From an uncultured Thermotogaceae bacterium (GTDB lineage: Bacteria > Thermotogota > Thermotogae > MWEM01), in NCBI GenBank assembly GCA_964604305.1, contig CAZRYM010000003.1, positions 9,186 through 73,185 on the forward strand: a stretch of DNA of 64,000 bases. Direction: 5' to 3'. Made by a program: the position numbers and the translations under genes. The notes under the pieces were generated by a model, which saw only the letters and a list, made by a program, of their open reading frames with translations, had not been told where the DNA came from and did not search any database. Positions 1 through 64,000 of the stretch are shown piece after piece (the first letter of the stretch is position 1; every line of letters starts with the position of its first letter).

Positions 1-1094
1 GCAGCAAAAAGGCAAGCTAACAGACCATCTTTTTCCAAAACATGTTCTTTTATGCTCAATCCACCACTTTCCTCTCCACCCAGGATATACTCTCCAGTTG
101 AGAGTAGTTCGCCAATAAATTTGAATCCTACAGGTGTTATTTTTGTTTTGTGATTATAATGCAAGGCGATTCTATCCATCATATGTGAGGTTGCTATGCT
201 TCTTACCAGGTCTCCCTTCATCTTTTTGTTTTTGTAAAGATGAAGGGCAACCATTGCCAAATACTCATTGGGAGTGATAAATTCACCATTATCGTCTACG
301 ATACCAAATCTGTCTGCATCATTGTCAAGGGCAAGGCCCATATTCATTTCGTTTCTAATTATATCTTTGCCGAGAGTCTTTAATCTGACCTCATCCGGTT
401 CAGGACGGTATCCACCAAAATATGGATCTCTGAAATCGTTGTAATAGGTTATTTGAGATTGGTTTCCATAAATCCTGTTTAAGATGGTGTCAAGAAAATC
501 ATTACCGGTTCCAAATACCATGTCAACTCCGGCTTTTAATCCTGCGTTTCTCATTTTTACAACATCAAACTTTTTGATCATCATCTCGATATATTCTTCA
601 ATAGGAGTAATAACCGTGAATAGTTTTTTCTTTTTGGCCTTTTCAAGTTCTTTTTTTTGAACAGGAATTTTTCCTTCAGATATTTCAAGGACCTTTTTTT
701 CAATATATTCCGTGACATCGGGCATTGCGGGTCCGCCATCTTCAGGATTGAATTTTAATCCACAGTAATTATAAGGATTATGAGATGCGGTTAAATTGAT
801 ACCACCATCGAGTTTTCTTGAAGTGATCAGATAAGAGATTACGGGTGTGGGAGTAGGTCTGTCACACATGATTACAGATATATCGTTACCCGTCAGAACT
901 TGAGCAACCCTCTCAGAAAAATCCTCCACCATGAATCGTGCATCATATCCTATGATGACCTTTGATGACTTCTTTTTTTTTGATTTCAGGTATTCGGCTA
1001 TGGCCTGAGAAACAATTTCAACATTTTCAAAAGTGAAATCATCTGCGATAATACCTCTCCATCCACTTGTTCCAAATTTAATCTGTTTAGTCAT
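1..1094 (-). CDS. Phosphoglucomutase/phosphomannomutase family protein (runs off the window; not in the ORF track)
   Basis: Manual translation from ATG at 1094 gives MTKQIKFGTSGWRGIIADDFTF, the phosphoserine motif LTASHNP and the metal-binding loop LDNDADRFG. SD GAAAGGAG lies upstream and the start overlaps the yhaM stop. Confidence 0.92.
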   Translation of the reverse strand, partial: MTKQIKFGTSGWRGIIADDFTFENVEIVSQAIAEYLKSKKKKSSKVIIGYDARFMVEDFSERVAQVLTGNDISVIMCDRPTPTPVISYLITSRKLDGGINLTASHNPYNYCGLKFNPEDGGPAMPDVTEYIEKKVLEISEGKIPVQKKELEKAKKKKLFTVITPIEEYIEMMIKKFDVVKMRNAGLKAGVDMVFGTGNDFLDTILNRIYGNQSQITYYNDFRDPYFGGYRPEPDEVRLKTLGKDIIRNEMNMGLALDNDADRFGIVDDNGEFITPNEYLAMVALHLYKNKKMKGDLVRSIATSHMMDRIALHYNHKTKITPVGFKFIGELLSTGEYILGGEESGGLSIKEHVLEKDGLLACLFA

Positions 1095-2163
1095 AAGAAG
1101 TTTCAACTCCTTTCACCTTTATCTTTCTATCTAAGAATCTGTTGTATTCACTCCATTGATTCTGAACAAAGGCGTTGTTATCATCAATGGTTTTTTTGGT
1201 GATTTCCCTGAACTGTGCAATTTTAGAATCTGCATTATCCGCAGAATGAACGATCATTGCTTCTATGGTTTTAGGCTTTATGGGTGCTCCCCATTCTATT
1301 TCGCCATGATGGGAGAGGATGATGTGATTGATTTCCATCAAAATCTCTCCGGGAAATCCTTCAATGGTTTCAGCATAACGATCCACCATTTCAATACCCA
1401 TGACGATGTGTCCCAACATCTCCCCGGAGCCTGAACGTTCAATTCCTGAGGGAGCCAAAAGGTATTCTTTGGTCTTTCCAATATCATGTAATAGAGCACC
1501 GGCTATTAGAATATCATCGTTTATATCCATATCAGGGTAATTTGCCCTGATAGACTTCACTAATTTTACTACATCCAACGAATGCTCAATCAACCCGCCT
1601 TTATAGGCATGGTGTACGGAAGTTGCCGCTGGAGAATCCAGAAAACGTACTACAAATTTTTCATCATGAATAAAAATGGTTTCAAGTAGTTCTTTCACAT
1701 ATTTATCATTAATTCCCTCAATCATTGTTACCAGTTCATCATAAATGGTTTTAACGTCTTTAGAAGTAATTTCTATGAATTTTTTCGGATCATAATCATC
1801 CTTCGATAAAACTGTTACAGCATCTTTGGAATTCTTTATGTTAAGCTGTTTTTTTGTATCAAACAACTTGATTTTGCCTTCTACTCTCACAACAATCCCC
1901 TGAGTTAGCCTTTCATCATTCAATTCAGCATTCCACCAATCAATGCCTCGCATGGTTCCGCTGCGGTCTTCAAATGTTAACAGGAGAAAATTTTTCCCGT
2001 CTCTTGTGGTTTGCATTCTCTTGCTGGTAACTTTTAAAACGCTGGATACATAATCGTCAAGCTCCATATCCGATATGAGTTTTCCACTGTTTTTAGGCAG
2101 GTAATTCCCATCTTCATGGGAAAACTCATCCATCTTTTCCCTAAGCAAATCTCCAAGTTTCAA
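1087..2163 (-). CDS. yhaM: 3'-5' exoribonuclease YhaM/Cbf1 family (OB fold + HD domain)
   Basis: N-terminal OB-fold (LLLTFEDRSG), HHAYKGGLIEHS, LLHDIGK and ILSHHG motifs. TTG start. Confidence 0.88.
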   Translation of the reverse strand: MKLGDLLREKMDEFSHEDGNYLPKNSGKLISDMELDDYVSSVLKVTSKRMQTTRDGKNFLLLTFEDRSGTMRGIDWWNAELNDERLTQGIVVRVEGKIKLFDTKKQLNIKNSKDAVTVLSKDDYDPKKFIEITSKDVKTIYDELVTMIEGINDKYVKELLETIFIHDEKFVVRFLDSPAATSVHHAYKGGLIEHSLDVVKLVKSIRANYPDMDINDDILIAGALLHDIGKTKEYLLAPSGIERSGSGEMLGHIVMGIEMVDRYAETIEGFPGEILMEINHIILSHHGEIEWGAPIKPKTIEAMIVHSADNADSKIAQFREITKKTIDDNNAFVQNQWSEYNRFLDRKIKVKGVETSYD

Positions 2164-2237
2164 CTGTACACATCCCTTCTGTTCTTCTCGATATGATGGT
2201 TATTCTATCATATCCAATTAACGGTTTTAATGGCCTC

Positions 2238-3347
2238 TCAAGTGGTATATTTTCTGATAACCCGTTTTGAAACTGCACAGGTTATCTCATAATTGATTGT
2301 ATCGATTTTTTTGGCGATTTCTTCGGCACTTATTTCGTCAGAACCCATTTTACCTAGAAGCACTACTCTTTCTCCCATCTCAATGTCTTCAATATCATCT
2401 ACATTTACAACAAACTGATCCATACAAACCCTTCCCAGTATTCCACATCTTTTGCCTTTTATGAGGACCTGCCCTTTATTTGAAAGGAGTCTGTTGTACC
2501 CATCCGCATATCCCACAGGTATGGTTGCAACCTTCATCGTTTTATCTGCCGTAAATGTTCTACCATAACTGATGGGGGTGCCTTTTGAAATACATTTTAC
2601 CATGGAAACTGTCGTTTCCCATGAAAGCACGGGACTAAGTTCCGTTTGCCTTCTCTCATTCTTTGGATCAAGGCCATATGAGGCTATCCCAATTCTGACG
2701 AAATCTAACAAGTTTTCTTCAAAAAACAACGCTCCAGCACTGTTCGCAACATGTTTGTAAACGATCTGTTCGAAATGTTTTGCAACATTTTTAAACCTTT
2801 CGTATTGAATTTTGGTGAATGCAGGATCTACTTCATCCGCTGAGGAGAAATGTGTGTACAGACCTTCTATCTTTAATCTTTTGTCGGACATGAGGTCATG
2901 AATCTTTTCAACGGCATCCACATGATTAAAGCCTACCCTGGACATTCCTGTGTCGATAATGACATGCGTTTTTAATGGTTTGTCTTGTAAAAATGGTTTC
3001 AATTTATTGTATTGGGCAGTTGAATAAATGGTGGCTGTCAGTTCGTTTTCCACCAAAAAATGACAGTATTCAGGTTTAAAATAATTCAATACTAATATGG
3101 GGGTTTTAATCCCGTTTTGTCTTAACTCGATGGCTTCTGACAGGAAGGCAACACAAAGATACTCGACGTTTTCTGCTTCAGCCACTTTTGCAAGTTCAAC
3201 CGCTCCATGTCCGTAACCATCTGCCTTTATAACCGGTATTATTTTGGTAGGAGAAACCTTGTTCTTAAAATACTGTAAATTATGTTTGTATGCCTTAAGC
3301 GAAATCAAAGCATGTGTATCTCTGAAATCGTTATTTGTTGTAAACAT
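2238..3347 (-). CDS. alr: Alanine racemase
   Basis: VIKADGYGHG (PLP lysine), DTGMSRVG, HFSSAD, ISYG, VGYADG, GRVCMDQ. Start moved to ATG 3347, just after the oadB stop. Confidence 0.92.
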   Translation of the reverse strand: MFTTNNDFRDTHALISLKAYKHNLQYFKNKVSPTKIIPVIKADGYGHGAVELAKVAEAENVEYLCVAFLSEAIELRQNGIKTPILVLNYFKPEYCHFLVENELTATIYSTAQYNKLKPFLQDKPLKTHVIIDTGMSRVGFNHVDAVEKIHDLMSDKRLKIEGLYTHFSSADEVDPAFTKIQYERFKNVAKHFEQIVYKHVANSAGALFFEENLLDFVRIGIASYGLDPKNERRQTELSPVLSWETTVSMVKCISKGTPISYGRTFTADKTMKVATIPVGYADGYNRLLSNKGQVLIKGKRCGILGRVCMDQFVVNVDDIEDIEMGERVVLLGKMGSDEISAEEIAKKIDTINYEITCAVSKRVIRKYTT

Positions 3348-3348
3348 C

Positions 3349-4491
3349 TTATCCCCCCAGTATTGACAGGAAAACACCGGCTGCTACAGCTGAACCGATG
3401 ACTCCGGCTACATTTGGTCCCATGGCGTGCATTAATATGAAGTTTGTGGGATCTTCTTTTTGAGCAACCATTTGAGCAACTCTTGCAGAGTCGGGTACAG
3501 CAGAAACTCCTGAACCGCCAATAAGAGGATTAATCTTTTCTTTCAGGAAGAGGTTCATGAATTTGGCGAATAATAAACCGCTTATCGTTGAAATCACAAA
3601 TGCAAAAGCACCCAAGAAAAGAACTAAAAGAGAAGTTTCGCTTAAGAAGACGTCTGCTTTGGCAGAAGCCCCCACAGAAAGACAAAGCATTATGATTGCA
3701 GGGTCTGCTATATATTTGGAACAAGCTTCAGCCAATCTTTTAGTGAGTCCGTTTTCCTTTAAAAAATTTCCTAGCATCAACATACCAACTAAAGGCAGTG
3801 CTTGTGGTACCAATAATCCAATAAATACCGTTGTAATAATTGAAAAAACCAATTTTTCAACTTTTTTAACCTTTCTTGGAGGTTTCATTCTAATAAGTCT
3901 TTCCTTTTTTGTCGTGAATAATCTCATCAAGGGAGGTTGGATAATCGGTATTAACGCTATATATGAATAGGCTGCTATGGCAATAATTGCAAGCATATCA
4001 GGTGCAAATTTATTTGCTATATAGATAGACGTTGGTCCGTCAGCACCACCGATAATAGAAATTGCTGCAGAAGGTTCAAATGCAAAACCAAACTGTCTAG
4101 CCAAAAAGAATGCGATGAATATTCCGACCTGAGCAGCACCACCAAGAAAAATGGTAATGGGATTTGATAACATAAAAGAAAAATCGGTCAGTGCCCCTAT
4201 CCCCAAAAATATCAAGGGAGGATAAATACCGTACTGAAGACCCAAGTTGATGTAATACATCAATCCGCCGGCTGCAGTTGCAGTAGGTTCCAGAAACAAG
4301 CCGGTATAAAGTGGTGGTATATTTGCAAGAATCATTCCGAACCCAATTGGAATTAATAGAAGAGGTTCAGCGTGCTTAGCTACCGCAACATAAAGGAGCA
4401 CACAGCCCAAACCAATCATGAAAAGATTTCCAAGAGTTATTCCTGCAAATGCAGAATTTGTAAAAAAAGCCGTAAACGCCTTAACTAACAC
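3349..4491 (-). CDS. oadB: Na+-translocating decarboxylase beta subunit (OadB/GcdB/MmdB family)
   Basis: EPLLLIPIGFG, IIGGADGPT, INPLIGGSGVSAVP, HAMGPNVAGVIGS. Start moved to GTG 4491 behind a G-rich SD. Confidence 0.92.
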   Translation of the reverse strand: MLVKAFTAFFTNSAFAGITLGNLFMIGLGCVLLYVAVAKHAEPLLLIPIGFGMILANIPPLYTGLFLEPTATAAGGLMYYINLGLQYGIYPPLIFLGIGALTDFSFMLSNPITIFLGGAAQVGIFIAFFLARQFGFAFEPSAAISIIGGADGPTSIYIANKFAPDMLAIIAIAAYSYIALIPIIQPPLMRLFTTKKERLIRMKPPRKVKKVEKLVFSIITTVFIGLLVPQALPLVGMLMLGNFLKENGLTKRLAEACSKYIADPAIIMLCLSVGASAKADVFLSETSLLVLFLGAFAFVISTISGLLFAKFMNLFLKEKINPLIGGSGVSAVPDSARVAQMVAQKEDPTNFILMHAMGPNVAGVIGSAVAAGVFLSILGG

Positions 4492-4658
4492 TTGACACCC
4501 CCTGTAGTGTAAATGCAAAAAAATCAAAAAAACAAACATTCAGTTCTAATTTGGTTTTTGACCCCAAATTAACAACATAGATTCTAACATATAGGTGATA
4601 AATAATAAAGACTCGATATCATTTGAAATGATTATAACACCAAAAACGACAAACCGAT

Positions 4659-5579
4659 TTATCTTCTGTTCTTGTTGACACTGAATATTCCTACCGATAC
4701 CAGTGAGAGGGCAGCAATGATTGAGAATGAGAAAAACTCTTCGGGAAGGAATATGGAAGAAAGAATGGAGCCTGAAACTGGTATGATGAATTTGAATATG
4801 GTGATTTCCCCCGCTTTATGGTATTTTAGAAGTGCATACCATAAACCAAAGGCGATGGCAGAAAGAAAGGCCGAATAAATTAAAAGACCTGTACCCAGTG
4901 CAGTAAATTGCAGAACAGGTTTTTCTTTGGATATGAATGCCAGTAACATTAAAAGGATAGAACCGAACAACATCTGAAAAGCTGATATTCTGAATGGATT
5001 GATATCTTTCGCCATTCTTTTGGCAATGATAGTACCGATTGCATTTACGATCCCGGTGAATATTAGGAACCCTTCACCCTGAACGGTAAATATCCAGGTA
5101 AAATCCTTTCCCCAGTTGACGATGATAATACCTGCCAAGCCGGTTACTAATCCTATGGTTTTGGCTTTACTCATTTTATCATCGGTGTAAACAAAATGAG
5201 CTAATAAGACCATGAAGAAGGTACCGCCGGATGCCAGCACAGATGCTTTAATACCGGTGGTATTAGCCAGTCCATTATAAAAGAAATAATACTGCAGTGC
5301 TGTTTGAAAGATACCCAATAAAAACAGACACAGATATTTCTTTGTGCCTAATTTAAACAGCCCTTCTTTTGACTTTGATGAGATAAGAAAAAGAATCATT
5401 GAAGCCAGAAAAAACCGAATTCCTGCAAGTAAAATTCTACCGGAAACTGCCGTTTCTATACCAAATTCTTGATAAGCTACTTTTAAAACGGGGAAAGCAC
5501 TTCCCCAAAGAATTGCACATCCTATGGCAATAAGACTGGAATAAAGCTTATTTGAAAGGATCTTTTCCCATTTTCCCAT
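4659..5579 (-). CDS. DMT (EamA) family transporter
   Basis: About 10 hydrophobic segments in two EamA-like repeats (LWGSAFP..K, RF..A). Confidence 0.85.
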   Translation of the reverse strand: MGKWEKILSNKLYSSLIAIGCAILWGSAFPVLKVAYQEFGIETAVSGRILLAGIRFFLASMILFLISSKSKEGLFKLGTKKYLCLFLLGIFQTALQYYFFYNGLANTTGIKASVLASGGTFFMVLLAHFVYTDDKMSKAKTIGLVTGLAGIIIVNWGKDFTWIFTVQGEGFLIFTGIVNAIGTIIAKRMAKDINPFRISAFQMLFGSILLMLLAFISKEKPVLQFTALGTGLLIYSAFLSAIAFGLWYALLKYHKAGEITIFKFIIPVSGSILSSIFLPEEFFSFSIIAALSLVSVGIFSVNKNRR

Positions 5580-5591
5580 ATTGCTCCTCCG

Positions 5592-6779
5592 TTATTCTTT
5601 GGTGTTAAATAATACCATCATTGCAGCAAAAACCATGATGATATTCATGACAACGAACATGCTATTAAATGAATAGTTGGCAATAATACCACTAAAAACA
5701 GGCCCTACCATAGCTCCCAATGATCTAACAGAAGTTAATAGACCCATGAACTCGGCTTTTCTTTCCAAAGGACAGTTTAGGGAAATGAACGTGGAGGCAC
5801 CATTGATAAAGGCGCCATATGCCAAACCCAGAGAAAGATACCCTGCTGCCATCAATCGCCAGTCCGATGCAAAAAAGAATAGGATTGGTGTTAGGCTGGA
5901 AAAAAGAATTCCGCCAACCATGGACTTTTTAGGACCGTTTTTGGCTATAATACGACCTGAGAGCAAGTGTGAAATCATTTGAAACATTGGATTAAGAGAA
6001 GACAAGAGTACAGCCACTGAATACGACAACGTTAAATTTTCAGTCATGAAGATCAAAATAGCCGCCATGGTACCGCTAATGCCGAACTGTCTGACAAAGC
6101 TTCCCAAGTAGATAGCCCACAATCCGTTTTTTTTAAGAGGTGTATAGTCAGAGACGATTGGAAATAATCTGTGTAAAAGATTGCTTGATTTTTCTTTTTT
6201 TGTCCTTCTGTTACCTTCTTTGATAAATAGTCCCGTTATGAGGGGAAGCCAAGAGATAAAACAGAATATCATTATGGCCTGTTTCGGACTGTTTTCAATG
6301 AAAAAGTACGCTAAGGCAATTCTTCCAACGAACATCCCAAGAGAAAAGGATGTATTTAACAAAGCTAATTCTCTGGAGTTAGAACGAATATCGTCATCGG
6401 CATATTCCGTTGCCAAAGCCATTGAAATCGGTTGCATTCCCTTTTTAAAAAAGGCTGAAATACCAAGAAAAACCAGGAGGACCAAGGGATTATCACTTAA
6501 GAGAAAAAGAGGAAAACTGATGGCTGTTAAACCTATGGAAAGTAGTAAAAGAGGCTTTCTGTTTTGATGTTCATCTGAAATAGAACCCCACACTGCACCG
6601 GATAGTGTTGACATACCGCCATTGACAGTTGAAATAAGACTAATAACGAATATCGATGCGCCTACTTCCCTAAAACGCGATTGTAAAAGGATATTAAAAG
6701 TGAACGTTACAAGCATGCCGATTGTTGTTGTAATCAATAATGCCATTCTTTTTCTTGTTCTTGAGCTAATTGTGATCAT
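5592..6779 (-). CDS. MFS transporter
   Basis: About 12 TM segments and motif-A-like loops (WGSISDEHQNRK, SGRIIAKNGPKK). Confidence 0.85.
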   Translation of the reverse strand: MITISSRTRKRMALLITTTIGMLVTFTFNILLQSRFREVGASIFVISLISTVNGGMSTLSGAVWGSISDEHQNRKPLLLLSIGLTAISFPLFLLSDNPLVLLVFLGISAFFKKGMQPISMALATEYADDDIRSNSRELALLNTSFSLGMFVGRIALAYFFIENSPKQAIMIFCFISWLPLITGLFIKEGNRRTKKEKSSNLLHRLFPIVSDYTPLKKNGLWAIYLGSFVRQFGISGTMAAILIFMTENLTLSYSVAVLLSSLNPMFQMISHLLSGRIIAKNGPKKSMVGGILFSSLTPILFFFASDWRLMAAGYLSLGLAYGAFINGASTFISLNCPLERKAEFMGLLTSVRSLGAMVGPVFSGIIANYSFNSMFVVMNIIMVFAAMMVLFNTKE

Positions 6780-6865
6780 CCTCGTAGTTAGTCATCCGAA
6801 TTATCAAAACCAGTATACAACAATGATGAGATAATTTCAAATCTCGTTTCTGAGAAAATAATATC

Positions 6866-6880
6866 TGTGATATAATCACA
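6866..6880 (+). promoter_or_regulatory. Extended -10 promoter (TG-A-TATAAT) for the aro leader, embedded in the palindrome TGTGAT-ata-ATCACA
   Basis: TG at 6868-6869 and TATAAT at 6871-6876. The inverted repeat arms are 6866-6871 and 6875-6880. Confidence 0.55.
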
Positions 6881-6962
6881 CAGTAAAAAATGTAGAATGT
6901 TTAAAAAAGAAAAGTTATTAAAAAATATCTCTAAATCTTAATCGTCAATATGTGGTGAAAAA

Positions 6963-7028
6963 ATGAATCAAATTGTCAAAATCAAAAATGCATGTTTTTA
7001 TTATTATAAAAAGGGCAATCATCCGTAG
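6963..7028 (+). CDS. Putative attenuator leader peptide MNQIVKIKNACFYYYKKGNHP (21 aa; not in the ORF track)
   Basis: ATG 6963 preceded by GTGGTGA, control codons TTT TAT TAT TAT at 6996-7007, and stop TAG 7026-7028 inside the first hairpin. It lies directly upstream of DAHP synthase. Confidence 0.8.
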   Translation: MNQIVKIKNACFYYYKKGNHP

Positions 7029-7114
7029 GTAAGCTATTCCGGATGACTGCTCTTTTCAGTTTTTCCGGAGAGTAATTCAAATTCAGGAGTCTCCGGATTG
7101 GAGACTCTTTTTTT
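7009..7114 (+). promoter_or_regulatory. Transcription attenuator with mutually exclusive hairpins and an intrinsic terminator
   Basis: Stem 7009-7025 / 7040-7056. Antiterminator pairing TCCGGA(T)GACT 7038-7048 with AGTCTCCGGA 7088-7097. Terminator GAGTCTCC 7087-7094 / GGAGACTC 7100-7107 followed by T7 at 7108-7114. Confidence 0.8.
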
Positions 7115-7127
7115 ATGGAGGTTTATC

Positions 7128-8132
7128 ATGATCGTAATCCTTAAGAAAAATCACACAGAACAGGATTTGGAGCATATCATCGAAATTACTAAGGAGATGG
7201 GCTTTCAATCTCATGTTTCAAGGGGAACAGAAAAAACGATAATAGGGGTCATTGGAGATGATTCGTATGTAAGTGTTGATCGATTCGAGAATTTACAGTT
7301 TGTGGATAAGGTTGTGAAGGTTCTCAAACCTTATAAACTTGTGTCAAAAGAATTCCACCCTGAAATGACGGTGATTGATGTTGGCTCTGAAAACCTTATT
7401 GGCATGGGGTTCTCCATTATGGCTGGGCCTTGTGCTGTTGAATCCGAGGGGTTGTTGGATGAGGTGGGGGCCTTTTTAAGTGAGCAGGGAGTTCCTTTTT
7501 TAAGAGGTGGGGCTTTTAAACCCAGAACTTCTCCTTATTCCTTTCAAGGTTTGGGCTTGGAGGGGTTGAAGATATTAAAGAGAACAGCTGAAAAATACAA
7601 CCTCAAAGTTGTCACTGAACTCATGTCCGAATCTGAGAGCGATGTGTTGAATGAATACGCTGATATCATTCAAATAGGATCCCGTAATGCCCAGAATTTC
7701 AGATTGCTTGAAAGATGCGGGCACTTTGACAAACCCATTCTTTTAAAGAGGGGCTATATGAACAGAACGGAAGAATTTCTGCAGTCCGCTGAATATATCA
7801 TGGCAAACGGCAATCCTAATGTTATTCTTTGTGAGAGAGGAATTCGAACATTTGAAACGATCACCAGAAACACTCTGGATCTTTCAATTGTCCCATATGT
7901 CAAAGAAGAATCTCATTTGCCAATTATTGTGGATCCCAGCCATGCCACGGGAAAAAGAGAACTGGTACCAGCCATGGTTTACGCTTCCTGGGCGGCAGGT
8001 GCTGACGGTATTATGGTGGAAATTCATCCGAATCCTGAAAGGGCATTATCAGATGGTAGGCAATCGTTGGATTTCAAACAGTTTGAATCCATGAAAAAAA
8101 GACTCAACTGCTTAATACATCAAAGCAATTAA
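7128..8132 (+). CDS. aroF: DAHP synthase, type I-beta with N-terminal regulatory domain
   Basis: AGPCAVES, GGAFKPRTSPYSFQGLG, ILCERGIRTFE, IVDPSHATG, EIHP. ATG 7128 follows SD GGAGG. Confidence 0.95.
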   Translation: MIVILKKNHTEQDLEHIIEITKEMGFQSHVSRGTEKTIIGVIGDDSYVSVDRFENLQFVDKVVKVLKPYKLVSKEFHPEMTVIDVGSENLIGMGFSIMAGPCAVESEGLLDEVGAFLSEQGVPFLRGGAFKPRTSPYSFQGLGLEGLKILKRTAEKYNLKVVTELMSESESDVLNEYADIIQIGSRNAQNFRLLERCGHFDKPILLKRGYMNRTEEFLQSAEYIMANGNPNVILCERGIRTFETITRNTLDLSIVPYVKEESHLPIIVDPSHATGKRELVPAMVYASWAAGADGIMVEIHPNPERALSDGRQSLDFKQFESMKKRLNCLIHQSN

Positions 8133-8146
8133 TAGGGAGGTTCTAT

Positions 8147-8575
8147 ATGAATATACACATCCTTAACGGCCCCAATCTAAATTTATTGGGAAGAAGAAAT
8201 CCTGAACACTACGGAAGGCTTTCATATCCTGAATTGATGAACAATGTAAAAAAATATGCAGAGAAGAAAGGTCTTGAAATTAGTTGTTTCCAGTCTAATC
8301 ATGAAGGTGAAATTATCGATGATATTCATGGAAAACTGGATAAGATAGATGGTTTGATCATCAACCCGGGGGCATTAACTCATTACAGTTACGGCTTAAG
8401 GGACGCACTGGAAATAGTTGAGGTTCCAATTGTGGAAGTGCACCTGTCAAATATTCATGCAAGAGAATCCTTTCGAAATATGAGTGTTATCTCTCCTGTG
8501 AGCACGGGAACGATCTGTGGGTTAGGGATTAACGGGTATTTTTTGGCTCTTAATTATTTTCTCTCTATGAATTGA
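8147..8575 (+). CDS. aroQ: Type II 3-dehydroquinate dehydratase
   Basis: NGPNLNLLGRR.PE.YG, FQSNHEG, INPGALTHYS, EVHLSNIHARE.FR. Confidence 0.95.
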   Translation: MNIHILNGPNLNLLGRRNPEHYGRLSYPELMNNVKKYAEKKGLEISCFQSNHEGEIIDDIHGKLDKIDGLIINPGALTHYSYGLRDALEIVEVPIVEVHLSNIHARESFRNMSVISPVSTGTICGLGINGYFLALNYFLSMN

Positions 8576-8691
8576 TTCTTTCTTAGTTTATGTTAAGATA
8601 TAGATATGGTGTTTGATGACAAATTAAAATCCACTTTGAAAGAGTGATGAGCTAAATTAATAAGACAAAAGTTAGATTACTTATTTTTATT

Positions 8692-11196
8692 TTGATTATA
8701 TTGAGTTCTGTTATAACAATATTCTTGATGTACAGTACCTATCAAAATGAAATGAAAAGTATTATGAAAGAAAATCTGGGGAAACTTGAGAGTCAGTATA
8801 AATCCCTTGTCATTCCTTATGAAAATTTCGCAAAATACATCTTTGATCGAGAAATCAATCAGGAATGGATTAAGTCTGAAATAAAAATAGCCGGGGTTGA
8901 TTCACAGAAGAGAGACAGCATAAGGGAAACACTCTATCACTATTATGCTGATTTTTATAGTCTCTTGGAACGGTTCAACTTTAGGCAGCTTCATTTCCAT
9001 CTTCCCGGTGCTATTAGTTTTCTCAGGATGCACAGGCCTGAAAAATACGGGGATGATTTGTCTGATGTAAGACAGTCAATCGTGTTAGCTGAACAAACCG
9101 GAGAATTTGTTAAAGGTTTTGAAGAAGGTAGGATTATAAATGGTTACAGAATGGTTTTCCCCTTGTTCCTTTTAGAAGAATTTATTGGAACAGTCGAGGT
9201 GAGCATATCTTTCAACACAATATGTCAGGATCTGACAAAGGAATTCTGCATGCCTTTTCATTTTGTCATTCATGAAGATGTTGTTCAGGAAAAAGTGTTT
9301 GAATCGGAACAAGATAATTACGTTCAAGCAGGTTTCATTGATGGTTATCTGTATGATCGCGAAGCTTATGAGAAGATCAATTCATTAGCATCCAATTCAG
9401 GCATTCCGTTTGAAGGGATTAATGAAAACCTTTCAGTCAAATATTCGGAAACAAATAGTCAAGGGGAGAGTTTTTCTTTACACACAACGATTGACGGGGT
9501 TGTTTATTCAGCTGTTTTTTTGGAGATCAAAAACTTTAAGGATAAAAATGTTGGATACTTGATTTCCTTTAAAGAAGACAAAAACATCTCGGATGTAATC
9601 AAAAAAACAAGAATAACGATGATTAATGTTATCATTATCTACCTTTTGCTTTCTATCCTGATTTACTACATGTATCGCTCAAGAGAAAATGCCTTAATAG
9701 CAAATAAAGCCAAAAGTGAATTCCTTGCCAATATGAGCCACGAGATTAGGACCCCCATGAATGGAATATTAACGGCAGCCGAAATAATTGAACAGACATC
9801 AAATGAGGACAAGCGAAAAGACTTTTTAAGAATAATCAAGGTTTCAGCTGATTCGCTTTTGCAAATCATCAACGATATCTTGGATTTATCAAAAATAGAG
9901 GCTGGAAAACTCCGGATGGAGGATATTACGTTTGACCTTCATGAAATCCTTGATGATGTGACAAAACTTATCTTCCTTTCAGCATCAAAAAAAGGTTTAG
10001 AAAGTGAGCTAATCGTTGAAGAGAATGTACCTCGTTACATTAAAGGTGATCCTTTACGTTTGAAGCAGATACTTCTTAACCTCTTAAGCAATGCTTTGAA
10101 ATTTACCGAACACGGAAAGATACAAGTTAGGGTAAAAAACGATTATTTAAGGGATGGCAATACGGAAAGAATCAATTTCAGTGTAACAGATACTGGTACA
10201 GGTATTGATGAAGAAAAGAAAAAAATACTCTTTAAAAAATTTTCGCAGGCTGATTCAACCATTACTAGAAAGTTTGGGGGAACGGGGCTGGGACTTGCCA
10301 TCAGTAAAAAACTTGTGGATATGATGAACGGAGAGATAGACTTTAAAAGTGAACCGGGATATGGAACGGAATTCTTTTTCATTATCCCTGTCAAACGATC
10401 AAACCCGGAAGAAATAGCAGAAGTTAAACGCAGTGAAGGAGCATGTTTAAAATCTGATTCTAATATTTCCAGACGCTTGAAAGTGCTTGTAGCAGAGGAT
10501 AATCAAGTCAATCAGACGATAATCAAAGAGATTCTCTCCAGCTTTGGATGGAGATATGATTTGGTTGATAATGGAAATGATGCGGTTGAACGGGCGATTA
10601 AAAATCATTATGATGTCATACTCATGGATGTCATGATGCCAATAATGGATGGGTTGGAGGCTGCAAAAAAAATTAAATCTTCACCTGGTAAAACTGATAT
10701 GCCAATAATCGCATTAACAGCAAGTGTGACTGAAAAAGATATTAAAAAAGTCTTTGAAGCTGGAATGGATGCGTATCTTGCAAAACCTATAAAAATAACG
10801 GAATTAAAGAATACGATAATAAAGCTGGTTGCATCTGAAGGAGATAAAGAATTTGAATTAGATCTGATTGATTTGAATGAAGTAAAAAAGCATATTGATG
10901 ATCTTGATATTTATTACGACACGATTATTCCCATATTTATAACAGATCTTCAACTTAACGTGAAAAAGATGGGAGAAGCTATCAAAAATGGCGATTATCA
11001 AACTTTAGCAAGCCTTTCTCATGCAATAAAACCCGGATGCATGTATGCAGGAGTGATTGGTGTATCTAATATAATTGAAAAAATCGAATTGATGGCCAAA
11101 CAGAATGAAGATATTGAAAAAATCAAACAATTGTATAAGTCTTATCAGGAAGAATCGAAAAAAGTGATTCAACAATTGCAATCACTTTGCAATTAG
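8692..11196 (+). CDS. Hybrid sensor histidine kinase (periplasmic Cache-type sensor, HisKA, HATPase, REC, HPt); start uncertain
   Basis: SFLRMHRPEKYGDDL sensor signature, FLANMSHEIRTPMNG, NLLSNALKFT, DTGTGI, GGTGLGLAI, ILMDVMMP and the HPt-like LSHAIK. Confidence 0.9.
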   Translation: MIILSSVITIFLMYSTYQNEMKSIMKENLGKLESQYKSLVIPYENFAKYIFDREINQEWIKSEIKIAGVDSQKRDSIRETLYHYYADFYSLLERFNFRQLHFHLPGAISFLRMHRPEKYGDDLSDVRQSIVLAEQTGEFVKGFEEGRIINGYRMVFPLFLLEEFIGTVEVSISFNTICQDLTKEFCMPFHFVIHEDVVQEKVFESEQDNYVQAGFIDGYLYDREAYEKINSLASNSGIPFEGINENLSVKYSETNSQGESFSLHTTIDGVVYSAVFLEIKNFKDKNVGYLISFKEDKNISDVIKKTRITMINVIIIYLLLSILIYYMYRSRENALIANKAKSEFLANMSHEIRTPMNGILTAAEIIEQTSNEDKRKDFLRIIKVSADSLLQIINDILDLSKIEAGKLRMEDITFDLHEILDDVTKLIFLSASKKGLESELIVEENVPRYIKGDPLRLKQILLNLLSNALKFTEHGKIQVRVKNDYLRDGNTERINFSVTDTGTGIDEEKKKILFKKFSQADSTITRKFGGTGLGLAISKKLVDMMNGEIDFKSEPGYGTEFFFIIPVKRSNPEEIAEVKRSEGACLKSDSNISRRLKVLVAEDNQVNQTIIKEILSSFGWRYDLVDNGNDAVERAIKNHYDVILMDVMMPIMDGLEAAKKIKSSPGKTDMPIIALTASVTEKDIKKVFEAGMDAYLAKPIKITELKNTIIKLVASEGDKEFELDLIDLNEVKKHIDDLDIYYDTIIPIFITDLQLNVKKMGEAIKNGDYQTLASLSHAIKPGCMYAGVIGVSNIIEKIELMAKQNEDIEKIKQLYKSYQEESKKVIQQLQSLCN

Positions 11197-11319
11197 AAAG
11201 ATGATTAAGAAAAAAAGGAAATGTGGAAATCAGGATCAGTAGTCTGCAAAAATCGAGATTTTTTTTGTGGGAAAGGGAATCGATGTCTTTTGAAAAAACA
11301 ATTTACAGGGAGTGAACTG

Positions 11320-12231
11320 ATGAAAAAACTGATTTATCTTATTTTACCCATACTTGTTTTATTGACCTTACACGAGTATAACGATGTGGTTTATCATTGG
11401 CCGTATTCTATCAAACCAGAGAATCCGGAAGAAGCATATGTAGTCAAAAATATAGACGGCGATACAATAAAAGTTCGTATAAACGGTGATGAAGAGACGA
11501 TTAGGATGATAGGAGTCGATACGCCTGAGACCGTTCATCCCAGCAAACCGGTGGAATTTTACGGAAAAGAAGCAAGTAACTTTACAAAAGCCCTATGTCC
11601 CACAGGTTCCACAGTTTATTTAACATACGATTGGGATCCAAGGGATAAGTACGACAGATTACTGGCATATGTCTGGTATAGACGTGATGAACAATGGATC
11701 ATGCATAATTTGAATCTTATTGTTAATGGGTATGGCCATGCTTACACAGTTTTTTCCTTTGATAAGGATTATATGGAGCTGTTTGTTGAAGCAGAACAAA
11801 AGGCCAGAGAAAAGGGATACGGTCTTTGGCAAGATTACGAAAAGCTTTTTGAAGAATCTAGTAAAAACCAAGCTTTACAGAAACCGGTTGCTACCGGTGA
11901 AAAAGAAACCGCAACACTCGTCATGAGTGAATCTAAAGGGGACTTGGAGATCGCCTACGTACAATATGAAGGAAGCAGTGAATATGTTGAAATCATAAAC
12001 CGTGGCAGTGAAACACAAACATTGAAAGGATATAAACTCATTAGCACGAAGGGTGAAGACGAATTCGTCTTTGAGGACACGATGTTATCTCCGGGAGAAT
12101 CTTTAAAGATCTATTCAGGACCTGAAGCCAAAGATAACGTCTGGACTACCGATTTTATTCATAATAACAGCGGAGACGGTGTGGTCCTGCAAGATGAAGC
12201 ATCAAATATCATTTCTTTCTATTATTGGTAA
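11320..12231 (+). CDS. Exported thermonuclease (SNase) fused to a C-terminal lamin-tail-like domain
   Basis: Hydrophobic N-terminus MKKLIYLILPILVLL, SNase motifs IDGDTI, IRMIGVDTPE and DKYDRLLAYV, and a C-terminal EYVEIIN...L.PGE.LKIYSG...NNSGDGVVL.D. Start moved to ATG 11320 behind SD AGGGAG. Confidence 0.85.
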   Translation: MKKLIYLILPILVLLTLHEYNDVVYHWPYSIKPENPEEAYVVKNIDGDTIKVRINGDEETIRMIGVDTPETVHPSKPVEFYGKEASNFTKALCPTGSTVYLTYDWDPRDKYDRLLAYVWYRRDEQWIMHNLNLIVNGYGHAYTVFSFDKDYMELFVEAEQKAREKGYGLWQDYEKLFEESSKNQALQKPVATGEKETATLVMSESKGDLEIAYVQYEGSSEYVEIINRGSETQTLKGYKLISTKGEDEFVFEDTMLSPGESLKIYSGPEAKDNVWTTDFIHNNSGDGVVLQDEASNIISFYYW

Positions 12232-12242
12232 TTTGTTTTTCA

Positions 12243-13847
12243 TTACCAGATGGCGATATATCCATCTGTTCTTTTTTCGGTTCCAGCAACATAAACTCCA
12301 GCATCGTTTCTCAGAATGATTTGTCCTCTGCCAAATAGGTTTGAATTAAGCGACACTGATATCTTGTGTCCCATTCTTTCCAGTTCATGAGCGATTGAAG
12401 AAGTGAAATCTTTTTCGATTAAAACATTTTTCCCACCTGTCCATTGCCATCTGGGGGCATCAAGAGCAGATTGAGGATTAAGTTGAAAATCAATCATATT
12501 GGAAATAACTTGAAGGTGGCCTTGTGGTTGCATATAGCCACCCATAACACCAAAGGGTCCAACCGGTTTTGATCTTTTTGTAATAAAACCGGGAATAATC
12601 GTATGATAAGGTCTTTTTTCCGGTTCTAAGCAATTGGCATGTTGTTTGTCTAAAGAAAAACTATGTCCTCTGTTTTGCAATGCGATCCCGGTTCCGGGAA
12701 CAACCAATCCAGACCCAAAACCCATATAATTACTTTGTATGAAAGAAACCATCGTCCCCTCTTTATCTGCTGTTGCCAGATAAACAGTACCGCTTTGTTG
12801 AGGAGTTCCAGCTTCAGGTGTCAGGGCATAGTCACCGATTAAAGCTGCTCTTTTGTCAATGTAGTTCTTATCAAGTAAAGCTGTGTAATTGAAGGGCATA
12901 TATTCAGATTGGGTGATGTATTTTTTGCCATCCTCAAATGCCAGTTTCAAAGCTTCTATTTCATTGTGAAAATATCCCACTTCCCTTGTGGAGCAATCCA
13001 ATTTCTCAAGTATGGAAAGAGCTTCCAGAGCAATCAATCCTTGTCCGTTGGGGGGGATTTCCCAGATCTCGTAACCGCGATAATCAGCTGAAATGGGTTC
13101 AACAATATCCGCTTTATAATTTGTAAAATCTTCCGGATTAAAATAACCTCCGGTTTGATTAGAAAAATCTATAATTTCGTGCATCAGTTCACCTGAATAA
13201 AAATCACAGGCATCAGATTCAGCAATTCGTTTGAGTGTGTCTGCATGGTTTTTTAAACGGACGATTTCACCAACATGTGGTGGTTTCCCGTTTTTTGTGA
13301 AAGTTTGGAACCAATGTTCGAATTTCGAATCCGTTAAAACCTTTTTGTAGATTTTAGCTGCATTCTTCCAGTTTTCGCAAACAGTGGGTTGTAAAACAAA
13401 GCCTTCTTGAGCATACCTTATAGCGGGCATGGCGCATTCCTTCAGGGAGAGGTTTCCAAATTCATCACAACACTTTGCCCAACCTGCCGGGGCTCCTGGA
13501 ACAGTGACTGCTTCCCAACCGAATCTGGGAATTTCCTGTAGTCCTTTTGAACTTAAAGCTTCGATTGAAATTGCCTTTGGAGAATAGCCGCTGGAATTGA
13601 TTCCGAAAAGATTATCATTTTTGGAAATAATGGCAAAATTATCTCCGCCGATTCCATTTGAAGTAGGTTCAACAACAGTCAGGCAAATAGCTGTAGCTAC
13701 AGCTGCATCCACTGCGTTTCCTCCTTTACGTAGTATTTCAAGCCCGGCCTGAGCAGCCAAAGGATTAGAAGTGGCAACAACACCGTTTTTAGCGACAACG
13801 CAATTCCTTTTAGATTCATATGGGTAATCAAATAAATTATACTTCAT
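12243..13847 (-). CDS. ggt: Gamma-glutamyltransferase family protein (no signal peptide)
   Basis: GGNAVDAA, EPTSNGIGGD, VTVPGAP, nucleophile GTVYL, KRPYHTI, GVMGG.MQPQG. Confidence 0.92.
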   Translation of the reverse strand: MKYNLFDYPYESKRNCVVAKNGVVATSNPLAAQAGLEILRKGGNAVDAAVATAICLTVVEPTSNGIGGDNFAIISKNDNLFGINSSGYSPKAISIEALSSKGLQEIPRFGWEAVTVPGAPAGWAKCCDEFGNLSLKECAMPAIRYAQEGFVLQPTVCENWKNAAKIYKKVLTDSKFEHWFQTFTKNGKPPHVGEIVRLKNHADTLKRIAESDACDFYSGELMHEIIDFSNQTGGYFNPEDFTNYKADIVEPISADYRGYEIWEIPPNGQGLIALEALSILEKLDCSTREVGYFHNEIEALKLAFEDGKKYITQSEYMPFNYTALLDKNYIDKRAALIGDYALTPEAGTPQQSGTVYLATADKEGTMVSFIQSNYMGFGSGLVVPGTGIALQNRGHSFSLDKQHANCLEPEKRPYHTIIPGFITKRSKPVGPFGVMGGYMQPQGHLQVISNMIDFQLNPQSALDAPRWQWTGGKNVLIEKDFTSSIAHELERMGHKISVSLNSNLFGRGQIILRNDAGVYVAGTEKRTDGYIAIW

Positions 13848-13956
13848 GTTGAAATCCTCCTCATGAAATCGAAGTTTTTATCTTATTCCCGTTATTATAG
13901 CATTTTCAGTTGCGAGTAATCCTGTTAATAAAAGAGAGGTTCATTATAAGAATATG

Positions 13957-15618
13957 CTAATCGTCAATACTTTCGTATAATTCTTTCAGACTAAAGGGTT
14001 TTAATAACACGATTGAAGCACCTGCTTCCAACGCTCTACTTTGAAGTTCCGGATCGGAGCTGGCAGTGAAGGCGATGATCTTTTTTTGTGGAAATCGGTT
14101 TTTTATTACTGAAATGACATGTAATGATGATCCCATTGACAATAACAGATCAATCAGGACATAATCTACATTTACAGCTATTCTGCATTTTTGAAGTGCT
14201 TCCTGAGGATTTGTAAACGTGAGGCACTGAACCCCGGCATTTCTTAAAACAAGTTCATACATGTGAAGGTTTTCAACTTCATCTTCAATCAGGAGTATTT
14301 TTTTTCCGGCTAAGTTTGTGGGGTTGTGTCCTTTTTTTTTGTTTTCTACATTACCTTGTTCGGAAGAATTTAACGGTAAAAGAAGATGAAACTGGCTGCC
14401 TTTTCCGGGAGTGCTTTGTGCCCATATGGAACCGTTTAATTCCTCTGTCAGTTCTTTGCTTATACTTAGACCCAGTCCCGATCCGGGTTTGTTTGAAGTG
14501 TTTTGTTCTCTGGAATATTTTTCAAATATATAGGATAGTTTTTCCTTTGCGATACCCGGTCCTGTATCGGATATTATAAATTTCAAATAATCCTTTCCTT
14601 CAATCTTACATTCAAGACTGACATAGCCTTTGTCAGTATATTTAATTGCATTTGAAATTAAATTGTTCAGAATCTTTTTTAAAGCAGTGCGATCAATAAA
14701 GGTGAAGGTTGGAACTGTAGCAGAAATACGGGTATTTACTTTTAGTCGCTTTTTCTTCGCCAGTATTTTCAAGCCTTTTATTGTGTTGTTGATGAGTTCA
14801 CGTATATTAGTCTTTTGTGGTGAGATTTGATAATTCCCCGAATTGATTTTTGATAAAGTAATTAAGTCGGAGATAATGTTCAAGAGGTAATTTGCTTGCT
14901 CTTCCATAATGTTTAGAAATTCGTTTATCTGAAGATTACTTTTTCTATGGTTGTTATCCCTTAAATCACTTTCTTTTTCATTTTCTTGGATCAAACTTTG
15001 CATGAGTTCAATGTATCCCATAATAACCGTTAAAGGAGTTCTAACATCATGAGATATACTTGCTACCAAATGATCACGGTAAATATTTTCGCTCTTTTTG
15101 TGGTTCAGTGTGATTCTCATCTCTAATAATATATTTATGGCAGTGGCCGTGTCCTTAAATTCTTCCAGCACCCTGTCATCAAAGTTGGCGGAATCATCTA
15201 AGATGTCAAAACACAAAACACCAAAATAATCACCAAACGGTTTAAGGCGAATCTGAAGTGTTTTCGAGATGTTTTCCTTTATACCGGCTACCAGAAAAGT
15301 CTCTTTTATTTTTTCCGGGAAATTCTCAGGAAAGTTACCACTGTTGACAATCTTAACATCCTCTTCAGGATCGATAGCAGAAAGAGATTCCTCTAAAGGG
15401 ATTACAATATTGGAGTATGGTTCATCTTCGTAACCAATGCCTGTCAAGTAATGCTCACCATCATTCTTTACTAACCAAAAGGAGGATTTATCTATGAAAT
15501 TGTAAGCATCCATGATCTCGGCCAATATCCCTTTGAAGACTGTTGCATCATCATCTTCCGATTTTAAGATGTTCAAGATATTAACAATCTTTTTTGTGTA
15601 ACTTTCTGTTTTCTTCAT
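13957..15618 (-). CDS. Cytoplasmic hybrid histidine kinase (GAF-like, HisKA, HATPase, REC)
   Basis: SHDVRTPL, NLISNAIKYT, DTGPGI, GSGLGL and a C-terminal receiver (LIEDE, VLID, LLKP). No TM segment is evident. Confidence 0.88.
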   Translation of the reverse strand: MKKTESYTKKIVNILNILKSEDDDATVFKGILAEIMDAYNFIDKSSFWLVKNDGEHYLTGIGYEDEPYSNIVIPLEESLSAIDPEEDVKIVNSGNFPENFPEKIKETFLVAGIKENISKTLQIRLKPFGDYFGVLCFDILDDSANFDDRVLEEFKDTATAINILLEMRITLNHKKSENIYRDHLVASISHDVRTPLTVIMGYIELMQSLIQENEKESDLRDNNHRKSNLQINEFLNIMEEQANYLLNIISDLITLSKINSGNYQISPQKTNIRELINNTIKGLKILAKKKRLKVNTRISATVPTFTFIDRTALKKILNNLISNAIKYTDKGYVSLECKIEGKDYLKFIISDTGPGIAKEKLSYIFEKYSREQNTSNKPGSGLGLSISKELTEELNGSIWAQSTPGKGSQFHLLLPLNSSEQGNVENKKKGHNPTNLAGKKILLIEDEVENLHMYELVLRNAGVQCLTFTNPQEALQKCRIAVNVDYVLIDLLLSMGSSLHVISVIKNRFPQKKIIAFTASSDPELQSRALEAGASIVLLKPFSLKELYESIDD

Positions 15619-15771
15619 AATTAAAAAAATTACTCCTGTTTTAAAATTAAGGAAAAATTCATGCTATAGACATTTTTATTATATCATACATCATTAAAAG
15701 TTCCTAAATCTAATTAGGAATATAAAATAATTTCTTTTGGTTTTTTAAAAGCATTAGAAAACATTAGAATT

Positions 15772-15805
15772 AAAAAAAGCCCCCCCAAAAGGCGGAGAGC
15801 TTTTT
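15772..15805 (-). terminator. Intrinsic terminator after the M18 aminopeptidase
   Basis: On the minus strand, a GC/GU stem GCTCTCCGCC-tttt-GGGGGGGC followed by a U tract. Confidence 0.6.
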
Positions 15806-15822
15806 GCAAATTCTGTTAAATC

Positions 15823-17238
15823 CTATTTAAATGATTCTATAAACGATTTATATGCCAGATATGTCTCGTAAACATCTGCTTTACTGACGATTTCAAATGG
15901 TGAATGCATCCCGATAACCGGCACACCTGCATCAACAACCATTATACCTTCCTGTGCGAAGAATTTCGCCACGGTTCCGCCACCGCCAATGTCCACTTTT
16001 CCCATTTCACCATTTTGCCAGCGAATGTCATTTTTATTGAAAAAACTTCTTAAAGCACCAAGTGTTTCAGCATCTGCATCATTTGCTCCGCCTTTTCCTC
16101 TGACACCGGTATATTTGACAAAAGCCATACCGTAACCAAATTTAGTTGCGTTTCTGGCTTCATGTACTTCTTTGAAATTAGGATTAAAAGCGGGTGCTAC
16201 GTCTCCTGAGAGCATGGTTGATCTTTCGAGAACGACTTCAAGCGGAGTATTCAATTTGTAAATGTCTTTAACAGCATTGATTACCTTTTTCCAGAAATAA
16301 CATTTTGCACCGGTACTTCCGTCACTTCCAATTTCTTCTTTATCCAAGAGCAATACACAAGCCGTTCTGTCTATGGTATCTGCATCCATAATTGCTTTTA
16401 GACCGGTATAGGAGCACACTCTGTCATCATGTCCGTATGCAGCCATCATACTTCTGTCAAAACCAACATCTCTTGGTTTTAAGGCGGGTACGATTTCTAT
16501 TTCGGCTGAGAAGAAGTCCTCCTCAGTAATACCGTATTTATCGTTTAAGAGACTTAAAACATTCATTAGTACCGGCTCTTTTGCTTTGTCTTCTTTATTA
16601 TAGGTGATGGCTCTTGAGCCGATGATTAGATTCAGTGTATTGGCGTTGAAAGCCTCATTCACATCACCTTTTTTCCTATCAAGGTGTGGAAGCAAGTCTG
16701 AGATGATGAAAACGGGATCGTTGTCATCAAAGCCTATTCTGATGTCTATTTTCTCTCCATCTTCCTTTATTACAACTCCATCCAACGCCAGGGGTATGTT
16801 ATACCAATGATATTTTTTAATACCGCCGTAATAATGGGTTGATACCATTGCAAATTCGCTGTCTTCATATAACGGGCTGGTTTTAAAGTCGATTCTCGGG
16901 GAATCCACATGAGCTGCAACCATATTCATCCCCTCTTTTAGATCATCAGTAAATCTGAAAAACGCAACGGACTTTCCCCGGTTGTTTACGTATAATTTTG
17001 TGTCCGCTAGCTTTTTTGGTGGTTTTTTTAAAAAATCTTCATAATCGATAAATCCCTTTGTTTTCGCAAGTTCGATGGCTTCAGTAACGGAACGCCTTTC
17101 AGTTGTTGATTTTTCAAGGTAATCAGCGTAGTCTTTTGTGAAGGCGTAAATTTGTTTTGTGTCTCTTTCGGCCCAAACGTTTTTTGGGTTTTTTCTCAAT
17201 TTTTGATACATTTCTTCATATTTGTTTTTCTTTGCCAT
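15823..17238 (-). CDS. apeA: M18 family aminopeptidase
   Basis: AAHVDSPR, HYYGGIKKY, GHDDRVC, DKEEIGS, GMHSPFE. Confidence 0.92.
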   Translation of the reverse strand: MAKKNKYEEMYQKLRKNPKNVWAERDTKQIYAFTKDYADYLEKSTTERRSVTEAIELAKTKGFIDYEDFLKKPPKKLADTKLYVNNRGKSVAFFRFTDDLKEGMNMVAAHVDSPRIDFKTSPLYEDSEFAMVSTHYYGGIKKYHWYNIPLALDGVVIKEDGEKIDIRIGFDDNDPVFIISDLLPHLDRKKGDVNEAFNANTLNLIIGSRAITYNKEDKAKEPVLMNVLSLLNDKYGITEEDFFSAEIEIVPALKPRDVGFDRSMMAAYGHDDRVCSYTGLKAIMDADTIDRTACVLLLDKEEIGSDGSTGAKCYFWKKVINAVKDIYKLNTPLEVVLERSTMLSGDVAPAFNPNFKEVHEARNATKFGYGMAFVKYTGVRGKGGANDADAETLGALRSFFNKNDIRWQNGEMGKVDIGGGGTVAKFFAQEGIMVVDAGVPVIGMHSPFEIVSKADVYETYLAYKSFIESFK

Positions 17239-17303
17239 TATTCCTTCACCTCATATAATATTTTTGAATCAACCATAAACTTAGTAAAACTAACTTTCAA
17301 TTT

Positions 17304-17330
17304 AAAAATAAAGGCGACAATAGCCGCCCT
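17304..17330 (-). terminator. Intrinsic terminator after ferredoxin
   Basis: Minus strand AGGGCGGC-tatt-GTCGCCTT followed by TATTTTT. Confidence 0.55.
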
Positions 17331-17383
17331 TATTATAACTATTAAAAAACGGATTACGCACTGCGCGCTTTAATCGTTAAGTT

Positions 17384-17611
<228 letters not shown>

Positions 17612-17714
17612 TTATATCATAAAGTAACTCTACTAGTTTCAAAATTGACCGATCTTTAATCATAAATATCTCTATGCTATAATATCGCAAAAGAAAACAC
17701 AGTGGAGGTAAATA

Positions 17715-20348
17715 ATGGCTGAACTGGGAAAGCATTACGATCCGAAGGATATTGAAAAAAAATGGTATGAGCAATGGGAGCAATCAGGTGATTTTAAACC
17801 CATAGGCACTGGTAAGCCTTATGTAATCGTCATTCCACCTCCAAATATAACGGCAAGGCTGCATATGGGACATGCACTTAATCTGACACTGCAAGATATT
17901 TCAATACGATTCCAACGTATGATGGGAAGAGATACCCTTTGGCTTCCCGGAGAAGATCATGCAGGTATTGCAACGCAAAACGTGGTTGAGAAAAATTTAA
18001 AGGACGAGGGTAAAACAAAGGATGACCTGGGAAGAGAACAATTCATCGAAAAAACCTGGAAATGGGCTGATGAATACAGAGGATATATTCGTGATCAAAT
18101 CAGGTCCATAGGGTGCTCTGTTGATTGGTCCAGAGACCGATTTACTCTAGATGAAGGATTGAATAAAGCCGTTCGAAAGGTGTTTGTTGCCCTCTATGAA
18201 AAGGGACTTATATACCGTGGTAAATACATTGTCAACTGGTGTCCCAGATGTAAAACAGTGTTATCCGATGAAGAGGTAGAACACCAGGAAGAACAATCCA
18301 ACCTTTGGCATTTCAATTATCCCCTAAAAGAGGGAAAAGGTCATTTAACCATCGCCACAACAAGACCGGAGACTATGTTGGGTGATACAGCAGTAGCTGT
18401 AAATCCTTCAGATGAGCGATACAAACATCTGGTTGGTAAAACAGTAATATTGCCTATTGTCAACAAAGAAATCCCCATTATTGCCGACCAGTATGTTGAC
18501 AAAGAATTTGGAACCGGTGCCGTTAAAGTTACCCCGGCGCATGATCCCAACGATTATCAGATAGGGGTTCGTCACAACCTTGAGTTCGTTGAAGTCATCG
18601 ATGAAAATGCCGTTATGAATGAAAAAGCCGGAGAGTTTAAAGGACTCGGAATAAAAGAGGCAAGAAAACGAATTGTTGAGGAAATAGAAAGGCTGGGATT
18701 ACTTGAAAAAATTGATGATTATTCACATTCAGTTGGCCATTGCTATCGATGTGATACGACAATAGATCCCAGATTGTCTGATCAATGGTTTGTGAAAATG
18801 GGGCCATTGGCAAAGAAATCAATCGAAGTGGTTGAAAATGATCAGGTAAGGTTTTATCCTGAAAGGTGGAAAAAGGTGTATCTGAACTGGATGTATGATG
18901 TACATGACTGGTGCATTTCCAGACAGCTTTGGTGGGGTCATGCCATACCCGTTTGGTACTGTAAAGACTGCGATGAAATCATCGTAAGTGAGACAGATCC
19001 AACGGAATGTCCTGCATGTGGTTCAAAAAATCTCAGACAGGACGAGGATGTTCTTGATACCTGGTTTTCATCTGCTCTATGGCCTTTTTCAACACTTGGA
19101 TGGCCTGAAGAAACAGAAGATCTGAAAAGATATTATCCAACCGGTACACTTATTACCGGATTTGATATCATCTTTTTCTGGGTTGCGAGAATGATAACAA
19201 TGGGAATGGAGTTTATGGATGAAGTGCCTTTCCACGATGTTTATATCAATCAGTTGATTCGTGATAAAAAGGGAAGAAAAATGAGTAAGTCACTGGGTAA
19301 TGGCATTGATCCTATAGAAGTGGCTGAAGAGTATGGTGCTGATGCCATGCGCTTTACACTTGCCATTTTGGCCGGACAGGGAAGAGACATCAATTTAGAC
19401 ATCAAGAATGTTTTGAATTATAAACACTTTGCCAATAAGATATGGAATGCGTCCAGATTTTCTTTGATGAATATTGACAAAGATATTCATCAACATAATT
19501 TTGATTCGAAAGCGCTCGCATTATCTGATAAATGGATACTGTTCAAACTAAACAAAACAATCCAATCAGTGACAAAAGGTCTTGAACGATACGATTACAA
19601 TCTGGCTTCCAAGTCTATATTCGAGTTCTTCTGGAACGATTTCTGCGACTGGTATATTGAATCCATCAAACCGGTTCTTTATCAATCCCAATCGATCCAT
19701 CAAAAAAGAAACACTCAATTTGTTCTGCTTCAAGTATTAGATAAAAGCCTCAGATTGCTTCACCCTTTTATGCCTTATATTACCGAAGAGATTTGGCAGA
19801 TGCTTCCAATCAATAAAGAAAGTGAACATCTCATGATATCAGAGTGGCCTGAAGTTGAAGAAATGGGTAAGTTTGAAGTTGATTCATCCAAATTTGAAGA
19901 ACTTATGGCAGTTGTCAGGGGCATCAGAAACGTCCGCTCAGAACTACAGATCCCCCCCTCAAAGAAAATAAATATAGCCTGCATATACAAAGAAAGACAA
20001 CCTTTCAGTAATGAAGAGGTCGTATACATAAACGCCTTGGCTTCTGTTGAGGAGATTAAAATGGTAACCGAAAAGCCCGCTATGAGTTCTACAGCACTGG
20101 TAAGCCCAAAACTTGATGTATATTGTCAATTATCTGGTACAATAGATTTAAATGAGGAAAAAGATAGACTCGCTAAAAAGATAAAAAAAGCAAAAACCGA
20201 TGTAAAACATGCTGAAAAGAAATTATCCAACGAAAAATTCTTAAAACATGCCGATGAAGATGTCATTGAAGAGACAAAAGAAAAACACAAAGAGGCGTTG
20301 ATGACTTTGGAAAGATTGCAAATTTTAATGAGTGATTTTGAGGGATGA
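17715..20348 (+). CDS. valS: Valine-tRNA ligase
   Basis: PPPNIT, HMGH (HIGH), WCISRQLWWGH, KMSKS and a C-terminal coiled coil. Confidence 0.97.
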   Translation: MAELGKHYDPKDIEKKWYEQWEQSGDFKPIGTGKPYVIVIPPPNITARLHMGHALNLTLQDISIRFQRMMGRDTLWLPGEDHAGIATQNVVEKNLKDEGKTKDDLGREQFIEKTWKWADEYRGYIRDQIRSIGCSVDWSRDRFTLDEGLNKAVRKVFVALYEKGLIYRGKYIVNWCPRCKTVLSDEEVEHQEEQSNLWHFNYPLKEGKGHLTIATTRPETMLGDTAVAVNPSDERYKHLVGKTVILPIVNKEIPIIADQYVDKEFGTGAVKVTPAHDPNDYQIGVRHNLEFVEVIDENAVMNEKAGEFKGLGIKEARKRIVEEIERLGLLEKIDDYSHSVGHCYRCDTTIDPRLSDQWFVKMGPLAKKSIEVVENDQVRFYPERWKKVYLNWMYDVHDWCISRQLWWGHAIPVWYCKDCDEIIVSETDPTECPACGSKNLRQDEDVLDTWFSSALWPFSTLGWPEETEDLKRYYPTGTLITGFDIIFFWVARMITMGMEFMDEVPFHDVYINQLIRDKKGRKMSKSLGNGIDPIEVAEEYGADAMRFTLAILAGQGRDINLDIKNVLNYKHFANKIWNASRFSLMNIDKDIHQHNFDSKALALSDKWILFKLNKTIQSVTKGLERYDYNLASKSIFEFFWNDFCDWYIESIKPVLYQSQSIHQKRNTQFVLLQVLDKSLRLLHPFMPYITEEIWQMLPINKESEHLMISEWPEVEEMGKFEVDSSKFEELMAVVRGIRNVRSELQIPPSKKINIACIYKERQPFSNEEVVYINALASVEEIKMVTEKPAMSSTALVSPKLDVYCQLSGTIDLNEEKDRLAKKIKKAKTDVKHAEKKLSNEKFLKHADEDVIEETKEKHKEALMTLERLQILMSDFEG

Positions 20349-21016
20349 GTGGCAAGTTAGTGATCGTTGGTACACCAATAGGTAATTTCGGTGACTGTTC
20401 CACAAGGGTTTTAGAAGCACTTAAAGAATCGAATACCATACTGGCAGAAGATACAAGAAGAACAGTTACATTATTGAATCATTTCCAGTTGGGGAAAAAG
20501 GAATTAATCTCTTTTTCCCAACAAAAAGAGCGTTTTAAAACTGAAGGCATTATCGAAAAATTAAAAGCAAACCAACAAATTGCATTAGTTTCAGATGCCG
20601 GTATGCCAACAGTTTCAGACCCAGGTTCACTGTTGATTGCAGCATGCCATGAAAATGGCATTGATATTGATGTTATACCTGGTCCAAGTGCTCTTACGGT
20701 CGCTTATGCAGCATCAGGGTTTAGCGGCCCTTTTATTTTTGAAGGATTTCTGGGGCGGGACAAAAAGCTGCGTCGATATCTGAGAACGATAAAGGAAGAA
20801 AAAAGAAATATCATATTTTATGAATCACCTTTTCGTCTTGTTAAATGTCTGAATGAAATTCTTGCCATTCTCGGAGACAGGGAAGTATTTATAGCAAGGG
20901 AAATGACAAAGATTTATCAGGAATTTTACAGAGGAAAGTGTTCTGAAGCCCTACAGCAATTTCAGGGTGAAATAAAGGGTGAAATAACGGTAATAATAAG
21001 GGGAGATGTTCAGTAA
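20345..21016 (+). CDS. rsmI: 16S rRNA C1402 2'-O-methyltransferase
   Basis: GTPIGN, AEDTR, VSDAGMP.VSDPG, IPGPSA, FYESP, REMTK.YQE, KGE. Confidence 0.95.
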   Translation: MSGKLVIVGTPIGNFGDCSTRVLEALKESNTILAEDTRRTVTLLNHFQLGKKELISFSQQKERFKTEGIIEKLKANQQIALVSDAGMPTVSDPGSLLIAACHENGIDIDVIPGPSALTVAYAASGFSGPFIFEGFLGRDKKLRRYLRTIKEEKRNIIFYESPFRLVKCLNEILAILGDREVFIAREMTKIYQEFYRGKCSEALQQFQGEIKGEITVIIRGDVQ

Positions 21017-21453
21017 TGGAAAAGTTCGAAGAACTTGAAAAATTAATGAGAAAAATATCAGCCTGGATAAAAGCGGAAGGAAGAATGGCTTTAAAAGAGG
21101 GTAAGAACGAAATAACCCCAGCGCAATTCGATGTACTTCAAAGTATCTATTGGCATGAAAACCTTACAATGACAAGTATCAGTAAACGCCTTGGTGTGGC
21201 AAAAAGTACTGTAACGGGGTTAGTCAATAAATTAAAGGACGAGAAATTGGTTGATTACAAGGTCTCGGAAGAAGACAGACGTGTAAGGCGCCTGAAGATT
21301 ACTGAACATGGTGAGGAAGTCATCAAAGAAGTCATCAAGCGAAGAATAAAATTTGTTGAAAAGATGTTTTCAACCATTGACCCGTTCCTTGTTGATGAAT
21401 TCAGGCAAGTACTGAGAATAGTCGTAAAAACTTGTGATGAAAGAAAAATTTAA
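21016..21453 (+). CDS. MarR family transcriptional regulator
   Basis: ITPAQFDVL, LGVAKSTVTGLV.KL and DRRV..L..TE.G winged-helix pattern. Confidence 0.9.
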   Translation: MEKFEELEKLMRKISAWIKAEGRMALKEGKNEITPAQFDVLQSIYWHENLTMTSISKRLGVAKSTVTGLVNKLKDEKLVDYKVSEEDRRVRRLKITEHGEEVIKEVIKRRIKFVEKMFSTIDPFLVDEFRQVLRIVVKTCDERKI

Positions 21454-21483
21454 ATAAATACTTGTTAAGGAGGGCATTTATAG

Positions 21484-22074
21484 ATGACATTAAAAGAAGG
21501 TAAGATTGTTGCAGGAGTATCTGCAAGGCATTTACACTTGTCTGAGATGGATTTGAAAGCACTTTTTGGGGAAAAAGCAGAACTCACTCCCGTAAAAGAT
21601 TTGGGTCAACCCGGACAATATGCCAGTGAGGAAAAAGTAAAGGTTATCGGTCCAAAAGGGCAATTTGAATCGGTTAGAGTATTGGGACCAGTCAGAAAGG
21701 ACACACAGGTTGAAGTAAGTCTTACGGATGCTTTCAAGTTGGGTGTTATTCCACCTGTAAGGGATTCAGGTGACATTGAAAACACCCCGGGAATCAAATT
21801 AGTTGGCCCAACAGGTGAAGTGAATTTGGATAAAGGGCTTATCCTTGCCAAGAGACACATTCATATGACACCTGAAGATGCTCAGAGATTTGAAGTGAAA
21901 GATAAAGATATTGTAGCTGTTTTGTGTGACACAGAGGGAAGGAAGACCATATTCCAGGACGTTTTGATTAGAGTCAGTCCAAAATATGCATTAGAATTTC
22001 ATGTGGACACTGATGAAGCAAATGCCAGTTTTTTGAAAACAAGGGACGAAATTCAAATAATCAAAGAATTATAA
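21484..22074 (+). CDS. pduL: PduL-type phosphate acyltransferase
   Basis: SARHLHLS, LGQPGQYA, VRVLGP.R, RHIHMTP, HVDTDEANA. Confidence 0.93.
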   Translation: MTLKEGKIVAGVSARHLHLSEMDLKALFGEKAELTPVKDLGQPGQYASEEKVKVIGPKGQFESVRVLGPVRKDTQVEVSLTDAFKLGVIPPVRDSGDIENTPGIKLVGPTGEVNLDKGLILAKRHIHMTPEDAQRFEVKDKDIVAVLCDTEGRKTIFQDVLIRVSPKYALEFHVDTDEANASFLKTRDEIQIIKEL

Positions 22075-22090
22075 TCGAATTTACATGATG

Positions 22091-22124
22091 AAACAGGAGC
22101 TCTTGCGCATGAGCTCCTGTTTTT
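22091..22124 (+). terminator. Intrinsic terminator after pduL
   Basis: 12-bp stem AAACAGGAGCTC / GAGCTCCTGTTT followed by further T residues. Confidence 0.75.
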
Positions 22125-22128
22125 ATTT

Positions 22129-22815
22129 GTGAGCGATGGGAGGAAGTTAAAGATTAGCAATATAAATTTATACAACAAGTACCTGCTCTTACTGGAGGAA
22201 GAAAACAAAAGACAAAATCTCATCAGATATAAAACACGGGATGAACTCATAAAAAAACACCTTGAAGATTCATTAATGCCATTTGAATCCGGCGTACTCG
22301 AACCATTGGCAGGTAACATCATGGATATTGGTTCAGGAGGTGGATTTCCCGCCATACCATTAGCTATAAGATACCACAATGCAATGTTTACGCTTGTGGA
22401 AAGCGAAAAGAGAAAGGCTCAATTTCTTCAAAAAGCCATTAGAGAACTTGGTCTTAATAACACTGAAGTCGTGAATCAACGCGTGGAAGTCTATTCAAAA
22501 GAGAAAATTGAACAATATGATTTCTGTATTATGCGCGCTTTAGCTGCCACAAGAATATGTCTGGAATACGCCGCTCCTTCCTTAAAGTTAGGTAGTAAGG
22601 TCTATCTTTACAAAGGTCCTGCATTTATGGAGGAATTAAGCGATTCTCAGAATGCAATGAAAGAACTGGGGATAGAATTTGAGAAAACCATATCCTATGA
22701 ATACACTTTCTGTGGAGAAAAATTTACCCCTCTTATTGCCGTCTTCAAAAAAAGACATAAAACACTTGGAAAATATCCGCGCCGCCCCGGAATGGCAAAG
22801 AAAAACCCCTTGTAG
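22129..22815 (+). CDS. rsmG: 16S rRNA G527 N7-methyltransferase (start codon uncertain)
   Basis: KHLEDSL, DIGSGGGFP.IPLAI, VES..RKA.FL, RALA and C-terminal YPRRPG.AKK.PL. Confidence 0.92.
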   Translation: MSDGRKLKISNINLYNKYLLLLEEENKRQNLIRYKTRDELIKKHLEDSLMPFESGVLEPLAGNIMDIGSGGGFPAIPLAIRYHNAMFTLVESEKRKAQFLQKAIRELGLNNTEVVNQRVEVYSKEKIEQYDFCIMRALAATRICLEYAAPSLKLGSKVYLYKGPAFMEELSDSQNAMKELGIEFEKTISYEYTFCGEKFTPLIAVFKKRHKTLGKYPRRPGMAKKNPL

Positions 22816-22888
22816 AACTATCATGATATAATTCTGGAAAAGAATTGAAGTCTAATTATTAGAAGAAACTGAGGGAGGAAAAATTAAC

Positions 22889-23239
22889 GTGAGATATTTT
22901 ATAAAAATCATTCTTTCTGCCGTTTTAATCGTTCTTATATCCGAAATTAGTAAAAGAACTTCCTTTTGGGGAGGCTTGATTGCCTCTTTGCCCATCACTT
23001 CTTTACTTGCCATTATTTGGCTTTATATTGATACCGGTGACAAAGAAAAAGTCTCGAAACTATCAATAAATATCTTTTGGTTTGTTCTCCCCTCTCTTTT
23101 GTTTTTTATCACATTGCCTTTTTTTATTACAAAACTCGGTTGGAATGTATATTTCTCGATTGCGGTATCTTCCGGGATCACAATGTTCGGATATTATTTA
23201 ATGGCAGCTTTGCTGGCGAAATACGGTATAAAAATTTAG
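22889..23239 (+). CDS. Small membrane protein, DUF3147-like
   Basis: ISEISKR...GGLIASLPITSLLAIIWLY pattern and four hydrophobic helices. Confidence 0.75.
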   Translation: MRYFIKIILSAVLIVLISEISKRTSFWGGLIASLPITSLLAIIWLYIDTGDKEKVSKLSINIFWFVLPSLLFFITLPFFITKLGWNVYFSIAVSSGITMFGYYLMAALLAKYGIKI

Positions 23240-23270
23240 AGGTATTTCGAATACTCAGGATTCAAAAAAT

Positions 23271-23303
23271 TTAAAAAAGGGGGTATGCTCCCCCTTTTTT
23301 AAA
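23271..23303. terminator. Bidirectional intrinsic terminator
   Basis: TTAAAAAAGGGGG-tatgct-CCCCCTTTTTTAA between convergent genes. Confidence 0.8.
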
Positions 23304-23317
23304 TTCAGTTCAACCTC

Positions 23318-25342
23318 TTAAAAATCCGAACTATCATCCTCCAGAGGAATCACATTTTCAGGATGAATGGAATGAGTCTGTTTTGATGCCATTTTTATTG
23401 CTGAATTTCTATTGCCTTTTTTAATTTGCAGACTTTGCTTTTGATAATTTTTACTTAATGAGTCATTATTATTCTTTTTTCTCCTATCTCCATTATTTAA
23501 GTTCCTTTGAGAGGATTTACCCGCCTCTTTTTCGGATTTAATTAATGCGTTTAGACGGATAACGATATCGTTCAGTGTTTCAGCTTGAGCACTCATCTCT
23601 TCTGATGAGGATGCCGTCTCTTCTGCATTTGCTGCGTTCTGTTGTGTGACCTGTTCCATTTGATTCATTGCTTGGTTAATTTGTCCAATTCCCTGGGACT
23701 GTTCTTTACTGGCTACGTTTATCTGGTCGATGAGATTACTCAATTCGTTTGATTGGGTGTTGATTTCCTGTAAGGCTTCCTGGACTTTTTGAGCCACATT
23801 TACACCGGATGCGGATATTTTCACATTCTTTTCAATGATGTCTGTGGTATCTTGGGCTGCCTTTGCACTCCTTTGGGCCAGGTTTCTTACCTCTTCAGCA
23901 ACAACCGCAAATCCCGCTCCGGCTTCTCCGGCTCTGGCGGCTTCTACAGCTGCGTTTAATGATAGGAGATTTGTCTGGAAGGCAATGTCATCGATAACTT
24001 TGATAATCTTAGACAACTCTCCTGAAGAGTCTTTGATCTGTGTCATGGATGCCATCATTTCTTTCATTTGACTGCTGCCTTTTTCAGAAGCGCTTGAAGC
24101 ACGTTGCGCTATTTCTGTAGCTCTGGAAGTGTTATCCGCTGTTTGTTGAAGCATGGAATTTGATTCATCTAATGTGGCTGAGGTCTCTTCCAGTGATGAT
24201 GCTTGCTCGGAGCTACCTTCAGCCAGTTGCTGACTGGCTGATGAAAGTTCTTCTGAGGCGGAAGCCACCTGATCAGCACTTTCAAAGAGGTTATCTACGA
24301 TTTGAGATATTGGCTTTTCAATGGAGTTGGCGAACAGAAAGGCGATGATAAGCACCAGTACAACGGTAACCACACTGATGATTAAAATAAGCATGGTGAG
24401 TTGATTGACACTTGCAAAGGCTTCAGATTCATCCTGTTCTGACAAGATCACCCACGTAAAGCCATCTACTTGTATTGGATTATATGCAGAAAGAACCGGG
24501 TTCCCATTATAGTCTGTAATAATATCCACCCCGGACTGACCGCTCAATGCACGTCTGACAGCTTCTGTGTTCACTGATCCGGTGGAAGGATTCTTAAATG
24601 AGGCGACCACACTGTGATTTTGAGGATCCAGGAAGGAGTCCGATCTCATCAGTTTGTCTTCCCCAACCAGATAGGTCTCTCCGGTCTCTCCCATCCCGCT
24701 TCTTTCCTGCATAATTGCATTGATACTCTCCAAGCTGATCTGATAAACCAGTACACCAATTGTTTTTCTGTCTTGATCAATCACGGACTTTGAAATAAAA
24801 GCAGCGGGTTCTTCTGAGATTGAATACCATTGAAAATCTGTAATTGCAGTATTTCTGGCTGCCTGATCGAACGCCTCCGCCAAAGGGGTGTTTCTTAATT
24901 TTCCGGTGAGGACATTTTCTCCAAAATCCTCTTCTTTTGATACGGTGTAAACTACATCACCATCAGGTGCTATTAAAAAAAGGTCGTAATAATTGTATTC
25001 TTTTACGTACAACTCAAGAAACCTTCCGTAGGATGAATTTGACGTTTTCCATGACTGGGAATTGATCCCCCCTTGTTCAAACCCCTCTTCGTAAGATTTT
25101 AGAGCATCTATCAGAGTTTGATTTTCAGAAAGAACGTTAATGTCTCCTTTTCTCTCTTCAAAGAAGGAACTGAGTTGATTGGTCTTTATCTGCTGAACGG
25201 CTTGAAGTTTATCAATGATTTGTTTTTCAATTTCATTTTTTGAATTATTCCAAGAAATCAAAGCAATCACACCAAATGGAATCAAACCAACGAGTATGAA
25301 TATGGTTATCAACTTAAATTTGAGGCTAAGATTTTTCATCAT
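23318..25342 (-). CDS. Methyl-accepting chemotaxis protein with a dCache-type sensor and a short signalling domain lacking an obvious HAMP
   Basis: Two TM segments, YYDLFLI Cache motif, hairpin [21 protein letters not shown] and an acidic tail ending [10 protein letters not shown]. Confidence 0.92.
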
Positions 25343-25832
25343 TCATATCACCTGTCCCCTTTGCATTCTCAGTTTTTAAGAAATTTAATTCTTTTTCATT
25401 CAAAAGCTTTTCGATATCCAGTAGCATGATGACTTGGGAGTTTTTTTTCGCCATTCCGATTATAAAGTCATCATCTACTTCTATTCCGTATCTTGGGGTT
25501 TGCTCGATTTCACTTTCCCCAATATTCAAAACCTCTGAAACGGAATCAACGGCCAAGGCCATCTGCTTTTTTTCTCTGTTCAAATTAACTTCCAAAACGA
25601 TAAATATAGTACGGTCTGTATAGACTTTTTCTTCTAGTAGGAATTTCAGTCTTAAGTCCATAAGTGGGATTATTTTTCCCCTAAGGTTGATAACGCCCTT
25701 AATAAACTTAGGCATTCTGGGTATTTGATGTATTTCAGTATATCCAATTATTTGTTCAACATTTAAAACATTGATACCATATGATTCTTTCCCCAATATA
25801 AAAGCGAGGTAGATTCCGGAATTATTAACCAT
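25326..25832 (-). CDS. cheW: Chemotaxis coupling protein CheW
   Basis: [39 protein letters not shown]. Start moved to ATG 25832. The stop overlaps the MCP start by 17 nt. Confidence 0.92.
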
Positions 25833-25979
25833 ATATTCACCTCCATTCATAAAAACATTTAACAAAATATTTCTTTTATAAAAAAAGTAAATATTATTCT
25901 TTGCCCAATGTCTATAAAAATATTTTAATGATATATTATATCATATATACTGTATTGATTGCATATAATAGTCTTTAAA

Positions 25980-26006
25980 AAAACCCCCTTATTCTAAGGG
26001 GGTTTT
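25980..26006 (-). terminator. Intrinsic terminator after the second MCP
   Basis: AAAACCCCCTTA-ttc-TAAGGGGGTTTT, with a U tract on the minus strand. Confidence 0.75.
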
Positions 26007-26052
26007 ACCAAAAATTCATGTATTTTTATGCGAATTAAAGAAGTGAAAACTT

Positions 26053-27774
26053 TTAATTGGTTTTAAATAAAGAAATTTGCGCTTCCATGTTCTCAGACAT
26101 GTTTTTCAAAGTTTCTACTGATTGATGTAGTTTTTCTGTTATTTTTTCCTGTCCTTCAACATATTTGTTCATATTGTTCATTTCTTCCATCACTTCAAAA
26201 ACAGCTTTTCCTACGGTATCTGTTGACTCTGCCATTTCTTGCAACGATTGTGTTTGTTGTTCAACGCTTCCGGAAACATTTTCTATGTTATCCAGAACTG
26301 CTTGTACTTCTAAGAGGATGCTTTTAAACTGTTCTTGCAGATCAACCATATCTTTTGAAGCTGATTCTACCGAAGTATTTGAACTCTTCATGATTTTGTT
26401 GGTAGATTCAATACCCTTTCTGATTTCAGTTAAGTTTTCACTAATCCTTTGGGTTGAATTCTGGCTTTCCTCTGCAAGTTTTCTTATTTCATCTGCAACG
26501 ACAGCAAATCCTTTACCCGCTTCTCCGGCTCTTGCTGCTTCTATAGCAGCATTTAAAGCTAACAGATTTGTCTGTTCTGCAATTGATGAGATCACTTCAA
26601 CAATGTCTCCGATACTTTGAGCCTGATCAGTCAAGCCATCAATCATTTTAGCCATTACTGCTGTGTTTTCTTTAACTTTTTTCATGTCGGTTACTAACTC
26701 TTCGACAGAATGTTCACCATTCTCCGTGATTTTAACTGCTTTTTCTGTTCTTTCTTTTAGTTCTTTTGAAGATGTGGAAACGTTTTGTGCGCTACTTGCA
26801 ATCTCTTCAACACCAGATGTGAGTTCTTCTGAAGAAGAAGAAATATCTTCAATTTTTCTGGAAACGCCCTCTCTTTGTTGAACAAAAGAACTGATACCTT
26901 CTTTTTGTATCATTGATGAAGCATTTAAGTCTTCAGAAAGCTCGTTTATTTTTTGGGATGATGTCTTCAACTCATCAATGGTTGTCACCAATTGGACTAC
27001 AGTTTCATCAAGTACACATCCAACCTGATGAATTTCATCTGATCCGGCTGATGCAAAGCGTTTGGTTAAGTCTCCTTGCCCAAGACTTTTGACGTTTTCT
27101 TTTAATGTTTTAAGGGGTTTGAGTAAACTTTTAAGTAAAAAGAAAAGGATCAAGATGATCGCAGCGAGAAATATTAAATAATACAGCGATTGCTTTAAAA
27201 AAATGACATTTGCCTTTGCTTGGACATCATTAATATAAACACCAGTTCCGTACCACCAACCCCATGGTTTGTAACTGCTGATATATGATCTTTTTGGTTC
27301 TATCTGATTGCTATTTGAATTCAGCCAGTAATAGGTATAATAGCCCTGCCCATTTTCTTTAGCGATTTCCAGTAAATCTCTCTGCACGTAATTTCCCTCT
27401 TCATCCTGAACATCCAGGAATTTACCACGTTCGTGTCCTTGAAAGGGGATTGATACTGTATTTTCCATGGTATAACCAAAAATATAATTTTCTCCTTCAA
27501 AATGCATTTTATTAATGATTTCACCTGCCATGAATTTGGCATCTGATAATTCCATGTTTCCGCTTTCTACCTGCTGTGCGTAATAATGGATAACACCCTC
27601 AGTAAAATTGACAATGTCTTTAACACCTTTTTCTCTTTCTGATATGAGACTATTGTAGATAGTGTTATATTGTGTCCAAAGAGAAAAGGCAGAAAAGGCA
27701 ATAATAAGTACCAAAACTGGCAAAATGATTTTTAAAAAGAGACTTTGCGAATACCAATTAATACTAAATTTCAT
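26053..27774 (-). CDS. Methyl-accepting chemotaxis protein (single Cache 2 sensor, HAMP, long signalling domain)
   Basis: GYYTYYW...EPK.SY...[12 protein letters not shown] sCache_2 pattern, HAMP (KPLKTL...LGQGDLT, DEIHQVG) and [21 protein letters not shown]. Confidence 0.92.
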
Positions 27775-28327
27775 AAGACCACCTCTTTAAGAAAGTTTTT
27801 TGAAATTAAACTGTAACTGATTATAACATGAGCGTATTAGTAAAACTTTTAAAAATTTAACTTTTCGAGTAACTAACTCATCGAATCATTTTTCTTACCC
27901 ATCCTATAACAGATATTGGGTTCCACTCCAGGTTATTGGTTTTGTTGAAGTCTTAAAACAGATATCCAACTGTTCACTATACGCAGGTTCAGTCAAGATC
28001 AAGATGATATCTTTGTTTTGAGAGAACATTCCCTCTAACCCTTTAATGGCAATCTGATTCAGTGGAAAAGATACTATGAAAGGTTCAATTGTTCTAATGA
28101 AAAACAAATTAAATGAAAATGGTATCAAAATGCAATTTTTTACAATTGATCTGATTGACTTTCGTGAAAGCTAAAAAGAAAACGTCTTCACTATTTGATT
28201 CAGGGAGTTGTTTTCATTAGTTTACTATAATCTATAGTATAATCCTTATGAATAATCAAATAGGTTTTAAGGGACATATTAGGACAAAATGATGTTCCAA
28301 CTAATAAAATGAATAAGGAGGTTTCAA

Positions 28328-29758
28328 GTGAAAATAGGTAAATCAGAATTTTTAGAAAAGAATCGTGACTTACTGAAAGAGCTTATACGCTCTCTTCGAT
28401 CTGATTTTTCGTATGTTTCTCTACTCGGAACAGATGTAAAGGGAAAGATGTACAAAGTGATGACAACCGGAATAAATATTGGTGATTCTATGTGGTCGGA
28501 AAGAGGATTTGTCCTCAGGTTGCATGATGGAACGGGTTATTTTGAGTACTCGTTTAACGAAATTGATGAAGGGTCTGTAAATAATATTGCCGATGATATA
28601 AGAAAAAATGCAGCTCTTTTCAGAGAAAAAATGAATGAACTTGACATTGATTGTGTTGATACACCGATCCTAACAGAAGAGGAAAAGGTCCTTGATTTTG
28701 AAGATGAAGTCGATATTTTACCTGGAGACTACACAGCAGGTGAAATTGTGGCAAAATTAACTGCTTTGAAAGATAGAGCTCATAGCCTATCCGATGAGAT
28801 AATTAATGTGATGACTTTGATTGAAACGGTTAACGTTCGAAAGTTGTTTTTGTCGGATAAGAAGGAGTTATCACAGTCATATAACTGGTCACAGGGTTAT
28901 TTATATGTATTGGCCAGGAGAGGAAAGAAAACGAAATACAGTTTGAAGGGCTTTTCAGGATTGAAAGGACTTGAAATTCTGCATGAGATGGGAGATAAAG
29001 TAGAAGATTTAATAGAAAATGCCCGTTTGCTATTATCTGCTGAAAGAATAGAACCCGGTATTTATGATGTAGTTTGTTCTCCCAGTGTTGCCGGATTGAT
29101 TGCCCATGAGGCTTTTGGACATGGTGTTGAAATGGACATGTTTGTCAAGGGGCGTGCCAAAGCCATGGAATATCTGGGTAAGGAAGTAGCTTCTGACTTA
29201 GTTACGATGTATGATGGAGCAGCAAGTGTCAGAGAAGTATCATCTTATACATTTGATGATGAAGGTAGTATGGCTCATGATACCCTAATCATTGATAAAG
29301 GTATCTTAAAAACCGGTATTTCAGATATTATTTCTGCTTCAATATTAGGTACAGAACCAACAGGAAATGGTAAAAGGGAGTCTTTCGAAAGAAAGGCTTA
29401 TGCAAGAATGACCAACACTTATTTTTCTCCAGGAAAAGACAAACTTGAGGATATGATAGCATCAATCGATCACGGTTTTCTCCTTGAGGATTATTACAGC
29501 GGTATGGAAGATCCAAAAAATTGGGGGATACAATGTCTCATTGCTTATGGCAGGGAAATTAAAGATGGAAAATTTACAGGTAGAATCGTTTCACCTGTCA
29601 TGATGACCGGTTATGTTCCAACCCTGTTAAAATCCATTTCAATGGTTTCAGGGGATTTTGAATTATCGGGTACCGGAGCTTGTGGAAAAGGTCACAAGGA
29701 ATTAGCCAAAGTATCTGCTGGCGGACCTTACATAAAGGCAAAAGCGAGGTTAGGATAA
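28328..29758 (+). CDS. tldD: TldD family metalloprotease
   Basis: HEAFGHGVEMD (HExxxH), DDEG, GNGKRESF, ARMTNTYF and GACGKG. Confidence 0.92.
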   Translation: MKIGKSEFLEKNRDLLKELIRSLRSDFSYVSLLGTDVKGKMYKVMTTGINIGDSMWSERGFVLRLHDGTGYFEYSFNEIDEGSVNNIADDIRKNAALFREKMNELDIDCVDTPILTEEEKVLDFEDEVDILPGDYTAGEIVAKLTALKDRAHSLSDEIINVMTLIETVNVRKLFLSDKKELSQSYNWSQGYLYVLARRGKKTKYSLKGFSGLKGLEILHEMGDKVEDLIENARLLLSAERIEPGIYDVVCSPSVAGLIAHEAFGHGVEMDMFVKGRAKAMEYLGKEVASDLVTMYDGAASVREVSSYTFDDEGSMAHDTLIIDKGILKTGISDIISASILGTEPTGNGKRESFERKAYARMTNTYFSPGKDKLEDMIASIDHGFLLEDYYSGMEDPKNWGIQCLIAYGREIKDGKFTGRIVSPVMMTGYVPTLLKSISMVSGDFELSGTGACGKGHKELAKVSAGGPYIKAKARLG

Positions 29759-31032
29759 TGCTTGAAAATATAATTAAACAACTAAACATATCTGATGCCA
29801 CATGTTGGAAGATCCAAGAAAGTATAGTAAAGAGTCAAGAATATTTTTTTATTAAGGATAAAACTGACGTTGGAAGGGTAAAAAAGGTCAGGGATTATGA
29901 AGTAACAATATATAAGGATTTTACTGAAGATGACATAAATTTTAGAGGAAGCTCTTCTGTAAACATCTCTCCCATGTTGAGTTTGGTGGAGATTCAAGAA
30001 GCAATAGAAGGGGCTGTTTTTGCAGCAGGTTTTGTCAAGAATCCGTGGTATCCAATTACAGAAGCTTATTCCAAAGAATTTGAAAGTAAAAAATATAACC
30101 TGGAGTCTCTTTCTAAAAAATCAGTAGCAGCGATATTTAATGCACAAACTGACGTTAATTCTTGGCTGAATTCAGTTGAATTATTTATTACAGAGAGAAA
30201 AATAAGAATAATTAATTCGAAGGGTCTGGATGTCTCTCATTCAAAATTAAAAACCTATATCGAAACAATCGTATCAGCCTCCGGTAAAGAGGAAGTGGAG
30301 CTCTATGATGAGTTTAAATTATCTTATCCCAAGGATGATTTTATAAGAACAAGAATTTCAAAATTGTTAAAAATGGTAGGAGAAAGGGCTAATGCCATTG
30401 CCACCCCTTCACTTAAAGAAATTCCAATAATCCTAACCGGTGAACCGGTAAAAGAATTTATGAGATATTATCTTCAACAGGCAAATGCCCAAATGAAATA
30501 TGACAAAATCTCTGAAGTTGAACCGGGGAGTTTTATTCAGGGTGAAGAATCAGGAGATAAGATTTCACTGGATATCTTACCGGAATTGGAAGGTTCTTAT
30601 TACGGTGCACCATTTGATGAGGACGGATTTGAAGTGAAACAAGAAAGGATAGTTGAGGATGGTGTACTGAAAAATTACTGGGGAGATCTTAGATATTCCC
30701 ACTATCTTGGAGTACCACCGACAGGCTCAGCTGAAAATTTTAAAATTGATGCAGGGAAACTAACTTCTGAGCAGTTACGTGAAAAACCATATCTTGAAGT
30801 GAGTCATTTTTCAGCGATTGATACTGATATGGCCACAGGGGATTTTGGAGGAGAAATCCGCTTAGGCTGGTATTATGATGGTTCTAAAAGAGTTCCCGTA
30901 TCAGGAGGTTCTGTAACCGGTAATATCAGAAATCTTTCTTCAATCAAATTGTCCAAAGAAGTGCATGTGGAAGGAGATTATTCAGGACCAAGTTCTATTT
31001 TATTAGAAGGGTTTAGGGTTTCTGGAGAATAG
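29758..31032 (+). CDS. pmbA: TldE/PmbA family partner protein
   Basis: FDEDG...V.DGVLKNY and no HExxxH. ATG 29758 overlaps the tldD stop (TAATG). Confidence 0.8.
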   Translation: MLENIIKQLNISDATCWKIQESIVKSQEYFFIKDKTDVGRVKKVRDYEVTIYKDFTEDDINFRGSSSVNISPMLSLVEIQEAIEGAVFAAGFVKNPWYPITEAYSKEFESKKYNLESLSKKSVAAIFNAQTDVNSWLNSVELFITERKIRIINSKGLDVSHSKLKTYIETIVSASGKEEVELYDEFKLSYPKDDFIRTRISKLLKMVGERANAIATPSLKEIPIILTGEPVKEFMRYYLQQANAQMKYDKISEVEPGSFIQGEESGDKISLDILPELEGSYYGAPFDEDGFEVKQERIVEDGVLKNYWGDLRYSHYLGVPPTGSAENFKIDAGKLTSEQLREKPYLEVSHFSAIDTDMATGDFGGEIRLGWYYDGSKRVPVSGGSVTGNIRNLSSIKLSKEVHVEGDYSGPSSILLEGFRVSGE

Positions 31033-31058
31033 TAATCACATAAGGCTGTTGTGAATTG

Positions 31059-31658
31059 CTAAAGAGTACAAAGTACAGTATCAAACATCTTCTCCAGCAA
31101 TTGCAAATCCATACTGGCTCTCTCAGGGTGTTCAATACATTGTTCCGGTAAAAAGGGTATATGAATAAAACCGGCTTTGGTGTTGAACCCCTTTTCTTTT
31201 ATGAAATGGAGTGCTGAATACATAACATAATTACAAATGTAAGTTCCCGCTGAATATGAAATCTTCGTGGGGATCCCGGTTTCACTCAGTTTAGTCTCTA
31301 TAGTTCTCAAAGGCAATGTTGACCAATATGCAACGGGACCATCTTTTTCTATGATCATGTCTTTCGGCTGTTCGCCATTGTTATCCGGTATTCTGGCATC
31401 CACCATATTGAGGGCAACTTTTTCCAAGGCGATATGTGATAGTCTGCCATTTAAACCAAAGCTGATAAGATAGTCAGGTTTTTGTTCATTGATTAATTTC
31501 GTAATCATCTTCCCTGCTTCTTTCACTGTTACCGGCAACAGAAATTTATGAAGATTAATGTTTTTATGTTTCATTGATTCATATTTTAACAGTTCCTGTG
31601 AAGGGTTTATCTGCTCATTATCAAATGGTTCAAAACCTGTTATGATAATTTTTTTCAT
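31059..31658 (-). CDS. pcp: Pyroglutamyl-peptidase I
   Basis: ITGFEPF, INPS, LEKVALN, SAGTYICN, GFIHIP. Confidence 0.95.
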   Translation of the reverse strand: MKKIIITGFEPFDNEQINPSQELLKYESMKHKNINLHKFLLPVTVKEAGKMITKLINEQKPDYLISFGLNGRLSHIALEKVALNMVDARIPDNNGEQPKDMIIEKDGPVAYWSTLPLRTIETKLSETGIPTKISYSAGTYICNYVMYSALHFIKEKGFNTKAGFIHIPFLPEQCIEHPERASMDLQLLEKMFDTVLCTL

Positions 31659-31667
31659 TTTCTTCTC

Positions 31668-32408
31668 CTAATCTAAAGGGAATTGTTCCCTGATTTGTGT
31701 TACAGTTTCTTTGTGTATGGAGAAACTGGCTAGAGATCCGTTATTTTTGACAATGATTTTTCCGTTGGGATCGATGACCATTGAGTGGCCATTGTAGTTG
31801 CCTCCCGTCCTATTAATGCCTATTATCCATGCTTGATTCTCTATCGCTCTTGAAATCAATAAGGCTTCCCAATGATTTATTCTGGGCATCGGCCAATTTG
31901 CGGGTACGATGTAAAGAGATGGTTTTTCACCCTCACAGGAGAAAAGTTGTGGAAATCTTAGGCCAAAACAAATCACAATTCGCGTTTTAAAATCAAGTAA
32001 ATCGAAGTCATTGGTTTTATTGGAAGCTTTAACATACAAATCCTCTTTTGCAAATTTGAATGTTTTTCTTTTCCGTTGTGTTGTTATCAATGTTCCTGCA
32101 GGCCCTGCTATTGAATAAGTATTGTAGATTATGTCTTGATATTCTTCAAAATATCCGAATCCTATAAACATCTTGAGCGTTAAGGCAGTGTGTTTAATCT
32201 TTTCTATACTTAGTCCAGTGACGGGTACTGCTTTGGGCAAATCATTATCAGCCGGATCAGGAAATCCTTGTAGAGAAAGCTCAGGGGTCAGGAGGATTGT
32301 TGAATCCCTTTCTTTAGCTGCTTTAGTGGCATATTTCAGGATATTTTTCAGATTTTGCTCTTCATTGTTCTGAATAATATCCTGAGTGTAAAGGCTGACG
32401 AGTATCAA
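31668..32408 (-). CDS. Carbon-nitrogen hydrolase (nitrilase superfamily, Nit/omega-amidase-like)
   Basis: Triad PE, RK and ICFGLRFP, plus PANWP..R..HW..L..RAIENQ and GHSMVIDP.G. Start moved to TTG 32408 behind GGAGG. Confidence 0.85.
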   Translation of the reverse strand: MILVSLYTQDIIQNNEEQNLKNILKYATKAAKERDSTILLTPELSLQGFPDPADNDLPKAVPVTGLSIEKIKHTALTLKMFIGFGYFEEYQDIIYNTYSIAGPAGTLITTQRKRKTFKFAKEDLYVKASNKTNDFDLLDFKTRIVICFGLRFPQLFSCEGEKPSLYIVPANWPMPRINHWEALLISRAIENQAWIIGINRTGGNYNGHSMVIDPNGKIIVKNNGSLASFSIHKETVTQIREQFPLD

Positions 32409-32581
32409 GTTTTTCCTCCAATAAAAAAAGAGATCAATCCGCTTACGAATCAATCTCCTTTTGTATAATTACAAGCCGCTTGTATTATACCAAAAATGAT
32501 TTCATATATCAAATTATTTCTGAATTTCTTTTCGCTTAAGTCTTTTGGTATAAAAGAGTAGCTGACTTTTTCTTTAAACTA

Positions 32582-33844
32582 TTAAGGATAAATGCCTCTT
32601 AATCTTGTGGCCTGTGCTACCTTTTCTATGGCGTTAACATAAGCAGCGGTTCGCATGTCAACATTATACTTTTCGCCTGTCTTCACAACACCGCAGAAGG
32701 CCTTTTTCATAATTCTGTGTAAGGCGTTTCTGACATCTTCCAATTCCCAGAAGAACCACTGAAGACTTTGAACCCATTCAAAGTATGAAACCGTAACACC
32801 ACCTGCGTTCGCAACAAAGTCTGGAACGATTATGCATCCTTTTTCTGTCAGTATGTCTTCTCCTTCAGGATCGATAGGGCCGTTTGCAGCTTCAACGATG
32901 ATTCTCGCTCTGACTTTATCTGCATTTTCAGCTGTTATTACATCTTCCAGTGCTGCAGGGATAAGCATATCAACGTCAAGTTCAAGAAGCTCCTCGTTTG
33001 TTATCTTTTTATCGGCTCCAGTGTAGCCTTCCAAAGAACCGTTTTCCTGTAAATATTCCATCATTTCGTCAGTGTTTAAGCCGTTAGAACTGAAATATCC
33101 ACCAGAAATGTCACTTACTGCAATGATTTTTGCGTTCAACTCATCATTAATAAGTGTGGCAGCGTAGCTTCCTACATTTCCAAATCCTTGTATAGCAACT
33201 GTAACATCTTTCATTTCTTTGTTATAAGTTCCCTTTTCATTTAAGTATTTTACTACTTCTTCTGCACAAATTCTGACACCTCTACCTGTTGCCTCAGTTC
33301 TTCCAACTGAACCGCCTATTTCAAGAGGTTTTCCTGTTACAACACCGAGTACGGAATGTCCAACATTCATACTGTATGTATCCATGTACCATGCCATAAT
33401 CTGACCGTTTGTGTTGACATCCGGCGCTGGAATGTCTTTATTTTCTCCAATAATAACCTGTATTTCAGAGAAAAACCTTCTGGAAAGTCTTTCAATTTCT
33501 GTTTGAGAAAGAAGAGTGGGATCAACTTGAACGCCACCTTTTCCTCCACCATAGGGAATACCTACAACAGCTGCTTTCCATGTCATCCAGAAAGCAAGTG
33601 CTTTAACTTCATCAAGTGATACATTTTGATGATATCTGATGCCACCTTTAGCCGGTCCAAGTGCTATGTTATGTTGTACCCTGTGTCCTGTAAATACTCT
33701 TGCGGATCCATCATCCATTCTGACTGGAAAATTTACAGTCAATTCTCTTTTTGGTTTTGAAAGAACCTCTCTCATACTGGAATCAAGGTTCATTACTTCA
33801 GCTGCTTTTGTAAACTGTTTTACTGCATTTTCATATAGGCTCAA
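32582..33844 (-). CDS. gdhA: NAD(P)-dependent glutamate dehydrogenase
   Basis: GPAKGGIRYH, MTWK, GGGKGG, DIPAPDV, QGFGNVG, EAANGP, ANAGGV.VSYFEWVQ. Confidence 0.96.
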   Translation of the reverse strand: MSLYENAVKQFTKAAEVMNLDSSMREVLSKPKRELTVNFPVRMDDGSARVFTGHRVQHNIALGPAKGGIRYHQNVSLDEVKALAFWMTWKAAVVGIPYGGGKGGVQVDPTLLSQTEIERLSRRFFSEIQVIIGENKDIPAPDVNTNGQIMAWYMDTYSMNVGHSVLGVVTGKPLEIGGSVGRTEATGRGVRICAEEVVKYLNEKGTYNKEMKDVTVAIQGFGNVGSYAATLINDELNAKIIAVSDISGGYFSSNGLNTDEMMEYLQENGSLEGYTGADKKITNEELLELDVDMLIPAALEDVITAENADKVRARIIVEAANGPIDPEGEDILTEKGCIIVPDFVANAGGVTVSYFEWVQSLQWFFWELEDVRNALHRIMKKAFCGVVKTGEKYNVDMRTAAYVNAIEKVAQATRLRGIYP

Positions 33845-33898
33845 TTCTGTTCCCTCCTCTAATCTATTGTCGGTTCTTAACTCTTACACTTCTATTTA

Positions 33899-33908
33899 AA
33901 CATATGTT
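33899..33908. promoter_or_regulatory. Perfect palindrome AACATATGTT upstream of gdhA (candidate operator)
   Basis: Identical to the core of the palindrome in the tetR promoter at 34045-34054. Confidence 0.45.
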
Positions 33909-34020
33909 ATTTATTTCGCAAAGTGGATAAATAAGTAATTTGGTTTGATTTTGTATGATTAGAGCTTAAAAACTGTTGATTACTCTTTTTATCTGAACTA
34001 TGTTATCTCTTATAAGGAAA

Positions 34021-34062
34021 TTGACACTTTGTGTTTTTTATGGTAACATATGTTACGTAACA
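34021..34062 (+). promoter_or_regulatory. Sigma70 promoter of the tetR-ABC operon overlapped by palindromic operator(s)
   Basis: TTGACA 34021-34026, a 17-bp spacer and TAACAT 34044-34049. Perfect palindromes GTAACATATGTTAC 34043-34056 and TGTTACGTAACA 34051-34062. Confidence 0.75.
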
Positions 34063-34086
34063 CATGTAATTAGAGGAGAAGAGAAA

Positions 34087-34653
34087 ATGGCACCAAAACG
34101 AAAATATAATCGTCGAGATATTTTAAATTCTGCTTTGGCAATTTTAAAAATAAAGGGAAAATCAGCTTTATCTGCCAGGAATATTGCCCATGAAATGGGC
34201 TGTTCAACTCATCCGATTTATTCTGAATTTAAATCCTTGAAGGTGTTAAGAAAAGCTTTATTTGAATATGCTTATGACTTTTTCATAGATACAATCACTA
34301 CAGAAAACGCCCCGGAAAATTTTTTGGATATCGGAGTCAATTATGTTAAATTTTCCAGAAAGGAAAAAAATATCTTTTTGTTTATTTTTATGAATAAAGA
34401 CTTTAAAATGGATATGATAAATTTCGAGAAAGTTGACGAAAAGATTATTAAATTTATAAGAAAAGATGAATATGTGCAGAAAAATGCAGTGCAAGCTTAT
34501 AATATTATTTTTTATAACCTTTGGATTTTTACTCATGGATTGGCAACATTGTTTTGGGAATCAGAAACAGATTATGGTGAAGAAAATATAAGAAAGACGT
34601 TAAAAACAACAGGTAAAATAATCATTCAAGGGCTTACAAAAAAAGAAAGTTAA
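34087..34653 (+). CDS. TetR/AcrR family regulator
   Basis: RRDILNSAL..L...G..ALSARNIA.EMGCST.PIYSEF HTH. ATG 34087 follows SD GAGGAG. Confidence 0.9.
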   Translation: MAPKRKYNRRDILNSALAILKIKGKSALSARNIAHEMGCSTHPIYSEFKSLKVLRKALFEYAYDFFIDTITTENAPENFLDIGVNYVKFSRKEKNIFLFIFMNKDFKMDMINFEKVDEKIIKFIRKDEYVQKNAVQAYNIIFYNLWIFTHGLATLFWESETDYGEENIRKTLKTTGKIIIQGLTKKES

Positions 34654-34682
34654 AAAATACAGATACCATTGGAGGTGCTGAT

Positions 34683-35603
34683 ATGTTAGAGACCATACTG
34701 GAAGTTAAGAACCTGAAAAAGTATTATCCTACAGTTAAAGCGGTTGATGATATCAGTTTTAGTATTGAGAAAGGAACTGTTTTTACATTATTAGGTCCTA
34801 ATGGAGCAGGTAAAACGACAACGTTGGAAATAATCGAAGGAATAAAAAAATCAGATGATGGGAAAATCATATTTTTTGGAGAGGAAATGAAACACGTTTC
34901 AGAAGAAGCCAAACAGAAGATCGGTGTTTCACTGCAATCCACAAATTTCATACCTCATTTAAAGGTGAAAGAGGTTTTTGAACTTTTTGCCTCATTTTTT
35001 AAAAAGAATATCCCTGTTGAGGAGGTTATAGGGTTTGTTTCTTTGGAAGAAAAGAGAACAGATCTAGTTGAAAAACTATCAGGTGGCCAAAAGCAAAGAG
35101 TTGCCATTGGATGTGCACTAATCAACGATCCCGATATGGTCTTTTTGGACGAACCTACCACAGGGCTTGATCCACAAGCCAGGAGAAACATTTGGGGTAT
35201 AATTGAACACCTGAGAAATAAGGGTAAAACTGTATTTTTAACCACACATTACATGGAAGAAGCGCAGAAATTATCTGATATGGTTTGTATCATGGATCAC
35301 GGTAAGATTATTGCTATCGATACTCCTGCCGGTCACATAAAAAAATTGGGAGAACTAAATTATGTTGAGTTTGCTGGTGATTTAGAGACATCAGACGTAG
35401 AGGAAATGAACTCATGGGATGTTGAGGAAGTGGAAATTGAAGGGGAAAAGGTTATCATACCGACAAAATCACTACACCAGGTGCTTGAAAAACTCCTTTC
35501 GTGGGCAAAAAGTAAAGATTTTGATCTAAATGATATCAGTGTCAGACAGCCAAATCTTGAAGATGTCTTCCTCTCTCTTACCGGAAGGAGGCTAAGAGAC
35601 TGA
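34683..35603 (+). CDS. ABC-2 type exporter ATP-binding protein
   Basis: GPNGAGKTT, LSGGQKQR, FLDEPTTGLDP, TTHYMEEA. Confidence 0.95.
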   Translation: MLETILEVKNLKKYYPTVKAVDDISFSIEKGTVFTLLGPNGAGKTTTLEIIEGIKKSDDGKIIFFGEEMKHVSEEAKQKIGVSLQSTNFIPHLKVKEVFELFASFFKKNIPVEEVIGFVSLEEKRTDLVEKLSGGQKQRVAIGCALINDPDMVFLDEPTTGLDPQARRNIWGIIEHLRNKGKTVFLTTHYMEEAQKLSDMVCIMDHGKIIAIDTPAGHIKKLGELNYVEFAGDLETSDVEEMNSWDVEEVEIEGEKVIIPTKSLHQVLEKLLSWAKSKDFDLNDISVRQPNLEDVFLSLTGRRLRD

Positions 35604-36784
35604 TGAAGAATCAACTGTTCATAAGTCTTCTTAAAAGTGGACTCAGGGAAAAGGAGACCATTTTTTGGATCTTACTCTTCCCGCTTATCATCTTTACTAT
35701 AATGGTTCTCATCTTTTCTAATATGACCGGTGAGGATCTTAATTTTAAGATGGCAGTTATTGATAATTCAGGTACAGGTATGGGGAGTTCAATCATTAAT
35801 CAGGTTTTTGAGGGAATTAGTCAACCACAATCTCCTGGAGATGATCCCCTTTATTCCATTGTGGATGTTAAAAATAAAGAAGAAGCACTTATACTTCTAA
35901 AGGAACAACATATCGATATCATTGTTGAGATACCTGAAGATTTTAATCAAAAATTTAGTCAGGTTATCTTCTTTTCAAAAATTTCGTCTATCTCTGCTGA
36001 AGACAAACCCCATATTAATGTTGAAAGAGTACCCATGAGAAATCTGTCAAAATTAGCCGCTGATATCATGGAACAGATTTTAGCAGAAGTTAATCTTGAA
36101 GCTGCAAAAAGGATGAATGTAACTATTCCGGAAGCCAGTGTTGCTACTGACATTGTTGGACAGACACAGGAGTTTAATTATGCCGATTACTTTTTTGCCG
36201 GTATTTTGATCATGGGATTTTTCAGTACAGGTTTTTTTAATATGGGCATCAATATGACCTACTTTAGAAAAAAAGGTATTTTCAAACGCTTAGCCTGTAC
36301 ACCGATTAAAAACAGCACACTTATAAATGCTACTATCCTTTCAAATCTTGTTTTTATGCTCATGTCATTTTTAGTTTTACTGATTTATGCGAAATTATTT
36401 TATAAAGTGACTTGGGCTATCTTTTATCCGGAATCCATTCTATTTATGCTTATCAGCGCCATTCTTTCCCTCGCATTCGGGATTTTTCTTGGTTCGGTTT
36501 CAAAGACACCCAATTCTGCTTCGGGGTTGGCAAACCTCTTATTCTTTCCCATGCAGTTTTTAGGGGGACTGTACTTTCCTGTTTTTGACTTGTCTCCAGC
36601 CGTAAGATGGTTTGTCTATATCAACCCTATTACATATCTAGCAGCCGGAATAAGACAGTCCATGGGTCTTATGGATGCCCCATTGCCTTATTTTACATTG
36701 TTTTTAGTTCCGATCATTTGGATCGTTGTGCTTTTGTTGATATCTGTCAAAATATTTAAATGGGATGGGGGAGAGATCGCATGA
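35603..36784 (+). CDS. ABC-2 type exporter permease
   Basis: N-terminal TM, extracytoplasmic domain, five C-terminal TMs and R.KGIFKRL..TP. Confidence 0.9.
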   Translation: MKNQLFISLLKSGLREKETIFWILLFPLIIFTIMVLIFSNMTGEDLNFKMAVIDNSGTGMGSSIINQVFEGISQPQSPGDDPLYSIVDVKNKEEALILLKEQHIDIIVEIPEDFNQKFSQVIFFSKISSISAEDKPHINVERVPMRNLSKLAADIMEQILAEVNLEAAKRMNVTIPEASVATDIVGQTQEFNYADYFFAGILIMGFFSTGFFNMGINMTYFRKKGIFKRLACTPIKNSTLINATILSNLVFMLMSFLVLLIYAKLFYKVTWAIFYPESILFMLISAILSLAFGIFLGSVSKTPNSASGLANLLFFPMQFLGGLYFPVFDLSPAVRWFVYINPITYLAAGIRQSMGLMDAPLPYFTLFLVPIIWIVVLLLISVKIFKWDGGEIA

Positions 36785-37896
36785 AAATTACTTTAGGTAT
36801 TCTAAAAGCACTTATTAAAAGCAGGATCAGGGATAAGGAAGCTCTATTCTGGACGTTGGCTTTTCCCCTAATGTTTTTGGTCATATTTGGCCTTGCCTTT
36901 GGAGGTAGTTCTACTTCGTCCGTGTCATCAGAAGATGAAGAAATGCGGTATGCCATATACTTGAGTGAGGAAATTGATGATGAGACTGAATCGAATATTA
37001 TTAAAACTTCTGAAAGTATGGGTCTCAAACCCCTTCTCGTATATTCGGTATCGAATTTAAAGGATAGTGTAGAGAAAGCTTATGATGGTGTGGAATTTGG
37101 TATTTCTCTCACTGATAACGAGGGGGTCTGGGAAGTTCATGCCTATTTTAATGCCGGTGCTATGAACAAAATGCAGTTTTATCAGTCGATTGTTAGCAAT
37201 TTTGTGACTGAGTTTAGAAAAACCACAGCCGGTTTTGAAAATATTATTACTGTGAAAACGGTTGACCGTGAATTTACTGTGGAACCTGTTACAAACACCG
37301 GTTATATCCTTTCGGGCGTTATTGCCGTTTCCATTTCTCTATCTGGAATAACGGCATTAATCATTAGTTTTGGATATTACAGAAAACAAGACATCATAAA
37401 ACGATTAATCGCCACGCCCTTAAAGGGGTCGCAATTTTTAGCCGCAGATATCATTAACAATTTATTGGTATCTATCGTTACAATTCTAATTATTATGTTA
37501 TTCGCACGCCTGTTGTTTCAGGTGACGTTTAACATGAATATATTGTATTTTATCATCACCTATTTTTCTTCTATGTTCTTAATGATGGGTTTGGGAGGGC
37601 TTTTTTTATTACTTTTCAGAGAACCAAATGCCGCAATGAATGCGGCAAATGTGTTTTCAACCATCATGATGTTTTTTGCGGGGGTCTATTTCCCATTAGA
37701 GCTGATGCCAAAGTGGTTACAAAGATTTGGTTACATGTTACCCATGACGTACGTTGCCGAGAATCTAAGATTTTCTTTAGGTCAGGATTATATGCAACTA
37801 TCAAGATTTTGGACCATCAATATAGTCTTTATCATTATAGCCGGAATAGCAATACCGTTGATGGGAAAAACCATATTCAAATTGGAACAACAATAA
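36781..37896 (+). CDS. ABC-2 type exporter permease (second paralogue)
   Basis: Same architecture (FWTLAFP, RKQ.IIKRL.ATPL, FFAGVYFP, PMTY). ATG 36781 overlaps the preceding stop. Confidence 0.9.
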   Translation: MKITLGILKALIKSRIRDKEALFWTLAFPLMFLVIFGLAFGGSSTSSVSSEDEEMRYAIYLSEEIDDETESNIIKTSESMGLKPLLVYSVSNLKDSVEKAYDGVEFGISLTDNEGVWEVHAYFNAGAMNKMQFYQSIVSNFVTEFRKTTAGFENIITVKTVDREFTVEPVTNTGYILSGVIAVSISLSGITALIISFGYYRKQDIIKRLIATPLKGSQFLAADIINNLLVSIVTILIIMLFARLLFQVTFNMNILYFIITYFSSMFLMMGLGGLFLLLFREPNAAMNAANVFSTIMMFFAGVYFPLELMPKWLQRFGYMLPMTYVAENLRFSLGQDYMQLSRFWTINIVFIIIAGIAIPLMGKTIFKLEQQ

Positions 37897-38045
37897 CTCT
37901 GTAAAACTTGTTTTTTAAAGGAAAATGCTGCATAATGAAATATCAATAATTAAGTAGTTCAAATACGTCTATTATTTTGTATACCAACACTAACAGACTT
38001 AAAATTGATTTTAAACAGCATAGACTTTTAAAAAAGGAGATGTTT

Positions 38046-39833
38046 ATGAATAAGATCAAATTCGATGGTTATAGCTTTTACGATATTTTCACTTCAGGTG
38101 CTCTAACTTTGTTAGGCCATCAGGAGGAATTAAATAAAATAAATGTATTTCCCGTTGCTGATGGAGATACGGGTACTAACCTCGGATCCACTATGCGATC
38201 CATACTTGAAATGTCCAGAAGAGATGAATCCATATCTGAAGCGGCAAAATCAATAGCAGATGCAGCACTGATTGGTGCAAGAGGTAATTCCGGTGCAATA
38301 TTTGCCCAATATTTTCATGGAATAAGAGAGTTTATCGGTGATAAAAAGAACTTGACCGTTGAGGAAATGATAGATGCCTTTGCCCATGCAGTAGAATATG
38401 CCTACAAAGCCGTAATGGAACCCGTTGAAGGAACAATTCTGACAGTAATAAAGGTATGGTCTCGTACCATGTCAGATGAATTTGGGAAAATGCGCACTTT
38501 TATTGAGACATTTTTTAATGCTTATGATCGTTCACTTGAAGCATTAGACCATACAAAAGAACAACTTGATATTCTGAAAAGGTCAAATGTCGTTGATGCG
38601 GGAGGAAAAGGCTTTTTAATTTTCCTGGAGGGGATCAGAAGTTATTTACAAACCGGCAAAAAGCCTAAAATAGAAACAATCCCCGATAATGTGGATGGGA
38701 TTGGTTATGAAGAGACCCATAATTTTGATGAAACCATTACCAATCGATATTGCACTGAAGCTCTATTGAATTTAGATGAAGAAAATGTGGAAAAGATAAA
38801 GGAGATAGCCGCTTCCTTTGGTGACTCAGTTGTTATCGCAAATAGTACAGAAAAAATGCGTGTTCACGTTCATACAGATAATCCTGCGGATTTCTTTTTC
38901 AAAATTAAAGATTATGGAGATATTATTCAGCAAAAAGTAGACGATATGCAGATGCAATACCAGATCAGTAATCATCGAAAATACGATATTGCACTCGTTA
39001 CTGATTCGTCTTGTGATCTTCCGGAAGAAATTTTGGATAAGTATCAAATTCAGATGGTCCCATTGCAATTGAATTTCGGACCAACAGGTTATCTTGACAA
39101 AGTCACCATTAGACCCGAGCACTTTTACAAGATGCTGGCAAAAACTAAATTTTATCCAACCAGTTCCCAGCCTAATATCAGAACCTTTCAGAATTTATAC
39201 TCCTTTTTAATGAGCCATTACGATAAGATGATTGCGATTCATATTTCATCTCGTCTAAGTGGCACGTTTAATCTAAGTCAAACAGCCGCCGAAAGATTTC
39301 TGATGAAAAATAAAAGTACGGCAGTCATCGATTCGAAACAAAATTCAGGGGCTCAAGCCCTAATTGTAGCGGAGACGGCTGAAATGATTGATAAAGGTAT
39401 GGAATTTGAGGAGATCGTGGATGAAATTAACAGAATCATTCCAAAATCTAAGATTTTAGTCAGTGTGAAGTCTTTGAATGGAATGGTGCGTGGCGGGAGG
39501 GTTAGTCCGATGAAAGGCATGATCGCCAAGCTGATTAACCTTAAACCGGTTATTTCCTTGGATCATGAGGGAAATTCAGAATTATATGGTAAGGGCTTTA
39601 GTGATAAGGGAAACAGAAAACTCATTTTTAAATTGTTTGAAGAGGCACAACAGAAACCCGGGATAAAGAGATATTGTATTACCCACGCCAACAATCTGAA
39701 AGAAGCAAAACTCTTCGAGGAAATCGCAACGAAAATAAGCGGTAAAAAGGCAGATTTCATTTACAACCTCTCTCCGGTTATTGGGGCACATTCAGGTACA
39801 GGCGCCGTCAGTCTTTCGTATATAACCAATTGA
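38046..39833 (+). CDS. DAK2-DegV fusion (fatty-acid kinase FakA/FakB-like)
   Basis: LNKINVFPVADGDTGTN, GARGNSG, EGTILTV, VVDAGGKG, then the DegV motifs VTDSSCDLP, SSQP, ISSRLSGT, GGRV and IGAHSG.G. ATG 38046 follows AGGAG. Confidence 0.9.
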   Translation: MNKIKFDGYSFYDIFTSGALTLLGHQEELNKINVFPVADGDTGTNLGSTMRSILEMSRRDESISEAAKSIADAALIGARGNSGAIFAQYFHGIREFIGDKKNLTVEEMIDAFAHAVEYAYKAVMEPVEGTILTVIKVWSRTMSDEFGKMRTFIETFFNAYDRSLEALDHTKEQLDILKRSNVVDAGGKGFLIFLEGIRSYLQTGKKPKIETIPDNVDGIGYEETHNFDETITNRYCTEALLNLDEENVEKIKEIAASFGDSVVIANSTEKMRVHVHTDNPADFFFKIKDYGDIIQQKVDDMQMQYQISNHRKYDIALVTDSSCDLPEEILDKYQIQMVPLQLNFGPTGYLDKVTIRPEHFYKMLAKTKFYPTSSQPNIRTFQNLYSFLMSHYDKMIAIHISSRLSGTFNLSQTAAERFLMKNKSTAVIDSKQNSGAQALIVAETAEMIDKGMEFEEIVDEINRIIPKSKILVSVKSLNGMVRGGRVSPMKGMIAKLINLKPVISLDHEGNSELYGKGFSDKGNRKLIFKLFEEAQQKPGIKRYCITHANNLKEAKLFEEIATKISGKKADFIYNLSPVIGAHSGTGAVSLSYITN

Positions 39834-39834
39834 G

Positions 39835-40614
39835 GTGTTTGAGATGATCTATCAGATTTTATTTTCTTTCATTTTTATTTGGGTTTATATGTCACTTGTT
39901 TATTTAATTGCCATAAAAAAAGATGATTTATCCATTATTGATATTGCTTATGGTCCTGGATTTGTTGTAGCGGGAATTGCTCAGATGTTTTTTGCAAAAG
40001 GGATAGGCTCTCATTTTATCTTGAGTTTTGTCCTGATTTCCTTTTGGGCTTTGAGGCTTGCTTTGCAAATTGGTGTTAGAAAAATCGGTAAAGGCGAAGA
40101 TTACAGATATACAAAGATGCGAGAAGATTTTGGTAGCAAATGGAAATTGATAAGTTATATCAAAATTTTTCTCTTTCAAGGGTTGCTTATCTTAATTATT
40201 GAGTCTCCATTGTTCATTACTTCATTAGAATCAGAAAAGACCCTCGGTATCTTGGCTTATATTGGTATTATACTTTGGATATGGGGTTTTTTTTGGGAAA
40301 CCATTGGCGATATTCAAAAGTATAATTTCAAAAAGGCAGGCAATAAAGGTATCATTCAAACCGGTTTATGGAGATACACTCGACATCCTAATTATTTCGG
40401 TGAGATTACCATGTGGTGGGCCATTTTTCTGATTGTATTAGAAGTGCCATTTGGATGGCTTGGAATCATAAGCCCTATATTGATTACCACCTTACTCATT
40501 ACTTTCAGTGGCATCCCCTTACTGGAGAAAAAATACGAGGATGATCCTGAGTTTATGCGATACAAAAAGAAGACCAGTGTTTTAATTCCGTGGTTTCCAA
40601 AGAAAGGAGAATGA
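39835..40614 (+). CDS. DUF1295 family membrane protein (steroid 5-alpha-reductase-like)
   Basis: IIDIAYG, GEDYRY, ETIGD.QK, GLWRYTRHPNYFGE..WW, SGIPLLEK. Confidence 0.85.
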   Translation: MFEMIYQILFSFIFIWVYMSLVYLIAIKKDDLSIIDIAYGPGFVVAGIAQMFFAKGIGSHFILSFVLISFWALRLALQIGVRKIGKGEDYRYTKMREDFGSKWKLISYIKIFLFQGLLILIIESPLFITSLESEKTLGILAYIGIILWIWGFFWETIGDIQKYNFKKAGNKGIIQTGLWRYTRHPNYFGEITMWWAIFLIVLEVPFGWLGIISPILITTLLITFSGIPLLEKKYEDDPEFMRYKKKTSVLIPWFPKKGE

Positions 40615-40616
40615 TC

Positions 40617-41096
40617 ATGAATTCAATATATGATATTAAATTTGACGATGCTTTTGGATTTGAAAGAGATTTGTCAGAGTATGAAGGTAAGGTAATGATG
40701 ATAGTAAACACTGCCAGTAAATGTGGTTTTACACCACAATATGATGGACTTGAAAAACTTTACGAGCAGTATAAAGAGCGGGGATTTGTCGTGTTGGGAT
40801 TTCCCTGTAATCAGTTTAAAAATCAGGAGCCCGGTTCAAATGAAGAAATACAAGAGTTTTGCAAGGTCAACTATGGTGTGACATTCCCGGTTTTTGCAAA
40901 AGTTGATGTAAACGGGAAGGACACTCACCCTCTCTTTGAACATCTCAAAGAAAAAGCAAGAGGCTTGGGAGGAACAAAGGCGGTTAAGTGGAATTTCACC
41001 AAATTTCTTGTAGATCGTGAGGGTAATGTAGTGAAGCGATTCGCCCCTTCCACACCTCCTGAAAAATGTGTGGATGATATTGAAAAGTTTCTTTGA
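40617..41096 (+). CDS. Glutathione peroxidase family protein (Cys type)
   Basis: VNTASKCGFTPQY, GFPCNQF..QEPG, KWNFTKFL. The peroxidatic codon is TGT, not TGA. Confidence 0.93.
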   Translation: MNSIYDIKFDDAFGFERDLSEYEGKVMMIVNTASKCGFTPQYDGLEKLYEQYKERGFVVLGFPCNQFKNQEPGSNEEIQEFCKVNYGVTFPVFAKVDVNGKDTHPLFEHLKEKARGLGGTKAVKWNFTKFLVDREGNVVKRFAPSTPPEKCVDDIEKFL

Positions 41097-41118
41097 GTAA
41101 GAGAAGGGTGATCAACAT

Positions 41119-42135
41119 ATGCCACTTCGTTTGATAGAGGCGTTTTATGAGGGTGAACAGGGAGATTTGGCCAATCAAATCCGAGAGGATTTGGGAATTG
41201 AGAATATTCAAGAATACACCATCGGAGACAAATGTATGCTTAGAATATTGATTAATTCCAAAGATTCACAAAAATTGATTGACGTTCTTGAAACCCGTTT
41301 AAAGAATGAAAAGGATTTTGGTATAGTCATCATTCCTGCGGAGGGTTCTGTTCCAAAATTAGAAGAGCCTGAACAAGGTGATGAGGATAAACAACAAGAA
41401 GAAGTCCCGGTATGGAAACAACCTTTTCGTAAGGGAACCAATATAAGTCGAGAGGAACTCTATACAGATATTTCGGATACAGTCTCGCTTTCGCCAATTC
41501 AACTGATCATGGTAATTTTATCGGCAATTGTGGCTGCTATTGCTTTGGTCAGAGACAGTTCCATTGTTTTAATCGGTGCTATGGTTATTGCTCCGATGTT
41601 GGGTCCAAATGTGGCCATGTCTTTTTCAATTTGCCTGGGAGACTACGAACTTTTATGGAAGTCACTTAAAGCCAATCTGTTGAGAATATTTGCTGCTTTT
41701 ATCTTTTCATTAATATTAGGCTTGTTTATTGATTTGTCTTCGTTGAGCACTGAAATTCTCAATCGAACCGTATTGCATTTTTCAGATATTCTTTTGGCTT
41801 TATCTGCAGGTATTGCCGCTGCACTTTCATACACTACTGCTATTTCTGAGGGATTTATAGGTGTTATGGTTGCAGTGGCATTGATACCGCCATTAACCGC
41901 TTCCGGTTTATTATTTTCTTCGGGTTATTTTGAATACGGGGTATCTGCTTTTTTGCTTTTTGTGCTGAATATCGTTTGTATTAATTTTGCCTCTATGATC
42001 ACCTTTTTCCTGCAAGGGGTTCGACCAAAAAAATGGTGGGAGCAGGAAAAGGCTAATGGAGCCCTCAAAAAGGCCTTTTTACTTTGGGGAATCATGTTGG
42101 CAATCCTGGCGTTAATCGTAATCTTTTTTTTCTGA
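41119..42135 (+). CDS. TIGR00341-like membrane protein (DUF389)
   Basis: IGAMVIAPMLGP, GVMVAVALIPPL, FLLFVLNIVCIN and about 7 TM segments. Confidence 0.8.
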   Translation: MPLRLIEAFYEGEQGDLANQIREDLGIENIQEYTIGDKCMLRILINSKDSQKLIDVLETRLKNEKDFGIVIIPAEGSVPKLEEPEQGDEDKQQEEVPVWKQPFRKGTNISREELYTDISDTVSLSPIQLIMVILSAIVAAIALVRDSSIVLIGAMVIAPMLGPNVAMSFSICLGDYELLWKSLKANLLRIFAAFIFSLILGLFIDLSSLSTEILNRTVLHFSDILLALSAGIAAALSYTTAISEGFIGVMVAVALIPPLTASGLLFSSGYFEYGVSAFLLFVLNIVCINFASMITFFLQGVRPKKWWEQEKANGALKKAFLLWGIMLAILALIVIFFF

Positions 42136-42136
42136 T

Positions 42137-43477
42137 CTATTTCTTTCTGATAATAATTGAACCCCAATTGGGATGTAATTTCATAGTCATTTTACCTTGG
42201 TTAAAATCAGGTTTTTCCATGTTTAGGACGTCTTCCTGAAGATCATCTTCCAAATGAAAATGATATAAAAATTCATCGTTTGACGCATTAATACCTACAT
42301 ATGCAATTTCGTTTTCCGTTTCTCTTTTAAAGATAAAATGATTGTGATCTAAATAAATTTGAGAGTAATCACCGTTGTTCAAACTTTTATAGGTCATTCT
42401 AAGATCATTTAACTTTTTTATGAGAGTCGGTAGATCATTGAAATCCGTTTCTCTTTTGATTTTCTCCAGATCAAAAACCGGACGTAACTCAATATCACTG
42501 TACTGTGTTCTTTTTCCCTCTATAGCCCATTCGCTTCCATAGTATACTGATGGAATACCCGGTATTGTATAGAGTAAAATATGTAAAGGGAAAAGATCAA
42601 CGGTGTTGGTTAATTTGCTCCTAATCCTGTCTACATCGTGGTTGTCGAGGAAGTTATACAGGTGTTCTTGTTTATAGATACCATTAGATCCAAATTGTCT
42701 ATTGATTGAATAGGCAATTTCAAAGAAGTTTCTATCATTAAAGCTTGAAAAAAGGCCTTTATAACACTCATAATTCGTTACAGAGTGTAGTTTAGCATGA
42801 TTTATCCATCTATTGTAATCTCCATGAATAATTTCTCCCATCAACCAAAAGTCATCTTTAACATCCTCTGTGAAAGATCTTAGATTTTTCAGAAAATCTA
42901 AATCAAGACAGTCAGCAGCATCCAGTCTTAAACCATCAATCACAAATTCATCAATCCAAAATTTGATGGCTTGAAACAGGTGATTTTGTACATCATCCGA
43001 TTTCAGATTAAGCTTAACTAATTCTTCGTGGTTTTCCCATGTGTTATAAGAAAAACCATCGTGATGATTGTTCTCTGACATAAAATTAAGGCCTTCAAAC
43101 CAATCAATATATTGAGACTGTTCCTTTTTTTCCATAATATCCTTGAATGCAAAGAAATTTCTTCCAACATGATTGAATACCCCATCCAGTATTACTTTTA
43201 TGCCTTTATTATGAGCTTGCTGTGCCAATATTTTTAAATCGTGATTGGTACCCAATCTTCTGTCCACCTGAAAATAGTCAGTAGTATCATATCCATGACT
43301 ATCAGATTCAAAAACCGGCCCAAGATATAATCCTCTGAACCCTAATTGTTGTATATAATCAAGATGTTCAGTAATCTTTTGCAACGGATTTTCTGATTTC
43401 CCAATCAAATCCCCACAAAAACCCAAGGGATAGATGTGATAAAAAGGGGTTTTCTTATACCATTTTGTTTGTGTCAT
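42137..43477 (-). CDS. GH13 alpha-amylase/cyclomaltodextrinase-like glycosidase (cytoplasmic)
   Basis: FYHIYPLGF, SHGYDTTDY, LDGVFNH, DGLRLDAA, GEIIHG, FLDNHD, GIPSVYYG. Confidence 0.9.
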   Translation of the reverse strand: MTQTKWYKKTPFYHIYPLGFCGDLIGKSENPLQKITEHLDYIQQLGFRGLYLGPVFESDSHGYDTTDYFQVDRRLGTNHDLKILAQQAHNKGIKVILDGVFNHVGRNFFAFKDIMEKKEQSQYIDWFEGLNFMSENNHHDGFSYNTWENHEELVKLNLKSDDVQNHLFQAIKFWIDEFVIDGLRLDAADCLDLDFLKNLRSFTEDVKDDFWLMGEIIHGDYNRWINHAKLHSVTNYECYKGLFSSFNDRNFFEIAYSINRQFGSNGIYKQEHLYNFLDNHDVDRIRSKLTNTVDLFPLHILLYTIPGIPSVYYGSEWAIEGKRTQYSDIELRPVFDLEKIKRETDFNDLPTLIKKLNDLRMTYKSLNNGDYSQIYLDHNHFIFKRETENEIAYVGINASNDEFLYHFHLEDDLQEDVLNMEKPDFNQGKMTMKLHPNWGSIIIRKK

Positions 43478-43494
43478 TTTGCCTCCTTGCTGTT

Positions 43495-43523
43495 TTTATA
43501 CCTATCGGTATAGTCAGTGTAAA
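43495..43523 (-). promoter_or_regulatory. Amylase promoter TTTACA-17-TATAAA containing the operator TATACC-N4-GGTATA
   Basis: -35 at 43518-43523, -10 at 43495-43500 and palindrome at 43497-43512. Confidence 0.75.
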
Positions 43524-43528
43524 AAAAT

Positions 43529-44095
43529 TTATGAGTAAATTCCGTGCATAAACTGATGTGAAGCTGAAAATACTTGATCGTCATCCAATTCGACTTCTTC
43601 ATTCATCCACATCCCGATATAACTGTTGATAAATCCGAGAAAAGTTATTGCGTTTCGCTTTTCTTTCCTTTTCATATTTCCGTGGTCTTCTGAAGCAAGT
43701 TTGAAAAGCTGTTCAAGCATAAGATACTGTTCTTTCATATACTTTTGAGATATTTTCGAAAATTGGCTTTGTGGCGGGGCGAAATATAAGTTTAACAATA
43801 GTCGGTAAAAATATCTGTTATTTGCTGCAAATTTAAAATATGCCCTGACTGTTTTATTAATCGTAAGGGGTAAATCTCCACTATATTGGGCAGCATTCGA
43901 TATAATTTTTACAAGCCTTTTGGAGTACTCGGTCATTATCTCTGTCAGTAGACCTGTTTTACTTCCAAAATAATGGTAAAGGGTTGGCTTGGTTATACCC
44001 GAAGCTTCGCAAATTTGCTGAACACCTATATTCTCATATCCTTTCATCGCAAAAGCTTCCAGTGCTTTTTCCATAATCGTTTCATTTGTACTCAT
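43529..44095 (-). CDS. TetR/AcrR family regulator
   Basis: IMEKALEAFAMKGYENIGVQQICEASGITKPTLYHYFGSK HTH. Start moved to ATG 44095. Confidence 0.92.
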   Translation of the reverse strand: MSTNETIMEKALEAFAMKGYENIGVQQICEASGITKPTLYHYFGSKTGLLTEIMTEYSKRLVKIISNAAQYSGDLPLTINKTVRAYFKFAANNRYFYRLLLNLYFAPPQSQFSKISQKYMKEQYLMLEQLFKLASEDHGNMKRKEKRNAITFLGFINSYIGMWMNEEVELDDDQVFSASHQFMHGIYS

Positions 44096-44110
44096 TTCAT
44101 CACCAAGGAG

Positions 44111-44139
44111 AGTATACCATACGGTATAATCAAAGTCAA
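44111..44139 (-). promoter_or_regulatory. tetR promoter TTGACT-17-TATACT containing the operator TATACC-N4-GGTATA
   Basis: -35 at 44134-44139, -10 at 44111-44116 and palindrome at 44113-44128. Confidence 0.78.
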
Positions 44140-44163
44140 GGGTTTTCACTTTTTGGGATGAAA

Positions 44164-44973
44164 TTAGTGTTCTTCTTCACCGGTAAATGCCTTTAAAGAC
44201 TCCATTAATTTTGATGTGATTCGACCTATTTTATATTTCTTTTTTCCCAATGACCTAATGGGGGCTATGCCGGCGCTAGTATGAGTTAAAAACAACTCAT
44301 CCGATTCAAACAATTCCTTCTCTTCTACAAGTCTTTGTTGACATTGGATTTGACATTTTTCAGCCAGTTCAATTACTACTTCTCTTGTTATACCTGATAG
44401 AATTCCTGTTTCCATGCAAGGTGTTATCAAAACATTGTTTTTTACAGCAAAGATGTTGGAGAAGGTTCCTTCAGCTACATAGCCTTCTCTGTTGAGCATG
44501 ATGTAATCATAGAGTTTTTGAGGTTTTCTGATTCTGGAAAGAAAGACATCAAGGGCTGCAGTTGTTTTAATAGCTGTTCCGTTATGCATAAACGCCTGCC
44601 TTCTTATCTCTGAAATATCTGTCAGTACCCCTGCTGAATATATTTTTGCATCGATCAAGGGAAAGCTCTTTATTTGGATGATCAAATCGGGATTTGATGT
44701 CAAATAGATTCTGATATAAGATTCATCTAAATTGTTGATATCAATACCTTCTTTGATAATCTGTTCCACTTCTTGAAAAGTATTGTTCAGTTCAATTTTC
44801 ATGGCATTAGCTGAGTTCTTTAGCCTTTCGTAATGCCTTTTGAATTTAAATAATCGGCCTTTATACGTTCTGATGGTTTCGTAGACAACCCGAGCGCTTG
44901 TAAACCCAGGGTTATTGATGGATATGGTTGCCATATCTTCTTCTATCCAATGTCCGTTAATGTATACCTTCAA
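44164..44973 (-). CDS. Fold-type IV PLP aminotransferase (possibly a D-amino-acid aminotransferase)
   Basis: VYETIRTY.G..F.F.RHYERL, IKT (PLP lysine), EGTFSNIF, ILSGITR, ELFLT.TSAGI. Confidence 0.85.
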   Translation of the reverse strand: MKVYINGHWIEEDMATISINNPGFTSARVVYETIRTYKGRLFKFKRHYERLKNSANAMKIELNNTFQEVEQIIKEGIDINNLDESYIRIYLTSNPDLIIQIKSFPLIDAKIYSAGVLTDISEIRRQAFMHNGTAIKTTAALDVFLSRIRKPQKLYDYIMLNREGYVAEGTFSNIFAVKNNVLITPCMETGILSGITREVVIELAEKCQIQCQQRLVEEKELFESDELFLTHTSAGIAPIRSLGKKKYKIGRITSKLMESLKAFTGEEEH

Positions 44974-46288
44974 TGCTTGATTTCACCTCATCAGGTTCTG
45001 AATTTTGTGATATGTGAACAATTTTCACTTTAAGCCTCTCACCTTCATTATAGAGTTTACCATTTAAGGGAGAGATATGTTTTAAATAATATTCATCGTG
45101 TCCTATTAGCGCTTCATTAGTGGTATTTTCTACAATAATCTCCCTAATTTTCCCTATGTGGTTATTACGAACATCTACTGAAATTCTCTTTGCTATAGAA
45201 TCCATCGTTGAGGCACGATTTTTCTTTGTGGTCCCATCGATCTGATTTTTAAATGAAGCAGCCGGTGTACCTTTTTTCATTGAATAACGGAAAATGTGGG
45301 TTTTTAAAGGTTTGATTCTTTTTATTAAAACAAGACTATCTTCAAAATCCAACCGAGTTTCTCCCGGGAATCCAACGATTATATCACAGGATATTGAAAA
45401 AAGAGGGTCGATTTTTCTTAGTTTTTCAACTGCTTCAATAACTTTAACATTATCGTATTTTCTGTTCATTTTTTTTAGTATATTATTTGAACCACTTTGA
45501 ATGGATAAATGAAGATGATGGCAATATCTTTTGGATTTTAACTGTTCACACAATTCATCGGAAATATCTTCGGGATTCAGGGAGCTGAGTCTTATTCTAA
45601 AAGAGTCATCGACTTCGCAGTTGATTTTTTTAAGCAATCCTGAAAGGTTCAATCCATTCCACTCGTAAGCACCCAAGTTAATACCCGTCAGAATAAACTC
45701 TTGACATGTTTTTTCTCCAATGGCCTTTATTTCTGAGATAATTAAACCAGGGTCCTTTGAAACGGATTTAGTCCCCCTGACATGATATATCTTACAGTAA
45801 GAGCATGTGTTGTTGCAACCTTCCTGTATCATGATGTTTTGTCTGGTTTTATATCCAGAGTTGTTCAAAAAGCAAGTCAGTTCATCATGACGAAGCCAGT
45901 ATGCTTTATCTATTTCTTGTATGGAATCAGGTATAGTTTGTTCAGATTGGATTTTGTTTACAATTTCAACTATATCCTTTTTTTCACCATTTCCAAAATG
46001 ATAATCTGCTATAGTCCTCTTCTCAGGTTGCATGGCTTGAATACTGCAACCCATTGCTATGGTTCTTGCGTTTGGAGCTACTTTCTTTGCCCTTCTTATC
46101 ATTTGCCTGGATTTTCTGTCAGCTTCATTTGTAACGGTACAGGTATTGATAATAACATAATCTGATTCAGGTGAAAGTGGTTCAACAACATACCCTTCAT
46201 TTATAAGACACTGGGTCATAAAGTCAGTTTCGTACTGATTGACTTTACAACCCAGTGTTATGAAACTGCATTTCAATATTTTATTCAA
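44957..46288 (-). CDS. mtaB: tRNA t6A37 methylthiotransferase MtaB
   Basis: TLGCKVNQYE, INTCTVT.EAD.KSRQ, radical SAM motif CNNTCSYC, RIRLSS, DIIVGFPGET. Confidence 0.92.
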   Translation of the reverse strand: MNKILKCSFITLGCKVNQYETDFMTQCLINEGYVVEPLSPESDYVIINTCTVTNEADRKSRQMIRRAKKVAPNARTIAMGCSIQAMQPEKRTIADYHFGNGEKKDIVEIVNKIQSEQTIPDSIQEIDKAYWLRHDELTCFLNNSGYKTRQNIMIQEGCNNTCSYCKIYHVRGTKSVSKDPGLIISEIKAIGEKTCQEFILTGINLGAYEWNGLNLSGLLKKINCEVDDSFRIRLSSLNPEDISDELCEQLKSKRYCHHLHLSIQSGSNNILKKMNRKYDNVKVIEAVEKLRKIDPLFSISCDIIVGFPGETRLDFEDSLVLIKRIKPLKTHIFRYSMKKGTPAASFKNQIDGTTKKNRASTMDSIAKRISVDVRNNHIGKIREIIVENTTNEALIGHDEYYLKHISPLNGKLYNEGERLKVKIVHISQNSEPDEVKSSIEGIH

Positions 46289-46297
46289 TTTATTCTT

Positions 46298-46768
46298 TCA
46301 TTCCTCCGTTTTTACATCTTCCTCTTCCAATTCTTTCAGCACACCTAACAATATTCTGGAACGATTTACGAGACCTGTTAATCGCTCTTCTTCATCTACA
46401 ACACATAATGAGAAAAATTTATGGCGGATTAGCAAATCAGATGCATGTAACAAGGTGTCATTTTCTTTCACTGAAATGACAGATTTGGCCATGTATTTGC
46501 TGATAGGTTCATCTTTTATAAGGTAAAGCTTTTTTTTCAGTTGATTGGTATCGGGTATGAACGAAGCAGACTGTAGCATACCAAAATAAGAGGGGATTAC
46601 TGCATTAACCACGTCATTCTCACTGATATAGCCTAATATTCGCATTTCATCATCCACAACAGGCATTCCTGTTCTGATGTGATTTGCGCATAATCTGATA
46701 AATCTTTCTACAGTCTCATCTTCAAATATCGCAGATATATCCCTTATCATAATGTCCCCAACTTTCAT
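46298..46768 (-). CDS. CBS domain pair protein
   Basis: Two CBS repeats (MPVVD...ILGYIS, CVVD...LTGLV). Confidence 0.85.
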   Translation of the reverse strand: MKVGDIMIRDISAIFEDETVERFIRLCANHIRTGMPVVDDEMRILGYISENDVVNAVIPSYFGMLQSASFIPDTNQLKKKLYLIKDEPISKYMAKSVISVKENDTLLHASDLLIRHKFFSLCVVDEEERLTGLVNRSRILLGVLKELEEEDVKTEE

Positions 46769-46777
46769 ATTATCACC

Positions 46778-47743
46778 TCAATCCAGTTTCTCTACTTTAA
46801 TGTTTTCGAGATTATTTTGAATATCTGAAAGTGAAGGCATCTCTTTTTTTAAGTAATTGGTTTTTGCCAACGCCGCTGCCATTCCAAATTTCGCTCTTTC
46901 CAGAAGTGAATTTTCAGTTGATAAATAATCATAGACCATTGCTGCTACATATGCATCCCCTGTTCCCAATAAATGAGATTCATCCAGTTCACCATCTTTT
47001 ACAGTCAAGATCCAAGCCCCATCCTGTGTAAAGATCAAATCATGTTTGAATTGATAGGAGATAACTACAAGCTCTGCACCATAACTGATGATTTCTTTAC
47101 CGGCTTCTATATATTCATTTAGGCTTTCCACTTCCTTACCCAAAATCTTGTTGGTGCTTCTCATATCCGGTCTAACAACTTCCGGGCAACATTTTTTAAC
47201 AGTATTGGTAAGTAATTGTCCCCTGGCCTCAAGATAGACTTTATTGCCATTTTCTTTTGCCTTTTCCGTTAATATAGAATATGTGTCAAGTGGTACTCCA
47301 ACGGGAACTGATCCCGAAATAACTGTTATTTTTGTCCTTGATACAACAGTGTTAAACAGTTTCATGAAGTGAAGGAGATCCGGTTCCTGAACAACCGGTC
47401 CGGGAGCGTTTATTTCAGTTATGTAATGATTGATTTCATCCAGTATTGAAATATTTTCTCTGCTTTCACCATCTATGTGAATGAAATTTAAGGTTACCTT
47501 TGGATATCTTTTCCTGAGTTCCTCTGAAATGATCCTTCCGGTATATCCTCCAAGGAAGCCCATGGCGATGCTAGGTGTTCCATTTAACTCGCACAGCATC
47601 ATGGAAACGTTTATTCCTTTTCCTCCGGGATCGCTTATTAATTTTTCTCTTTCAAATATGCGATGAAGTGTATTTAATTCAAAATGAGGTATTATGATCT
47701 CCCTATCCAATGCCGGATTCATTGTGATCGTTAAAACTTCCAT
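46778..47743 (-). CDS. PfkB family kinase (1-phosphofructokinase-like)
   Basis: TITMNPALD, PGGKGINVS, SGSVP.G, GTGDA. Confidence 0.88.
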   Translation of the reverse strand: MEVLTITMNPALDREIIIPHFELNTLHRIFEREKLISDPGGKGINVSMMLCELNGTPSIAMGFLGGYTGRIISEELRKRYPKVTLNFIHIDGESRENISILDEINHYITEINAPGPVVQEPDLLHFMKLFNTVVSRTKITVISGSVPVGVPLDTYSILTEKAKENGNKVYLEARGQLLTNTVKKCCPEVVRPDMRSTNKILGKEVESLNEYIEAGKEIISYGAELVVISYQFKHDLIFTQDGAWILTVKDGELDESHLLGTGDAYVAAMVYDYLSTENSLLERAKFGMAAALAKTNYLKKEMPSLSDIQNNLENIKVEKLD

Positions 47744-47782
47744 CTTCCCATCTCCTCTCTCAAATGAAACGTGAATGTTCCC

Positions 47783-49876
47783 TTATGTTTCAAGTGTTAT
47801 TTCCACCTGATCTCCTTCGTTCAATAAATCCATGAAGGCGGCTTTTTTTTCGTTTACGGTGATATTAAAACTTTTTAGACTGTTGGAATCGATATCCATT
47901 AACCCAAAAAGGTCTATGACCTTGGGATTTTCTTCAATAAATTCAATGTCAACAATGGCACCATGATAGAGAACACTATCTGGTTCAGCTTTTACCCCAT
48001 CGACTGATATTTTTAAGGATGTGACGGGAATTTTCATTTCCTTTGCATTGACTAAGACTTTACAGTGTTTTTGATCAATGCTTTTTGTTAGCCTGCTGAC
48101 AGTTGGTGTCAATGATCTCTCTTTTATGAGAATGTTGTCACCTGAGATGATCTGATCACTTAACTCAAGTTTTCTGTCTCCTCTAAAGATTTCTGATTCT
48201 TTGACTTTGAGTGCTTGCCCTTTACCATTAACAACAATATTTATAAGCTCTTCTTTCTTCTTTGACATTTTCTCGAGAATATAGGCAACTGTACAATAAC
48301 TCAACGAATTGATTATATCGCCATCTTTTATCTGTACGTCATTACTGCATATTTCACCGTTCACCTTAGCTTGAGGTAAAAAATCAAAGCTTTCACCGTT
48401 TACTGTACAGGATATGGGGTGGAGGATTTCTGATAAATAGGTTTCCGGACTTTTACCCACTTTTCCGGGCATGAATTCGATAATATCTCCATGCTGAAGC
48501 CTTGAATGAATTCCACCCTTTTCACCATTGATAATAATGTCCGCAGTCTTACCAGGTGTTCCTTTGAGTATTTTTAATTCTCCGTTAAAATCAAATGTTA
48601 TGGCGGGTCCGGGTTTTCCAACTATTTCATCTACCCTGTATCCAATTTGTAATAGGGCTTGCATGACTGTGTTTTTTGAATCCATTCCCATCAAATCAAC
48701 CGGTTTTTCGTTTACCATAACTCTAACAAAGACACTTCCTGTATTGGTGTCTACGCTGTTGGCAATACTAACGGGGGTAATATATTCACTTCCTGCCAAA
48801 GTTTTCGTTTTGTCATGAACGTTTTGTAGATTTTCTATGCTTTTTAGGGCGACACGATTTTTAGGAAGCTCCAATTTTTGAGCTAATAATTCAGTAAAGA
48901 AAGGAGCGCGTGCTCCTCCCCCAACTACCATGACAGCAACGGGAGACTTTCCATTTAGGTTAAAGACTTCTTCAGAAATTTTCGAGGTGATTTCATCGAT
49001 GACGGGTTTTATCACCGCGTAAAATTTTTCTTTGGTTATATTGATTGGGGTATCAAGTATGTCTTTGACTTCGATTTCTTCCTGTTGGCAGTCACTTAAG
49101 GTCCTTTTGACCTTTTCTCCGGTATTAAAATCTATGAGGTACTCTTCACAAAGTCGTTCTGTGATTTCATCCCCCGCCATAGGTACCATGCCATAGGCGA
49201 TTACGGTACCATCTCTCGATATGGCTATATCACTTGTTCCTGCTCCCACATCAATAAGAGCGATATTTAACTTCCTCAAATCAGGGGGTACAACCAGATT
49301 CATGGCAGCTATTGGTTCAAGAGTGATATGTTCAGGAGTTAAGTTGGACAACTCCAGTACGTTCATCATTGCATTTACGATATATGCAGGTAGAAATGCG
49401 GAAATGACCTTTACAGAAATCTTTCTGCCTCTTTGTCCTTCAAGATTTTTAATCCATTCATCATCAAGTGAATAATAAAGAACCGAATAACCCACACAGT
49501 ACATTTCTTTTCCATCTGTTTCAAGCGACTCTATTGACTTGTTAATGGCTTCCATTTCCAGTATTCTGACCGTGTCTTTAGCAATCGCATGCTCGTTTGT
49601 GACATCCATCCAGGATTCTCCTATTGATGTCTTTAAAAACCTTCCGGCAAGCGCTACAGATGCTTTGTCAATCTTTATGTCATTTTTTTCTTTTAGCGAA
49701 TTGGTAATTTGTTGAACGATTTTTGTTACTTTGTTTACATCATGAATGGCTCCATCTAGCATAGCCCGTTCTTCATGTTCCATTATCAGTGTGTCGTATA
49801 TGGTAATCGATGATTCATATTTTTCCGCTAAAACGCCTATAACCGTTCGTGTGCCGATATCAAGTGCGTATATCAA
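47783..49876 (-). CDS. FtsA-like actin-family ATPase with a long repeated C-terminal extension
   Basis: ALDIGTR, LEPIAA, LIDVGAGTSD, AGDEIT, GE.VKR, VGGGA. A tail of about 300 aa with repeated VNG...GD units follows. Start moved to TTG 49876. Confidence 0.85.
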   Translation of the reverse strand: MIYALDIGTRTVIGVLAEKYESSITIYDTLIMEHEERAMLDGAIHDVNKVTKIVQQITNSLKEKNDIKIDKASVALAGRFLKTSIGESWMDVTNEHAIAKDTVRILEMEAINKSIESLETDGKEMYCVGYSVLYYSLDDEWIKNLEGQRGRKISVKVISAFLPAYIVNAMMNVLELSNLTPEHITLEPIAAMNLVVPPDLRKLNIALIDVGAGTSDIAISRDGTVIAYGMVPMAGDEITERLCEEYLIDFNTGEKVKRTLSDCQQEEIEVKDILDTPINITKEKFYAVIKPVIDEITSKISEEVFNLNGKSPVAVMVVGGGARAPFFTELLAQKLELPKNRVALKSIENLQNVHDKTKTLAGSEYITPVSIANSVDTNTGSVFVRVMVNEKPVDLMGMDSKNTVMQALLQIGYRVDEIVGKPGPAITFDFNGELKILKGTPGKTADIIINGEKGGIHSRLQHGDIIEFMPGKVGKSPETYLSEILHPISCTVNGESFDFLPQAKVNGEICSNDVQIKDGDIINSLSYCTVAYILEKMSKKKEELINIVVNGKGQALKVKESEIFRGDRKLELSDQIISGDNILIKERSLTPTVSRLTKSIDQKHCKVLVNAKEMKIPVTSLKISVDGVKAEPDSVLYHGAIVDIEFIEENPKVIDLFGLMDIDSNSLKSFNITVNEKKAAFMDLLNEGDQVEITLET

Positions 49877-49998
49877 ATCAAAACACCCCTGTATCCTGAG
49901 ATTTTTCATGTCAATTATACAGCATTCATTTATGGTTTGGTAAAAAAAGGATAAAAACACGATATATGAATAGAACTCGAAGTAATTATACCATAGAG

Positions 49999-52900
49999 TT
50001 AATCGAACATTTCGCGGATATCTTCTGCAGAAATTTCTTTATCAACATCAGAAGACACTTCTACAACATCATTAACAATTTCCATTTTTTTATTCTGTAA
50101 CTCAAGGACTTTCTCTTCGATTGTTGAAGAACTGATCATACGATAAACCATAACCGGCCTTGTTTGGCCAATTCTGTGAGTTCTGTCAATGGCTTGCATT
50201 TCAACTGCAGGATTCCACCAGGGATCCAGAATGATAACATAATCGGCTTCAGTGAGATTTAAACCTACTCCACCTACTTTTAATGTCATTAAGAGAATTT
50301 TTTGCTCAGTCTCGTTTTTAAATTGGTTCAATATCTGTTCCCTGTTTCTTGTTGAGCCATCAATGGTAAGATTATTTGTATCTCTACTCTTTAGTTCTCT
50401 TTTTACTATTTCAAGCATGGAAGAAAATTGAGAAAACACGATGATTTTGTGGCCTTCAGATGTGATTTCTTCAAGTAATTCCAATAAAGAATCTAATTTT
50501 CCCGATCCGATCTGTTCGTTCTTTATGAACATTTCAGGATGAGTTGCGATTTGTCGTAATCTTAAAATATGTTTTAGGATTTGAAATCGATTGGTATTCC
50601 ATTCTTCCTGTGTTTGAGTCATTTCTTTTACTTCCTGCTTTACACGCATATAATAATTAACATATAATTCTTCCTGACTTTCTGTCATATCCACATAGAA
50701 ATTCTTGATGGTTTTTGGTGGTAAATCCTTAAGTACCTCTTCTTTTTTTCTTCTAAGCATGAGTGGTTTAATCTTCTTCTGGAGAATTTTGTAGTTTTGT
50801 TCATAAATCCTTTTATATTCTTTGTTAGTTCCAAAAAAACCGGGGATCAGAAAATCAAAAAGACTTTTGAGATCGCTAATTGAATTTTCTATGGGTGTAC
50901 CAGTTAAGGCTATTTTGTGTTTGGCAGTAAGTTTTTTCATTTCCTTAAATGTTTTTGTTTGGTTGTTTTTTAGGTTTTGAGCTTCATCAACGATGCAATA
51001 ATCAAATTGTTCTTTGTTAAAGAAGACAGAGTCATTTCTAAAGGTTCCATAGGTTGTGATCCAAATGTGGCGCTTTTTCTCCCTTAATTCTTTCCTTTCG
51101 TTTTTGGTGCCATGATATATCTCACTCTTTAAAAGGGGGGCAAATCTTTCGATTTCTTTCTTCCAGTTTTTGAGTAGTGATTTAGGACAAATTATGATTC
51201 CGTTCAGTTCAAAATTTCTTTCGAAATATGACAGGAGAAGACATATCGTTTGTACGGTTTTTCCCAACCCCATATCATCAGCTAAAACCCCATTCAGATT
51301 AAATTCTTCCAGAAATCTTAACCAGTTATACCCACTGATTTGATATTCTCTAAGAGTTCCGTTGAAGCTTTTAGGGATTAAGTATTCTTTTATTCCAGAA
51401 AAATCTTCTGTCATACTGATAATATTTGATGCTTTTTCATCGAGCTCCTTAGAGTCGTATTCGTTTAATTCCTGTAGGATATCATACCTATGCCACCCTT
51501 CTTTCATGTTTTTCTTTAAATTCTTAATCTTGCCACTTAATTTTTTAAGCTTATTCAATTCTCGTTTATCTAATCTATAAAATTGGCCATCAATTTCTAT
51601 AAATTCATTATTATCCTTTATTGTTTTTATAACATTTTCAAAGGGAACTTCCTTGTCATCTGCGGTTACGCTAAAATTCATTTCGAACCAATTGATTCCG
51701 GATTTAACGTCCACAGCTACAATGGTTTTGGGATGTTGAATCTTAGTTAGTTTTTTATCACAATCAAGGATCACATTGTCAGAATGCTTGATGAATAATT
51801 CATCGATAATCTTCAAAACATCTTCAAGACTTAACTCCCAATAATACTCATAATTTTCTTCTTTCACCATTGTCAGATTGTTTTTTAACACATCCAACTG
51901 TTCTTGCTCGAAAATCCGATCTCTAATGTACATCTTTCCTTTTTCAACATCAACGATCTCGTTTTTAAGGTTTTCAGGACTAATCCTGATTCCCGAGTAA
52001 GAAAACTCAAGTTTAAACAGAAATAAATCTCCTTTTCTTTCGATGATCCAAACTGCCTTTTTTTCAGCATCTTGAACTTGCAAAGGTATTTGAACATCCA
52101 GTTCTTTATCAAAATGTACTCCCATGGTTATAAGAGGTGCCAAAATGTCTTTTTTAATCAATTCTTTTTGCATTTCCTCAGGGTTAAATAAAACGGTCTC
52201 CAAGTTATTCTTGCCATGGTAAAGATGCCGAATTTGAGCTTGATTTAAAGGTGATATCAAGGGATAGATGATATCTTTTATGATGAGTCCGGATTTGTTT
52301 GTCTCGCCATATACCGGTATGTATTTCCCGGAGCTGTAATTTGACGATTCTGTTATCGAATCAGCATCGATAAATATTCCTTCATCTTCATTGATAAATT
52401 CGAGTTTTAGTTGATTTTCTTTTTTCTTCAAAATTAAAAACAGTGCCGGACCAAATTCAACTTTCCGTTTTTTGTGTTCAAAATAAATATAAGGGAACCC
52501 GGAAAAAACCTTTTTAAATTTATGCACATCTTTTAGACTAAATGAATCGTGTTTATATTTGATGATATTGAGCAGCTGTGAAAACCTGGGGTCATAAAAT
52601 GAGGTCAACTCGTTCAAAGACACTTCTCTTCGGCCTGTTTTCACGGGGTTTCCTTTTACTCCAAGCTTTTGTTCATAAACGATTATTTCCAGATCATTCA
52701 TTGTTTTATGAAGTTCTAAAACTAATACCTTGGACTCATATTGACTGAGCATATCCAGTAGATTGGTAGATTTTTTTGATTCCAATTCATTGATGAAGTT
52801 TTTTACTGTGCTTTTATTTTTGTACTCTTTGTGTTTTCTTCTTAATAAATTGAGTCTATTTGCTGATTTATATTCATCTTTTATCTGATCTTTATTTTCC

Positions 52901-53178
52901 AGCGCTTTGATTATGAGGGCACCGATATGTTTGCAAATGTTTCCACTTAAAAAATGAGTGCATGTACAGTAAAACTCAATATTTTTATCTTTGAGTTCAA
53001 TTTCGGTAAAATAATCTTCTGTCCCTCTGATAAGGGCTTGAAATTTTATAAGACCGGGTTCAACATTTATGGAATAATTTAATATCCTACCAATATTGTA
53101 ATAAATATTGGCTTTTTCCTTTATCGATGTAGGTAATTTTTTAAAGGATTCATAAAGAAGATCCGTTTTCTTTTCCAA
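49999..53178 (-). CDS. SWIM zinc finger + SNF2-family helicase/ATPase (start may lie upstream)
   Basis: CTC...CKH SWIM, LADDMGLGKT, DEAQ, LTGTPIEN, LRR.K, GGVGLNL, QAIDRTHRIGQ. Confidence 0.93.
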   Translation of the reverse strand: MEKKTDLLYESFKKLPTSIKEKANIYYNIGRILNYSINVEPGLIKFQALIRGTEDYFTEIELKDKNIEFYCTCTHFLSGNICKHIGALIIKALENKDQIKDEYKSANRLNLLRRKHKEYKNKSTVKNFINELESKKSTNLLDMLSQYESKVLVLELHKTMNDLEIIVYEQKLGVKGNPVKTGRREVSLNELTSFYDPRFSQLLNIIKYKHDSFSLKDVHKFKKVFSGFPYIYFEHKKRKVEFGPALFLILKKKENQLKLEFINEDEGIFIDADSITESSNYSSGKYIPVYGETNKSGLIIKDIIYPLISPLNQAQIRHLYHGKNNLETVLFNPEEMQKELIKKDILAPLITMGVHFDKELDVQIPLQVQDAEKKAVWIIERKGDLFLFKLEFSYSGIRISPENLKNEIVDVEKGKMYIRDRIFEQEQLDVLKNNLTMVKEENYEYYWELSLEDVLKIIDELFIKHSDNVILDCDKKLTKIQHPKTIVAVDVKSGINWFEMNFSVTADDKEVPFENVIKTIKDNNEFIEIDGQFYRLDKRELNKLKKLSGKIKNLKKNMKEGWHRYDILQELNEYDSKELDEKASNIISMTEDFSGIKEYLIPKSFNGTLREYQISGYNWLRFLEEFNLNGVLADDMGLGKTVQTICLLLSYFERNFELNGIIICPKSLLKNWKKEIERFAPLLKSEIYHGTKNERKELREKKRHIWITTYGTFRNDSVFFNKEQFDYCIVDEAQNLKNNQTKTFKEMKKLTAKHKIALTGTPIENSISDLKSLFDFLIPGFFGTNKEYKRIYEQNYKILQKKIKPLMLRRKKEEVLKDLPPKTIKNFYVDMTESQEELYVNYYMRVKQEVKEMTQTQEEWNTNRFQILKHILRLRQIATHPEMFIKNEQIGSGKLDSLLELLEEITSEGHKIIVFSQFSSMLEIVKRELKSRDTNNLTIDGSTRNREQILNQFKNETEQKILLMTLKVGGVGLNLTEADYVIILDPWWNPAVEMQAIDRTHRIGQTRPVMVYRMISSSTIEEKVLELQNKKMEIVNDVVEVSSDVDKEISAEDIREMFD

Positions 53179-53334
53179 CCATTCTTTTGTTTCTTCGTTG
53201 TTTAAATTTTTAATGCATATTCCCCCAATAATAAATTTTCAACTTTATATTTTAACATTTTTTTGTGTTTTGAAAAAACACTTCATTTTGTTATAATATC
53301 ATATATTTAAAAAACATATATCTGGAGGTCGGAA

Positions 53335-54063
53335 ATGAAGATAGGAATACCCGTAGTTGAAGAAAAAGGACTCAATTCAGCGTTGAGTGAACACTTTGGA
53401 AGAACACCATTTTATATATTTGCAAATGTAATTAATAGCAAAGTTGAAAAATATGATTTGGTTAAAAATCCCTTTGAACAACATGGACCTGGTCAGATTC
53501 CTGCATGGGTTCATGAAAATGATGTAGATACAATGATTGTAAAAGGAATTGGATCAAGAGCCATCAGTTTTTTTTCGAATTATGGAATAACAGTTGTCAA
53601 AGCAACCGGAGATACCGCTGAACAATGTATTAAAGATTATTTATCAGGGAAAATTGATGATGACGATCCCGCTTGTAAACATACTCACTCTGAAGAACAT
53701 CATCATGACCAAGAACATTCATGTAAAAAGGATTATGGCACCATAGCTCTTACCTTGAAAGAGAAATCACTTGACTCTCAGATAGATGAGCGTTTTGCCC
53801 GGGGCAATATTATTGTCATTATTAACTGTGACAATGGTTCAGTTGAATTCTTAGAAAACAACCCTGAAGAGGAACACGGTGTCGGCCCAAAGATGATTGG
53901 CTTTTTGGCAAACAAAGGGGTTAATACCATTATCGCAAAATCTTTAGGTCAAAACGCTGCACTGGCAGCGAAAGAAGCCGGCATGAAGGCTTATGAATCT
54001 GAAGATGGTACTGGTAATGAAAATCTTCAAAAACTTTGGAGTGGTAAACTAAAAAGTTTATAA
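53335..54063 (+). CDS. Tandem NifB/NifX (dinitrogenase FeMo-cofactor biosynthesis-like) domain protein with a His/Cys-rich linker
   Basis: Two repeats (SEHFGR.P...GIG.RA and DERFARG...LGQNA) joined by CKHTHSEEHHHDQEHSC. Confidence 0.85.
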   Translation: MKIGIPVVEEKGLNSALSEHFGRTPFYIFANVINSKVEKYDLVKNPFEQHGPGQIPAWVHENDVDTMIVKGIGSRAISFFSNYGITVVKATGDTAEQCIKDYLSGKIDDDDPACKHTHSEEHHHDQEHSCKKDYGTIALTLKEKSLDSQIDERFARGNIIVIINCDNGSVEFLENNPEEEHGVGPKMIGFLANKGVNTIIAKSLGQNAALAAKEAGMKAYESEDGTGNENLQKLWSGKLKSL

Positions 54064-54087
54064 TTTCTGCAAATAATATTTCCATAA

Positions 54088-54124
54088 AAAAAAGAGGGAG
54101 AAGAAAAAATTCTCCCTCTTTTTT
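54088..54124 (+). terminator. Intrinsic terminator
   Basis: AAAAAAGAGGGAGAA / TTCTCCCTCTTTTTT. Confidence 0.8.
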
Positions 54125-54184
54125 CATAGAAAATCTCATTATGATTACGAAAATGATACGGAATATTTAATTTATAAGTTACCT

Positions 54185-54213
54185 TTGACAAATGTAGGCT
54201 TGTATATTATAAT
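54185..54213 (+). promoter_or_regulatory. Consensus sigma70 promoter of feoAAB
   Basis: TTGACA 54185-54190, 17 bp, TATAAT 54208-54213. Confidence 0.85.
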
Positions 54214-54254
54214 AAAGCTGATGTATCATTTTTTAGATTAGAGGAGGTAATTAT

Positions 54255-54476
54255 ATGCCATTAACATTTGCCGGAAGAGGCAAGTTTAAAGTGAATAAAA
54301 TCAATGGTGGAAACACGGTGAAAAACAGATTGGCGAAAATGGGGATAATTGAGGGGAGTTATATAAAGGTATCAAACGCTCATCATGGGGGACCTGTAGT
54401 TGTACAATTACAGGATGCTCAATATGGAATCGGAATTGGAGTTGCATCCAAGATTGATGTAACACCGGTTTCTTAA
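54255..54476 (+). CDS. feoA: Ferrous iron transport protein A
   Basis: RLAKMGI.EG...V......GPVVV......IG.G.A.KI.V. Confidence 0.88.
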   Translation: MPLTFAGRGKFKVNKINGGNTVKNRLAKMGIIEGSYIKVSNAHHGGPVVVQLQDAQYGIGIGVASKIDVTPVS

Positions 54477-54490
54477 AGAAGGAAATCATC

Positions 54491-54724
54491 ATGACAATCG
54501 ATCAGATGAAAGTTGGATCCTCTGGAATAGTAAAAGCCATTAAGGCAGCTTCCATTATTAAGAAAAGATTGTTGGCCATGGGCCTTACTCCGGGAACAGA
54601 ATTTCAAGTTGTGAAGGTTGCACCAATGGGAGATCCCATAGAGCTCAAAATTAGAGGTTATCGCCTTACTTTGAGAAAAACCGAAGCATCTTGTTTGGAA
54701 GCAGATCTCATAGGGAATGATTGA
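54491..54724 (+). CDS. feoA: Ferrous iron transport protein A (second copy)
   Basis: RLLAMGLTPG....V.KVAPMGDPIE..IRGY.L.LRK.EA. Confidence 0.93.
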   Translation: MTIDQMKVGSSGIVKAIKAASIIKKRLLAMGLTPGTEFQVVKVAPMGDPIELKIRGYRLTLRKTEASCLEADLIGND

Positions 54725-56737
54725 ATGCATAAAATAGCTTTGGGAGGAAATCCAAATAGTGGTAAAACTTCAGTATTTAATGCATTAACTGGTTCTCATC
54801 AACATGTTGGCAACTGGCCGGGTGTAACTGTTGAGAGAAAAGAGGGAGAACTAAAGATCGATTCCGAAAAGTTTGTTTTAATCGACCTTCCGGGAACGTA
54901 TAGTCTTTCAGCAAATTCGATTGATGAGAAAATTGCCAGAGATTTTATCATCGAAAAGAAGCCGGAGCTTACAGTAATCGTTATGGATCAAACAAACATA
55001 GAAAGAAATTTCTATCTTGTGTTAGAGATTATTGAAATGGGACGACCTGTTTTGCTGGTATTAAACATGGATGATGAAGCCAAAAAAATGGGAATAAAAG
55101 TCGATATGGAGGGTTTGGAAAAGTTTTTAAACGTTACTGTCTGTAAAACAATTGCGACTAAACGTGTAGGTATAGAGACATTAAAAGAAAAGATTCTACT
55201 GGCAGTCAAGAAACAGGAAAAACCGAATGTTTTAAAATTCTCTTTAAATACTGAGAAATTCATAGAAGAGGTCTCATTATTTTTTAAAGATTATGATGAA
55301 GATTTGCAAAGATGGTTTGCCATTAAAGCATTGGAAAAGGATTCGTTTATTCAGGAATTAATTACTCAAGACAAATTTAGGCTCTTGGAGAAAAAAATTG
55401 AGTCAATCGAAAAAGCTCTATCCAATGAGACGGATATATTGCTGGCTGAGGAAAGATATGCCATCATTCATGGCATTACCAAAGAGTTTATAAAAAGGAT
55501 TTTAACAGAACAGGATCGGGAACGTTTTTCAACAAGAATAGATCATGTTGTAACACATAGAATATGGGGTATACCTATTTTTGCTGGAATTATGTGGTTG
55601 ATGTTTCAGCTTGCTTTTTTTGTCGGAGGATATTTTGTTGATGTAGTCGATCATTGGTTTAGTCTTTTTAGTGATTATCTTTCCTCGATAATGGGAGATT
55701 CAATATTTTCAGCCTTTATTACAGATGCTGTTATCGGTGGTCTTGGAGCCTTCGCTGTCTTTTTACCTCAACTTTTCGTTTTATTCTTATTTATTTCTTT
55801 CTTAGGGGATATCGGATATATGTCTCGTGCAGCTTTTGTTATGGATAAGTTCATGCATGCTCTGGGATTACATGGCAAATCGTTTATCCCCATGATTTTG
55901 GGTTTTGGTTGTACAGTTCCCGGGGTAATGGCAGCCCGAACTTTGGAATCAAAAAAAGATAGAGTTATTACGATTCTGGTTACCCCCCTAATGTCTTGTG
56001 GGGCAAGGCTTCCCGTTTATGCCTTGCTGGGGAGTATATTCTTTGCAGGTCATGAAGGAACTGTCACATTTTTACTTTATATGATAGGGGTTGTGTTGGC
56101 TATTCTCATGGCTCGGATATTTAAAAGTACGTTTTTTAAGAAAGAGGAAACGCTTTTTATTATGGAGCTTCCTCCCTACAGATGGCCAAGTGCCAGAGAG
56201 ACTTTTGGTCAGGCTTTCAGAAACAGCTGGCAATTTTTAAAGAAGGCCGGAACCATTATTTTTGCAGCCGTTATTATCATCTGGCTTTTATCGGTTTTCC
56301 CGGCAGGGATAGATGCACCACCTCAAGATAATTACATTGGTGATATTGGTAGAACTCTTGAACCGATTTTTCAGCCTCTGGGTTTTGAAGGATGGGAAGC
56401 GGGTGTTGCTTTAACATTTGGCATTCTGGCCAAAGAAATCGTTGTTGGAACTTTTGGCACACTTTTCACCGGTCAGGATTTTGGCACTATTGCCGACTTT
56501 GTTGATGCCGGTTTAAAGGGAAATCTTATTCAGGGCTTGAAAACTGTCTTTCCAAATGCCATTGCCGCCTTTTCATTCTTACTTTTTGTGCTTATCTATA
56601 CCCCTTGTGCGGCAGCTTTGGCAACGATCAAGCAGGAAATCGGCTGGAAATGGATGTGGTTCACCGCCATTTATCTGTTTGTCCTGGCATATACCGTCTC
56701 TTTCCTGTTTTATAATATTGCAATTTTATTTATTTAA
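54725..56737 (+). CDS. feoB: Ferrous iron transporter FeoB
   Basis: GNPNSGKT, VGNWPGVTVE, DLPGTYSL, LNMDD, GFGCTVP, CGARLPVY, YTPC. Confidence 0.96.
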   Translation: MHKIALGGNPNSGKTSVFNALTGSHQHVGNWPGVTVERKEGELKIDSEKFVLIDLPGTYSLSANSIDEKIARDFIIEKKPELTVIVMDQTNIERNFYLVLEIIEMGRPVLLVLNMDDEAKKMGIKVDMEGLEKFLNVTVCKTIATKRVGIETLKEKILLAVKKQEKPNVLKFSLNTEKFIEEVSLFFKDYDEDLQRWFAIKALEKDSFIQELITQDKFRLLEKKIESIEKALSNETDILLAEERYAIIHGITKEFIKRILTEQDRERFSTRIDHVVTHRIWGIPIFAGIMWLMFQLAFFVGGYFVDVVDHWFSLFSDYLSSIMGDSIFSAFITDAVIGGLGAFAVFLPQLFVLFLFISFLGDIGYMSRAAFVMDKFMHALGLHGKSFIPMILGFGCTVPGVMAARTLESKKDRVITILVTPLMSCGARLPVYALLGSIFFAGHEGTVTFLLYMIGVVLAILMARIFKSTFFKKEETLFIMELPPYRWPSARETFGQAFRNSWQFLKKAGTIIFAAVIIIWLLSVFPAGIDAPPQDNYIGDIGRTLEPIFQPLGFEGWEAGVALTFGILAKEIVVGTFGTLFTGQDFGTIADFVDAGLKGNLIQGLKTVFPNAIAAFSFLLFVLIYTPCAAALATIKQEIGWKWMWFTAIYLFVLAYTVSFLFYNIAILFI

Positions 56738-56747
56738 CGATAAAAAG

Positions 56748-56787
56748 ATAAAAAAACAAGGCCTTTTATGAGGCTTTGTTTTTTTAT
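56748..56787. terminator. Bidirectional intrinsic terminator between feoB and xth
   Basis: ATAAAAAAACAAGGCCT-tttatg-AGGCTTTGTTTTTTTAT. Confidence 0.75.
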
Positions 56788-56794
56788 CGTTACA

Positions 56795-57559
56795 TTATTC
56801 TATCTCAAGTTCTATGGGACAGTGATCCGATCCCATAACCTGTGAGTGGATAGAGGCTCCTTTGACTCGATCTGACATGTTTTCACTCACGAAGAAATAG
56901 TCGATTCTCCAGCCTACATTTCTTTCTCTTGCCCTGGTCTTATAATCCCACCAAGTATATAGCTCATCTTCTTTGTGGAACATTCTCAGTGTGTCTTTAA
57001 AACCGGCATCTAAAAATTGATCTATCCATTCTCTTTCTATGGGCAAAAAGCCGGAGGTTTCGCTGTTTTCTTTTGGCCTTGCCAGATCAATTTCCTTGTG
57101 GGCCGTATTGACATCTCCACAGATAATGACATTGTGTCCTTTATCATAAAGTCCTTTGGCCTTTTTTAAAAACTCCTCGTAAAATGCCATTTTAAAAGCA
57201 AGTCTTTCCTTGGAAGCCTTTCCATTTGGAAAGTAGATGTTAAAGAGAATAAAGTCGTCGTACACAAGCTCCAACGTTCGTCCTTCTTCGTCAAAGGTTT
57301 TTATTCCCAATCCGTGAATCACCTCTTTGGGCTCTTCCTTGGTGAAAACCATCACCCCGCTGTAACCTTTTCTTTGAGCTGATTCAAAATATGAAGTATA
57401 CCCTTCTATCTGTTTTTGCGGGTGACTCAACTGATCAGGATGCGCCTTTGTCTCTTGAATGCAAATGATATCGGGATTATATTCCATGAACCATTCGTAT
57501 TTTGTCTTTCTATAAATTGCTCTAATCCCGTTAACATTCCATGAGATTATCTTTTTCAT
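56795..57559 (-). CDS. xth: Exodeoxyribonuclease III / AP endonuclease
   Basis: [50 protein letters not shown] 57559. Confidence 0.95.
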
Positions 57560-57708
57560 GCTTTCCTCTCCTTTTCTGGACATTGGTCTAGTATTTCTCG
57601 TTTTTTGTTCTTTTCTTTACCATTATACTACTTGACGTGGAGTACACTCAAACTATTAAACTCATTATATAGAAAACGGGTATGATTTTCTTGAATGGAG
57701 GCGTTAAG

Positions 57709-57807
57709 ATGAGGCATTTGGTAAAACAGGGAAAAATGAAAGAAGTTTTATTTGAAACAGATTTGACAAATAGAGCAGAAGAATTAATTGATAGATTGAA
57801 ACTTTGA
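57709..57807 (+). CDS. Candidate small protein MRHLVKQGKMKEVLFETDLTNRAEELIDRLKL (32 aa; not in the ORF track)
   Basis: GGAGG at 57697-57701, 7 nt before the ATG, and tandem stops TGA TGA. It fills an otherwise empty spacer. No family recognised. Confidence 0.45.
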   Translation: MRHLVKQGKMKEVLFETDLTNRAEELIDRLKL

Positions 57808-57903
57808 TGATCCTTTTTTTTAGTTTTTGAAACAATCCAAAAAGACTTGATTTTTTTAGTCTTGTGATGTATAATACATCGCGCTTTGAAACGAAAGCTA
57901 TTT

Positions 57904-57979
57904 GGGCTCTTAGCTCATCTGGTAGAGCTCTCGGCTCATAACCGAGTGGTGGGAGGTTCGAGTCCTCCAGAGCCCACCA
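57904..57979 (+). tRNA. tRNA with CAT anticodon, most likely tRNA-Ile2 (lysidine); not an initiator
   Basis: Cloverleaf with acceptor GGGCTCT/AGAGCCC, anticodon arm CTCGG-CTCATAA-CCGAG, GTTCGA T-loop and encoded CCA. Position 1:72 is paired and there is no GGG/CCC stem. The CTCATAA loop matches Ile2 tRNAs as recalled. Confidence 0.88.
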
Positions 57980-57989
57980 TGGTAACAAT

Positions 57990-58066
57990 CGGGGTGTGGC
58001 GCAGATTGGGAGCGTGTCAGCATGGGGCGTTGAAGGTCGCTGGTTCAAGTCCAGTCACCCCGACCA
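57990..58066 (+). tRNA. tRNA-Pro(GGG)
   Basis: Acceptor CGGGGTG/CACCCCG, anticodon arm TCAGC-ATGGGGC-GTTGA, TTCAAGT T-loop and encoded CCA. Confidence 0.92.
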
Positions 58067-58068
58067 GG

Positions 58069-58099
58069 AAAACCCTCTCTTTATGAGGGGGTTTTTTTT
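58069..58099. terminator. Terminator after the tRNA pair (also faces the aroKB end)
   Basis: AAAACCCTCTC-tttat-GAGGGGGTTTTTTT. Confidence 0.75.
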
Positions 58100-59603
58100 A
58101 TATGTGGCTTTTTTTTACCACCACTTGAAATGGTTTTCCGGGCTTTTCCAAATCTATATAGACAATTTCATTCTTTGTGTTTTTCTTATCGTTTAGTAAC
58201 CTTTGTTGCATGCTTTTATCCCAGCCATTACTCATCGTATCCAGTTGTTTCTTTGTTATTTTTTCGAAAAAATCACAATAGTTGCTTATTACTGGGTCTT
58301 TTTTCCCTTTTAACATTTTCAACATCCCAAGTGCAACAGCTTTCCCATGGGGGATTTTAAAGGTTGCTTCATATATATGTCCGTAGGTATGGCCCAAATT
58401 CAGAAATTTTCTCTGGGATTTTTCATATGGATCCGCATTGACAATCGTCATCTTATCGTGTATCGCTTTCTCTATAAATTGGGTCATTGCTTTTAGTTGA
58501 GGTTTTTCAACAATAGATTCAGCCAATCTTAGTTGTGAATTTAGGATATCCACATCCTGATTGACCAACAAAGCCGCCTTTAAACCCTCCACCAAACCGT
58601 TTTCAATTTCACTTTTTTCTGTTGAAAAAACGATTAAAGGATCAATATAGACGGTTTTTGGAAAAGCAAAAGTTCCACAGACATTTTTAATTCCCTCAAC
58701 GTTTATCGCGTTTTTTCCACCTAACGCTGCATCTACTTGAGAAAGAAGTGTTGTAGGGATATAATTGAATCCAGTTCCTCGTTTGAATGTGGAACAGGCA
58801 AATCCCGTGATATCTGTGATTGTTCCTCCGCCAAAACCGGTTATCGTTTCTTCGCGTGTTATTGCTTTCTGTATCAGATAACTCCAAGTCTTGTTAAGAT
58901 TCTCATAATTCTTTGCCTCTTCACCATCAGGAAGAATTAGAAAATTGTAGTTTTGAAAAAACGAAGAATAAATCGAATGAACCGATTTTGATGTGATGAT
59001 ATGTGCACTTTCATTTATCAGACATTCTGCCATAAAGGGACTTATGATAACCGGATGGATTCCTTCCAGTGTGTTCATTTCTTTTTCTTTCCCAAATCCC
59101 GTTTTATCGGATATATCATATAAAAGTTGCGGTAGTTTTTTGATATCAATATCTTGTTTATTAAATGATATTGAAGGGAAAAATTCAAAATACTCTCTTC
59201 TTTTATGAAAAAGGGTTGTAAGTTTCTCTCGGGTATTCCCTTTTAAGAGGGGTCGTTTGTCAGAATCAGAATTCAATTGTTTTAGTAGTTCATCAATGGT
59301 TTTTTTGAGATAAATTGTATTCGTTTTCTTCAATAAAGTCCTGTTTTCAGGATTTTCGACAATACCGCCACCGGTAGAACAAATCAAATCCCCTTTCATA
59401 TCAATACATTTCAATAAGGCTTCTCTTTCTAAATTCCTAAAATATGGCTCGCCGTTTTCAGCAAATAAATCTGGAATACAACGCCCGCATCTTTCTTCAA
59501 TCATATTATCAGTGTCAACATGGGGGATATTTAAGAACTCCGACAAAGTTCTTCCCAGTAAGCTCTTTCCCGCTCCGGGCATTCCGATAAGAAAGAGTTT
59601 CAT
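58098..59603 (-). CDS. aroKB: Shikimate kinase / 3-dehydroquinate synthase fusion
   Basis: IGMPGAGKS, GE.YFR..E, STGGGIV, RPLL, then FGGG.ITDITGF, RG......PTTLLSQVDA..GGKN and LNLGHT.GH. ATG 59603 overlaps the aroC stop. Confidence 0.92.
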   Translation of the reverse strand: MKLFLIGMPGAGKSLLGRTLSEFLNIPHVDTDNMIEERCGRCIPDLFAENGEPYFRNLEREALLKCIDMKGDLICSTGGGIVENPENRTLLKKTNTIYLKKTIDELLKQLNSDSDKRPLLKGNTREKLTTLFHKRREYFEFFPSISFNKQDIDIKKLPQLLYDISDKTGFGKEKEMNTLEGIHPVIISPFMAECLINESAHIITSKSVHSIYSSFFQNYNFLILPDGEEAKNYENLNKTWSYLIQKAITREETITGFGGGTITDITGFACSTFKRGTGFNYIPTTLLSQVDAALGGKNAINVEGIKNVCGTFAFPKTVYIDPLIVFSTEKSEIENGLVEGLKAALLVNQDVDILNSQLRLAESIVEKPQLKAMTQFIEKAIHDKMTIVNADPYEKSQRKFLNLGHTYGHIYEATFKIPHGKAVALGMLKMLKGKKDPVISNYCDFFEKITKKQLDTMSNGWDKSMQQRLLNDKKNTKNEIVYIDLEKPGKPFQVVVKKSHI

Positions 59604-60700
59604 ATTAACACATCCTGTTGTTCGAAGCATTTCGGGTTTAAATAAAAGTCCATTAACGTAATAGCTACGACTGCTTCAGTAACAATTGCAGCCGGGGCAA
59701 TTGCCGTTACATCTGACCGGACATAATCAACAGTCTCATTTTTTAAAGTTTCCACATTCACCGATTCGATACCCATGGAAAGTGAAGGGATTGGTTTAAA
59801 AAAAATTGTGATGATGATTGGTTGTCCATTGGAAATGCCACCTTCAATGCCTCCTGCGTTATTTGTTTTTCTATAGATTACCCGTTCATTGACAGAAAAT
59901 CTATCATGAGCTTGAGAGCCAGTCATTTTATATGTATCGGTATTACCAAAAAAGAGCCCTTTAACGGAGGGAATTGCAGTTATATTGGCGGCAAGCAGAG
60001 CATCCAGTCTTGTCATGGGTGAGGAAAAGCTTCCGAAACCAGCTTTTAATCCTTTAACGATAATTTTCACACTACCGCCTAACGTATCCCCTTCTTTGGC
60101 AGAATCGTCAATGTGTTTTTTTATCTTCTCATTGATCTTTTCATCAAGACTAAAGGTTGCAAAAGAATTTCTCTTTTTGCGTAATATGGAAATTTGTTCA
60201 TCTTCATAATGGTTGTAATCCTGTTCAGAGCCACATGATTCAACGTATCCAAGGAGTTCAACCCCCTTGTATTTAAGCCACTGTCTGCATAGGCTACCCG
60301 CAGCAACTGTGGCTGCTGTTCTGCGAGCACTTGAACCTTCAGCGTAAATTCTCATATCCTGATGAGCGTATTTTTTATAAGCAGCATAATCAGCGTGTCC
60401 GGGTCGAGGTACTTTTCTTTCATTTGAATCTTCGGGATAAGTACCTCGATTTTTTATTTTCATGACAAGAGGCATATTTGTTGTGAATTGCTTCCAGATA
60501 CCTGATTCAAATTCGACAGTATCTTTTTCCTGTTTCATTCTGGCACCACGGCCATATCCGATTTGTCTTAATCTAAGATCTTCATTTATATCGTTGAGAT
60601 TGGGTGAAAAACCGAAAGGAAAGTTTTCTATGACGGCATAAACGGCTGGTCCATGTGAATCCCCTGCTATCTGAACTTTTAGATTGTTTAGTATAAACAT
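59600..60700 (-). CDS. aroC: Chorismate synthase
   Basis: GDSHG, GYGRGARM, PRPGHAD, SSAR, NNAGGIEGGISNG, KPIPS, RSDV. Confidence 0.93.
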   Translation of the reverse strand: MFILNNLKVQIAGDSHGPAVYAVIENFPFGFSPNLNDINEDLRLRQIGYGRGARMKQEKDTVEFESGIWKQFTTNMPLVMKIKNRGTYPEDSNERKVPRPGHADYAAYKKYAHQDMRIYAEGSSARRTAATVAAGSLCRQWLKYKGVELLGYVESCGSEQDYNHYEDEQISILRKKRNSFATFSLDEKINEKIKKHIDDSAKEGDTLGGSVKIIVKGLKAGFGSFSSPMTRLDALLAANITAIPSVKGLFFGNTDTYKMTGSQAHDRFSVNERVIYRKTNNAGGIEGGISNGQPIIITIFFKPIPSLSMGIESVNVETLKNETVDYVRSDVTAIAPAAIVTEAVVAITLMDFYLNPKCFEQQDVLI

Positions 60701-60711
60701 TCTTTCCTCCT

Positions 60712-61971
60712 CTAAAGTGTGATCTCTTTCAATTTTTCAAAAAAACCTGGAAAAGATACCGAAACACATTCATGTCTCTCTACTTTAACGCCTTCCTGAG
60801 ACAGGACACCGCAAATACCTCCAAGCATTGCCATTCGGTGATCGTTATGACTATCAGCAACGCCCCCTTTTATTGTTTGAGGACCTTCGATTTCAAATCC
60901 ATCCTCGTATTCTTTTATGTAAACACCAAGATTTCTTAAGATTTCACAGAGAATTGCAATCCTGTCTGACTCTTTTACCCTCAGCTCAGAAGCGTTCCTG
61001 ACTATAGTTTTCCCTTTAGCGTGACAGCCCAATATCGCTACCAGAGGCAGCTCATCAATCATATTTGGAATATAGTGGTCCGGAACTTGTATGCCTTTCA
61101 GATCCGAGCTTTTAACCCGAATATCCGCATAAGGTTCTAGATCATCGTGCTGATTATAGACAACTGCCTCTGCCCCCATTAACTTCATTATATCAAGTAA
61201 AGCGGTTCTTGATCTGTTTGTTGAACAGTTTTTTATTCTAAGAGATGCGTTCTTATGACAAGCAGAAAGTGCCAAGAAAAATGATGCAGAGGAAAAATCT
61301 CCGGGAATCGTCATTACAAGCCCTTTTATTTCCGAAGGATTAAGCTCAATCTTCTCATCATTGACTTTAATTTCAGCTCCCATTTGTGATAACAATCTTT
61401 CGGTATGGTCTCTGGTTTTAATCTTTTCATAAACTGTTGTTTGTCCATTGGCTTTTAATCCCGCCAGCAATATGGCACTTTTGACTTGTGCGCTTCTTTT
61501 CACGTTTTCATATCTAATACCTTCAAGAGTTCCTCCCTTGATTGAATAAGGAAGGAATCCTTTCTTTCCTTTCCAGGTAAACACACCACCCATTTTAGAA
61601 ATCGGGGTGGAAATCCGTTCCATAGGGCGTGCTGTTAAGGATTCATCTCCAGAAAATTCATAAATCCCTTCATACGCTGATACAAGCCCTGAGACCAGTC
61701 TGGTGGTGGTACCGGAATTTCCACAAAACAACTGACTACTTTTAGGTTTTGTAAAAGGGAAGACGGTCATTTTATTAAAATTCCCTGAAAAACCAACTCC
61801 AAGTTTTTCCATAGCACTTAACGAACTTTTCACATCATCAGATTCTAAGATGTTGCTAATCGTAGATGGACTTTTCGCAATACCGGTTATGATAAATGCC
61901 CTATGGCTTATTGATTTATCAGGTGGAACCGAAATACTCCCGCTTAGCTTTTTTGATGGGGAAATTTCCAA
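60712..61971 (-). CDS. aroA: EPSP synthase (class II)
   Basis: PDKSISHRA, CGNSGTT.RL, SAQVKSA, RDHTE, IDELP, ELRVKESDR, DHRMAM. Confidence 0.95.
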   Translation of the reverse strand: MEISPSKKLSGSISVPPDKSISHRAFIITGIAKSPSTISNILESDDVKSSLSAMEKLGVGFSGNFNKMTVFPFTKPKSSQLFCGNSGTTTRLVSGLVSAYEGIYEFSGDESLTARPMERISTPISKMGGVFTWKGKKGFLPYSIKGGTLEGIRYENVKRSAQVKSAILLAGLKANGQTTVYEKIKTRDHTERLLSQMGAEIKVNDEKIELNPSEIKGLVMTIPGDFSSASFFLALSACHKNASLRIKNCSTNRSRTALLDIMKLMGAEAVVYNQHDDLEPYADIRVKSSDLKGIQVPDHYIPNMIDELPLVAILGCHAKGKTIVRNASELRVKESDRIAILCEILRNLGVYIKEYEDGFEIEGPQTIKGGVADSHNDHRMAMLGGICGVLSQEGVKVERHECVSVSFPGFFEKLKEITL

Positions 61972-62306
61972 TTGTCAGCCTCCTCACTCATAAATCCATG
62001 AGATTTATTTGCTTTATTATACATGAAGGAAGTAGCATAATGATTGAACAGGATAATTCAACGGATATTAAAAGAAAATTGTTCTTTTGTATAAGTATTT
62101 GGTATATAATATAAAGGTAAATGAAAATATAATAAAAATCTTTGCTATTTTGAATAAATGATAGGCTTAAAACTGAACAATTAACTTTTAATAAGAGGAA
62201 GCTTTTAAAGATTGACTCTAGCATTGAAGGAGATGATTAGTTTTATTTGACTAGTACTAGCAAATTTCATAATCAAAAAAACTATATCATCAAAAGGAGG
62301 GTAAAG

Positions 62307-63752
62307 ATGGAGAAAAAAGAAAGACTTACTGGTACTTCCGGAAGTCCGGTACCTGATAATCAAACATCTATAACAGCGGGAGAACGTGGTCCTATTTTAA
62401 TGCAAGACCATTACCTCATTGACAAATTGGCTCACTTTAACCGTGAGCGAATTCCTGAACGGGTAGTGCATGCCAAGGCAGCAGGCGCTCACGGTACTCT
62501 CACTGTAACTCAGGACATCACGAAATATACCAAGGCGAAGATTTTTTCTGAAGTGGGGAAAAAAACCGAGATGTTGGGAAGATTTTCAACTGTTGCTGGA
62601 GAAAAGGGATCTGCGGATACGGTCAGAGATGTCCGGGGTTTTGCTTTAAAATTCTATACGGAAGAAGGAAATTGGGATTTGGTTGGAAACAACACCCCTG
62701 TCTTCTTTATTCGTGATGGTATTAAATTTCCGGATTTCATTCATACACAAAAACGCGATCCTCAGACAAATTGTAAAGATGACACCATGCAGTGGGACTT
62801 TTGGTCACAAGTTCCCGAATCTCTTCATCAGGTGACCATACTGTTTTCTGACCGTGGAATTCCAGCCGGAATTCCTTACATGAACGGTTATGGGAGTCAT
62901 ACCTTCAGCTTTATCAATAGTGAAAATGAGAGGTTCTGGGTAAAATTTCATTTCAAGACTCAACAGGGAATTAAAAATCTATCTCCGGAAGAAGCGGATA
63001 GACTTGCAGGAGAAGATCCTGATTATCATACTATGCAACTGTTCAATGTCATCAATAACGGAGCTTTTCCAAGTTGGAAATTATACGTACAAATCATGCC
63101 GGAAAAAGAAGCTGAAACGTACACTTGGAACCCCTTTGACTTAACAAAGGTTTGGCCGCATAAAGATTATCCCTTAATGGAAGTGGGTATTCTGGAATTG
63201 AATAAAAATCCACAAAACTATTTTGTCGAAGTTGAGCAGGCTGCATTTTCTCCTGCAAATGTTGTTCCTGGCATTTCTTTCTCGCCGGATAAAATGCTTC
63301 AGGCAAGACTCTTTGCCTATGCAGACGCACACAGATATCGTCTTGGTACTAATTATGAGAGGTTACCCATTAACCAACCACATGCTGCAAAAGTGAACAA
63401 TACGTATCAAAGGGATGGAAGCATGAGATATGACGATAACGCCGGCGGAGGTCCCAATTATGAACCAAACAGTTTTGGAGGCCCAAGAGAAGATCCGGCA
63501 TATAAAGAACCCCCGTTGAAGATTTCAGGGAATGCGGATTATTATGAGCAAAAACGCGGTGTAGATGATGATTACATACAACCTGGCAATCTCTTCAGGT
63601 TGATGTCTGCCGAACAACAGTCTTATCTCTTCAAAGCTATTGCCGGTAGCCTAAAGAAAGCTCCAAAAGATATTCAAAAACGGATGTTAAAGCATTTTTA
63701 CAAAGCGGATGATAATTATGGCAAGGGAGTTGAAGAGGCTCTTAATCAGTAA
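62307..63752 (+). CDS. katA: Monofunctional small-subunit heme catalase
   Basis: [14 protein letters not shown] (distal His), [17 protein letters not shown], proximal [16 protein letters not shown] 62307 follows AGGAGG. Confidence 0.96.
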
Positions 63753-63754
63753 AT

Positions 63755-63790
63755 AAAAAAGGACACATCCGTACGGATGTGTCCTTTTTT
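63755..63790. terminator. Perfect 36-bp palindrome, bidirectional terminator
   Basis: AAAAAAGGACACATCCGTACGGATGTGTCCTTTTTT between convergent genes. Confidence 0.85.
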
Positions 63791-63817
63791 ATGTTTTTCA
63801 TGAATTTTCTGATCAAT

Positions 63818-64000
63818 TTATAACATCTTCATTTTCAGATTTCGATATCTGTTTATGGCGAACAATAGTTCTTGCTTTCTTACGTATGACAAGTTGCCGG
63901 GATGCCTACCCTTGTATTTTGAAATCTCTTCTAACCCTTTTTCTACAATCAAAGCCATGGCAGTTTCTATGATCTCAACTAAATTTATGGTTTTATCGTG
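63818..64000 (-). CDS. C-terminal fragment of a probable 'ABC-class ATPase' family protein (PF09818-like); not in the ORF track
   Basis: Manual translation gives ...IVEKGLEEISKYKGRHPGNLSYVRKQELLFAINRYRNLKMKML*, resembling the recalled G.L..PR..E..AA.NR.R C-terminus of that family. Confidence 0.6.
   Translation of the reverse strand, partial: HDKTINLVEIIETAMALIVEKGLEEISKYKGRHPGNLSYVRKQELLFAINRYRNLKMKML

Follow-up and report, generated by a model that had tools for sequence, protein, structure and literature searches.

The window, which is the whole 64-kb stretch of DNA analysed here, contains the genes aroF and aroQ one after the other on the same strand (Table 1). The aroF product matches DAHP_synth_1 (2e-73) and DAHP_snth_FXD (9e-23) in Pfam. 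It also matches the T. maritima DAHPS in the PDB (1rzm/3pg9) over the full length with an E value of 3.8e-127, which agrees with the T. maritima-type DAHP synthase named in a preliminary description of the locus. aroQ starts 14 nt past the stop codon of aroF and is probably co-transcribed with it. Upstream of aroF, the 21-codon ORF with TTT-TAT-TAT-TAT given in that description was found together with its own Shine-Dalgarno sequence (SD). A probable promoter precedes it, from which transcription would start at about 6883, and a TGnTATAAT or TATAAT box is located at the equivalent site 5' of the leader ORF in the loci L001-L007, L081, L085, L105 and L161-L164. The combination of a short ORF with SD, a residue run and a downstream terminator is the sole case within the window.

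Table 1. Features of the aroF-aroQ locus and its leader, in positions of the window
Feature	Position	Strand	Basis or remark
Probable promoter, extended -10 box TGATATAAT	6868-6876	+	Read from sequence; putative function
SD of leader ORF, GGTGA	6954-6958	+	4 nt 5' of ATG
Leader ORF, 21 codons, MNQIVKIKNACFYYYKKGNHP*	6963-7028	+	Unannotated; read from sequence and kept in relatives
Control codons TTT TAT TAT TAT (Phe-Tyr-Tyr-Tyr)	6996-7007	+	End 1 nt 5' of segment 1
Segment 1, 5' arm of protector hairpin 1:2	7009-7025	+	Predicted fold and covariation
Segment 2	7038-7056	+	Pairs with segment 1 (7040-7056) or, alternatively, segment A (7039-7049)
Segment A	7057-7071	+	Pairs with segment 2 or segment 3
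Segment 3, terminator 5' arm (7086-7094) and loop bases	7086-7097	+	7090-7097 (UCUCCGGA) is the target of segment A
Segment 4, terminator 3' arm (7100-7108) and T-run (7108-7114)	7100-7114	+	Terminator scan and covariation
SD of aroF, GGAGG	7117-7121	+	2 nt 3' of T-run; aroF ATG at 7128
aroF, type I-beta DAHP synthase with N-terminal ferredoxin-like (FXD) regulatory domain	7128-8132	+	Pfam
aroQ, type II 3-dehydroquinate dehydratase	8147-8575	+	Pfam DHquinase_II 2e-57

The leader RNA has five segments, named 1, 2, A, 3 and 4. Segment 1 is located wholly inside the last six sense codons of the leader ORF, and the stop codon (7026-7028) comes directly after it. The 1:2 stem described before is present (7009-7017/7048-7056 and 7019-7025/7040-7046) and consists of 16 bp around one A.C mismatch, with an energy of -21.7 kcal/mol. 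The described 3:4 terminator is also present with its seven T, ending 2 nt 5' of the aroF SD, and its stem (7086-7094/7100-7108, loop GGAUU, -15.0 kcal/mol) was the top match of the terminator scan. The 2:3 pairing exists as a helix within 1 nt of where it had been placed (7039-7043/7092-7096 and 7045-7048/7088-7091, with U7044 bulged). Segment A forms two more helices. CAGUU (7057-7061) and UCCGG (7064-7068) of segment A pair with segment 2 in the anti-antiterminator 2:A, and UCCGGAGA (7064-7071) pairs with segment 3 in the antiterminator A:3, which uses up the loop of the terminator and the 5 bp next to it. TCCGGAGA (7064-7071) was previously considered a spare element that adds an extra layer. 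It is indeed complementary to segment 3, perfectly so to TCTCCGGA (7090-7097), but it is the core of the switch rather than an extra layer, as 2:A and A:3 are significant in nearly all of the 14 sequences tested. The energies of A:3 versus 3:4 are -13.3 versus -15.0 kcal/mol in the window and -23.4 versus -20.1 kcal/mol in Thermotoga sp. KOL6, where A:3 is the stronger one; these and all other energies are nearest-neighbour predictions at 37 C, which may not be the growth temperature of the host. The duplex energies of neighbouring segments in the window sequence are 3.4-6.9 SD below those of shuffles, and therefore these pairings are more than chance.

To compare the leader with its relatives, 15 other distinct Thermotogota aroF loci were retrieved, with AroF identity from 94% to 60% and including Thermotoga sp. 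KOL6. The start codon, the frame and a Tyr-dominated run are kept in 16 of 16 distinct leaders (the window and the 15 relatives) despite whole-codon indels and substitutions among TAT, TAC, TTT and TGG. Conservation of the ORF in relatives had been set beforehand as a refuting test, and it held at all 15 other loci. This supports the earlier claim of a leader-peptide attenuator before aroF-aroQ, with Tyr control codons and Phe as a common addition. All of the 15 full-length leaders contain 3-6 consecutive aromatic codons, mostly Tyr, and the truncated one (L086) reads Y-H-Y-Y. The runs in the relatives are YFYYY, FSFYYYF, FFYYY, YYYYYY, YYYYY, YYYF, YFY and YYYFWF, in which both TAT and TAC occur, and the run is purely Tyr in L006 and L007. 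The N-terminal residues and the lengths of the leaders vary freely, the codons alternate among TAT, TAC and TTT, and UAC codons are found at the same position in high-GC phyla. The TATTATTAT block at the control codons is invariant in alignments A1, A2 and A4. Judging from these sequences, it is the amino acid that is conserved at the control run, rather than the nucleotides or an RNA motif. Beyond the aromatic run, the conserved peptide residues are solely those whose codons form segment 1. When 144 aroF loci from many phyla were searched, 76 aromatic-run ORFs were found on the sense strand versus 0 on the reverse complement. An SD-like purine block is present 5' of the leader ATG in every full-length orthologue but L163. 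L163 looks leaderless.

The location of the ORF relative to segment 1 is also kept. The control codons end 0-6 nt 5' of segment 1 in all leaders, and the stop codon is directly after or inside segment 1 in all leaders but L163, where it is just before it. Therefore, a terminating ribosome covers segment 1 and spares segment 2. In L163, segment 1 is entirely 3' of the stop codon and is therefore coverable by a terminating ribosome only. The stop codon is preceded by a Pro codon in 11 of the 16 leaders, and pheL ends in Pro-stop too.

The MAFFT alignments A1 and A2 place the L006 terminator one column out of register, so a covariance model (R1) was built and the sequences were re-aligned, giving alignment A4. 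Helices 1:2 and 3:4 jointly have 94.6% of cells paired and 9 pairs changed on both sides, which was reached by 0 of 500 shuffles. For the terminator stem, pairing is 100% over 12 sequences, and both sides have changed in 5 pairs. For 2:A, 97% is paired versus 38-63% for slid controls, with 2 pairs changed on both sides, and CGGAG of segment A is invariant in 12 of 12 aligned sequences. The core of A:3 is paired in 9-12 of the 12 sequences per pair. The A:3 helix of L006 is off by one column in A4, so the union-helix count of 68.8% for A:3 is understated, and per-sequence duplex energies were used. With the segments of 14 sequences defined by hand, the mean duplex z-scores were -6.3 for 1:2, -3.9 for 2:A, -3.6 for A:3 and -5.2 for 3:4, and those of non-neighbouring segments were -1.2 to +0.3. 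In Thermotoga sp. KOL6, where the sequences are entirely different, 2:A still has 17 paired positions as a duplex and forms a hairpin of 14 bp, and A:3 comprises 12 bp. A weak R1 match at 63744-63810 was considered as a second copy, but it is an ordinary bidirectional terminator after a gene.

The locus thus has the parts of a leader-peptide attenuator, which are an ORF with SD, a cluster of codons for pathway amino acids and an intrinsic terminator before the first structural gene. It is very probable that a Tyr-sensing transcription attenuator of this kind, of some wiring, exists upstream of aroF-aroQ. The wiring we lean to, with a probability slightly above even, is a five-segment relay (1:2, 2:A, A:3 and 3:4) that would sense charged Tyr-tRNA, and secondarily Phe-tRNA, for the control of aroF-aroQ. 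The four helices between neighbouring segments are mutually exclusive, and 3:4 is the terminator. When Tyr-tRNA is scarce, the ribosome would be held at the first control codons, 5' of the hairpin. The protector 1:2 would then stay folded and segment A would be free to pair with segment 3 once it is made, so that no terminator forms and RNA polymerase continues into aroF. With plentiful Tyr-tRNA, the ribosome would pass segment 1 to the stop codon and unzip 1:2. The freed segment 2 would capture segment A in a local hairpin, 2:A, while about 25 nt are still to be transcribed until segment 3 appears. Segment 3 would then pair with segment 4, and transcription would stop at about 7110-7116. Read-through is predicted when there is no translation, which is opposite to trp-type superattenuation.

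The dependence of helices A:3, 2:3, 2:A and 1:2 on the ribosome position was modelled by masking, with the reach of the ribosome taken as +10 to +13 nt from the first A-site base according to bacterial footprints. Masking of segment 1 gave an MFE structure with both hairpin 2:A and the terminator in all 11 close orthologues. Before segment 3 emerges, segment A was sequestered with a probability of 0.00-0.39 in 10 of 13 sequences when the A-site was on the first control codon, and with a probability of 0.62-1.00 when it was on the stop codon (+10 offset). With the A-site on the last control codon, the equilibrium sequestration of segment A was already 0.36-0.99, and therefore the model needs stalling early in the run. 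It also depends on the order of folding. In most of the window clade, 2:3 forms in the equilibrium fold before segment 4 when the ribosome is on the stop codon, and therefore termination in replete cells requires that 2:A forms beforehand. Helix 3:4 of the window is more stable than A:3 by 1.7-2.5 kcal/mol, and therefore A:3 too must win kinetically. In L162 and L164, the stability of 2:A equals or exceeds that of 1:2, and at equilibrium segment A is predicted to be sequestered whatever the state, so the protector there could act kinetically only. Folding of the window-clade RNA as far as segment 3, with four ribosome positions masked in turn, gave 2:3 or A:3 in every state, so equilibrium folding does not discriminate the models in this clade.

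The main alternative is a classical four-segment attenuator of the trp/pheA type, in which a ribosome stalled at FYYY masks segment 1, the 2:3 antiterminator blocks the terminator and segment A is an accessory. We consider it unlikely, even though 2:3 in the window clade is a good helix of 9 bp with a single bulge (long-range helix -13.9 kcal/mol; duplex -18.4 kcal/mol, z -3.7), equilibrium folds without segment 4 take 2:3 when segment 1 is masked, and a ribosome with the A-site on the last Tyr codon melts the lower half of 1:2. On A4, 2:3 has 93.5% of cells paired and 3 pairs changed on both sides. Conservation of 2:3 in all sequences was nevertheless rejected, as the paired cells of L006 and L007 are scattered G.U pairs with no stable helix; by duplex energy it is at chance in L007 (z +0.3) and L163 (z -0.1), and weak in L003, L162 and L164. 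It seems to be strong in the window clade alone, where the TCCGGA palindrome is common to segments 2, A and 3 and where 2:3 matches A:3 in strength (duplex -16 to -19.5 kcal/mol). Segment 3 is separated from segment 2 by segment A, with which segment 2, once free, pairs in the MFE structure of all 11 orthologues. Release of segment 2 should therefore lead to termination instead of read-through. This result does not bear out the switching logic of the preliminary description, in which freed segment 2 blocks the terminator through 2:3. Its geometry, in which stalling at FYYY masks segment 1, does not fit either, because only the A/U-rich base of 1:2 is within reach of a ribosome on the Tyr codons, and the upper stem with CCGGA of segment 2 is not. 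In addition, a terminating ribosome leaves segment 2 uncovered, yet classical termination in replete cells needs it covered, and the conserved, covarying helices 2:A and A:3 would be left without a role.

A switch that is not driven by the ribosome is very improbable. In such a switch the leader would be bound, at a site such as the 1:2 hairpin or the UAUUAUUAU tract, by an uncharged tRNA, a protein or a small ligand, and the ORF would be incidental. A T-box (RF00230) precedes aroF in some Acholeplasmatales (L013, L024 and L049), so RNA-level tRNA sensing at aroF does occur, but the T-box was found upstream of aroF only in these loci and had no match in the window, and neither the window nor any of 19 related loci matched an Rfam family at threshold. 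The conserved start codon, frame and aromatic run also argue against it, as do the SD kept in all full-length Thermotogota leaders but L163, the encoding of the same residues by different nucleotides in other phyla and the strand bias of the aromatic-run ORFs over the 144 loci. It is more improbable still that the ORF encodes a functional micropeptide, or that the leader affects only the translation of aroF by coupling or SD masking, with no regulated termination. The T-run ends close to the aroF SD and the spacing between terminator and SD differs in L006, L007, L162 and L164, which would fit an effect on translation. However, a canonical GC-rich stem with a T-run is conserved and covarying, and in L006 and L007 the terminator is about 50 nt from the aroF SD, so SD masking is impossible there. 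For a micropeptide, the residues conserved outside the aromatic run are just those coded by segment 1.

The five-segment relay was compared with known attenuators. Like E. coli trpL and pheL, the window has a leader peptide, control codons for an end product, alternative hairpins and an intrinsic terminator. In the Yanofsky model, the control codons are in segment 1, which is masked when the ribosome stalls, 2:3 serves as antiterminator and the absence of translation leads to termination. In the window, the control codons are just 5' of segment 1 rather than within it, and the extra fifth segment A inverts the parity. The his leader of Salmonella and E. coli (A:B, C:D and E:F versus B:C and D:E) also uses more than four segments to relay the state of the first helix to the terminator. 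It has six segments (even parity), and masking the first leads to read-through; the window has five (odd parity), and masking the first should lead to termination, the opposite of the his leader.

Rfam at permissive and gathering thresholds identified no leader family, be it in the region, in the window as a whole or in 19 related loci. Trp_leader, Phe_leader, His_leader, Leu_leader and Thr_leader gave no match. The sole leader family with even a weak match in the window was the leu/phe leader of Lactococcus (RF01743), which is a leader-peptide attenuator too, but its match at 6959-7110 (17 bits versus a gathering threshold of 70, E = 6.7) is at chance level. The preliminary description had not recognised such a control of the first shikimate step as described, but aromatic leaders before aroF are already on record (PMC11802643, PMC4046766 and PMC8632094), as are F/Y uORFs beside shikimate genes (PMC6429828). 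In C. glutamicum, the Phe-Tyr-Phe leader aroR upstream of aroF was described experimentally (Neshat et al. 2014, as summarised in PMC11802643; observed first in PMC4046766). According to PMC11802643, which likewise gives a short ORF with aromatic codons and an attenuator before a DAHP synthase gene, ribosome stalling increases the transcription of the operon, which is reported to respond to limitation of Phe rather than of Tyr. The C. glutamicum DAHP synthase is of a different class, related to the E. coli isozymes and without the FXD domain (PMC9529685). The aroR motif is Phe-dominated and the run in the window is Tyr-dominated, there is no sequence relationship, and the RNA of the window has five segments. 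The uORFC-13-1 of Acholeplasma (Brewer et al. 2021, PMC8632094) is a uORF with a terminator motif upstream of aroF, and F/Y uORF candidates adjoin shikimate genes (Stav et al. 2019, PMC6429828); both were proposed to sense the speed of amino-acid incorporation. They share with the window a promoter, an RBS, a short aromatic ORF and an intrinsic terminator directly 5' of aroF. They differ in having a U run that encodes at least one Phe and in occurring in Mollicutes or other genomes, a comparison made by description, as Rfam 15 has no model of them; the Acholeplasmatales loci retrieved for comparison carry a T-box rather than a uORF. In the literature searched, no description of Tyr leaders or of leader-peptide attenuation in Thermotogae was found, only unrelated papers were returned for TM0343, and aroF is not mentioned by Naville & Gautheret 2010.

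The kind of attenuation is known, and the wiring here looks unusual. We put at about even the chance that both parts of a wider picture hold together. In the one part, an odd-parity five-segment attenuator would be found throughout the phylum Thermotogota, in which arrival of the ribosome at the stop codon, rather than its stalling, triggers termination through 2:A, a ribosome waiting at the Tyr codons keeps the protector hairpin and the absence of translation gives read-through. In the other part, it would be a branch of a largely undescribed class of Tyr-dominated leaders before FXD-type DAHP synthase genes in at least 6 phyla. The switch most likely raises the transcription of the first shikimate-pathway gene when charged Tyr-tRNA runs low, which adds an unannotated regulatory gene and an RNA switch at the entry step of aromatic amino-acid synthesis and points to Tyr-tRNA charging, rather than that of Phe or Trp, as the main signal. 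If the wider picture is true, Tyr sensing at the tRNA level would be paired with the allosteric inhibition of the enzyme by Tyr and Phe. Tyr also inhibits the regulatory domain of the enzyme, so a single end product would act on the pathway entry at two levels. If confirmed, the five-segment wiring would extend the design rules of attenuators, in that an elongating ribosome and not a stalled one causes termination, and would change the outcome expected of start-codon and antiterminator mutants. Neither Rfam nor gene callers pick up the element. As its class also precedes aroF in many other phyla (76 of 144 loci), annotation would benefit widely from a covariance or peptide model. Cultured Thermotoga carry the element, so it is directly testable.

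The element upstream of aroF contains the parts that the preliminary description had assigned to it. The leader ORF with its FYYY codons, the hairpin segments, the terminator and the aroF SD were all found again in the sequence, and their coordinates and pairings were correct. The extended -10 box probably marks the promoter of the leader transcript. In T. maritima, the FXD domain of the DAHP synthase mediates inhibition by Tyr and, to a lesser degree, by Phe. The window AroF matches this enzyme over the full length (PDB 1rzm/3pg9, E 3.8e-127).

Features of the aroF leader region in the window
Feature	Position	Strand	Basis
Extended -10 box TGATATAAT, conserved	6868-6876	+	sequence and relatives
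SD of leader ORF, GGTGA	6954-6958	+	read from sequence
Leader ORF, 21 codons, MNQIVKIKNACFYYYKKGNHP then stop	6963-7028	+	read from sequence
Control codons 12-15, TTT TAT TAT TAT	6996-7007	+	read from sequence
Segment 1	7009-7025	+	folding
Segment 2	7038-7056	+	folding
Segment A, conserved block with TCCGGAGA at its end	7057-7071	+	folding and conservation
Segment 3	7086-7097	+	folding
Segment 4, then seven T	7100-7108	+	folding/terminator scan
aroF SD, GGAGG, 2 nt past the T-run	7117-7121	+	read from sequence
aroF start ATG (DAHP synthase with N-terminal FXD regulatory domain)	7128	+
aroQ, type II dehydroquinase	8147-8575	+	domain match

Loci were fetched from genomes and metagenomes with the window AroF as query, and more distant Thermotogota loci through protein search and contig look-ups. 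The comparison set contains 15 further distinct Thermotogota leaders (AroF identity 60–94%), of which that of the cultured Thermotoga sp. KOL6 is the most distant. All 15 loci have a short ORF at the equivalent place with a Tyr-dominated aromatic run: LFYYY (locus L081), YFYYY (L001, L002, L005, L085, L105), FSFYYYF (L003), FFYYY (L004), YYYYYY (L006), YYYYY (L007), YYYF (L161, L162), YFY (L163), YYYFWF (KOL6, L164) and, on a 5'-truncated contig, a visible YHYY (L086). An SD-like purine block precedes the ORF in all full-length cases except L163. There the ORF (MKTPNPVQEASSKPENRYFYP then stop, L163:1332-1397) begins 6 nt past a TATAAT box without SD, and may therefore be translated from a leaderless mRNA.

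Peptide N-termini and ORF lengths are free to vary, TAT, TAC and TTT exchange for one another in the control run, and beyond this run the only conserved residues are those encoded by segment 1. Judged from the sequences, such a pattern is characteristic of a leader peptide with a regulatory role and speaks against both a functional peptide and an RNA motif recognised by its nucleotides. The preliminary description had named absence of the ORF from close relatives as one refuting outcome, and the ORF is kept in all 15. Its general interpretation is right: the element is very probably a Tyr-sensing leader-peptide attenuator.

Five segments rather than four make up the RNA, and they are joined by a putative protector hairpin (1:2), a putative anti-antiterminator (2:A), a putative antiterminator (A:3) and the terminator (3:4). 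All folding energies were computed at 37 C. Across 11 close orthologues, the energies per sequence were -18 to -33 kcal/mol for 1:2, -8.7 to -16.6 for 2:A, -7.9 to -13.4 for A:3 and -13 to -18 for 3:4. When duplex energies of 14 sequences, deep branches included, were compared with shuffle controls, neighbouring segments were strongly complementary throughout (mean z -6.3 for 1:2, -3.9 for 2:A, -3.6 for A:3 and -5.2 for 3:4), non-neighbours were at chance (mean z -1.2 to +0.3) and the 2:3 duplex was intermediate (mean z -2.5). In a structure-guided alignment of 12 leaders, 94.6% of the cells of 1:2 and 3:4 were paired and 9 pairs differed at both positions, a level that 0 of 500 shuffles reached. 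2:A was 97% paired versus 38–63% with slid partners, and two of its pairs had changed at both positions; the core pairs of A:3 were each formed in 9–12 of the 12 sequences.

KOL6 forms all four helices from different, GC-rich sequence. As a hairpin, its 2:A has 14 bp (17 paired positions in the duplex fold), and its A:3, of 12 bp, exceeds the terminator in stability (-23.4 versus -20.1 kcal/mol). The combinations 1:2 plus A:3 (-57.3) and 2:A plus 3:4 (-55.5) differ little in energy, as would be expected for a two-state switch. The KOL6 helices are much longer and GC-richer than those of the window; they are predicted to be still stable at 70–80 C, at about the window's stabilities at 37–55 C, whereas the window helices become marginal above about 60 C. 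This suggests that the window organism (37% GC) may grow at moderate temperature.

The preliminary description had proposed a classical four-segment switch, in which masking of segment 1 frees segment 2 to pair with segment 3. When segment 1 was forced single-stranded, however, the MFE structure was a local 2:A hairpin plus the terminator in 11/11 close orthologues, so that the freed segment 2 takes A and not 3. Only the window's own clade has a strong 2:3 duplex; in L007 and L163 it is at chance level. Within this clade, where the palindrome TCCGGA is present in segments 2, A and 3 (7038, 7064, 7092), 2:3 does compete with A:3 on equal terms, and with segment 1 masked and segment 4 absent the equilibrium folds are 2:3 in most members. 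Since 2:A and A:3 are conserved and 2:3 is strong in one clade alone, the proposed switch needs correction, and we consider the classical logic unlikely.

The predicted folds incline us, by a modest degree, to a five-segment logic operating at this element. When segment 1 is unavailable, 2:A and 3:4 would form and transcription would terminate; when 1:2 is intact, A would be free, A:3 would form and read-through would follow. Such a five-segment chain would have odd parity; the his leader is likewise a multi-segment relay, but with even parity. A biosynthetic operon needs read-through on starvation, and therefore a ribosome stalled for Tyr would have to leave 1:2 folded and an unimpeded one to remove it.

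The codon geometry agrees with this five-segment reading. In all leaders the control codons end 0–6 nt 5' of segment 1, never within it. The stop codon directly follows segment 1 in most leaders, lies within the upper stem in L006 and L007, and comes after an inserted mini-hairpin in L003 and L004. In L163 the entire segment 1 is 3' of the stop codon and could be covered only by a terminating ribosome. The ribosome was assumed to occlude 10–13 nt past the first A-site base, with segment 3 still unmade. With the first control codon in the A-site, the predicted paired probability of A was 0.00–0.39 for 10 of 13 sequences; with the stop codon there, it was 0.62–1.00 (+10 offset). With the last control codon there, the predicted equilibrium already tips to 2:A; the stall would have to occur near the start of the run, which might explain why 3–6 codons are retained. 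In L162 and KOL6, the predicted stability of 2:A equals or exceeds that of 1:2, and the protector there would have to act kinetically. In the window clade, the competition from 2:3 means that termination in replete cells would hinge on 2:A forming first, which it could because A is transcribed about 25 nt ahead of segment 3.

A U-rich tract after 1:2 (7053-7063) could be a pause site synchronising polymerase with ribosome. Pro-stop ends 11 of 16 Thermotogota leaders (window 7023-7028 and equivalents); in L163 the Pro codon lies outside the hairpin. This context slows peptide release, and it may reflect selection for slow release of the terminating ribosome or merely the CCG of the stem.

The genes around the leader differ among relatives. 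Operons predicted under the leader are aroF-tyrA-aroA in KOL6 and aroF-aroA-aroC in L162. In the deeper Thermotogota loci L161 and L163, a second, shorter DAHP_synth_1 protein without FXD directly follows aroF (L161:2486-3337, L163:2526-3344), and a chorismate mutase-prephenate dehydratase gene comes next. Upstream of the window's MFS transporter gene (5592-6779, minus strand), which is also the divergent neighbour in L161, a promoter-like site TTGAAA-17-TATACT (6811-6840, minus strand) overlaps the block CAGTATACAACAATG, conserved in L001, L002, L005, L006 and L007. Downstream of aroQ, a hybrid histidine kinase (8692-11196; dCache_3, HisKA, HATPase_c, receiver, weak Hpt) and a protein with SNase and lamin-tail domains (11221-12231) are probably encoded in separate transcription units. 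Adjacent tRNA-Met(CAT) and tRNA-Pro(GGG) genes (57904-58066) gave the sole Rfam gathering-level matches in the window. A perfect bidirectional terminator, AAAAAAGGACACATCCGTACGGATGTGTCCTTTTTT (63748-63792), lies directly past a gene end; the weak match there to a covariance model built from the leaders was false, not a second leader copy.

No Rfam 15 family matched the element, in the window or in related loci. Its kind is already known. In C. glutamicum, the experimentally studied leader aroR (Phe-Tyr-Phe) lies upstream of aroF and responds to Phe, not Tyr (PMC11802643; PMC4046766); the Acholeplasma motif uORFC-13-1 joins an aroF-associated uORF with Phe codons to a terminator (PMC8632094), and another genome survey noted F/Y uORFs beside shikimate genes (PMC6429828). 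The novelty claimed by the preliminary description needs correction. Our literature search found no description in Thermotogota. The observation itself is real and conserved. Unlike the known aroF leaders, the Thermotogota element is Tyr-dominated, including runs of Tyr alone in L006 and L007, is tied to an FXD-type, Tyr/Phe-inhibited DAHP synthase, and has a proposed five-segment, odd-parity wiring.

In some uncultured Acholeplasmatales, a T-box leader (106–129 bits) lies upstream of aroF (L013:2725-2955, L024:2722-2965, L049:2729-2958), a different RNA solution in place of a leader peptide. Of the aroF loci fetched, 144 had 300 nt or more upstream of the gene; many come from Gemmatimonadaceae, so the samples are not independent. 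In 76 of the 144, an aromatic run lay in a short ORF with a terminator-like hairpin behind it, versus 0 of 144 on the reverse complement. The longest runs together held 267 Tyr, 78 Phe and 3 Trp. These Tyr/Phe-rich leader ORFs, with intrinsic terminators after them, lie 150–260 nt upstream of FXD-type aroF in L009, L010, L012, L031, L038, L042, L044, L045, L048, L050, L075, L076, L079, L131 and about 60 other loci. Such leaders were found in Gemmatimonadaceae, Clostridia, Treponema (including T. porcinum ATCC BAA-908), Flexilinea, Lentisphaeria, Oscillospiraceae, Peptoniphilaceae and others, each group having a peptide family of its own and an evident terminator, and none matched an Rfam family in the related loci searched. 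On this comparative evidence, the window element is one branch of a broad, Tyr-dominated class of leaders before FXD-type aroF.
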